IMG/VR virus record: IMGVR_UViG_3300028585_000047
Location: 1 to 37,742 of that record
Reading direction: 5' to 3' (one strand)
Source: a virus
Taxonomy: Duplodnaviria; Caudoviricetes
Length of the DNA stretch: 37,742 nt
In this document: in pieces, positions 1 to 37,742 of the stretch
Position numbering within the stretch: the stretch's first letter is position 1
Layout: every line of letters starts with the position of its first letter
Translations under genes and position numbers: made by a program
The notes under the pieces: generated by a model
Databases searched by the model: none
Seen by the model: only the letters and a program-made list of their open reading frames with translations
What the model was told of the DNA's origin: nothing

Positions 1-1
1 C

Positions 2-232
2 GGTATTGCAAAAATCGTCGAACGCAGCAAGGTGCCGGTGATTCCGATGGCGCTGCGCGGCCTGTGGGGTAGCTGGTTTACGCGCGACAAGAGCGACTTG
101 CTTGGGCGCCGCATCACCCGCGGCATCCGTTCGCAGCTGGCGCTGGCGGTGGGGCAGCCAGTGGCGCCGGAGCAGGCCACGCCCGAGTACTTGCAGCAGC
201 AGGTGATGGCGCTGCGTGGGGACTGGAAGTAG
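2..232 (+). CDS. 3' end of host gene, likely C-terminal PlsC-type acyltransferase domain (Aas/MFS-acyltransferase fusion-like); partial
   Basis: Open frame from the window edge: [26 protein letters not shown], typical of the last block of LPLAT acyltransferases; lies outside attL. Confidence 0.6.
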
Positions 233-295
233 GTGAGCGGGGCCTTCGACGATCCTGCGGCGTATGGTAAAAACGCAAGATTTTTTCGAAGGCTC

Positions 296-304
296 TGCTA
301 TAAT
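296..304 (+). promoter_or_regulatory. Extended -10 promoter (TG-C-TATAAT) for tRNA-Pro
   Basis: TGCTATAAT ending 11 nt upstream of the mature tRNA 5' end. Confidence 0.6.
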
Positions 305-315
305 TGTCGACTAGT

Positions 316-393
<78 letters not shown>

Positions 394-433
394 TAGAATC
401 ATCAACTTACAGCGTAGGCTGTATGGAAAAACA

Positions 434-476
434 GCACTGGATATTAGATGTTCATCTAATACCGGTGCTTTTTTTT
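434..476 (+). terminator. Phage-supplied intrinsic terminator for the reconstituted tRNA-Pro
   Basis: Hairpin GCACTGGATATTAGATG-TT-CATCTAATACCGGTGC followed by T8. Confidence 0.75.
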
Positions 477-510
477 ACCACGTTACACGGCGATTTCTCA
501 TTGGGGAGAT

Positions 511-1020
511 ATGGATTTAACGACCTTCGTCCAGCAAACTGCGGCGTTTTTCGCTGGCACGAGCCTGGCAGCGGTAGTTATTGTCTGGCTCGGAAAGACT
601 TGGGCTGAGCAGCGAATCCAGAAATCCATTGAGCATGCGTATGCAAAACAGCTCGCTGACTATCAAGCCGCAATTGACGAAAAGCTAGCATCCCAGCAAG
701 AGCAAAGAGAAATTCGCTTGCGAGCTGCGCTTATTGCGGATTTATTGGCGTGCTGGCTTGCTAATACGGACGACAGCCGCAGAGAGATGAATCGCTTGTC
801 GTTTGAGGCGTTTTTGTGGTTACCGCAGGATGTAGCTGAGAAATTATCGGACACACTAGCGCACACCCCTGGAGCGAAATCGGTGCCTGAACTGATAGCG
901 GAGGTCCGCAAATTGTTGCTCGGGCCTCAGGATAGTTTAGATTGGCGCCATGTGATCAGTTTCCGACAAGTAGCGCGTCATAATTCGGCTGCTCGTCCTG
1001 GTCGAGGTCCGACTCCATAA
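511..1020 (+). CDS. Moron: hypothetical membrane-anchored protein (N-terminal TM + coiled coil)
   Basis: SD GGAG; lower GC than the phage backbone; hydrophobic aa ~10-28 then heptad-like helix; opposite strand to the late operon. Confidence 0.75.
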   Translation: MDLTTFVQQTAAFFAGTSLAAVVIVWLGKTWAEQRIQKSIEHAYAKQLADYQAAIDEKLASQQEQREIRLRAALIADLLACWLANTDDSRREMNRLSFEAFLWLPQDVAEKLSDTLAHTPGAKSVPELIAEVRKLLLGPQDSLDWRHVISFRQVARHNSAARPGRGPTP

Positions 1021-1024
1021 TGGA

Positions 1025-1315
1025 TCAGTACTCGAAACGCACTGTCCACTCTTGCACATAGGCCGGGCCCTTATCGCCGTCCGGCCGATCCTCGCCCTTG
1101 AGCAGCATGCCAGCGCCGTGCATCGTGGTCAGCCGGGCTTCGTACAGCACCAGCAGCGGGCCGCCCACCTGGCGTCCGGGGTCGACAACCTCGGCCTGCA
1201 TGGTGGCGCCGACGCCGTACACCCGCACCTCACCCTCCACCGGAATCGCCGCCGCGATCTGTTGATCAGACATTCGCTTGCCGCGCTCCCGCAGCTGTTT
1301 GACTTTCGCACGCAT
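1025..1315 (-). CDS. Hypothetical protein (96 aa, MRAKVKQLRERG...), probably leaderless
   Basis: High-GC3 codon usage; the ATG at 1315 follows TGC-TACACT by 6 nt; start revised from the ORF track (1363). Confidence 0.65.
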   Translation of the reverse strand: MRAKVKQLRERGKRMSDQQIAAAIPVEGEVRVYGVGATMQAEVVDPGRQVGGPLLVLYEARLTTMHGAGMLLKGEDRPDGDKGPAYVQEWTVRFEY

Positions 1316-1333
1316 CAGGCGAGTGTAGCACCG

Positions 1334-1347
1334 TTGAGCTAGATCAA
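1334..1347. promoter_or_regulatory. FNR/CRP-family-like binding site TTGAG-CTAG-ATCAA
   Basis: 9/10 match to the FNR consensus TTGAT-N4-ATCAA, in the 65-bp gap between divergent ORFs. Confidence 0.5.
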
Positions 1348-1380
1348 AGCCTATCGTGGACAAGCTGCTACGGTCTGCTG

Positions 1381-1608
1381 ATGAACAAGCGAACTGATCG
1401 TGCCAGAGCCCTGCAGGTTGACCTGGCTGTGAATATTGCAGCAGTCTATGGTGCGGCCGCTGGCGTGATGTCGCTGCTGGGGCAGGGCATTCCCGCCTCG
1501 GTCCTGCAGCGCGTGCTCATGGATGTGGGGCCGCGTCGAGGGGCTCCCCGAGAAGCCGCTCCATCATCGCCTCAGCCTGATCACACAGGTTCGCCCCCCC
1601 AGCAATGA
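1381..1608 (+). CDS. Hypothetical protein (75 aa), probably leaderless
   Basis: The ATG follows TGC-TACGGT by 6 nt; overlaps a convergent ORF at its 3' end. Confidence 0.5.
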   Translation: MNKRTDRARALQVDLAVNIAAVYGAAAGVMSLLGQGIPASVLQRVLMDVGPRRGAPREAAPSSPQPDHTGSPPQQ

Positions 1609-1702
1609 CCACGAGCCGTGGCCCGACATCCTTGCCGGCCTGGTGAACAGTCAGTACGTGGCCGCCGCCGCCCGGGGTGATGGCATAGATGTCGAAGTCC
1701 AT
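1517..1702 (-). CDS. Small hypothetical protein (MDFDIYAITPGGGG..., 61 aa), last ORF of the late operon
   Basis: ATG 2 nt after the DUF1353 stop; phage-like codon usage. Confidence 0.45.
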   Translation of the reverse strand: MDFDIYAITPGGGGHVLTVHQAGKDVGPRLVVIAGGANLCDQAEAMMERLLGEPLDAAPHP

Positions 1703-1704
1703 CA

Positions 1705-2100
1705 CTACACCGGAGCTGGGTTCCCGCTGTAGCGGGAACTGCCGAATGCACGCACTGCGGCCCACATGGCGAGCCGCCGCCACTTTGCCACGCCGCATGC
1801 CTCCAGCGCCTCCAGATACAGGTCGTCGGCCGCGTCACGCGGCACGAGGCCTTTCTCGTAGGCGAAGTCATGGATCACCGCAGCCTCGTCGCCCACGCCG
1901 CCGAACAGCCAGTAGGTGAGCGGCGCGCGCGGCACGCTGGCGAAGTCGGTGACGAAGCCGGTCGGCACGTGAACCTGGAGGCCGAGCAGCACCGATTCGA
2001 ACACCAGCGGCGACAGCAGGATGCGATCGGCGCTGGCCAGGCCCACGCGGTCCGTGCGCAGCGTCGACAGGAACCGCGCCTTACTTGCTGGCGGCGCCAT
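1705..2100 (-). CDS. DUF1353 domain protein (lysis-cassette associated)
   Basis: Signature VPTGFVTDFASVPR...AAVIHDFAY...ADDLYLEAL...MWAAVRAFG. Confidence 0.85.
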   Translation of the reverse strand: MAPPASKARFLSTLRTDRVGLASADRILLSPLVFESVLLGLQVHVPTGFVTDFASVPRAPLTYWLFGGVGDEAAVIHDFAYEKGLVPRDAADDLYLEALEACGVAKWRRLAMWAAVRAFGSSRYSGNPAPV

Positions 2101-2200
2101 TGCGCACCTCGTCGCCGGTGTAGGTGCCGCTGCACTGCAGGGCGAGGTTCGAGCAGCCGGCCAGGGTGAGTAGGGCGGCGAGCAGCAGGATGCGTTTCAT
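2081..2200 (-). CDS. Small lipoprotein (39 aa), o-spanin/Rz1-like candidate
   Basis: MKRILLLAALLTLAG^C lipobox; ATGA overlap with the endolysin stop; SD AAGGA. Confidence 0.7.
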   Translation of the reverse strand: MKRILLLAALLTLAGCSNLALQCSGTYTGDEVRNGAASK

Positions 2201-2658
2201 GGTTTTCCTTTCAAGTGGTCGTACTGGGACATATGCCGGCCGCGCATGACGGCGATCAGGTTCTCGGCGTACTTCGGGTCGGTGGCGTAGCCGGCCTTCT
2301 GGGCGGCGCGGGCCCATGCTTCGCCGGTCACTTCCTGGAAGCAGGCGGCATAGCGCGGGTTCACCTTGAAGAACTTCGCCCGGTCGGCGATGCAGTCGTC
2401 CAGGGTTGCGTAGGCGCGGAACTTGGCCACGATGTTCACGCGCTTGCCGGCGACGTATTCATGGGTCGGCACGTCGACGGTCTTGCCTTTCCAGGAGCGG
2501 TCAGCCTTGATGCCGAACAGGTTGTTGCCCGGGGCGCGCGAGCCCCAGCCGGATTCGAGCGCGGCCTGGGCAAGCGTGAACGACGCCGGGATTCCGGCAT
2601 CGCGATGAATGCGTTGGGCGGCCGGCAGCAGCAGGTTGATGAATGCGAGCGGTGGCAT
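2197..2658 (-). CDS. Endolysin, glycoside hydrolase family 73 (glucosaminidase/FlgJ-like), 153 aa
   Basis: AQAALESGWG, NNLFGIKA, FRAY and GYATDPKYA motifs; start MPPLAF at 2658 after SD AAGGA. Confidence 0.9.
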   Translation of the reverse strand: MPPLAFINLLLPAAQRIHRDAGIPASFTLAQAALESGWGSRAPGNNLFGIKADRSWKGKTVDVPTHEYVAGKRVNIVAKFRAYATLDDCIADRAKFFKVNPRYAACFQEVTGEAWARAAQKAGYATDPKYAENLIAVMRGRHMSQYDHLKGKP

Positions 2659-2660
2659 GG

Positions 2661-3002
2661 TCAGTCCTTCGGGGTGTCGGGTGGGAGGCTGAACTTCGTA
2701 TTGGCCAGGCTCTCGAGCTTGAACAGCGCGCGGCTGCCCATGTGGGCCATGATTCCGACCAGCGCATACTTGAGCGAGATAGGCGCGCCGATGTAGTCGC
2801 ACAGGTGGGCGGTGACGATCCCGGTAAAGCCCGAGATGCACAGCTCGCCGATGAACTCGGTCACGTTCCATGCGCGCGCGTGGCCGTCGCGCAGCTTGCG
2901 CATGAAACTGGCCCAGCCGCCCCACAGAGAGATGCCGATCAGCAGTGCCCAGCTGAGCAGGGTGTCGTAGTCGAAGCCGCCAGGTGGCGGAGTTTGGTTC
3001 AT
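2661..3002 (-). CDS. Holin (LydA-like family)
   Basis: 113 aa, 2-3 TM segments, ISLWGGWASF...GELCISGFTG; directly upstream of the endolysin. Confidence 0.85.
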   Translation of the reverse strand: MNQTPPPGGFDYDTLLSWALLIGISLWGGWASFMRKLRDGHARAWNVTEFIGELCISGFTGIVTAHLCDYIGAPISLKYALVGIMAHMGSRALFKLESLANTKFSLPPDTPKD

Positions 3003-3016
3003 GGTGGTCTTTCAGG

Positions 3017-3043
3017 AAAAGAAAAGGCCACCCGAAGGTGGCC
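3017..3043 (-). terminator. Intrinsic terminator between the ejection genes and the lysis cassette
   Basis: GGCCACC-TTCG-GGTGGCC followed by TTTTCTTTT on the - strand. Confidence 0.8.
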
Positions 3044-3074
3044 GTATAATTGTTGAAACTTCTTGGGGTAACGA

Positions 3075-3152
3075 ATGCACTTCGATCCGATCCAGCTGGG
3101 CGCCGTACTCGGGTTCATCATCAACGCCTGGTGGTCGTCACGGCGTAAGTAG
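3075..3152 (+). CDS. Unannotated 25-aa hydrophobic peptide MHFDPIQLGAVLGFIINAWWSSRRK (Ldr/Fst-like)
   Basis: TATAAT at 3045..3050, G-rich SD-like GGGG, single TM plus basic tail; below the ORF-track size cutoff. Confidence 0.5.
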   Translation: MHFDPIQLGAVLGFIINAWWSSRRK

Positions 3153-5321
3153 CCGGCGCTGCCTCTCCTCCTCTGATTCCACGCCCATGAACGCCGCCGG
3201 CGATAGCAGTAGCCCGCGCTGATCCGCTGGTACCGTTTGGCGGGGCCCGGCCAACGTGCGCGGCACGTCAAGCGCGCGGCTCGACTGCATACCCACCTGG
3301 ATGTTCTGCAGCGGCTCGCCGATTGCGGCCTGGCCGAATGGCAGCTTCGAAATCAGCGACTGGCTCAGGATGCGCTCCGCGAGCCCTCCCAGCGCGCCGG
3401 CCGTGTTCGAGTTGTTCACCGCGGCGCCGCTCGGCTGAAACTGCTCATAACGCGACACGCGCCCAATCGCCTTCAACTGATTGATCTCGGCCGGCTGGAA
3501 GAACAAGCGAAGCTTGCGCTCGCCGATCTGCTCGAGCGCCTTCGTGTAGGCGGCGCTGCTGAAATTGCCGACCTCATCGGCCTGGCCGTTCAGCGCGCGC
3601 GACTGCAAGAACCCTGTGATCTGCTCCCGGACGGCATTCATCGCGCCCGTGTTCGCCTTGATCGAGCTCTTGAGCTGCGCCACGTCCATGAAGTTGGACT
3701 TCGACCCGGCACCGACGATGAACTGCTGCACGAACTTGTCCGGCTCGACGCCATCCCGCACAGCCTGCAATGCTGGCGTGCGCTCGACCATCCCCATGTA
3801 CATGCGGTTAACGCGGCGCGCGCGAGTGAACGCGTCGATTGCCTCCTGGCCGACGTTGCGCGGGCCGCCCAGCGTTGCGGCGCCCGAAGCGGTCTCGCTG
3901 GCCTGCAGCAGGGGGGTATCATCCAGCGCCTGGCGCACAGCGCCCAGGGCGAAGCGGGTATTGCCGTCAGCGGTACTGCGCTGCAGGCGACCGATCGAGG
4001 TCTTGAACTGCTCGGCGATCTCTACGGTGAGTGGCACCTTGCCAGAGGCGAAATCGTTCAGCTTGCCCCGTATGTCGGGCGTGAGGAACGATTCGACGTT
4101 CGCTTCATGTAGCAGGTTGCCAGCGCGCTGAGTGAAGACCGAAGGGTCCAGTTCGGCGCTGCGCCCACTGGAGTCCCGCGCGCGGTCGTACAGCCGGCCG
4201 ATCAGGTCGCGCGCGCGTTCGTCGCGCCGCTCGAGCGCGCCGATGATGCGTTCGCCGCCAGCATAGGCGTCGTCGGCCCCGCCAGCGCCCAGGTTGTTCA
4301 AACCCTGCTTGAGCAGCTGATTGTTGCGGTTCTCCGTTTGGCCGAGGAACTGCGCGGTGCTGTCCCGGCTGTTCACGCCCAGCTTGGCCAGGTTGCGCTG
4401 CTGGGTGACCACGGCCGGATCCAGCGTCAGGCCGGCGGCCGTCGGTGTCAGCCCAGTCAGCCGATAGTCGGCCAGGCGCCGCACTGCATCGGGCGAGACC
4501 TGGTCGCTGGTGCGAAACGCCGCGGCCACGTCGTTGCGGATGCTCTGCGCCACCTGGGCCGGCAGCTGGTCCAGCGTGATGCCGGAACCCTGTAGGGCGC
4601 TGTTAATGGTGATGTTGATCTGCTGGGCCTGCTCACCGGTAGGTGCGGCTGGCGCCAGGCGGCGCTGGACAGCGGTTGCTGTGCGCTGTGTACCACCCAT
4701 TGCCGCCGGCGTGGCAAGGCTGGCGAGCAGGGAGGCGGTCAGTTGCGCGCCGTCGCCCCCGCCGGTCTCGCGCGTGTAGCCGCCGGCCAGGCCAGCAGCG
4801 CCGGCCGAACCCAGTTGCTGCCCGGGATTCGACGCCAGGAACTGCGCTGCCGCCTTCGTGCCGCCGGTGGTGGCCTGGCTGACTTTCGACGCTGCCCCCA
4901 GAGTGCCGCCACCACCCACCACCAGGCGCGTGGCGTCACCGATGATGCGCTCGCTCGCGGTTCGTGGCTGCGGCAGGCCCAGGCTGTCGGCGATGGATCC
5001 ACCAGTGCGCGCAGTCGGCTTGTTGCCCAGGATTGGGCTGGCCAGCGTGCGCAGCGGATTGCCGACGAAGGTATCGAACACGTCGCCCGCACCTTCCAGC
5101 CCGTAGCGCGCGGTCAGGCCGACCTGGCGCGGCACATCGACGATTGCGTCGCCCAGGTCTTCGCCGAATGGCTTTTTGCGCGCGGCCGGCGCAGGCGCGG
5201 CCGACTGCTGCTGGCCAAGCTGCGCGGCGATCATCTGCTGCGCCTGCTCCGGCGTCGTCCCTTCCGGAACCTCGAATCGGCCCACCCGGCCGTCCGGCAT
5301 TTCAAAGCGTGCGATAGGCAT
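3138..5321 (-). CDS. Internal virion DNA ejection protein (P22 gp16-like position), 727 aa
   Basis: Large Ala/Gly/Gln-rich helical protein, last of three such genes after the tail genes; N-terminus FEMPDGRVGRFEVPEG. Confidence 0.7.
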   Translation of the reverse strand: MPIARFEMPDGRVGRFEVPEGTTPEQAQQMIAAQLGQQQSAAPAPAARKKPFGEDLGDAIVDVPRQVGLTARYGLEGAGDVFDTFVGNPLRTLASPILGNKPTARTGGSIADSLGLPQPRTASERIIGDATRLVVGGGGTLGAASKVSQATTGGTKAAAQFLASNPGQQLGSAGAAGLAGGYTRETGGGDGAQLTASLLASLATPAAMGGTQRTATAVQRRLAPAAPTGEQAQQINITINSALQGSGITLDQLPAQVAQSIRNDVAAAFRTSDQVSPDAVRRLADYRLTGLTPTAAGLTLDPAVVTQQRNLAKLGVNSRDSTAQFLGQTENRNNQLLKQGLNNLGAGGADDAYAGGERIIGALERRDERARDLIGRLYDRARDSSGRSAELDPSVFTQRAGNLLHEANVESFLTPDIRGKLNDFASGKVPLTVEIAEQFKTSIGRLQRSTADGNTRFALGAVRQALDDTPLLQASETASGAATLGGPRNVGQEAIDAFTRARRVNRMYMGMVERTPALQAVRDGVEPDKFVQQFIVGAGSKSNFMDVAQLKSSIKANTGAMNAVREQITGFLQSRALNGQADEVGNFSSAAYTKALEQIGERKLRLFFQPAEINQLKAIGRVSRYEQFQPSGAAVNNSNTAGALGGLAERILSQSLISKLPFGQAAIGEPLQNIQVGMQSSRALDVPRTLAGPRQTVPADQRGLLLSPAAFMGVESEEERQRRLLTP

Positions 5322-6592
5322 TATTCAAATCCCAAGAATTTGACGCCGCCGCCGGAGCCATTGCCCTGGCCGCCGGTGGCGTCGTACTTGTCGTACAGCG
5401 TGCGTAGGGTGCGCAGCGCCGCTTTTTTCGTCGCGTTCGGCACGGTGGGGTCGCCGACCTGCGCCGCCATCTGGCGGTACAGCTCAACGTCCATGTTCGA
5501 CTGCGGGCCTTCCATTCGCGGTTGGGCCATCATGATGTTGCCCTCCAGAACGCGGAGCTGCGCGATGTTTTGCGCACCATCGGTCGAGACGCCTGCGAGG
5601 CGAGCAAGCTGGTCGATGCCCGCGCCGGCGTAAGAGCCGGTTGCACCACCAATGAGCTTTTCGGCCTGGCCGATAAGTGGCATCAGGTTTTTCGCTGCTG
5701 CCGTCTTCTTCGCCGCGTTCTCGCCCGGTACCGCCTGGCCGTTCATCATCACCGGACGCGCTTGCCCAGTTCCCTTATCGATCAGCATCGGGCCCTGCAC
5801 CGGATCGTTGACGATCTGAGTGCGCTGGCCCATCCGATTGACGTCGTTTGCCTCCCGCTGGCGTGCATCGGTCATGTTCTGGCCGCGCTGCGAGGTCCAG
5901 GACGACAACTGCGCATCTGGCGACGCCGAATTGTCCAGCGAGTTGACCAGGTTGCCGGTGTAGTCGTCCACGAAGCCAGTCTTCCCGCCCAGGTTCACCG
6001 CCGACAGCTTTTCGCGCGGCTTCACGCCGTCGAGACGGCGGATGCTGCCGTCCTTCGCAACCAGGTACTGGAAGACGTTGCCCTCGCCATCGGTACCGAC
6101 CTGGGGTTTCGTGTCGAACTCGGGCCCCGATTTGGCCAGCGATCGCTTGATCTCAAGCGCGCGCAGCGGGTTGATCTGCATCATCGCGGCCACATAGGCG
6201 TCCGGGTCGAACTGATCTTGGAACTCACCGATGCGTCCAGCGTTCTCCGCGGTGGGACCGCCAGGCAGGGAGGCGGCCTGCTGGCCAGGCGTCCGGACGG
6301 CGCCGCGCGCGGCTGCTAGCTCCTGCTCTTGCATTGCACGGGCACGATCCTGGGTGGCCAGGTCGGCTTCGGCGCCGCGGATCTGCAGATCGCGCATGCG
6401 CGTGTCCTGCTGGCGTGCCTGCTGCTCGGCCATCGAACCCTGGTAGGCCATGACGCCGCGCCCCAGGACCTGGCCGAAGCCGACTGGCGTGCGCGAGGGG
6501 CCCGAGGCTTCCAGCATCTGCGCCGCTGCGGCCATGAGGCCCTGATTTTGCTCAGGGCTAAGATTTTGAAGCATGTCGAGTAGTCCGGCCAT
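5321..6592 (-). CDS. Internal virion DNA ejection protein (P22 gp20-like position), 423 aa
   Basis: MAGLLDML N-terminus; Gln/Ala/Gly-rich; translationally coupled to the next gene. Confidence 0.7.
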   Translation of the reverse strand: MAGLLDMLQNLSPEQNQGLMAAAAQMLEASGPSRTPVGFGQVLGRGVMAYQGSMAEQQARQQDTRMRDLQIRGAEADLATQDRARAMQEQELAAARGAVRTPGQQAASLPGGPTAENAGRIGEFQDQFDPDAYVAAMMQINPLRALEIKRSLAKSGPEFDTKPQVGTDGEGNVFQYLVAKDGSIRRLDGVKPREKLSAVNLGGKTGFVDDYTGNLVNSLDNSASPDAQLSSWTSQRGQNMTDARQREANDVNRMGQRTQIVNDPVQGPMLIDKGTGQARPVMMNGQAVPGENAAKKTAAAKNLMPLIGQAEKLIGGATGSYAGAGIDQLARLAGVSTDGAQNIAQLRVLEGNIMMAQPRMEGPQSNMDVELYRQMAAQVGDPTVPNATKKAALRTLRTLYDKYDATGGQGNGSGGGVKFLGFE

Positions 6593-6601
6593 GTGGCCTC
6601 C

Positions 6602-7963
6602 TTACCAAGAATAGGGGAACGACTGCACCGGCAGGTTCGACGGCGCGAAGCCATAGTTCCCGGCCGATCCCGTGGTTTGCAGCGAGGTCGCGCCCGAGCT
6701 ACCGCCGAAGAGTCCGCCGAGCTGGCTACCGAGCTGCAGGCCCATCAGGCCGCCGCCCAGCGCGCTACCGGCGCCATTGGCGGAAACCGGGTTCTGTGTC
6801 GGGCTGCCAGCCAGATACGGCTGCAGCAACGAATTCACGGCTTGCGTGCGGTCGAGCTTCCAGTTGTCGTTTGCATTGACCTGGGCCGACGCCTGGCCGG
6901 TCAGGCCTGACAGCAACCCTGCGCCCGCCAGGTTTGAGCTGTTGTTCTGGGCATTGGTTGCCAGCTGCGCCTGCTGATTGGCCAAGCCCGCCTGCTGGCC
7001 CAGCCCGGCGTTGAACTGGCCAGTCTGCTGGGCGAGACCGGCGTTGAACTGGTTGTTCTGCTGCGTCATGCTGGCGTTGTTTTGCAGAATGTTATTGTGG
7101 TTCGCAACGTTCGTGAACTCAGCCTGATTCTTAGTCGCTGCGTTTTGCTGCGCTACGCCGTACTGCTGGGCGCCAAGACCCTGTGTGGCGGCCAGCTGGC
7201 GATCGCGATCGGTGTTGTACGCGCCGGCCTGTGCCGATACGGCTGCATCGGTGTTGTTCTGCCCGAACTGCGATGCCGCGCGCGCCAAGTTGGTGTTCAT
7301 GCTGTCGATGGCCTTGCCCTCGGCAATGCCCTGGCGCGAACCACCGAACTGGCCGGCCAGCACCGAGTTACCCCGGATGCTACCCAGCACATCCTGGGTC
7401 GCCGCCTTCGCGTCGGTGACCATGTTGCCGAACGCGTTCGTGCTCTGGTTGATGCCCTTCTGGATCGATCCAGTCAGGTATGGGTTCGAACCAGGTGCGC
7501 CGTTGATCAGGCTGTTGTAGGAGCCGGACAGGTCAATGTTGTTCTGCGAAGGCGCTTTGACATCACTGCCGACCGCCCATGCAGGGCCGCTGATCAGTGC
7601 GCCTGCAGACTGAGCGCCGTTGGAAGATGCAGCGCCAGTTTGAGCGGCCTGCATCGTCGGCGCCGTGGTTCCTTGCATCGCCTTATAGGCTGCGTCACGC
7701 GACGCGCCCAGGTCGTTCGCGCCATAAGCGCCCAAGTAGGCCTCATTCGCGTTCGCGAAGCTCTGCGCCCCATTCGACCGTGGTTGTTCGAACAGGTCGC
7801 GATATTGCGACAGCAGGCCGCGATCGCCTTCGCCACCGAAAATCGTGCGGTCGATGCGCGGATCGAGCTGACCAGCTTTTCCTGCTGCTTTTGCACTGTT
7901 TTTGCTCGACATGTAGCTGCTGACTGCGCCGATGGCGGCGCCGCCAATTGATCCCCAGGACAT
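6602..7963 (-). CDS. Internal virion pilot/ejection protein (P22 gp7-like position), 453 aa
   Basis: Gly-rich hydrophobic N-terminus (WGSIGGAAIGAV); Q/N/A-rich repeats; C-terminal GG-rich hydrophobic segment. Confidence 0.7.
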   Translation of the reverse strand: MSWGSIGGAAIGAVSSYMSSKNSAKAAGKAGQLDPRIDRTIFGGEGDRGLLSQYRDLFEQPRSNGAQSFANANEAYLGAYGANDLGASRDAAYKAMQGTTAPTMQAAQTGAASSNGAQSAGALISGPAWAVGSDVKAPSQNNIDLSGSYNSLINGAPGSNPYLTGSIQKGINQSTNAFGNMVTDAKAATQDVLGSIRGNSVLAGQFGGSRQGIAEGKAIDSMNTNLARAASQFGQNNTDAAVSAQAGAYNTDRDRQLAATQGLGAQQYGVAQQNAATKNQAEFTNVANHNNILQNNASMTQQNNQFNAGLAQQTGQFNAGLGQQAGLANQQAQLATNAQNNSSNLAGAGLLSGLTGQASAQVNANDNWKLDRTQAVNSLLQPYLAGSPTQNPVSANGAGSALGGGLMGLQLGSQLGGLFGGSSGATSLQTTGSAGNYGFAPSNLPVQSFPYSW

Positions 7964-7965
7964 GG

Positions 7966-8478
7966 TTATTTCCCTTTCAGTTGAAGTTGTTCTTGGCAGA
8001 ACCGCAGGTATTCCTGCTCGGTCTGCGCGATGAATTCGGTTTCGATTTGCTCGACATCGGTCGAGTGGGTGCCGTGCACGGTGAGCCAGCGACAGTCGGT
8101 GACTGCGAACACGGCGCGCTTGGTGCCAGGTGGGGAAACCTCGACATGGCCGGGAAAGACTCGCTTCGGCCCGGTGTCGGTCAGGACGAGCAGCTCACCC
8201 TCCAGCAGCACGTTCAGGCTTTCGAACTTATGGATCTTCCCGGTGGCGACGGTGCCGGCCGGGATCAACAGTTCGCGCGCGTAGACGCCGCGTGAGAAGT
8301 GGTGCGTCACCGGCATGTCTACCGGCTCGAGCTCGCGCCGGATTGCTTCTTCAAGGGCGAACACGCGGCCATGATCGAGGCAGGTCGGCGGCGCGGCCCG
8401 CTCGGCCATGTGGCCCTGGTAAATCACGCGCGCAGGGGTGATCACCGCGCCGCGCGGCGCGTAGGTTTGTGCTTGCAT
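7966..8478 (-). CDS. Cupin-fold protein in the virion module
   Basis: HHFSRGVYARELLIPAG...GKIHKFESLNVLLEG...SPPGTKRAVFA pattern consistent with a double-stranded beta-helix. Confidence 0.65.
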   Translation of the reverse strand: MQAQTYAPRGAVITPARVIYQGHMAERAAPPTCLDHGRVFALEEAIRRELEPVDMPVTHHFSRGVYARELLIPAGTVATGKIHKFESLNVLLEGELLVLTDTGPKRVFPGHVEVSPPGTKRAVFAVTDCRWLTVHGTHSTDVEQIETEFIAQTEQEYLRFCQEQLQLKGK

Positions 8479-8490
8479 GGGATTCCTTGT

Positions 8491-8760
8491 CTATCCGAGG
8501 TAATGCCAGGCGCCAGCGCCGTAGCGGTACAGGCCCGCGCCGCTGCCAGGGTTCCACTGCGTGCCGTCGACGTTGCGCAGCATGCCGTCACGCGGCTTGG
8601 CTGGCGGCACGTAAACCACCGGCAGAAAGCCGTCAGCAATCGCGTCGGCGGTGGCCTTGATCTTGGCCAGCTCCTCGCGCAGAAAGCGCTGGAGCTGGGT
8701 CGGGTCCGTCGGCGGGTCGCCGGGCTGATAGCTGATCGTGCTGCTGTTGGTTGGTCGCAT
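8491..8760 (-). CDS. Small tail-associated structural protein
   Basis: Coupled to the nozzle gene; short coiled coil plus C-terminal beta region (DGTQWNPGSGAGLYRY). Confidence 0.65.
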   Translation of the reverse strand: MRPTNSSTISYQPGDPPTDPTQLQRFLREELAKIKATADAIADGFLPVVYVPPAKPRDGMLRNVDGTQWNPGSGAGLYRYGAGAWHYLG

Positions 8761-10322
8761 CAGAATTCCCCTGCGTCGTTGACCTCGAGCGCGTAGCCGT
8801 CCAAGCGCCAGGTATAGGCAGTGCCGGTCTCGAAACGCACAGCGAGGTAGCGACCCGAGATGAAGCGGTCGAGCTTGAGCGTGCTGCCGATCACGAAGGT
8901 CAGCGGCGCCGACCAGATCGGCTCTCCATCTGGCGTGTCGGCAGCGCCCAATCGCACGATGACCGTGCCGCCGCGGTTGCCGACGATGCGCGGGCGAATG
9001 CCGGTGACCAGCTTCACGCGCTCAGGTGCGTCGAACGACAGGCCGCGCCGCTCCATCCACGCATCGGGCAGCACGCCGTCGAAACTGGCCGAGGCATCGA
9101 GGAGGAACAGCTTGCTGTCGGCGCTGCCCATCATCACGCGTGCGGTGTCGGGCGTGTAATCCGGGCCGTTCCAGGCGGTCAGGTCGCTGTCCCACGGCGC
9201 CGCATCCTGCTCCCAGTTGCCGGCCAGCGAGTTGTCGACCGGGCCGTAGGCTGCGTGCGTCACGTTCGGCAGGCTGCGGAAAGTGACCGTGCCGTCCACG
9301 AAGTTGTAGACGAGCGCTGTATCGCACCAGGTCATTCCGATCGATGGGTACGCCACCAGGATCTCGTTCAGGAACGGATTCTTGAACACGAACACCTTGC
9401 CCTTGTTTGCGACGTCGATGTTTTGGAAGAAGAACCGGCGCGCCTTCTTGTCGAGGATCGACTTCGCCGAAAAGCCGTCGTGCATCACGATGTCCGAACC
9501 GGTCACCGCGAAGTGCATGGCGCCGAAGCCGGCTTCGAACTCGACGGCGCAGTTCACGTTCAGCAGACCGCTCATGCCCGACACCTTGCGAGGTTTCAGG
9601 ATGAACTGGCCGCCGATGTAGTCGATCGCATAGGTGCTCGATTCCTTATAGACGACGAAGCTGTCTTTCAGGCCCAGGCCGTCGACGATCGGGTCTTGGC
9701 CTTCGGCGAGATCGAACTCGCCCGCGTCCTGGGTGGCATCGGTCTCGTTCCACGTCGAGGGCAAGGCGCCCGGCACTGCCAGCGACGACCACTTCACCAT
9801 ATAGGTCAAGCGCGTGCCGGCGCGCGTGATGTCGAGCGCGATCAGCATGTTCTTGTACTGGCGCATCACCTTGCACGAGGTGCCCGCCGGCCAGGCCGGC
9901 AGGTCGAGAAATTTGTGCGTTAGGTTCGTGTCCCAGTACATCGGCGCCTTGCCGTCGCCGGCGTTCAGCACCGGGATGCCGCCAAAGACGCAGCCCGACC
10001 ACGCGTTTACGGCGCCCGCGCGCGCGGTCGCATGGGTGATATCGGTGTGCACCGAACTGCCCGACGCGTTCGATACCGCGTACTGCTTACTGGCCGCGGC
10101 ATAGAGCCAGTACCGCGAGCCGGCCACGTTCGCCTGCAGCAGGAACTGCGGTGCTGCCGGCGGATTTTCGTACACCCGGCCATGGCCGAGGAACTGCAGC
10201 GCCGCGCCGTCCAGGAACCGCATGTTCATCGCGTCGGACCAAGCGCCTGCAGGCAACTCAGCAGGGGCGATGTCCAGCACTACACCCAGCGCGCCCGGCT
10301 GTTTGAATTCGATTTTGGCCAT
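8760..10322 (-). CDS. Tail nozzle/hub protein (P22 gp10 / T7 gp12-like), 520 aa
   Basis: Start MAKIEF at 10322; N-terminal LDIAPAELPAGAWSDAMNMRF; beta-rich (propeller-like) sequence; position after the adaptor. Confidence 0.75.
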   Translation of the reverse strand: MAKIEFKQPGALGVVLDIAPAELPAGAWSDAMNMRFLDGAALQFLGHGRVYENPPAAPQFLLQANVAGSRYWLYAAASKQYAVSNASGSSVHTDITHATARAGAVNAWSGCVFGGIPVLNAGDGKAPMYWDTNLTHKFLDLPAWPAGTSCKVMRQYKNMLIALDITRAGTRLTYMVKWSSLAVPGALPSTWNETDATQDAGEFDLAEGQDPIVDGLGLKDSFVVYKESSTYAIDYIGGQFILKPRKVSGMSGLLNVNCAVEFEAGFGAMHFAVTGSDIVMHDGFSAKSILDKKARRFFFQNIDVANKGKVFVFKNPFLNEILVAYPSIGMTWCDTALVYNFVDGTVTFRSLPNVTHAAYGPVDNSLAGNWEQDAAPWDSDLTAWNGPDYTPDTARVMMGSADSKLFLLDASASFDGVLPDAWMERRGLSFDAPERVKLVTGIRPRIVGNRGGTVIVRLGAADTPDGEPIWSAPLTFVIGSTLKLDRFISGRYLAVRFETGTAYTWRLDGYALEVNDAGEF

Positions 10323-10324
10323 AT

Positions 10325-10852
10325 TTAGACGTAGTAGCTGATGATGATCGAGCCGCCAGATGGAATGACGAGCTGGTACGTGCCAGGTGTGACCGCGACG
10401 TTGTTGACCGTGCGAGCCGTCGCCGCGCCGCCGGTGCCGCCGACGAATGTCTGGCCGAAGCCAGTTGTGGAGGCGCCAGTGGTCGGCGATGTGCCGCCAA
10501 TCGACGTGCTTCGGAACTCGTAGCAGGTTTGGTAGCCTTCGTAAGTCGGGCTTTCCGGCGTAAGAACGCCTGGATCGCAATAACTGGCCGGCGTGCTGCC
10601 AGGCGACGGGCCAGCGGTTGACCGAGCTTCGTCGACGCCGGAGCCATTCCTCTTGATGAGGTAAGTCACCGCATCAGTGAAGTACCCGGGGGTGCCGCCA
10701 CCGCCCGGGGATCCGGCCGCGCCCTTACCGATGATCGACTCCAGTCGCGGCACTCCTTGAGGAATCGTGACCGGGCCGCTGGCCGTGAACGGCGGTAGCG
10801 TCACCAACTGGCGCGCGCGCCCCAACACAAGGGCCATCATCCAGGGTTTCAT
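10325..10852 (-). CDS. Gly/Thr-rich tail fibre-associated protein
   Basis: ATGA overlap with the upstream fibre gene; G/T/P-rich beta composition. Confidence 0.65.
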   Translation of the reverse strand: MKPWMMALVLGRARQLVTLPPFTASGPVTIPQGVPRLESIIGKGAAGSPGGGGTPGYFTDAVTYLIKRNGSGVDEARSTAGPSPGSTPASYCDPGVLTPESPTYEGYQTCYEFRSTSIGGTSPTTGASTTGFGQTFVGGTGGAATARTVNNVAVTPGTYQLVIPSGGSIIISYYV

Positions 10853-11706
10853 GCCGCCTTCCCGTAGACGATGCCGTCACCGTACGAATACAGCACCGCG
10901 CGCCCGCGCCCGGCTGCTGGGAATGCGATACCCGACTGGGAGAAGGTGGCAGTCTCGGTGCCATCCGACTTGATCCACAAGATGCCTGTGGTGGTCAGCT
11001 GGAACGCGCCATAGTTCGTCAGCTCGAGCAGCACGCCAGCCAGGCGCCCGACCGGGAATCCTGTCGCCGTCAGGGTGTGCTGGCCGGTAGCGCGCGCTTT
11101 GTGCCCCTCGCCCTTCGCGTAATCGATGACCAGCGTGCCAGTGGCCACATCGCCGTTGTTGAAAATAGGCCCGCCGCGCCCGTCAAGCCCGATCCACTGG
11201 CCTACGGCGCCGGTCGAAGAGAGCACCTTGCCAGCATTGGCAGGATCGTTCACGCCCGGCACCGTGCCCGAGATCACCAGCTGGTCGATGTAATTCTGCG
11301 GCACGCTTGTCAGGCGGAACCTCGTGCCATCGTAAATTGCCGAGTAGAAGCGTCCCGCGATCAGGTCGCTCGGGGTCACTGGCGCGCCGGCTTCCGACAC
11401 GATCGCTTTTGCGCCGAGTCCCGAGACGTTCAGCGTCGCGGCTGCCGTGTTCGTGGCGATTGCCTGGAAGACGACCTGCATCTTCGCAGCGTAGCCAGCG
11501 AGCGGAGTTGCTGGCGTCAGTGTGTACGCGTTCGCCGCACCGCCATCCACGCCGCCGACCAGCACAGCGCCGACGAAGCCGGGGAACGTGTTTTTCGCCG
11601 CCTTCTTGCCATTGCGGATATGGTCGTCGCCCTCACTCTTTGGCGAGGCGCCGGTGGGCGCGGCCACATCGAGATCGGCGATATAGGTTACGGTTTCAGC
11701 CGGCAT
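10849..11706 (-). CDS. Tail fibre-like protein (285 aa)
   Basis: N-terminal anchoring motif PKSEGDDHIRNGK; GGAANAYTLT...NTAAATLNVSGLGAKAI module common in phage fibres. Confidence 0.7.
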   Translation of the reverse strand: MPAETVTYIADLDVAAPTGASPKSEGDDHIRNGKKAAKNTFPGFVGAVLVGGVDGGAANAYTLTPATPLAGYAAKMQVVFQAIATNTAAATLNVSGLGAKAIVSEAGAPVTPSDLIAGRFYSAIYDGTRFRLTSVPQNYIDQLVISGTVPGVNDPANAGKVLSSTGAVGQWIGLDGRGGPIFNNGDVATGTLVIDYAKGEGHKARATGQHTLTATGFPVGRLAGVLLELTNYGAFQLTTTGILWIKSDGTETATFSQSGIAFPAAGRGRAVLYSYGDGIVYGKAA

Positions 11707-11715
11707 GGTAGTTCC

Positions 11716-12357
11716 TTAAATTGTTGGGGTAGGGAGCGCCAACCGAACGGCGTCGTCCCATTCGCTGTAGCTGTTGAGCATGGCGATCGCGTTTGCATAC
11801 TTGGCCTCCCATTTCTGGATTTCGGCCGTGTCGCGCGTGTACAGCAGCGCCTCGCACATGGAAGCAGACAGGTAGACGTCGGCGTGCGTCTCGATTAGCC
11901 AGTTCGTGCCGCCCATGTCGGCCAGGGCCGGCACGCCGCCGCGATACGCGAGGCTCAGGGAGCATCCTTGCTGTGGCGTGGGTGCCAGGCGCAGTGTGTT
12001 GCCGATGACCGTGTAGGCGCGCGGCTCCGGGCCTGCTACGATGTTTGGCTCGTCGAACCGGGCCGCCGAAACGTAGGTCAGCGCGGACAGCGTCGAGCCG
12101 ACGATCGACACCGACCGCATCTCCTGGAAGTCGGCCGGCAGCGTGACGCTCGATTCCTCTGGCGCTACGTTCAGCGTCGTGGTGCCCTCCGCAAGCCGCG
12201 CCTCCAAGTCGCCGTTGATGCGCTTCTCGGCCAGCATCACGAAGTCCGGGATCACGTCTGTCAAGTCGGTGCGGTGCAGCCATCCAGCGATCGAGGCTTG
12301 GAGCCACGCATAGTCGCGCGCCGAAGCGCTTGCCGTGCTTTGTACGATGATTGTCAT
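11716..12357 (-). CDS. Head-tail adaptor (P22 gp4 / T7 gp11-like)
   Basis: DYAWLQASIAGWLHRTDL...IPDFVMLAEKRI...TNWLIETHADVYL pattern of podovirus adaptors. Confidence 0.8.
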   Translation of the reverse strand: MTIIVQSTASASARDYAWLQASIAGWLHRTDLTDVIPDFVMLAEKRINGDLEARLAEGTTTLNVAPEESSVTLPADFQEMRSVSIVGSTLSALTYVSAARFDEPNIVAGPEPRAYTVIGNTLRLAPTPQQGCSLSLAYRGGVPALADMGGTNWLIETHADVYLSASMCEALLYTRDTAEIQKWEAKYANAIAMLNSYSEWDDAVRLALPTPTI

Positions 12358-12369
12358 AGTGTCGAACGA

Positions 12370-12759
12370 TCAATAAAGCGGAAGTTCGTCCGGAAGCACA
12401 TCGGCGTCGAGGATCTGTTCGGCACGGCCGACTGCGATCATCCCCATCGACTCTAGGTCCTGCACCCCAGCGCGCGTCGTGGGCATGTCCAAGTCGACGT
12501 AGGCAGCGGCGCGCACGTCGGCGAGGTACACGCGCAGAGCCGCTGCACGCTGTCGCTGCAAGAGGCTTTGCGTCGGGTCGTCCAGCGCAGCCATTTCTAT
12601 CGTTATCTTCTCGGCGGCCGAGAAGCGGTTCCGGAACGCAAACTCGGTGATGCGCCGAATCTGTGGTGGCGGCGGAGCGTTGAAGCGTGCTTCGATTGCA
12701 GCAGCTTCCTCGGGGGTGGCGTCTCTCATGACGCCGTCGTCCATTATTTGATAGCTCAT
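12370..12759 (-). CDS. Tail fibre assembly/chaperone-like protein
   Basis: RDATPEE N-terminus and ITEFAFRNRFS...GRAEQIL; follows a fibre gene. Confidence 0.6.
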   Translation of the reverse strand: MSYQIMDDGVMRDATPEEAAAIEARFNAPPPPQIRRITEFAFRNRFSAAEKITIEMAALDDPTQSLLQRQRAAALRVYLADVRAAAYVDLDMPTTRAGVQDLESMGMIAVGRAEQILDADVLPDELPLY

Positions 12760-12769
12760 GATGTCCTTA

Positions 12770-13807
12770 TTAGTTCTTGATCCCGTAGACGCGCACTTTC
12801 CCTGCCCCGACCTGCCGAGAGGTGAAGGTCAAGGTAAAGCCGGTCAATACGCCAGCGATATCGACAGGCCAATATGAATTGAGGTTTGTGAGGGAGCCAG
12901 CCGCTGTTTTGATTGCCCCCTTCACATGCGCAACCTTCCAGTTACCGACTGTGTTATCAATTTCGATGGTCGCTACCGCACCGAACGCGGGCGCGACGGT
13001 GGTGCTGATTTGGAACGATGCTGTCGCCACTTCCGCACCGGTCACCGCATGTGCGAATACGAGCGCGGCGGCGGCGGACGCTGGCGCGAACTCATACAGT
13101 TTGATCAGATAGCTGCTGTATCCGCTGCCGTAGACATTCAGGAAATTCACAGAGGCCACGGCTGCAGTGATGTCGGCGGAGCCGAGCAGGAACATTGCGC
13201 CGCCAACGATGTCGGACGTCATTGCGACGGTGCCGTCCTTATCTGGGAACGTGTGCGTGCGCACTGCGGTGGCCGCACTGAGCAGCTTCGACACGATCGC
13301 GCCGTTCGCCACGCCCGCGGTCACCACGCCGTCGGCGTCCGCACTGAGATTGCTACCCAGCCTGATCCCGCCAAGCACGGCGGCCGTGGCCTTCGGCAGT
13401 ACGTACGACAGCCCGGAATCCAAGTCTTCAAGCTCCTGCAGCACTTGGTCAAGTACATCGCCGACCGAATTTTCGCCGTGGCGCACCAGGCTTGCGCCAC
13501 TCGGCGCGGCCAACTGGGCGACGGTCGCATACGGATCGTCGAGCGGGTCTTCCAGCACGATCTCGCGCACGAACTCGGCAAAGCGTGGGCCGGTGAAGGT
13601 CAGCAGGTATTTGCCGTCGGCAGCGTAGAAGCCGAAATAGCCGTCGTTGTCGCTGATGAGAGGCTGCGCCAGCGGCGTAGCGCCGTTGTCCAAATAGAGC
13701 GATGCCGACAGGCCGGTGACCATGTCGGTAACCACGATCGACGCGCCGGAAAGCGGTCGCAGCGCGCCGCTGCTGTTCGCGGCCAGGTTGTCTTCGTATT
13801 TTTGCAT
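12770..13807 (-). CDS. Tail fibre/spike-like protein (345 aa)
   Basis: Start MQKYED at 13807; N-terminal Ig-like head-binding module (PLISDNDGYFGFYAADGKY); LPKATAAVLGGIRLG fibre repeat; beta-rich C-terminal tip. Confidence 0.7.
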   Translation of the reverse strand: MQKYEDNLAANSSGALRPLSGASIVVTDMVTGLSASLYLDNGATPLAQPLISDNDGYFGFYAADGKYLLTFTGPRFAEFVREIVLEDPLDDPYATVAQLAAPSGASLVRHGENSVGDVLDQVLQELEDLDSGLSYVLPKATAAVLGGIRLGSNLSADADGVVTAGVANGAIVSKLLSAATAVRTHTFPDKDGTVAMTSDIVGGAMFLLGSADITAAVASVNFLNVYGSGYSSYLIKLYEFAPASAAAALVFAHAVTGAEVATASFQISTTVAPAFGAVATIEIDNTVGNWKVAHVKGAIKTAAGSLTNLNSYWPVDIAGVLTGFTLTFTSRQVGAGKVRVYGIKN

Positions 13808-13809
13808 GA

Positions 13810-14127
13810 TCAGACGGATGCCTTGTCGATGATGAAGTAGCCGTTGTCCGGGTCGGCCAGGAAGCGGGAAAAGAGCCGCTCGTCCTGCATCACGTCCTGG
13901 AAGCACTTGCCCATTCTGCGGGCCCAGGCGTCAATGACCGTGATTGGGATCGAGGCGACGTGACGATCGCCCATGCCGGTGCGGTTGAAGCCCTGGTTGT
14001 GCAGCGCCTTCGCGCGCTCGACCACGCGGGATACGTCCTCGACGGTCTCGATCGCGCACTTGCCGTCCTGCTCGGTGTGCAGGTAGGTGGCGCTGAAACC
14101 GTTGAAACGGAGAAGTCGTTTGCTCAT
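13810..14127 (-). CDS. Conserved phage protein downstream of the capsid gene
   Basis: 105 aa, RHVASIP...FLADPDN pattern; in-operon spacing. Confidence 0.7.
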   Translation of the reverse strand: MSKRLLRFNGFSATYLHTEQDGKCAIETVEDVSRVVERAKALHNQGFNRTGMGDRHVASIPITVIDAWARRMGKCFQDVMQDERLFSRFLADPDNGYFIIDKASV

Positions 14128-14128
14128 G

Positions 14129-14159
14129 AAAAAAGCCGCCCAGGTTGCCCAGGGCGGCT
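14129..14159 (-). terminator. Terminator after the major capsid gene
   Basis: AGCCGCCC...GGGCGGCT stem followed by a T-run on the - strand. Confidence 0.75.
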
Positions 14160-14182
14160 AGGTTGGAGGTTGAAGACGGCGG

Positions 14183-15127
14183 TCAGGCCGGCACGGTCAG
14201 GTCGCGGATGGCGCCGCTGGCGGCTTCTTGCTTGCTTTCCAGCGTCCACTCGGTATTGATCATGCGCTTCTTGCTGTCGCCGCTTTTCGCCAGATCGAAG
14301 CCATTCATCGGACGCAGGGTCAGCAGGCGCCAGCGGCCCGGCTCGATCAGGAACAGCTCGCGATCACGCTGGTGGCGGCTGTTGATGATCGAGTAGCGGC
14401 CGAAGTCGCCGACGTAGACTTCGACGGTCGCGTTCAGCGTCTTGTCTTCGGTCTTGTCAAACTTGGTGGCGCCGCCGGTGAAGCCCGACACGGTCGCGCG
14501 CTGCGCTGCCGGCACGAACAGCAGGGTGGGGTTACCGCCCTGGCTCCAGCATTTCTGCGCCACCGTTTTCAGCATGGCCTCGGTCAGCGCGACCTGGGTA
14601 CCGTCGGTCGGCGCGGTGTTGGTCTTCGCGTTCGGGTCGACGCCGGTCGCGCCCTTCACAGTGTTGGTACCGATCCAGCCCAGCACGCCACGAGCTTGCG
14701 GTGCGACGCCAGCGGCCGCCGCGATCGCAGTCGTGTTCTGCAGCGCTGCGAACTCGACGTCGCGCTTGAGCTCGACCATCTTCTTCGCATCTTGGTAGGC
14801 GATTTCGGACTTGCGACCGGCCTTCGACACAGCTTCCTGCGTACCGGTCACTGCATAGGTGTCGTCGGAGATCTGCGTACGGTTGCCGACGCGGTCAGTA
14901 GGGGTGAGAGCACCTGGGGCACCTTCGTTGCCCTGCTCCTTGCGGTTGTTACCGGCGGCGCGCAGGGAGTCGGTCTGCCACTCCTCGAAGACGCCAGTCG
15001 CCTTTCCTTTACCGATCGAGGAGATGAACGGCGTCTCCTCCGGGCTGATGTTGTAGATTTCGTCGGACAGTTGCTCGCGCAGGCCGACTGCGCTCATGGT
15101 GCCGAAGCTATTTGCCAGTTGGGGCAT
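14183..15127 (-). CDS. Major capsid protein (SU10/DUF5309-like, HK97 fold)
   Basis: GLREQLSDEIYNISPEETPF...EWQTDSL...NRTQI...ELKRDVE motifs; strong codon bias; follows the scaffold gene. Confidence 0.9.
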   Translation of the reverse strand: MPQLANSFGTMSAVGLREQLSDEIYNISPEETPFISSIGKGKATGVFEEWQTDSLRAAGNNRKEQGNEGAPGALTPTDRVGNRTQISDDTYAVTGTQEAVSKAGRKSEIAYQDAKKMVELKRDVEFAALQNTTAIAAAAGVAPQARGVLGWIGTNTVKGATGVDPNAKTNTAPTDGTQVALTEAMLKTVAQKCWSQGGNPTLLFVPAAQRATVSGFTGGATKFDKTEDKTLNATVEVYVGDFGRYSIINSRHQRDRELFLIEPGRWRLLTLRPMNGFDLAKSGDSKKRMINTEWTLESKQEAASGAIRDLTVPA

Positions 15128-15136
15128 GATGATTCC

Positions 15137-16078
15137 TTAGATGGTGTGTTGAAGAAGCTTGGCAAAGTTGTCAAGCGACTTGTTTTTCGAGAACTGCTTT
15201 ACGTGCTGTTCGACGCCGGTGGCGACAGCGGTCGAGGCCTGCTTTGCTGGCTTGACTGGCGCCGTCTTGACCTTGTTGACCGCGGCCGGCGCCTTGGCCT
15301 GCAGCGCTTTGTGCTGCATGGCGTCGTGCACCAGGCGAACGAAGCGCGGGTCAGCGATGCGCTGCAGCTCCTGGACACTGAAGCCGTAGCCTTGAGCCGC
15401 GGTGTTCAGCTTGCCGATCAATTCCTGGTTGAAGCCCGGGATTGAGGTCTGCAGCTCGGCCAGCATGCGCTGCTGGGCCTGCTGATGCCGTTGCTGCTGC
15501 TGGGCCTGCTGCTGTTCCTGCGCCTGCTGCACGCGGCCGGCGGTGGCGCCACGCATTTCGCGCAGCTGCTGCAGGTTGGTCATGACGTCGATGTAGCCGG
15601 CCGGGTCGCTGTCGCGGTCGATCCTGGGAATCGCCTGCTCGAGCGCTGCGATCTGCGCATTGACGGCATGCAGCTGGCCGAGGTCCTGGGCGAACGTCTC
15701 GGCAAGCTGGTACTGCTGCTGGATGTGCTGGACCGTTTGCTCCCGCTCCTGCGCGAAGGTCTGCGTCTTGTGACGGTAGTCCTGCTCGCGCATGTAGCCG
15801 AGCTTCATCTCGGCCACTGGGACGTCGAATTTCTCACCGCTCGCGGTCTCCCAGCTCACAACGGTGTCGTCCAGCGATTCCGTTGCCGGTTGATCGCCTT
15901 CACCCTCGACGGGTTGCTGCTGGTCGTCCTCCTGCTCGGCCTGGCCATTAGGATCGTCGTTTTGCGCCTCCACATCGGGTTGGGCGTTGTCGGGATCCTG
16001 CTGGTCCTGCGAATCGTCCGCCTCGAGGGCGGCTGCGAGCTGGTCGATGCTGGTGATGCTTTCTTGATCTGGGGGCAT
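15137..16078 (-). CDS. Capsid scaffolding protein
   Basis: Acidic disordered N-terminus, GYMREQDY motif, Gln-rich coiled coil; between portal and capsid. Confidence 0.85.
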   Translation of the reverse strand: MPPDQESITSIDQLAAALEADDSQDQQDPDNAQPDVEAQNDDPNGQAEQEDDQQQPVEGEGDQPATESLDDTVVSWETASGEKFDVPVAEMKLGYMREQDYRHKTQTFAQEREQTVQHIQQQYQLAETFAQDLGQLHAVNAQIAALEQAIPRIDRDSDPAGYIDVMTNLQQLREMRGATAGRVQQAQEQQQAQQQQRHQQAQQRMLAELQTSIPGFNQELIGKLNTAAQGYGFSVQELQRIADPRFVRLVHDAMQHKALQAKAPAAVNKVKTAPVKPAKQASTAVATGVEQHVKQFSKNKSLDNFAKLLQHTI

Positions 16079-16107
16079 TGCTCATCCTTCCGAAGAATGT
16101 GACTCCC

Positions 16108-16132
16108 AAACAAAAGCCCGCGCATGGCGGGC
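16108..16132 (-). terminator. Terminator-like hairpin upstream of the scaffold gene
   Basis: GCCCGC-CATGC-GCGGGC-TTTTGTTT on the - strand. Confidence 0.6.
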
Positions 16133-16187
16133 CTTGGGTTGGTCTTTTTTCGTGTCGCGCTCGAGGGCGCGCGACGTGCCCGGGAAA

Positions 16188-16562
16188 TCAGTGGGTGCTG
16201 CCGTCGCTGTACGTGGCCGACAACGGGCCGCGGCCGATCGGGAAGCCCGAATACACGCCCTGGTGGTGGCGCGGCTTTGCGTCCGGATGGCTGATCGCGG
16301 TCACGACCAGGTCGACCGATTGGGCCGCGCGTTCGTGGGCGGCGATGAAGTCGTCCAGTTCGGGTGCAGGCTCATCCGGCGCCGGCGCGGCGGCCGATTC
16401 TGGTTCCGCGACCTCGATCGGCGGCGCTTCGACCACCTGCTCGAGCGCGATCGGCTCATCGACCGGCGCGGGCGCAGCGTCCGGGGGCTCGATCGGCGCC
16501 GGCGCGGCGGCCGGTGCTGGTCCTGGTTTCGGCGCTGATGCGCCACGGGGTTTAGATGCCAT
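16188..16562 (-). CDS. Pro/Ala/Glu-rich hypothetical protein
   Basis: SD AAGGAG; overlaps the upstream stop; low-complexity N-terminal two-thirds. Confidence 0.65.
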   Translation of the reverse strand: MASKPRGASAPKPGPAPAAAPAPIEPPDAAPAPVDEPIALEQVVEAPPIEVAEPESAAAPAPDEPAPELDDFIAAHERAAQSVDLVVTAISHPDAKPRHHQGVYSGFPIGRGPLSATYSDGSTH

Positions 16563-16857
16563 TGATACGCTCCTTTATGCGGGTGGCGAGGGATTTACGT
16601 TCTTCCTCGAGGCGCAGCGTGGTGCTGGCCAGCACACCTTCCTGCAGGACGATTTCGAACACGGATTCGAAGCGGCGTTTCGCCTGCAGCAGCCGGTGCA
16701 GGTGCTCCCGGCCCTCGACGTCACGCACCGGGACCTCCTTCCAGGCCTCGGTGATGCCGTCTTCAATCGTTTTCAGCGCCTCGACCACCATCGGATCAGT
16801 CATGATCCGTTTGGCGGCGTCGGCACGGTTGATTGCTGCGTACTGCTGGTCATCCAT
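16552..16857 (-). CDS. Conserved small protein downstream of the portal
   Basis: 101 aa helical; SD GGAG; overlaps the portal stop. Confidence 0.75.
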   Translation of the reverse strand: MDDQQYAAINRADAAKRIMTDPMVVEALKTIEDGITEAWKEVPVRDVEGREHLHRLLQAKRRFESVFEIVLQEGVLASTTLRLEEERKSLATRIKERINGI

Positions 16858-18958
16858 AGAAATCTCCTGGTGCCGCTGGCGGCGGTGGCTGCCGGTTCGC
16901 GGCTTCGAAGTCCTTGCGGTCCTGCTCGCGGGCTGCGACAGCCTCTTTCAGGGCCAATTCACCCTGTTTGATCTGCAGCTCGACGCCCTTGATCTGCAGC
17001 TGGATCTGCGCCAGCTCCTTGTCGGCCGCGAGCTTCTCGCGCTGGCCCTGCAGCTTCATCTCCTCGACCTTCACCTGGGCGTCCGCCAGCACCTGCTCGG
17101 GCAATGGCGGCGGTGGCGGCGGCGGCTTCTGTTCGACCTGACTCGGATCGTTAAAGAACTGGTCGATGCCCTTGATGTTCATCGCCTTGAGCAGCGCGCG
17201 GTAGGCGTTGTACAGCTTCATCGGGTCGAACATCGGCGAACCGGACTGGGCCAGCTGCTTCTGCTCGTTGATGATCATCTGCAGGTTCATGACCGTCTCG
17301 GCCTTGTCGCCGGTACCGAGGCCCACGTTCACCGTCGCGTCCATCTCGTCCGACCAGGTGCGCGGGTCGAACTGCACCCAGGTGCCGCGCATGCGGATCG
17401 TGGCCGCTTTGTCCTGGTGCTTACACACCAGCTTGAGCAGCAGCTTGAACAGGTCCTTCACGCCGGTCTCGGCCAGGATGCGCGCGATCATCATCAGGCG
17501 CTGCTGGCTGGCAGACATGATCTTGGTGACCCCGGTGGCGGTCTTGTTCAGGCTGTCCGCCTCGAGGCCCTGGTTGTACCGGGTAACGCCGGTCCGGACC
17601 TCGCGGCGCGTGTCCATGAACTCAATGCCCTGCAGCGCCGGCGCGGCCACCACGTTGGTAATCAGCGGCGAAACTGCGTTCTGCATCGGCCCCTTGCCAC
17701 GCACCAGGCCACCGATGCGGTTATCCAGTAGATCGCCCAGGTTCACGCCGGCATCGATGTTGACGTAGGTACGCGGGTTGTTGGCCAGGTACAGCGAATC
17801 GAGGTACTGGCGCGTCAGCGCGGTGTTGGTCGCCTGGATTGGCGCCGTTACATCAGCCAGGGCCAGGCCGTGCACGCGGTGCGGGATCGGGATCGGGGTG
17901 ATCACGCAATAATCGTGGCCGTCGGCCTCCTCGTTCTTGAGGGTCATGTTCGCGCCGCGCAGCACATAGCGCCACTCCACGATGCCGTCGCCGTCGTGGT
18001 CGCACTGGATGTAACCCTCGAACAGGGTGACCTCTTCCATGGCCTTGTCGAAGGTCTGGTCATCGGTCAGCGACTCAGTCTCGTCGTCTGCCATGGACTT
18101 TAGCGATTCGACGCCATCGACGTGCGCGTTCATGTCGTAGCTCTGGACTGCGAATGCCTCGTCCTTCGGGATTCCCATCTCGACCAGGTCGGAGCGGCGG
18201 AGCACAGCGTAATTGCCGACCAGCGGCGCATCATAGATCGAGCATGCGCGGCGCGACACCAGGAAGGTTTCCGGCCGCACGTTGCGGATCTGGACTTGCC
18301 CCTTTTTGCGGGTGACCTTGAGGTCGACGTCGTAGAGCATCGCTCCTGGTTGCGCCAGCCGCGCTTGCGCTTGGGCAGCAGCTTCCGGCGCCATGGCCAT
18401 GAGGCCGGCCGCCAGCTGCTCGCGCTGCGCCGCGTCTTCCGGATCCGGGTACTCGAGCTGCTCGAGCACCTCGACGCCCTCGGCCTGCATCAGCAGCGTG
18501 ATCTGCATCTGATCCAGGCCGGTGTACGCCTCGCGGGTCACCTTGTCGGCATCGTTCCAGAAGGCGCGCACCACGCCCAGCTTGGCCAGCAGCGCGTCCT
18601 TGAACCAGGTGTTGAAGATCAGGAAGCCCGGGTTCTGCTTCTTGACCACGTGGTTGATATAGTCGGTGGCCTGGCTGGCGAAGTTCTCGTCCTCGACGCC
18701 CACCGGCTCGTACTCTCCGATGTTGTCGCCCGACAGGAAGATGTCCAGCAGCGAGGGCAGGGCGCTCTCGACCACCTCGAACACATCCCAGCTCACGACC
18801 TGGGACCGGCCTTCCACCTCCTTGCCGTCCGGCAGACCCAGGTAGAGCGCGTAATTGCGCTCGCGCTCCGGGTTGATGGCGTGGTTCTGCCAAGTGGTGG
18901 CTTGCTCAATCTCGTGGTCGAGCAGCTTGTCGAACGTTTCGGCGCTGATCTTGGTCAT
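16850..18958 (-). CDS. Portal protein (P22-like, long C-terminal coiled-coil barrel)
   Basis: 702 aa; GRSQVVSWDVFEVVE...DALLAKLGVVRAFW; directly after terL. Confidence 0.92.
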   Translation of the reverse strand: MTKISAETFDKLLDHEIEQATTWQNHAINPERERNYALYLGLPDGKEVEGRSQVVSWDVFEVVESALPSLLDIFLSGDNIGEYEPVGVEDENFASQATDYINHVVKKQNPGFLIFNTWFKDALLAKLGVVRAFWNDADKVTREAYTGLDQMQITLLMQAEGVEVLEQLEYPDPEDAAQREQLAAGLMAMAPEAAAQAQARLAQPGAMLYDVDLKVTRKKGQVQIRNVRPETFLVSRRACSIYDAPLVGNYAVLRRSDLVEMGIPKDEAFAVQSYDMNAHVDGVESLKSMADDETESLTDDQTFDKAMEEVTLFEGYIQCDHDGDGIVEWRYVLRGANMTLKNEEADGHDYCVITPIPIPHRVHGLALADVTAPIQATNTALTRQYLDSLYLANNPRTYVNIDAGVNLGDLLDNRIGGLVRGKGPMQNAVSPLITNVVAAPALQGIEFMDTRREVRTGVTRYNQGLEADSLNKTATGVTKIMSASQQRLMMIARILAETGVKDLFKLLLKLVCKHQDKAATIRMRGTWVQFDPRTWSDEMDATVNVGLGTGDKAETVMNLQMIINEQKQLAQSGSPMFDPMKLYNAYRALLKAMNIKGIDQFFNDPSQVEQKPPPPPPPLPEQVLADAQVKVEEMKLQGQREKLAADKELAQIQLQIKGVELQIKQGELALKEAVAAREQDRKDFEAANRQPPPPAAPGDFYG

Positions 18959-20409
18959 TACACAATTCCAATCGATTTGTAGGGCAGGTCGCCCTCCCAG
19001 GTCTTGCGACCGATGTCACCGTAGGCGATGGCGTGGCGCCGCATCATGTAGGCGTAGCGCACGGCGTCCAGGATGTCGTCGCGCGTCTTCACGATCTTGC
19101 CCTTCGGGTCACGGTGGTACTGCAGCACCTCGTCGAACAGGTCGCGCAGGCCGGCGAAGATCTTGAAGCGGCCGGATAGCATCAGGTCGCGGATCTCGAA
19201 CAGGCCTGCCTCGACGCCGTTGCCGCCGTCCTCCCAGGTGGCCTGCTCGGCCAGCATCTGGAAGCCTGCCTCCTCGTAGTAGGCTTTCTGCTGCATCGCG
19301 CTGCCTTTCTCGTGCTGCAGGCCGTCGGCTGGCCAGGCGGTAGGCACGTTGGCAGCCCAGCCCTTGACGGCGCCCCACGCCTCGATCGGCTTGGTCTTGT
19401 CCTTCTTCCAACCCTTCGTGACGTAGAACATGTCGCCCTCCGGGTCGAACACCAGCTGCGCGTGCGCCTGCGGGTGGTCCCAGCCGAAGTCCATCCCACC
19501 GATGACGCGGAAGTGCTTCGGGATGTCGAAGGGCTGGCAGGTGATGTCGTCCTCGGCCAGGTCGTAGATTCGTCCATGTCCCAGCATCGGGACTCCTTTC
19601 GTTCGCATATCGCGTTGGTGCGCTGGGTAGCTGGCCAGCAAACCTTCCTTGGCCTGGGTGCTCAGGTGCGGCGCGTCGTCCCAGCCCTTCTGCATGTATT
19701 TCTGCACCGGTGATGGGTCATCCATGAACTGGATGACCAGGCTGGTACGGCCGTTCTCCGGCGTGAAGGTCAGGATCCCGCGGCCGCCGGCGCCCTGGTC
19801 ACCAGTTGCGGTCCGGGTGAGCACCTGCGGGAAGATCTCGTCGTCCTTCGGCTCCTCATCGATGTGGAACCAGTCGACGCTGTCACCCATCAGGGCGTGC
19901 TGACCTTGCGAGTACGACCAGAACTGCAGCACGGCGTCCTTGGCCTGGATGTCGCCGCCGCCGATTTGGCGGATGAACACGGAGCGCAGCGCGTTAGGCG
20001 TGCCGGCCATCGATTCATAGCCCAGGATGTGCTCGGGCGGGATCAAGCCGCCTGTGAAGTTGCTGCCTTCCTTCCGACCGACGATCGGCTCCTGCAGCAG
20101 GTCGCGCGTCTTCTCGCCCGAGTAGCCCAGGCACCAGATCAGCGGTGCATGGTTGAAGTAGTGGCCCTCCCAGTCGTCCGGATAGTCGCCCAGGGCGTGA
20201 ACGGCATCCATGTAGGTGCCGGTAAACGTCTTGCCGATCCGGTTCGCTGCGATCAGGCATACCTGGGTGTAGTCGGCCGTGCTGCCAATGAACTCGCGCT
20301 GCCAGGCGTACAGCTTGGCGTGCATGCGGCGGTAGCGATAGAGTTCGGCGCGGCGCTGACGCTCCTGGAGCATGGCCAGCAGCAGCTCCTTTTCGGCCCG
20401 GCCGGTCAT
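18958..20409 (-). CDS. terL: Terminase large subunit (P22 gp2-like)
   Basis: Walker A AANRIGKT; Walker B WFHIDEEP; LTFTPENG; nuclease GMDFGWDHP and DDILDAVRY. Confidence 0.95.
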   Translation of the reverse strand: MTGRAEKELLLAMLQERQRRAELYRYRRMHAKLYAWQREFIGSTADYTQVCLIAANRIGKTFTGTYMDAVHALGDYPDDWEGHYFNHAPLIWCLGYSGEKTRDLLQEPIVGRKEGSNFTGGLIPPEHILGYESMAGTPNALRSVFIRQIGGGDIQAKDAVLQFWSYSQGQHALMGDSVDWFHIDEEPKDDEIFPQVLTRTATGDQGAGGRGILTFTPENGRTSLVIQFMDDPSPVQKYMQKGWDDAPHLSTQAKEGLLASYPAHQRDMRTKGVPMLGHGRIYDLAEDDITCQPFDIPKHFRVIGGMDFGWDHPQAHAQLVFDPEGDMFYVTKGWKKDKTKPIEAWGAVKGWAANVPTAWPADGLQHEKGSAMQQKAYYEEAGFQMLAEQATWEDGGNGVEAGLFEIRDLMLSGRFKIFAGLRDLFDEVLQYHRDPKGKIVKTRDDILDAVRYAYMMRRHAIAYGDIGRKTWEGDLPYKSIGIV

Positions 20410-20834
20410 GGCGCGGTGCCCGAGGCCTTCGCGATCGCTGCCTCGAGCTCGTCGTCAGTCATCTTCGCGACCTGGTGCTGGACCGGGCCGCCGCCGTCGC
20501 CGGTCAGCTGCATCTTGTTGCCGTACTTACGCGGCTTCATGCGCTGGGCCTGCTCGACTCGGGCGTGGATGCGCAGCTTGGCCTTACGGATCGAGTCGGC
20601 GTCGACGCGGCAGTTGTCGGCGATATCGACAATTTCATCGATGAGCGTGTCGGCCCGCTCGTCGGTGGCCAGCTCGTAAATTTTCTCGAAGTCGGGGTGC
20701 TCGCGCAGCCAGCGGAACACGGCCGCTTTGCTGGGCATGCCGGCCAGCTTGCACACAGCGCGGATGGTTTTGCCGTCGGCGATCGCGGCGCAGAACTTGG
20801 CGGCCAGCTCAGGCGTGTAGGTGGTCGCGGTCAT
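20406..20834 (-). CDS. terS: Terminase small subunit (Sf6/P22-like)
   Basis: YTPELAAKFCAAIADGKTIRAVC..MPS...VFRWL HTH; PRKYG; upstream of terL. Confidence 0.9.
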   Translation of the reverse strand: MTATTYTPELAAKFCAAIADGKTIRAVCKLAGMPSKAAVFRWLREHPDFEKIYELATDERADTLIDEIVDIADNCRVDADSIRKAKLRIHARVEQAQRMKPRKYGNKMQLTGDGGGPVQHQVAKMTDDELEAAIAKASGTAP

Positions 20835-20843
20835 GGGATTCGG

Positions 20844-21026
20844 TCAAAAAAATGGCCCGGCAGCTGTTGCTGGCCGGGCCGGAAGCTCCGCCGAAGCGGA
20901 GACAGGAGACACAGGGTAGGGCGGCGGCGTGGCCGCCTGAATCAGCAGCGCGATGCGCGTCTGCTCGACCTGGTGCAGGATCCGCACCCAGCGGCACTCG
21001 GCTTCGTGAGATAGCTGCGAAAGCAT
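20844..21026 (-). CDS. Small hypothetical ORF at the head of the late operon
   Basis: MLSQLSHEAECRWVRILHQVEQ; high-GC3 5' part; start uncertain. Confidence 0.35.
   Translation of the reverse strand: MLSQLSHEAECRWVRILHQVEQTRIALLIQAATPPPYPVSPVSASAELPARPATAAGPFF
20846..20880 (-). terminator. Terminator-like hairpin immediately upstream of terS
   Basis: GGCCCGGCCAGC-AACA-GCTGCCGGGCC-A-T7 on the - strand. Confidence 0.6.
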
Positions 21027-21064
21027 GATATTGTTAACTTTCAAATAACTAATCAGGAGGTTTC

Positions 21065-21271
21065 ATGGATTACGCGCATTTGCTCTACGTCATCGAGGTT
21101 AGGAAGCTCGCACTGGGCCTCGCTCGAGGTGAAGCGCCAAAAGATGGAAGCGATGCAGAGCGTCAAATCCACATACGCGATAACTTCCGGAAATGCATCG
21201 CGACAGCGGTGGATGAGATTGAATTTGCCGCTCAAATAATCGACGAGATTAAAGCCAAAGATACGAAATAA
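21065..21271 (+). CDS. Moron: 68-aa hypothetical protein, antisense to the late operon
   Basis: Strong SD GGAGG; upstream TG-A-TATTGT extended -10; AT-rich; ends at a bidirectional terminator. Confidence 0.7.
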   Translation: MDYAHLLYVIEVRKLALGLARGEAPKDGSDAERQIHIRDNFRKCIATAVDEIEFAAQIIDEIKAKDTK

Positions 21272-21276
21272 AATGC

Positions 21277-21308
21277 AAAAAGCCCACTACCTTGCGGAGC
21301 GGGCTTTT
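21277..21308. terminator. Bidirectional terminator; tR'-equivalent of the late leader
   Basis: AAAAAGCCC...GGGCTTTT inverted repeat ~70-100 nt downstream of the late promoter. Confidence 0.75.
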
Positions 21309-21380
21309 CTACCGTTCACGCCGCGGGCTCCCTTTGGGAACCTGCCGCGTCATGATTGACGGAAATAAGTTGTTGGCAGG

Positions 21381-21409
21381 AATCTACCTGACTATTTTCC
21401 AGAAGTCAA
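21381..21409 (-). promoter_or_regulatory. Late promoter (lambda pR'-like)
   Basis: TTGACT-17 nt-TAGATT on the - strand, downstream of the Q-like gene and followed by a short hairpin leader and terminator. Confidence 0.75.
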
Positions 21410-22048
21410 TGGTTTAGCCTTGCGCTTTGCTGGTGCTGTCGCTTTGACTGCTGCTGCAGCTGCATCTTGAACTTCTTGGTCAGTCAAGAAGAATACGTCA
21501 TCCAAAGGGTGGAACTCGTCTACCACGTACTTCAATTCCTCATTGAACCCAGATGACAGTGCGGACAGATATACCATTTTCCCGGCGTGGGTCGCTTCTT
21601 CGATGAGCTGGGCGAAATCGCCATCGCCGCTGAATAACCAAACTGTTTCGGCGTGATCGCGGTAACAGGCTCGCATGATGTCGACGGCGATAGAGATATC
21701 ACAAATGCTCTCTTTTTTCGTCTTGTTAGCCCTCTTGCGAACGAAGGGCATAATCTGTCCTGTTACCCATTGAACACCAGCTTCTTCCGAACCTATCTCA
21801 CACTTCCAGGTCACCTCAGAAATTTTCTGACGTACACCCCGAACGAAATCATCATCTCCTACAACGCTGGTGTAGTAGCAGAGCCGCTTGAGATTCCAGT
21901 AATAGCCCTCGAAAACCTTATGATTCCAAATGAAACAATCCTTGATATGGATGTTGCCTGGTCGAGCGATTCGGCCCGCCTTTAACATTTCTTGATATCT
22001 GAAGACCAGATTCTCACCATCGACAAATATTATAGTTTTATCAAACAT
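21392..22048 (-). CDS. NYN/LabA-like PIN-domain ribonuclease (moron)
   Basis: IFVDGENL, CDISIAVD and LFSGDGDFAQLI acidic catalytic motifs; AT-rich insert. Confidence 0.85.
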   Translation of the reverse strand: MFDKTIIFVDGENLVFRYQEMLKAGRIARPGNIHIKDCFIWNHKVFEGYYWNLKRLCYYTSVVGDDDFVRGVRQKISEVTWKCEIGSEEAGVQWVTGQIMPFVRKRANKTKKESICDISIAVDIMRACYRDHAETVWLFSGDGDFAQLIEEATHAGKMVYLSALSSGFNEELKYVVDEFHPLDDVFFLTDQEVQDAAAAAVKATAPAKRKAKPLTSGK

Positions 22049-22100
22049 AGGCTACTTCACAAGTTGTTATCAGTTGATTCAGCCGATCATACCTTACGGC

Positions 22101-22622
22101 TTAGCTTCTGATTGAAACTACTGCGGCGTCGATCGCAGCCTGGGCAGATCGAAAACATCGGACAAACTCGGTGGCCGGGTGGCGCGGGATGGACAGTTTC
22201 CTGCAGACCACCTCGGGCGGGGCTTGGTCGATGTAGCACCACCACAGCAACAGGCGGTCGAAGGACTTGAGCTTGCGCATGCCAACCTCGATCAGCAGCG
22301 CGTCATCCTCATCGATCTTGCGCCGCTCTTCGCTTGCGCCGGTGCTGCCCAGCTCGGCCTTGCGCAGGCGTTCACAGATGGCGCCGGTCTGGCTGGCTGC
22401 GGCGGTTGGATAGCCGGCGGCCGTGGCCCAGCGCGCCCAGTTCTCGAGGCGAGAACCAATGTCGCGGCGCTCACGGTCTGGTTGACCTGGTTGCTGCTCT
22501 GCCGCGCGCGCATCGGCGTCCTGCCGGGTCACGTGCGCCACCTCGATCATGTCATCGTGGCGCCGCGCCGGCGCACCAGGTGCGCGCCAGGCACGGGTGA
22601 TTGTGGTGCGACGTTCGGTCAA
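22101..22622 (-). CDS. Late antiterminator Q-like protein
   Basis: IGSRLENWARW and LLWWCYI...VCRKLSI HTH; position after rusA; probable TTG start overlapping the rusA stop (alternative ATG at 22550). Confidence 0.7.
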   Translation of the reverse strand: MTERRTTITRAWRAPGAPARRHDDMIEVAHVTRQDADARAAEQQPGQPDRERRDIGSRLENWARWATAAGYPTAAASQTGAICERLRKAELGSTGASEERRKIDEDDALLIEVGMRKLKSFDRLLLWWCYIDQAPPEVVCRKLSIPRHPATEFVRCFRSAQAAIDAAVVSIRS

Positions 22623-23074
22623 GCTGCCTCCCGCTCCAGCAGGTCGGCCTGCATCTGCACCACCGGCATGGCCGTGATCGTCACCACGACGCGCGCCTGG
22701 CCATCCGGCTCCATGCGCTCGGCTGTGAGTCGGCGCACCCACTTGTCGTCTTCGATCGCCACGTCCTTGAGCGCGTCGAGCAGCACCTTGTTGGCGTTGT
22801 CCAGGTCGAGGCACTGGACGCCGTCGTCCCAGGCTGCGCCGAGCTTGCGCTGGCGCGCCTGCCAGTCGAGCGGGCGTCGCGGGTAGAGCTTGACGTCGAC
22901 GTGCACGCGGCCGGCCAGCGGTGCGCGGATGCCCTGGTCACGGCACAGCGCGGCGATATCGGCGCGGAACTGCTTCGCCTCCTTCGTCGGCACGATGCTG
23001 ATGTGCTTGCCGAGCTTCACCGGGCGCCAGTAGCGGTTCGCTGAGAGCGGGTAGGGCAGGGTCAGGGTGATCAT
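22619..23074 (-). CDS. rusA: RusA Holliday junction resolvase
   Basis: LPYPLSANRYWR and catalytic DLDNANKVLLDAL...IEDDKWV. Confidence 0.93.
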   Translation of the reverse strand: MITLTLPYPLSANRYWRPVKLGKHISIVPTKEAKQFRADIAALCRDQGIRAPLAGRVHVDVKLYPRRPLDWQARQRKLGAAWDDGVQCLDLDNANKVLLDALKDVAIEDDKWVRRLTAERMEPDGQARVVVTITAMPVVQMQADLLEREAA

Positions 23075-23131
23075 GGGGTCGTTCTCCTTGTCGTTGTCGT
23101 GGCCCGGCGCGCGGCCGGGCGGGGTGGTGCG

Positions 23132-23950
23132 TTATTCGACGATCAGCCAATCCTCGGCCAGCGCGTCGCTGCAGCTCGGCGCCCAGGTGCTGACGGTGTC
23201 GTCGACGTTCTTGACCGCCAGGTAGGCGGTGTAGGGGACCAGGCCACCGTCGCCGAAGAACGACTTGGCGGCGCCGGTTTGGGCGGGATAGCTGTTGGCG
23301 GGCACCAGGTACACGAACAGGCCCTTGCCGTTCCAGCCGGCGCGCGCCACCTTGGCGCCGCATTTCAGCGCGGCCAGCGCATCGCCGAAGTCGCCGTTGG
23401 CGAAGCCGGGCAGTGGCTCCGGGGCGCCAACAGCCTGCTCAGCTGGCGACAGGTCCGGCAGTGGCGCCAGGCCAGCCGCGCTCGTGCCATCGCTGTAGCA
23501 CTTCGTCTCGATTGCCGACGCCGGCGCGCCCTCGATCGCGTCTTGGTACGCACGGGCTGCGGCCAGCACGTCGCGATGCCCGTTGACGCCAGGCGTGCGC
23601 AGGGCCACCTCCAGGCAGTGCACGCGAATCTGGGTCGGGTCGGGCTTGATCGCCTCGCAGGCCGCGGCGGTCTTCTTCGCCTGGCCGATCTGGTACGGCA
23701 TCCAGGTGGCGTAGCGTCCGGCGTCCGGCGCCTGCTCGCGTTCCTGGACGAGCTGCACGTACGGCATCTGGTGCGGCACGCCGTGAGCGTCGAACACGGT
23801 CAAGTGCACGATGGTCGTTGCGGACGAGTCGACGACGCTCGCGATGATGGCGGCGAGCGGCTGGCCAGCCTCCGGCGGGGCGAATCCAGCCGACTGCGAG
23901 TTCGACGGCGGGTAGAACCAGACGATGCGGCCGACGGTGGGTTTGATCAT
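23132..23950 (-). CDS. Multi-domain protein with a C-terminal DUF2829/Tad2 (Thoeris anti-defence 2-like) domain
   Basis: C-terminus FGDALAALKCGAKVARAGWNGKGLFVYL...WAPSCSDALAEDWLIV matches the Tad2 signature; the N-terminal ~185 aa are unknown domains. Confidence 0.85.
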   Translation of the reverse strand: MIKPTVGRIVWFYPPSNSQSAGFAPPEAGQPLAAIIASVVDSSATTIVHLTVFDAHGVPHQMPYVQLVQEREQAPDAGRYATWMPYQIGQAKKTAAACEAIKPDPTQIRVHCLEVALRTPGVNGHRDVLAAARAYQDAIEGAPASAIETKCYSDGTSAAGLAPLPDLSPAEQAVGAPEPLPGFANGDFGDALAALKCGAKVARAGWNGKGLFVYLVPANSYPAQTGAAKSFFGDGGLVPYTAYLAVKNVDDTVSTWAPSCSDALAEDWLIVE

Positions 23951-24011
23951 GTTGCATTTCTCCTAGGGTGCTGCGGTTGTGGCGCTCTCGCGCGCGAAGT
24001 GGTCTCGGTGC

Positions 24012-24239
24012 TCAGGCCTTTGCCATCTTCCGATCCCTGGGAAACTGATCCCGGCTGATCGCCCGCTCGGCCTGCCTGGTTGCCCATGTGTCTCGTTCGT
24101 TGAAGAGCACACACGGCCGCTCGACGTTGGTCGGCAACACGGGCTTCTCCCAGCCGCTGCAATGGCCTGGCTGCTCTTCGCCTTTCACCGCCGATGGCGT
24201 GAAGCGGTTGCACTGGCTGCAGGGCTGGTGGTCGTTCAT
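24012..24239 (-). CDS. Small Cys-rich putative Zn-binding protein
   Basis: CSQCNRF...GHCSGW...RPCVLF; ATGA overlap with the replication gene. Confidence 0.65.
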   Translation of the reverse strand: MNDHQPCSQCNRFTPSAVKGEEQPGHCSGWEKPVLPTNVERPCVLFNERDTWATRQAERAISRDQFPRDRKMAKA

Positions 24240-25096
24240 GCGGCTTCTTCCCTTCGCCTTGCGGCTTCGGTAGCGCTGATGCGGGCGTTGTAGTCGTCGT
24301 AGCTCTCGTCCAGGCCTTTGGGGTCAGTGCCTTGGGGCTTGCGCGGTGGCGTAGGCTGGGCAGCGCTACCAGCTGCTGCCGGCTTGGCTGCGCCCGTGGC
24401 TTTCAGCTCGGAAGCCTCTTTGGCCCAGCGCTCGAGGATGGCGATCACGTAGGCAGGGCCGATCGGCTCGTTCGGCTTCGAGCGCTTCGCCTGTTCACAC
24501 GCGGCCTTCACGGTCTCGGCGGTGACGCCCTGGTCGGCTATGGCCATCAGGCGTGGGTCAGCAGGGTTCGACATGACGCCGAAGCTGCGCATTGCCATGC
24601 TGAGGGCGCCAACAGGGGTCGGTTCAACGCCTTGGCCCGCGCTCAACTCCGGTTGAGTAGAGGCGCGGTGTGTAAGGTCTGGAGTCTGGAGTCTGGTGTC
24701 TGGTGTCTGGCTAAGGTTTTTTTCGGTTAGCGAGTCAAAACCCAATGGGTTTTCTTTCGGTTCATGCTGGGTATCTTTTTTCTTCGGCCGTCCGCCCTTT
24801 TTGCCATTGCTTCGGTTTGCATCGGCTTGTGCGCTTGCTGCCGTAATCTCTTCCTCGCAGCGGTTCTGCGTCCACGTGCCGTCGACCAGGGTGAAGAACT
24901 CATCGAGCACGTTGGCCAGGGCCTGTAGTTCGTCCTTCGACCTGGCGCTGATCAGGCGCGCTGCTTTGTCCTGGGGAATGCCGGCTTCGCGGGTGTAGTA
25001 CACGTCCATGAGGCGGCTGTAGATGCCGTGCTCGAGCAGTGACAGGTGGCCGGCCTTCTTGATGTAGTCGCCGATGTGACGCTTGTAGAAGTTCAT
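24236..25096 (-). CDS. Replication initiator, YdaU/DUF1376 family (286 aa)
   Basis: MNFYKRHIGDY...LSLLEHGIYSRLMDVYY; NGKKGGRP motif; internal DNA repeats. Confidence 0.85.
   Translation of the reverse strand: MNFYKRHIGDYIKKAGHLSLLEHGIYSRLMDVYYTREAGIPQDKAARLISARSKDELQALANVLDEFFTLVDGTWTQNRCEEEITAASAQADANRSNGKKGGRPKKKDTQHEPKENPLGFDSLTEKNLSQTPDTRLQTPDLTHRASTQPELSAGQGVEPTPVGALSMAMRSFGVMSNPADPRLMAIADQGVTAETVKAACEQAKRSKPNEPIGPAYVIAILERWAKEASELKATGAAKPAAAGSAAQPTPPRKPQGTDPKGLDESYDDYNARISATEAARRREEAA
24677..24711. repeat. 5 x 7-bp tandem repeat GTCTGG(A/T/C) within the initiator gene
   Basis: gtctgga gtctgga gtctggt gtctggt gtctggc. Confidence 0.9.
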
Positions 25097-25968
25097 GGCA
25101 TCACCTGGGCGAACAGGCCAGTTCGATCGAGCGCGCGCGACGCGGCCGGATTCAGCCACAGACATTCGGTGCGCATTGCGGTACCGCGTGCTGCCGAGAT
25201 TCGCGCCTCGGTAGTGGCCATGGCCCAGCCCTGCAGCGCGCCCAGGTACATCGCGCTCGAGTAGCCGCTCAGGACAACCATGCCTTTCACGGTCAGCAGC
25301 TTCTCCAGCAGCTGGACGTGGTCGGCATCCTTCATCTCGCAGTCGTAATAGCGGCCATGGCGCGCGCCGACGTTGCGGGTGTCCATGACGTAGGGTGGGT
25401 CGACATAGAACAGCGTGTCCTCGGCGTCATGCTGCTCGATGATGGTCAGAGCAGGGCGGTTCTCGATCATCACACCGGAAAGGCGATCGCACACTCGAGC
25501 GAGCGATGCGGGGAAGCGTGCCCACAGCTGTTGTGCAGTGCCATGCTTGCGGCGCGTGTCGATGCGGAATCCAGTGGTGCCCTTGGTGGCGCCGGCGGAA
25601 CCGAAACCCATCTCGGCACGCACCAGGGTGCGGCGCGCACGCTCGATCGGGTCGTTGGTGTGTTCGTAGGCGGCGTCGAACTCGTCCCGGGCGTACGGGG
25701 TGAGAAGCAGCATGTCGATGAGGCGCGCGCAGGCATCCGGATCTCGAAGCACGCGGAAAACGTTCACGATATCGCCGTCGAGGTCGTTGTAGACCTCGGC
25801 GTAGGCGCGGTCCTTCTGCACCAGGACGCCGGCAGCGCCGCCGAATGGCTCGACGTAACAGCGGTGTGGTGGGAAATGGCGGATGACCCAAGGCGCTAGG
25901 CGGAACTTGCCGCCGTGGTAGCGCAGCACCGGGCGCGCCGGCGCTTCATGTGCGATGGTGGTCGTCAT
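25093..25968 (-). CDS. DNA adenine methyltransferase (D12/Dam-like, orphan)
   Basis: LRYHGGK; YVEPFGGAAGV (motif I); EVYNDLD; FYVDPPY (motif IV). Confidence 0.93.
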   Translation of the reverse strand: MTTTIAHEAPARPVLRYHGGKFRLAPWVIRHFPPHRCYVEPFGGAAGVLVQKDRAYAEVYNDLDGDIVNVFRVLRDPDACARLIDMLLLTPYARDEFDAAYEHTNDPIERARRTLVRAEMGFGSAGATKGTTGFRIDTRRKHGTAQQLWARFPASLARVCDRLSGVMIENRPALTIIEQHDAEDTLFYVDPPYVMDTRNVGARHGRYYDCEMKDADHVQLLEKLLTVKGMVVLSGYSSAMYLGALQGWAMATTEARISAARGTAMRTECLWLNPAASRALDRTGLFAQVMP

Positions 25969-26165
25969 GGCGGTAAAACCTTCCCTGCCTTGCGCAGCTT
26001 CTCGGCCGTCTCTGCCAGGTCGTTGATGCTCTTGTTGAGGCGGCCGTACTCGCGCGACTCGTCGCCAGTGCGGCGCGCGCGCTTGTAAACCCGGTTGCGT
26101 ATGACGACGTTGTCGGTCATCGCGAGCAGCTTCGAGGCGTCTGGCCCCCGTGCTGGTGTGTCCAT
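25965..26165 (-). CDS. Hypothetical protein (66 aa, MDTPARGPD...)
   Basis: SD AAGGA; ATGA coupling to the MTase gene. Confidence 0.6.
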   Translation of the reverse strand: MDTPARGPDASKLLAMTDNVVIRNRVYKRARRTGDESREYGRLNKSINDLAETAEKLRKAGKVLPP

Positions 26166-26242
26166 CGTTTCAATTCCTTTCGGGCGCTGGGGTCGAGCCA
26201 GGCCTTTGCTTCGTCGATTCCTGGTGGCGCAGTCGGAACCCA

Positions 26243-26494
26243 TTAAAGATTCCTCCGTGACCGGACGACGCCGCGTGCGCGGCATGCCGAGCGGCCTGGA
26301 CCCGGACAACCTCGGGATTCCATTGCATGGGACTGGCCCGTACCATGCGTGCGCACTGCGCTGTTGATGAGGCTGCGGTTGAGCGCGCTTTTCGACAGGC
26401 CGAGCAGCTTGCTCAGTTGCGTGAAGCCGTTCATCTCGGCCGGATTCAGCAACGTCTCCAGGCATTCGGTGCGGGTTTCGGGATTGAGGCTCAT
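26243..26494 (-). CDS. Putative ribbon-helix-helix DNA-binding protein at the cII position (83 aa)
   Basis: SD AAGGAG; TRTECLETLLNPAEM...LGLSKSALNRSLI resembles the CopG/RHH pattern. Confidence 0.6.
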   Translation of the reverse strand: MSLNPETRTECLETLLNPAEMNGFTQLSKLLGLSKSALNRSLINSAVRTHGTGQSHAMESRGCPGPGRSACRARGVVRSRRNL

Positions 26495-26558
26495 GGTTTT
26501 TTCTCCTTGGTGATGCGGGTTACGGTGGGGATGCTTGGTGGTGCTGGGGGTGGTCTTG

Positions 26559-26792
26559 CTACGCGCTGATTGCGGCCGCGCGCTGAGTCGCGTCCTTGTA
26601 CATATCCGCGCAGTCTTGAGGCGTGACTGCGCCGCTGGACTCACGCTCGATCTGCAGCGCGTAGTCGAGGGTGATGCGGGTGATGCCTCGAACCCACTGG
26701 CTGATGAGGCCTTGGGATGCGGGCGGGACGAGACGAGAGCCGAAGTCCGATTGGCTCAAGCTTGCCTCCTTCAGATATTTGTCGAGGTGCAT
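26559..26792 (-). CDS. cro: Cro-like HTH repressor (YdaS family)
   Basis: LSQSDFG...SQGLISQWVRG...ALQIERESSGAVT; divergent from cI. Confidence 0.85.
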   Translation of the reverse strand: MHLDKYLKEASLSQSDFGSRLVPPASQGLISQWVRGITRITLDYALQIERESSGAVTPQDCADMYKDATQRAAAISA

Positions 26793-26808
26793 AGCGGTTC
26801 CCATAAAT

Positions 26809-26860
26809 ATGAGCAATGCTCATTTAAAGCGGATTCTACAGTAATAGCAATGCTTTTCAA
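26809..26860. promoter_or_regulatory. oR operators and pR promoter
   Basis: ATGAGCAATGCTCAT (26809..26823, palindrome) and AATAGCAATGCTTTT (26843..26857); TTGAAA-16-TAGAAT on the - strand. Confidence 0.75.
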
Positions 26861-26901
26861 GTGTTGCAGCAGAAAAAAAGTACGGCTAATAAAATGTCCA
26901 G

Positions 26902-27660
26902 ATGAAAAGACGCGAGCTGACAACAGAAGAGAGGGCAGAGGCCGAGCGCCTGGCTGCGGCGTGGTCGAGGTACCGCGCAGAGCACAAAGGCGCTACCCAG
27001 GCATGGCTAGCGGCCGAATCGGGCTTGGGGACGCAAGGCGCAGTTAGTCAATACCTGCGCGGCGTGATCCCGCTGAACGTGGAGGCACTGGCCGCGATGT
27101 GCCGCGTGATGCAGATGGATCCAGCCACAATCAGTCCACGGCTTATGGAGAAGGTGGTGTCGCCCGAGCAGCTGGCCGCTGCGCAGGAGGTCTTCAAGAA
27201 CATGCGGGTTCGCCTGGAAGTGGTAGACGAGGATGACGATTACCACGTGCATATTCCGAAAGTGAAAATCAGACTGTCCGCAGGCATCAGCGGTTTCGAG
27301 CTCGAACCGGAGAGGTTTGACGGAAGCTTCTATACAGTGCCGGGCTCGTGGATCGAGCGTCATGGGTATGACCGAAGCAAGCTTATTGCAGTGCTTGTTC
27401 GCGGCGAAAGTATGGAGACCACTCTTTACGAGAATGACCTGGTGGTAATCAATACGGCGGATCGAAAGAAGGTGGATGGCGCAGTGTTCGCGTTTAACTA
27501 CGAGGGCGAGCCTGTCATTAAGCGCCTATCGCGGGATGCTGGGCATTGGTGGCTAACTTCCGACAATCGTGATCAGCGAAGATTTCATCGAAAAATATGT
27601 GAAGATAATAATTGCATGATCATCGGCAGGGTGGTTAAGAGGGAAAGTGATAGGCTTTGA
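26902..27660 (+). CDS. cI: CI-like repressor with S24 autopeptidase domain
   Basis: N-terminal HTH (TQGAVSQYLRG); LSAG cleavage site; catalytic GESM and VIKRL. Confidence 0.95.
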   Translation: MKRRELTTEERAEAERLAAAWSRYRAEHKGATQAWLAAESGLGTQGAVSQYLRGVIPLNVEALAAMCRVMQMDPATISPRLMEKVVSPEQLAAAQEVFKNMRVRLEVVDEDDDYHVHIPKVKIRLSAGISGFELEPERFDGSFYTVPGSWIERHGYDRSKLIAVLVRGESMETTLYENDLVVINTADRKKVDGAVFAFNYEGEPVIKRLSRDAGHWWLTSDNRDQRRFHRKICEDNNCMIIGRVVKRESDRL

Positions 27661-27938
27661 TGCATTACACGGTAGCACGACTGCGCGATGTGCGCATGGT
27701 GGCGGTATTGGTAGAAAAAGGATGCTTGGACGGCCCGCGCGCCGATAGCTTCATAGTCGAAATCCAGCAGCGGTTTGCACTGCCGGCCATGCTAATAGCG
27801 CGGGATGAGGAAGCGATTCCAGGCATGAGGGCGCGCGCACAGTTCGATGCTGTGCCGTACCTGTTTTCGCTGTTGTCTATCGAGGATGTGGAGTGGCAGG
27901 AGCTGGGCCCGGCGCCGGAGCCTGATTTGCCTTTTTAA
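27657..27938 (+). CDS. Hypothetical protein co-transcribed with cI
   Basis: Overlaps the cI stop; 93 aa. Confidence 0.6.
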   Translation: MMHYTVARLRDVRMVAVLVEKGCLDGPRADSFIVEIQQRFALPAMLIARDEEAIPGMRARAQFDAVPYLFSLLSIEDVEWQELGPAPEPDLPF

Positions 27939-27946
27939 GGATTGCG

Positions 27947-28174
27947 ATGAGCTACACCCATTTCTTTATATGTCTTGGCGTTTTGTTGGGATGCTGCGTT
28001 ATCCGACAGAGAACCACTTGGTTACTCGTATGCCTTGCGACTTGGGTGGCGCTTATTGCTGGAACATTCTATAGCATCTTCACTTTAAATATTCTCGGAT
28101 TTCTTGGGTGTCTCATTGGCATGATTGTGCCGCATGTGTTTTACGAGTTCGTCCTCAAGAAATCAGTCTTTTAA
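27947..28174 (+). CDS. Small multi-TM membrane protein in the immunity region
   Basis: 75 aa, almost entirely hydrophobic (about 3 TM); AT-rich; SD AAGGA. Confidence 0.65.
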   Translation: MSYTHFFICLGVLLGCCVIRQRTTWLLVCLATWVALIAGTFYSIFTLNILGFLGCLIGMIVPHVFYEFVLKKSVF

Positions 28175-28214
28175 AAGCGAAACGGCACGCTCAAATGCCG
28201 AATAAGAGGGATTA

Positions 28215-28565
28215 ATGAAGAACGTTTTACTTGTTGCTGCGTTGGCAGTGATGCTGGCCGCATGCTCATCGACCGGGCCAGTCCCGATCAGCAAAGACAC
28301 CTATATGATTTCCAAGCAGAGCGCAGGCGGAATGTTCGTCCAGCCGGCCTCGATTCGCGCGGACATTATCCGTGAGGGTGCCGCGTTCTGCACGAAGTCT
28401 GGCAAGGAGTTCCAGATGGATTCTTTCCGCGACACAGCCGCATTCCCTGGGCGCCTGCCTGCATCCGAGATCACGTTCCTATGCCTGGATGCGAACGATC
28501 CAGAGCTGCGCCGGCTGAAGCTGAGGAAGGATGCTGACACGGTGATCGAGACGCGTCAGCGCTAA
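28215..28565 (+). CDS. Lipoprotein in the immunity region
   Basis: MKNVLLVAALAVMLAA^C lipobox; SD GAGG; followed by a terminator. Confidence 0.8.
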   Translation: MKNVLLVAALAVMLAACSSTGPVPISKDTYMISKQSAGGMFVQPASIRADIIREGAAFCTKSGKEFQMDSFRDTAAFPGRLPASEITFLCLDANDPELRRLKLRKDADTVIETRQR

Positions 28566-28588
28566 TCGCTTCGCCATCGATAGACCTG

Positions 28589-28611
28589 GCCCGCTGCGTG
28601 CGGGCTTTTTT
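28589..28611 (+). terminator. Terminator of the cI (lysogenic) operon
   Basis: GCCCGC-TGCGT-GCGGGC followed by a T-run. Confidence 0.75.
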
Positions 28612-28650
28612 ACGTCCTGCGTACCGTCGAGTCCACACCTCGCGAAAAAT

Positions 28651-28714
28651 ATTAGCAACTCTCGAACAAAATATAAGCAATGCTCTTGACTTGGGAAATA
28701 GCATAGCTAATAAT
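28651..28714 (+). promoter_or_regulatory. oL operators and pL promoter
   Basis: ATAAGCAATGCTCTT (28673..28687), AATAGCATAGCTAAT (28697..28711), degenerate ATTAGCAACTCTCGA (28651..28665); TTGACT(28686)-17-AATAAT(28709). Confidence 0.8.
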
Positions 28715-28768
28715 CAATCCATCGCACTCAAGCTCAGCACCCCGCCGAGCCGCCGACTGGAGACCATC

Positions 28769-29293
28769 ATGGCCCTTGGACTTTCCGAAAGCAGCACCCA
28801 GCAAGAACGCATCGACGAACACTTTCTGGCGTGCGTGCAGCGCACGATCGGCCGCTCGCTGACCAGCACCGAAGAAGAGATCGCGATCGCTGCACGTGAC
28901 CAGGCCGGCTACAACGCGCTGGAAGCAGCCACCGAAATCCTTGCGCACGCCGCACCCATCGCCCTCAAGTCGCTGGACGACGCGCTGGTCGACCTGACCC
29001 GCCAGAAGTCCGCCGGCCTGCTGGCCGCCGTGGTCTCTGGCCAGCCCCAAACCACCAAGCTGCTCATCGAGCTGCTGGGCGACTACCTTACCGATGACAA
29101 CGCGATCGCCAACCTGGTGCGCGAAACGATGGCTGGCACCAACAGCCTGCAGGGCGTCATTACCGACCTGATCTGGACCGAGGCCGAGCAGCTGGCGCAG
29201 GCCGAGCTGGCGGCGATCGAGCGCGAGAACCGCGAGGTGTCGCTGGACAGCCGGATCTACCGCTACCTTGACAACATCGGCGCCATCGCGTGA
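28769..29293 (+). CDS. First pL gene, helical hypothetical protein (174 aa)
   Basis: SD GGAG before the ATG at 28769; strong phage codon usage. Confidence 0.7.
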   Translation: MALGLSESSTQQERIDEHFLACVQRTIGRSLTSTEEEIAIAARDQAGYNALEAATEILAHAAPIALKSLDDALVDLTRQKSAGLLAAVVSGQPQTTKLLIELLGDYLTDDNAIANLVRETMAGTNSLQGVITDLIWTEAEQLAQAELAAIERENREVSLDSRIYRYLDNIGAIA

Positions 29294-29464
29294 AGAACGT
29301 GCGGCGCGCCCGGTAAAGCGCGCCTTGCCATCGCCCGGGTCAGAAGCAGGGCGCCTGGCACGGAGTGGCCGCCAGCCTGAGGCGCACAGGCCGATGCCGG
29401 ACATCGACAAAGCCGGAAATCCAAACACGAAGCCGGCCGCGCCGGCGCCACAAGGAGAGCAGGG

Positions 29465-29698
29465 ATGAACGTTGCAACAATCCGCATCACCCGCGGTCCA
29501 TACCGCGTCGTGCGTCGCTTGGCACGCAAGCTGGTCAAGCCGCTGCGCTTGGCCATCATCAAGCACCAGCTGGCCCTCTCGGGTGGAAATATCCAGCATC
29601 TGGAGGATGCGCGCGTCGAAACGCTCGCGCTTCTGCAGGCCGAGCACATGCGCCAGGTCGACCTGCTCATGAAGCTCAACCAGGTCGCGGGTTGGTGA
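29465..29698 (+). CDS. Hypothetical protein (77 aa)
   Basis: SD upstream; coupled to the next ORF. Confidence 0.65.
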   Translation: MNVATIRITRGPYRVVRRLARKLVKPLRLAIIKHQLALSGGNIQHLEDARVETLALLQAEHMRQVDLLMKLNQVAGW

Positions 29699-29802
29699 TG
29701 GTCCGCCACTTCCGCAACCAGTACCGGCTATCGCTGCTAGTCGGCTTTAACCGCCGCGAGGCAGTCGCCCGTGCCCTGCGCACCTATTTCACCGGCTTTT
29801 AA
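29698..29802 (+). CDS. Small basic hypothetical protein (34 aa, MVRHFRNQYRL...)
   Basis: TGATG coupling with the upstream ORF; fills the gap before recT. Confidence 0.5.
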   Translation: MVRHFRNQYRLSLLVGFNRREAVARALRTYFTGF

Positions 29803-29820
29803 CCAGAAAGGAATCACACA

Positions 29821-30810
29821 ATGAATCAAGTCGCTGTCAGCCCGGCCAAGAGCCTGAGCACGTTCCTGGACAAGTACAAGGGCCAGATCGCCAACGCCCT
29901 GCCAAAGCACATCACCCCTGACCGCATGGTCCGTCTGACCATGACCGCGTTCAGCCAAAACAAGGCGCTGCAGAACTGCGACCTGCACAGCATCTTCGGC
30001 TCAGTCGTGGTCGCAGCGCAGCTGGGTCTGGAAATCGGCGTCGGTGGCCAAGGCTATCTGGTGCCCTACGGCGGCAAGGCCACCTTCGTCCCGGGCTGGC
30101 AGGGCCTGGTCGACCTGGTGTCGCGCGCCGGCCGTGCCACGGTGTGGACCGGCGCTGTGTACCGCGGCGACGACTTCGACTGGGCGCTGGGCGATCGGCC
30201 TTACGTGAAGCATCGCCCTGGTGCCGGCGGCGAAACCTGGCAGGACATCACCCATGTGTATGCCATTGGCCGCGTGAACGGGAGCGAGTACCCGGTGATC
30301 GAGGTCTGGACGATGGACCGCGTTGTGAAGCACCTGAACAAGTTCAACAAGGTCGGCGGTCGCCACTACGCCCTGGAGAAGAACGGCCAGAACATGGAAA
30401 TGTATGCCCGCAAGGTCGTGCTGCTCCAGGTGCTCAAGTACATGCCGAAGTCGATCGAGGTGCAGCGCGCCGTCGACGTGGCCACGGCCGTCGACGCCGG
30501 CAAGAACTTCACCATCGACGCCGACATGGTGACCGTCGATGAGCGCGACGACGACCAGGGCGATACCGGCGCCGCCAACACCACCAGCACGACCAATAGC
30601 TCGAGTGCGGCGAGCACTAGTCCAGGCCGCAAGGGTGACAAGCCAGTTTGCACCGACGAGGAATTCGAAGCCAAGAAGGATGAATGGCGCGACCTGGTCA
30701 CGTCCGGCAAGAAAATTCCGGCGCAGCTGATCGCCATGATCCAGACCCGCCAGACCCTCACCGAAGACCAGAAGTTGACGATCGACGCCTGGTGGCACGA
30801 GAACGACTGA
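29821..30810 (+). CDS. recT: RecT-family single-strand annealing protein
   Basis: QIANALPKHITPDRMVR...AAQLGLE...GYLVPY...GWQGLVDL...MYARKVVL..LKYMPKS. Confidence 0.92.
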   Translation: MNQVAVSPAKSLSTFLDKYKGQIANALPKHITPDRMVRLTMTAFSQNKALQNCDLHSIFGSVVVAAQLGLEIGVGGQGYLVPYGGKATFVPGWQGLVDLVSRAGRATVWTGAVYRGDDFDWALGDRPYVKHRPGAGGETWQDITHVYAIGRVNGSEYPVIEVWTMDRVVKHLNKFNKVGGRHYALEKNGQNMEMYARKVVLLQVLKYMPKSIEVQRAVDVATAVDAGKNFTIDADMVTVDERDDDQGDTGAANTTSTTNSSSAASTSPGRKGDKPVCTDEEFEAKKDEWRDLVTSGKKIPAQLIAMIQTRQTLTEDQKLTIDAWWHEND

Positions 30811-30838
30811 TTTACCCCATCACAACAAGGAGAACAAC

Positions 30839-32545
30839 ATGATGCAAGTACACGATCTCGAACAGGGCAGTAGCGATTGGGACCTGTTCCGCCTCGAGCG
30901 CTTCGGCGCCAGTGAAGCGGCCGCCATGCTCGGTATCTCGACGCGCGTGAAACGCACCGAGCTGCTGCACATGAAGTACACCGGCACGCCGAAGGAATTC
31001 TCGGATTGGGTGCAGGCCAACATCCTGGACTATGGTCACCTGGTCGAGGCCGAGGCTCGCCCCCTGGTCGAGGACATGATCGGTACCGAGCTGTACCCGG
31101 TGACCTGTTCCCTCGGCCGCATCTCGGCGTCCTGCGATGGCCTGACCATGGCTGGCGACGTCGCCTTCGAGCACAAGCAGTGGAACCAGGCGCTGGCCGA
31201 CGCGGTCGCCGCCGGCGAGCTGCCCGACGAGTACATGCCACAGTGCCAGCAGATCATGATGGTCACCGGCGCCGGCAAGGTGGTGTTCGTCTGCAGCGAT
31301 GGAACGCTCGACAACTTCGTGCACCTGGATGTGGTGCCGGATCCCGCCTGGCAGGAGCGTATCCGCGCCGGCTGGGCGCAGTTCGAGAAGGATCTGGCGA
31401 CGTACGAACCAAGCACCTACGCGCCGAAGCCGGAAGCCGACCCAATCATGGCGCTCCCAGCTCTGCGCATCGAGATCCACGGCAAAGTGGCCACCAGCAA
31501 CCTGCCGACGTTCAAGGCGAAGGCCGAGCGCTTCATCGCCAGCATCAAGACCGATCTGCTCACCGACGAAGATTTCGCCAACGCGGAAGCAACCGTCAAA
31601 TTCTGCGAGCAGGCCGAGGGCGACCTCGAGCAGGCCAAGCGCGCCGCGCTCGAGCAGACTGCCGACATCGCGGACCTGATGCGCACCATCGACCACATCG
31701 CCGAGCAACTGCGCGCCAAGCGCCTGACCCTGGCGCGCACGGTCAAGGACAAGAAAGAGCTGATCAAGGCCGGCATCCTGGCTAAAGCCAAGCAGGCCTT
31801 CGCCGATCACGTTGCCGCGCTCGACAAGGAGATCGCGCCGCTGCGCCTGGTGTTCCAGGCCCGCGACTTCGCTGGCGCCATGAAGAACAGGCGCACCCTG
31901 GCCACCCTGCAGGATGCCGTCGATACCGAGCTGGCCAACGGCAAGATCGCCGTCGACGCGATCGCCGCCGCGGTGCGCGGCCGCCTGGCCTGGTACTGCG
32001 AGCATGCGGCCGATCACGAGTTTCTGTTCGCCGACTTGCAGACGATCATCCAGAAGCCGGACGACGACTTCCGCATGGTGATCAACGCGCGCATCGACAA
32101 CCACAAACGCATCGAGGACGAGAAGGCCGAGCGCGCGCGCCAGGAGCAGGAAGCGGCCCGGGCCCGGGCAGAAGAGGCAGCGCGCCAGCAGGCGGAAGCA
32201 GCGGCGCGCGCCCATGAGGAACAGCGTGCTCGAGCGGCGGCCACGGCCAATACCACACAGGCACCGATCCAGGTAGCCGAGCAGCTGGCCGTGCCGGCAC
32301 AGGTGATGCCAATCGAGGCCGCGCGCCCGGCCGGCGCCAGCGCCACTGCGCCAACCCTGCGCCTGGGCCATATCGCCGAGCGCCTGGGCTTCGCGCTCAC
32401 CGCCGACTTCCTGGCCAGCCTGGGCTTCGCCGCCGCCGGCCGCGATCGCGCCGCGGTGCTCTACCACGAGGGCGACTTTCCCGCCATCTGCACCGCGCTG
32501 ATTGGCCACATCACCAACGTGCGCAGCGCCCGCGCTGCGGCATAA
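30839..32545 (+). CDS. YqaJ/lambda-exonuclease family protein with long C-terminal coiled-coil extension
   Basis: QGSSDW..R...FGASEAAAMLG, GHLVE, ASCDG, FEHK and YMPQCQQIM motifs. Confidence 0.9.
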   Translation: MMQVHDLEQGSSDWDLFRLERFGASEAAAMLGISTRVKRTELLHMKYTGTPKEFSDWVQANILDYGHLVEAEARPLVEDMIGTELYPVTCSLGRISASCDGLTMAGDVAFEHKQWNQALADAVAAGELPDEYMPQCQQIMMVTGAGKVVFVCSDGTLDNFVHLDVVPDPAWQERIRAGWAQFEKDLATYEPSTYAPKPEADPIMALPALRIEIHGKVATSNLPTFKAKAERFIASIKTDLLTDEDFANAEATVKFCEQAEGDLEQAKRAALEQTADIADLMRTIDHIAEQLRAKRLTLARTVKDKKELIKAGILAKAKQAFADHVAALDKEIAPLRLVFQARDFAGAMKNRRTLATLQDAVDTELANGKIAVDAIAAAVRGRLAWYCEHAADHEFLFADLQTIIQKPDDDFRMVINARIDNHKRIEDEKAERARQEQEAARARAEEAARQQAEAAARAHEEQRARAAATANTTQAPIQVAEQLAVPAQVMPIEAARPAGASATAPTLRLGHIAERLGFALTADFLASLGFAAAGRDRAAVLYHEGDFPAICTALIGHITNVRSARAAA

Positions 32546-32588
32546 CCAGCACCACCAGCACCACCACTCACAACCACAGGAGAAGCAC

Positions 32589-32843
32589 ATGAACACCGCC
32601 GAAATCAGCATCACCATGACCCCTGTCGAATCGTCGCAGATCGCCGCAATCGGTCACGACACCGCGAACAGCACCCTCGCCATCCAGTTCAAACGCGGCG
32701 AAGGCCTGGGCAATACGTACTACTACCAGAACTTCGGCGCCGAGAAGTTCGCCGAGCTGCAGGCGGCACCATCGGTGGGCTCGCACTTCTACAAGCACAT
32801 CAAGCCTTTCGCCACGCAGTTCCCATACGCGAAGATTGACTAA
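32589..32843 (+). CDS. KTSC domain protein
   Basis: VESSQIAAIGHD...LAIQF...YYY...APSVGSHFYKHIK. Confidence 0.88.
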   Translation: MNTAEISITMTPVESSQIAAIGHDTANSTLAIQFKRGEGLGNTYYYQNFGAEKFAELQAAPSVGSHFYKHIKPFATQFPYAKID

Positions 32844-32845
32844 GC

Positions 32846-33088
32846 ATGGCTGGCCAGACGCCATGTCGCTGGACCGCGCTGCGCTGCCGTGAGCGCGACT
32901 TCCAGCAGTTCCTCGGCGTCGATAGCGACGTGGCGGCCGCGGCCAAGGTGCGGGAGCTGTGCGAGATCGAATCGCGCGCCGACCTGGACCGGGATCCGGC
33001 TGCGGCCGCCCGCTGGAACGAGCGGATCCGCCAGCGTTACCTGCAGTATCAGCAGCACCCAAAAAATCAGACTACCCAGGAGAAATGA
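32846..33088 (+). CDS. Hypothetical protein (80 aa)
   Basis: In-operon spacing; VRELCEIESRADLD motif seen in phage early proteins. Confidence 0.65.
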   Translation: MAGQTPCRWTALRCRERDFQQFLGVDSDVAAAAKVRELCEIESRADLDRDPAAAARWNERIRQRYLQYQQHPKNQTTQEK

Positions 33089-33091
33089 CCC

Positions 33092-33838
33092 ATGAGCGCA
33101 ACCAGCAAGAAAGCAGGACCAGCAGCCGACAACGGCGCCCTCAAACGTGACAAGAACGGATACGGCGCGCTGCCGGCATTCGCGGACTTCGCCCTGCCTG
33201 ACGAAGAGCTCGCACCAGGTGCAGTGGTCGACGGCAGTGAAATCGCAGTGCTCCGCCTGGTCGACGACACGAAGGCCCCGGAGATCGGCGCCGCCTGGGT
33301 GGGCGGCAATGATGACGTCAGCTCTTGGGCCCCGACGCCGCCAGAGGGCGACAACTGGCGCCTGGTCGCCGTGGCCGAACACGATGAGGGGCCATTCGCA
33401 GTGTTCGCTCGCCCGGGTGTGCACGGTGTCATCGATGGCAAGGCCTACGCCCAAGAATTCCTGCTGGGCTCGATGATCAAAGCCGCGACCAAGCACATGA
33501 AGACGCTGCCGAAGCCGTGGATCGATCTGAAAGAAGCGGAGCAAAAGCGCGTGCTGGCCACCGTGCAGCAGGACTGCCGCGCCGCGGTGCGCGACGCGAT
33601 TGACATCATCGCCAGCAACGCGCGCGTCACGTTCCCGGCAGCGGTCGACCAGGTCGTGTTCAAGGATGGTGTGAAGTGCGTGCTGACGCTGGCCAAGGGT
33701 GATTGGGCGCACAACCTCGCCGACGCCGAAGGCGGCTTCGTGACGATCGTGATCGAAGAGCGCTCGAAGCTACTGGACGAGGGTGACTCGCTGGCTGTCG
33801 AAAAGGATCAGAAGTCCCTGCTGGCCGAGGAGACCTGA
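33092..33838 (+). CDS. Two-domain hypothetical phage protein (248 aa)
   Basis: SD AGGAG; N-domain RDKNGY...WAPTPPEGDNWRL...EGP; C-domain KPWIDL...QVVFKDGVK. Confidence 0.75.
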   Translation: MSATSKKAGPAADNGALKRDKNGYGALPAFADFALPDEELAPGAVVDGSEIAVLRLVDDTKAPEIGAAWVGGNDDVSSWAPTPPEGDNWRLVAVAEHDEGPFAVFARPGVHGVIDGKAYAQEFLLGSMIKAATKHMKTLPKPWIDLKEAEQKRVLATVQQDCRAAVRDAIDIIASNARVTFPAAVDQVVFKDGVKCVLTLAKGDWAHNLADAEGGFVTIVIEERSKLLDEGDSLAVEKDQKSLLAEET

Positions 33839-33840
33839 CG

Positions 33841-34038
33841 ATGACGGCCTGGACCGATACCGCGACCGCACTGCCTGATGCCGACACCCTGGTGCTGCTC
33901 GCGCTGAACGATGACGACGTGTGGCCAGGCTTCCTCGATGGCGACACGTGGCGCTATGTTGACGCCACGCCCATTGCGATCGAGCGCGTGACTCATTGGA
34001 TGCCGCTGCCGGCGCCGCCGGCGGGAGCTGCAGCATGA
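33841..34038 (+). CDS. DUF551 family protein
   Basis: W...LPD...VL and C-terminal VTHWMPLPAPP signature. Confidence 0.85.
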   Translation: MTAWTDTATALPDADTLVLLALNDDDVWPGFLDGDTWRYVDATPIAIERVTHWMPLPAPPAGAAA

Positions 34039-34232
34039 AACTGCAGATCAAGGACTCTGGCGCCTGGCGCAACGTGCTGTCGTTCGATGCAGGACGTGCG
34101 GCCGAGGTGGAGCAGGCCGCTGCCGCGCTACTGCGCGCCGCCGGCGGACTCGGGACATCGATGCGCACGGTCGACGGCGACCTGGTGCATGCGTATTGCG
34201 AGCAGCCGGCTTGCGAGTGGAGGGTGCGGTGA
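34035..34232 (+). CDS. Hypothetical protein (65 aa, MKLQIKDSGAWRNVL...)
   Basis: ATGA coupling to the upstream gene. Confidence 0.65.
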   Translation: MKLQIKDSGAWRNVLSFDAGRAAEVEQAAAALLRAAGGLGTSMRTVDGDLVHAYCEQPACEWRVR

Positions 34233-34462
34233 GTCAGCAGCTGGGGCTGTTCGATGCGCCGCCGGCGCCAGCGGTGCGGCCGGTACGCCCGTCTGAGCTG
34301 CCCGTCGCGAAAACCGGCGGCCGGCCGGAAGTTCGGTATCGCCACCCGGACAACCCCGGAATGGCATGGACCGGCCGGGGCAAGCCGCCGCGCTGGATCA
34401 CTGATTGGGTCCAGGGCGGCAAGTCGATCGAGGCGCTGCAGTTACCAGGGGCGCGGCCATGA
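34229..34462 (+). CDS. H-NS C-terminal DNA-binding domain protein (truncated H-NS, 77 aa)
   Basis: YRHPDNPGMAWTGRGKPPRW matches the H-NS core motif; GTG start with SD GGAGG and GTGA coupling. Confidence 0.85.
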   Translation: MSQQLGLFDAPPAPAVRPVRPSELPVAKTGGRPEVRYRHPDNPGMAWTGRGKPPRWITDWVQGGKSIEALQLPGARP

Positions 34463-35157
34463 CGGCATCAAAGGGGAAGAACCTGCCGAAAGCGGATTGG
34501 AACGAAGATCGCCTCGACGTGCTGCAAAGCTTCTACGCCGACTTCAAGACCGAGGACGTTGCCTTCATGCTCGGACTGCGCGTCGGCCAGGTGTACGCCA
34601 AGGCGAAGCAGATGGGGTTGGCCAAGTCGGAAAAGTTCCTGGCCAGCCCCGCGGCCTGCCGGCTGCGTCGTGGTGACAACGTCGGCGCCGAGAACCGTTT
34701 CCAGAAGGGGCACACGTCCTGGAACAAGGGTGTGAGGGGCGTGGCCGGCGTGCAGGAGGCGTGTCGCGCGACTCAGTTCAAGCCCGGGCAATCGCCGGTG
34801 AACACGCTACCGATCGGCAGCACAAAGTTCGACAAGAGCGGTGTGCTGCTGCAGAAGGTAACGAATGACCCAGGCAATAACAGCAAGCGCTGGCGCGCGG
34901 TGCACGAGCTGGTGTGGGTGGCTACGAACGGGCCGCTGCCGGCGAAACACATCGTCGTGTTCAAGCCAGGCATGCGCACCAACGTGCTCGAGGAGATCAC
35001 GCTCGACAAGGTCGAGTGCATCAGCCTGGCCGAAAACATGAAGCGAAACACGCGGCACAACCTGCCGCCCGAGTTAAATGAGGTAGTGCATCTGCGCGCA
35101 GTGCTCACCCGACAAATCAACAAGAGGATGAAAAATCATGGCCAAGAAAAATATTGA
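34459..35157 (+). CDS. HNH-like endonuclease family protein (232 aa)
   Basis: RFQKGHTSWNKG / QFKPGQSPVN repeats; VHELVWVATNGPLP...ENMKRN; start at 34459. Confidence 0.75.
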   Translation: MTASKGKNLPKADWNEDRLDVLQSFYADFKTEDVAFMLGLRVGQVYAKAKQMGLAKSEKFLASPAACRLRRGDNVGAENRFQKGHTSWNKGVRGVAGVQEACRATQFKPGQSPVNTLPIGSTKFDKSGVLLQKVTNDPGNNSKRWRAVHELVWVATNGPLPAKHIVVFKPGMRTNVLEEITLDKVECISLAENMKRNTRHNLPPELNEVVHLRAVLTRQINKRMKNHGQEKY

Positions 35158-35386
35158 CGACCTGCGCGATTTGCTTTTCGAGACGATCGAGGCGGTCAAG
35201 GGCGGCACGATCGATATTGAGAAGGCGAAGGTGATCGGCACGCTGTCCCAGGTGATGGTGAACTCGGCCGCGGTCGAGGTGAAGCACGCGCAGGTCACTG
35301 GGCAGAAGGGCAGCAACTTCCTCGACAGGATCGAAGAGCTGCCGCCGGGGATCACGGGTGTCCGCCAGCACAGAATGGCCGGGTGA
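35138..35386 (+). CDS. Small conserved partner of the HNH-like gene (82 aa)
   Basis: NIDDLRDLLFETIEAV...EKAKVI...VNSAAVEV; overlaps the HNH 3' end. Confidence 0.75.
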   Translation: MAKKNIDDLRDLLFETIEAVKGGTIDIEKAKVIGTLSQVMVNSAAVEVKHAQVTGQKGSNFLDRIEELPPGITGVRQHRMAG

Positions 35387-35397
35387 GAGGATGACTT

Positions 35398-36081
35398 TTA
35401 CCGATCGGGCCTGGATCGCTCTATCATCGCTCGCCGGGAGACTGCGAAACCGTCGTCTATGCCAGCCCGCAAGAGGAATGCCAAGCATTCTTCACGCGTG
35501 CCCTTCAAGTGCTGCATTGTCACATCGATTCGATCAATGAGGGCAGTTTTCAAAGAGTGGTTTTGCTGCGGGTTCGACGCGGCCGGGCCACCACGCTCGA
35601 CTTGCTTCAGTCGCCCCATGATGGACGAAACTTCGGCGTGCGCCAGACCCAAACGGACAACAAGCCCTCGACCGATGGGAAGAAGTGCCCCCAAGTCGGA
35701 ATGCGTCCATGTGTCCACCCTCGCAAGAACCGCTACGCACCGGCTGCAGTTGATGACGCTTCCGAAATCTCTATTGATATCGAGTTCGCGTTCGAGTTCT
35801 TTCAGCGCTTGTACTAGTTCTGGAATGCGAATGGAAAAAGATGCCGCCGTGATCAGTGCCAAGTCATGCTCCGCGCGTTCTCTGCGCCGGGTTTCGGTAC
35901 GCGCCAAGTAGATAGTTCCAAATAGAGCGGCAGCGGTTCCAATCGCACCGACCCAAGTACCCCAGTCTGATTTGCTGAGGTCATATTCAATGCCGAGTGT
36001 AACAAGGGCCGAAGTGGTTACAAAGCCAAGAAGGGTTAGGAGGAAGGGGCGATAGTTCAGCCAACGCAATAAAGTTTTCAT
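35398..36081 (-). CDS. Moron: membrane protein with two N-terminal TM helices (227 aa), probably leaderless
   Basis: Lower GC; antisense to the pL operon; TGC-TAAGAT-N6-ATG upstream; WGTWVGAIGTAAALFGTIYLA TM segment. Confidence 0.75.
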   Translation of the reverse strand: MKTLLRWLNYRPFLLTLLGFVTTSALVTLGIEYDLSKSDWGTWVGAIGTAAALFGTIYLARTETRRRERAEHDLALITAASFSIRIPELVQALKELERELDINRDFGSVINCSRCVAVLARVDTWTHSDLGALLPIGRGLVVRLGLAHAEVSSIMGRLKQVERGGPAASNPQQNHSLKTALIDRIDVTMQHLKGTREECLAFLLRAGIDDGFAVSRRAMIERSRPDR

Positions 36082-36161
36082 CCAGAAATCTTAGCATGAG
36101 ACTAATTTATGATTAAACCAAATGACTCTTTTACTTGTCGTGAGTCGGAGAGGAGCGATCT

Positions 36162-36380
36162 ATGGAAGATTTGACGTTGTCAAACGACGAAATCTACGCG
36201 ATCACGCATTACAAGCTTCCCAAGAAGCAGCTCGCGGCACTGCAGGCGATGGGAATCCCCGCGCAGCTGCGCCGGATCGACAACACTGTCTGCGTGCTGC
36301 GGGCGTACGTGAGAAACCCGAGCGGCGCGCCGGCGCCGGCAAGCGCACCAGGACCGAAAAGGAAATCAGCAAGGCAATGA
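36162..36380 (+). CDS. xis: Excisionase-like protein (DUF4224-like)
   Basis: LTLSNDEIYAITHYK..KQLAALQAMGIP; SD GAGGAG; ATGA overlap with int. Confidence 0.75.
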   Translation: MEDLTLSNDEIYAITHYKLPKKQLAALQAMGIPAQLRRIDNTVCVLRAYVRNPSGAPAPASAPGPKRKSARQ

Positions 36381-37498
36381 ACAGGCAGCGCAAGACGAAC
36401 CGCGGGCTCCCGCGCCGGGTGTACATCAAGTTCAACGCGTATTACTACGTGGCGCCGGAGAAGATCCGCGACCCGCAGACGAAGGAATTGAAAACGTGGG
36501 TGCGCCTGTGCTCGGTGGAAGACGGCGAGGTGGCGATGCTCAACCGCCTGGCCGAACTTCTCGGCAGCAAGGCCCATGTCCAGGGCACGGTTCAGCACCT
36601 ATGCACGGAGTTCAAGCTGCACAAGCTGGCCAAGTACGGGAAAGAGACCCAGGAGCAGTACACGCGCTTCCTGGACGTCATCGCCGACGAGTTCGACGCC
36701 TTCCTGGTGGTCGAGGTCACGACCAAGGAATTCGCTGATTTCCTGCGTGATAAGTTCGCCGACAAGCCGAACACGGCGCGCAAGTATGGCGGCCTGGCCA
36801 GCAAGCTGTTTCGCTACGCTGTGTCAGGCCTTGGCCTGCGCCAGGATAACCCGATCGACCAGCTAGACCTGAGCGACTTCGAGACGCAGCGGCGCACCGT
36901 GCTGATCACGCACGACCAGGTGCAGCGGATCCGCGCGGCCGGCATGCGGAGCAAGGCGCGCAAGGACACCGGCAAGAGCATCCCGACCGCGAGCGGCCCC
37001 ATGTTTGCCTGCATCATCGACATGGCCTATCTGCTGTGGGCGCGCGCGATCGACATTCGAACGCTGAAGGAATCGCAGATCGAGGCCGGGTTCATTCGCC
37101 TGGCGCCGAGCAAGACGAAGAAGAGCAGCGGGAAGGTGGTCGACATCGAGGTTACTGCCGCTATTCAAGATGTGCTGGACCGCGCACGTGCCATCAAGAA
37201 GGGCTACGAGATCATCTCGCCCTACCTGTTCCCGAGTCAGAAGGGAACGCCGTACGCCAAGACGGGATTGATTTCGATGTGGGATAGGGCGAGGGAGCGC
37301 GCCGGCATCACTGACGATGTGACGTTCAAGGATCTGCGCGCATTGGGCGCCACGGATGCCGCGAGGGCAGGGAAGCAGATGGGAGATATCCAGACACGCC
37401 TGGCGCACACGTCGCGCAAGACCAGCGAGATTTACATCAAGGAAGCGATTCCGGACGTGTCGGCAATCGATATAAAATTGCCCTGGGATTCCATCTAA
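36377..37498 (+). CDS. int: Tyrosine recombinase/phage integrase (373 aa)
   Basis: Catalytic R (ARAIDI), K (SKT), KDLR (at the HxxR position), LAHT and IYIK; adjacent to att. Confidence 0.93.
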   Translation: MNRQRKTNRGLPRRVYIKFNAYYYVAPEKIRDPQTKELKTWVRLCSVEDGEVAMLNRLAELLGSKAHVQGTVQHLCTEFKLHKLAKYGKETQEQYTRFLDVIADEFDAFLVVEVTTKEFADFLRDKFADKPNTARKYGGLASKLFRYAVSGLGLRQDNPIDQLDLSDFETQRRTVLITHDQVQRIRAAGMRSKARKDTGKSIPTASGPMFACIIDMAYLLWARAIDIRTLKESQIEAGFIRLAPSKTKKSSGKVVDIEVTAAIQDVLDRARAIKKGYEIISPYLFPSQKGTPYAKTGLISMWDRARERAGITDDVTFKDLRALGATDAARAGKQMGDIQTRLAHTSRKTSEIYIKEAIPDVSAIDIKLPWDSI

Positions 37499-37615
37499 TA
37501 TCGATCGAAAAGCTCGGCGCTTGCGGGGCAAAGCAAGACGATTTCGAACAACTGTATATTAGATGACTCTGGCGGGAAGCCAGTATCCATGCGGGTTGCA
37601 GGCGTTTGCGTTCGC

Positions 37616-37663
<48 letters not shown>

Positions 37664-37680
37664 GAAATTCGTTTGAGATG

Positions 37681-37720
37681 AATGGGTTAGAGGGATTTTC
37701 CTTCTAACCCATTTTTTATT
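37681..37720 (+). terminator. Original host tRNA-Pro terminator
   Basis: AATGGGTTAGAGGG...CCTTCTAACCCATT hairpin followed by a T-run, downstream of the right att. Confidence 0.8.
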
Positions 37721-37742
37721 GCTAGCGCTGTGCATCGGTCCC

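Follow-up and report, generated by a model that had tools for sequence, protein, structure and literature searches.

The closest described relative of the Tad2 domain considered here is ModTad2 (or MoTad2), a prophage-borne protein of Myroides odoratus that shares the PF11195 fold (PDB 9EIB, 8V3E) and that, as far as the accessible parts of its sources tell, has served as bait for His-ADPR (10.1101/2024.01.03.573942, 10.1101/2025.08.24.671296). ModTad2 is a stand-alone protein of 88 aa, whereas in the present phage Tad2 makes up the C-terminal 86 aa of a fusion protein of 272 aa. Sponge fusions have themselves been published, including Acb4-Tad2 of Pasteurella phage Pm86 and Tad2-Sequestin (10.1101/2025.07.12.664507) as well as the Acb4-Sequestin fusion gp59 (10.64898/2026.06.04.730250), and in the available portions of these sources they likewise combine small anti-signalling domains, several to a chain. 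Sequestin was found through sponge fusions, in a search which, by the accessible part of that work, covered Pfam families only (10.1101/2025.07.12.664507) and so could not list the N-terminal domain of the present protein (hereafter domain A), for which there is no Pfam model. A 2026 review (PMC13712596) gives seven characterised sponge families, and in its accessible part the fold class of domain A is not listed for any of them. The original prediction held that domains fused to a sponge are good candidates for additional inhibitors; the use of sponge fusions to find new sponges is already in the literature. We regard the 272-aa protein as new in the sense of a variant of the published sponge fusions, and domain A as a candidate, unproven, for a new sponge family.

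The window, that is, the whole stretch of DNA analysed, is the entire virus record IMGVR_UViG_3300028585_000047 (37,742 bases, 97% complete). Its gene set includes an integrase, RecT, a CI/Cro switch, a DUF1376 replication protein, RusA, a Q-like antiterminator, a terminase, and a portal and capsid of SU10 type, a gene set that marks the phage as temperate. Since a Massilia oculi contig is the closest named genome match for domain A, the host is likely to belong to the Burkholderiales, as judged from sequence. The fusion gene (P0001; 23132..23950, minus strand) belongs to the cro-side operon, where the replication gene and RusA flank it. The DUF1376 replication protein, together with an ORF of 75 aa, is encoded upstream of it in this operon (24012..25165, minus strand), and the RusA resolvase gene (22619..23074, minus strand) forms the downstream edge of a slot in which sponge modules are shuffled in related phages. 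Delayed-early expression of the fusion gene fits its position in this cro-replication-RusA-Q operon, and transcription would then come from the cro-side early operon. A promoter and terminator scan gave one promoter-like site upstream of cro (26860-26833), a weak signal with 3 sites against 1.0 expected. The same operon also holds, between cro and the replication gene, a D12-class adenine methyltransferase gene (25093-25968), which is likely an anti-restriction gene.

The 272-aa ORF proves to be real, with all four of the motifs originally quoted for it found in the translation, and an RBS-like AGGAG (23960..23964, minus strand) stands 9 nt upstream of the ATG; relatives begin at the same MIKPT/MITPT motif. 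Its four parts, all read from the minus strand, are domain A (aa 1-93; 23672..23950), an unnamed Tudor/SH3-like beta-barrel with a C-terminal helix; module B (aa 104-142; 23525..23641), a two-helix hairpin without a family that is mobile among sponge fusions; motif C (aa 148-169; 23444..23509), a mobile 22-aa peptide conserved at the protein level; and the ModTad2-like Tad2 domain (PF11195; aa 187-272; 23135..23392). AlphaFold2, run with a 57-sequence alignment, describes the protein as units that fold separately and are joined by flexible links (pTM 0.49), namely the barrel at 1-93, two helices at 105-117 and 125-139 (pLDDT about 91) and the Tad2 fold, with a low-confidence hairpin at 149-159 (pLDDT about 55). 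This four-part anatomy (A-B-C-D) recurs in P0009 and, by profile HMMs, in P0007/L256 and L261, and the modules are combined in other ways among 120 listed homologues. Where the original prediction had counted two or three extra domains beside Tad2, the N-terminal one stands as a full domain, whereas the helix pair and the linker motif turn out to be minor.

The C-terminal domain is indeed Tad2. PF11195 matches aa 187-271 with 77.2 bits (cut-off 25, E 1.4e-21), and in the fold check the best Foldseek match is 9eib (E 4.1e-11, TM by target 0.80), with Tad2 entries in every row listed at E <0.001. By both sequence and fold, ModTad2 is the best solved relative (E 2.5e-26; 95 bits vs. 54 for SPO1 Tad2), and 49 of 86 residues are identical as counted from the alignment (57%). 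Ten ligand- or water-coordinating residues are named for SPO1 Tad2 in the accessible part of its description (10.1101/2023.05.01.538930), of which six are identical here (SPO1 W25, N26, D67, W73, S76 and D79, corresponding to W206, N207, D250, W256, S259 and D262) and four differ (T78S, I63V, T65N and H71S). It seems very probable that this domain is an active sponge, and it would be expected to form a tetramer.

Regarding its ligand, the nearest tested Tad2 homologues block type II Thoeris in the accessible portions of the reports. One of them, Tad2_68, is scored y/y/y under type II Thoeris, like MoTad2, with mixed entries in the type I cells, in the available part of supplement 3 of PMC12393519; it shares the loop pattern of the present domain and is about half identical to it by eye. 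His-ADPR is the likeliest ligand given that the domain is closest to ModTad2 and given the type II Thoeris result for Tad2_68, and by sequence comparison this signal is, with somewhat better than even prospects, among those that the domain binds; cUMP/cCMP would perhaps be bound as well.

Domain A is a different matter, as its only family match is phrog_2293, where no function is assigned. Among the 88 members of its alignment there are no real matches in Pfam, and none matches the Acb4, Sequestin, RyR, Tad1 or Tad2 families there; NCBIfam and PADLOC also gave no match. The domain A profile returned no PDB sequence at E<=10, though Tad1 and Tad2 chains are in the library, and Foldseek returned nothing at E<=0.001 in PDB or BFVD. 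The family itself is nevertheless very large, with 5,407 clusters at 50% identity reached by the profile at E<=0.001. Of 160 candidates from a search limited to proteins of 51-165 aa, 156 are relatives, and among the 150 best profile matches (ranked on domain A alone) 47 are 110 aa or shorter and consist of domain A by itself. Its neighbours in the ESM Atlas are 57-80% viral.

Two motifs are conserved in domain A, IxPTxGR and WMPYQxGQA, and residues I2, P4, G7, R8, A34, W83, M84, P85, Q87, Q90 and A91 are conserved at 96-98% in 399 aligned domains, figures that are inflated because the searches select for conserved motifs. The only conserved basic residues are R8 (98%) and K93 (81%), and stand-alone domain A is acidic (median pI 5.8, with 2 of 127 above pI 8); sponge pockets are described as positively charged in the accessible parts of the literature. 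Neither His, Cys or Glu residues nor a metal-binding set are conserved in the domain, where D54, at 79%, is the best candidate among acidic residues, and the Arg-Trp-His active site of Acb5 (R10, W38 and H61) has no counterpart, with no His above 38% across the 399 aligned domains.

The structural model of domain A (pLDDT 90.5) is a small barrel plus a helix. VIA-align detects a generic resemblance to Tudor/PWWP/KOW barrels (best Z 6.4, rmsd 2.4, 62 aligned), and the 50 rows shown contain no sponge, Sm/Hfq or MazF entry and none with Z>=8, a result that excludes nothing. Domain A shares the same general barrel with 4iup, 6kco, 6hq9 and NusG KOW at 8-18% identity, a likeness too generic to imply a function. 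Peptides or nucleic acids are the usual ligands of Tudor/SH3-like barrels.

Literature searches found no paper on domain A, although subscription papers or bioRxiv supplements may hold a description. Traces of it exist in published tables. In the accessible data of 10.1101/2025.07.12.664507, 17 rows of the homologue table are domain A-Sequestin fusions, whereas none of seven domain A motifs (WMPYQ, WMPFQ, PTVGR, PTIGR, GRIVW, GRVVW and YQKGQA) occurs in the 124-gene screen table. By motif search only, they are also absent from the Lockin homologue table as available, and they were not found in the accessible part of the Acb5 homologue table, where the Acb5A/B sequences look unlike domain A. 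One divergent sequence with domain A motifs, recognised by motif only, accounts for seven rows of the published Acb2 homologue table.

The partners of domain A bear on its role. Among the 150 best matches, 14 carry a Pfam domain (6 Acb4, PF13876; 4 Sequestin, PF21825; 3 Tad2; 1 RyR) and 136 have no Pfam partner; in addition, P0307 joins domain A to Tad1 (PDB search, E 2.8e-14). In phages, RyR domains either degrade cADPR signals or bind them, according to the accessible parts of the reports. We then consider 108 distinct loci (123 fetched, the best 80 of 477 viral ones plus 43 genomic ones, less 15 duplicates), in a sample that, like the others for this domain, leans towards relatives of the present Burkholderiales-like phage. 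At 28 of these loci domain A is fused to Acb4 (19), Sequestin (7) or Tad2 (4), with two carrying two of them, and the one match to any other Pfam partner lies below its cut-off. Of the 80 loci where domain A is unfused, 16 have a gene for Acb4, Tad2, Tad1 or RyR no more than about 4 kb away, 13 of these 16 being confirmed by Pfam. A 73-member cluster in the ESM Atlas also joins the domain A fold to PF13876, and in nearly all fusions domain A is N-terminal to its partner.

In a quick tree of domain A (83 fused and 90 of 313 unfused rows, 108 columns, many open forks, partner labels from local profiles) the partners are interleaved, and the starred 12-row clade that holds P0001 includes Tad2, Acb4, Sequestin and no known partner. 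On starred branches alone the label changes at least five times for Tad2, at least five times for Acb4 and at least three times for Sequestin, which means that fusion partners have been swapped repeatedly. As a family, domain A is independent, accessory and phage-associated, and it has been fused again and again to Tad2, Acb4, Sequestin, Tad1 and RyR. Its stand-alone relatives and its fusions to Tad/Acb-type families support the modular anatomy and the N-terminal domain as an inhibitor candidate, as first proposed, and from sequence and model domain A is a likely candidate for a new blocker of bacterial immune signalling.

The region directly upstream of RusA is a slot in which relatives of this phage shuffle sponge modules. 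Across 75 loci picked on RusA alone, modules are present there in 22 and a Pfam sponge domain in 18, all among the closest RusA relatives and some of them near-identical. Among the architectures are A-Tad2, A-Acb4, A-Sequestin and A alone, as well as Acb4-Tad2 and B-C-Acb4-Sequestin; Acb4-Tad2, Acb4-Sequestin and other combinations share this slot in relatives. Domain A occupies it at 12 loci, fused to a Pfam sponge domain at 9 of the 12. Of 31 records without domain A in the slot, it is found elsewhere in 2, and in none of the 21 that are near-complete, so the domain is accessory and dispensable. Two other unnamed N-terminal modules, provisionally YGTK and FRKKP, are also present in the slot on Tad2 or Sequestin (L229:1716-2213, L245:1128-1682, L260:2083-2430, L232:1642-2295 and L235:1711-2247), and by the same fusion logic they may be considered further anti-signalling candidates.

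It is also important to consider how domain A might assemble. Four modelled copies score 0.71, against 0.00 for the best of three controls. Among proteins solved as pairs of one chain, 20 of 30 attain the mark set for this score, against 1 of 23 solved as single chains, counts that are only a rough guide here, where our own alignment and four copies were used. Contacts agree between the oligomer runs at 97% or better, with partner pLDDT of at least 79. The modelled face formed by residues 5-7, 35-41, 49-51, 61 and 63 contacts a different face (9, 11, 24-33, 53-58 and 84-85), which corresponds to a head-to-tail arrangement, and domain A is thus predicted to self-assemble head-to-tail as a closed ring or an open arc. 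Signature-motif residues 5-7 and 84-85 lie at the modelled seam, R8, W83, Y86, Q87 and Q90 are not named in the interface, and the predicted interface shows no enrichment of conserved positions (9/20 vs. 23/73, p 0.29). In its head-to-tail model domain A is like Lockin, a small, beta-rich phage protein described in the accessible part of 10.1101/2025.07.12.664507 as a head-to-tail oligomer with pockets between neighbours; Lockin differs in its sequence motifs, in being a hexamer and in having several conserved pocket lysines.

The explanation that we prefer is a two-headed signal blocker, in which Tad2 would take up His-ADPR and domain A would act as a second sponge, and we consider its prospects evenly balanced. 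That domain A is a sponge is a tentative assignment, falling a little short of an even chance. Its ligand would most plausibly be bound via the conserved R8, W83, Y86, Q87 and Q90 beside the subunit seam. In its widest form, which we also hold tentatively and at just under even prospects, domain A founds a very large sponge family of ring-forming Tudor/SH3-like barrels that trap an immune nucleotide, and the slot is a mix-and-match anti-signalling cassette. The trapped nucleotide would then possibly be one beyond the known sponges and defence systems, and the slot would hold several more unnamed anti-signalling domains. Some caution is needed with the fusion evidence. Bes1, which adjoins the published Acb4-Sequestin fusion, blocks a signalling defence without binding signals in the accessible account, so proximity or fusion to sponges does not prove sponge function.

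The alternative that survives best is that domain A binds no nucleotide signal and is an oligomerisation or adaptor module, which clusters, stabilises or localises the sponges fused to it or else attaches to a phage structure or to a defence protein of the host. The Tudor/SH3-like fold, the predicted head-to-tail assembly (0.71 vs. 0.00), the acidic character of stand-alone domain A and its N-terminal place in nearly all fusions all agree with such a role, as does the proximity of 30 of the 108 loci to terminase, portal or capsid genes (the largest same-strand ORF is annotated in 55 loci, with a packaging or head function in these 30 and a replication or recombination function in 13). We consider it unlikely nonetheless, since a pure scaffold does not explain why domain A stands bare in 47 of the 150 best matches, Tad2 and Acb4 tetramerise on their own, and the invariant polar residues R8, Q87 and Q90 are not named in the modelled interface. 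Motif C as a possible peptide ligand of such an adaptor is also unsupported, the two being present together in only 3 of 26 records.

Domain A could alternatively be another type of anti-signalling protein, either a signal-cleaving enzyme of the kind of Acb5 or RyDEP, or an inhibitor that acts directly on a defence protein, in the manner of Tad3-Tad8 or Bes1/Bes2. This draws on the same fusion and neighbourhood evidence as the sponge reading; moreover, a domain A-RyR fusion exists, the RyR family comprising both enzymes and sponges, and the enzyme Acb5 also came from a screen for sponges. The lack of any conserved His, Cys, Glu or metal-binding set (D54 reaching 79%) and of any solved structure that matches in sequence at E<=10 make this reading rather improbable. 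A role unrelated to defence, such as a head-assembly or replication accessory whose fusions are recombination by-products in a variable slot, would suit the frequent adjacency to portal or terminase genes and the majority of members without a known partner, but it is very improbable as the recognisable partners are anti-signalling in 14 of 14 cases (28 of 29 Pfam-hit ORFs in the loci) and never structural, domain A also occurs in replication regions (13/108 loci), and it is dispensable, as the 21 near-complete records without it show. As a core head protein in particular, domain A is disfavoured by its variable gene neighbourhoods and by the same absence from 21 of 21 records.

Returning to the sponge reading, its consequences would be considerable. 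Should domain A be a sponge, a family of 5,407 clusters would join those characterised, and the domain could be used as bait for a signal not yet described, as ModTad2 was for His-ADPR. The RusA slot in turn points to further unnamed candidate modules.

Taken by itself, neither B nor C resembles an inhibitor, and both would be passengers or spacers carried along with the module shuffling. Hairpin B also occurs without domain A. As a stand-alone protein it gave no relative of 25-81 aa in a word search of low sensitivity, Atlas scores of 0.81-0.82 that lie under the bar, and one locus in a pattern scan. For motif C, 98 viral loci match the first half and 26 of them also the second half, which is outside the search pattern; at these 26 loci (L127-L216) the motif recurs with sharp edges in unrelated phage proteins, 5 of the 26 ORFs having a sponge domain and 21 having no Pfam match, many of them low-complexity. 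Motif C is thus fused to sponges yet found mostly in unrelated proteins, so that fusion to a sponge is no proof of function. A mobile DNA repeat was considered and rejected, as third codon positions vary (0.57 vs. 0.86, the latter value being inflated by the search pattern), which places the conservation at the protein level, and there is no DNA hairpin signal either (mean z -0.01). One further motif C protein (L178:942-1442, minus strand) consists of a helical N-terminal unit, motif C and Sequestin, with Pfam giving Sequestin only; its N-terminal unit presumably resembles an Acb2-type hairpin.

Several other observations were made at the loci of domain A. In place of Tad2, domain A is fused in some proteins to unnamed C-terminal modules, provisionally KAAD, MKFR, VKQM, WHCN and HASAV, whose bearers (L231:1053-1781, L257:1799-2437, P0044, P0013, P0255 and P0274) have no Pfam match there; PDB searches of the fusion partners in P0039, P0044 and P0092 gave nothing meaningful. 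The Tad1 part of P0307 is matched better by PDB 8y6v_I (gp184), which we take to be a jumbo-phage capsid-associated protein, than by Tad1 entries. At several podovirus-like loci, including Pseudomonas phage PA8, genes with a RyR domain are found at a distance of 2-4 kb from those of domain A (L001:7980-8261, L044, L055, L067, L101, L107 and L111). In L018, L050 and L069, domain A genes have genes for RtcB or an RNA ligase close by, and phages may employ these to counter defences that cut RNA.

Two other regions of the present genome also deserve mention. A low-GC island (21065-22048; 48% vs. about 65%) that is flanked by the Q-like gene and the small terminase holds an NYN-domain gene (21392-22048, minus strand; PF01936, with a weak PADLOC NYN match) and, on the opposite strand, a 68-aa ORF without a family, and is possibly a phage-borne defence or toxin module. 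Downstream of cI, at 27657-28565, are three small ORFs without any family in DNA of 51-53% GC, and the product of one of them (27947-28174) appears to be membrane-bound.
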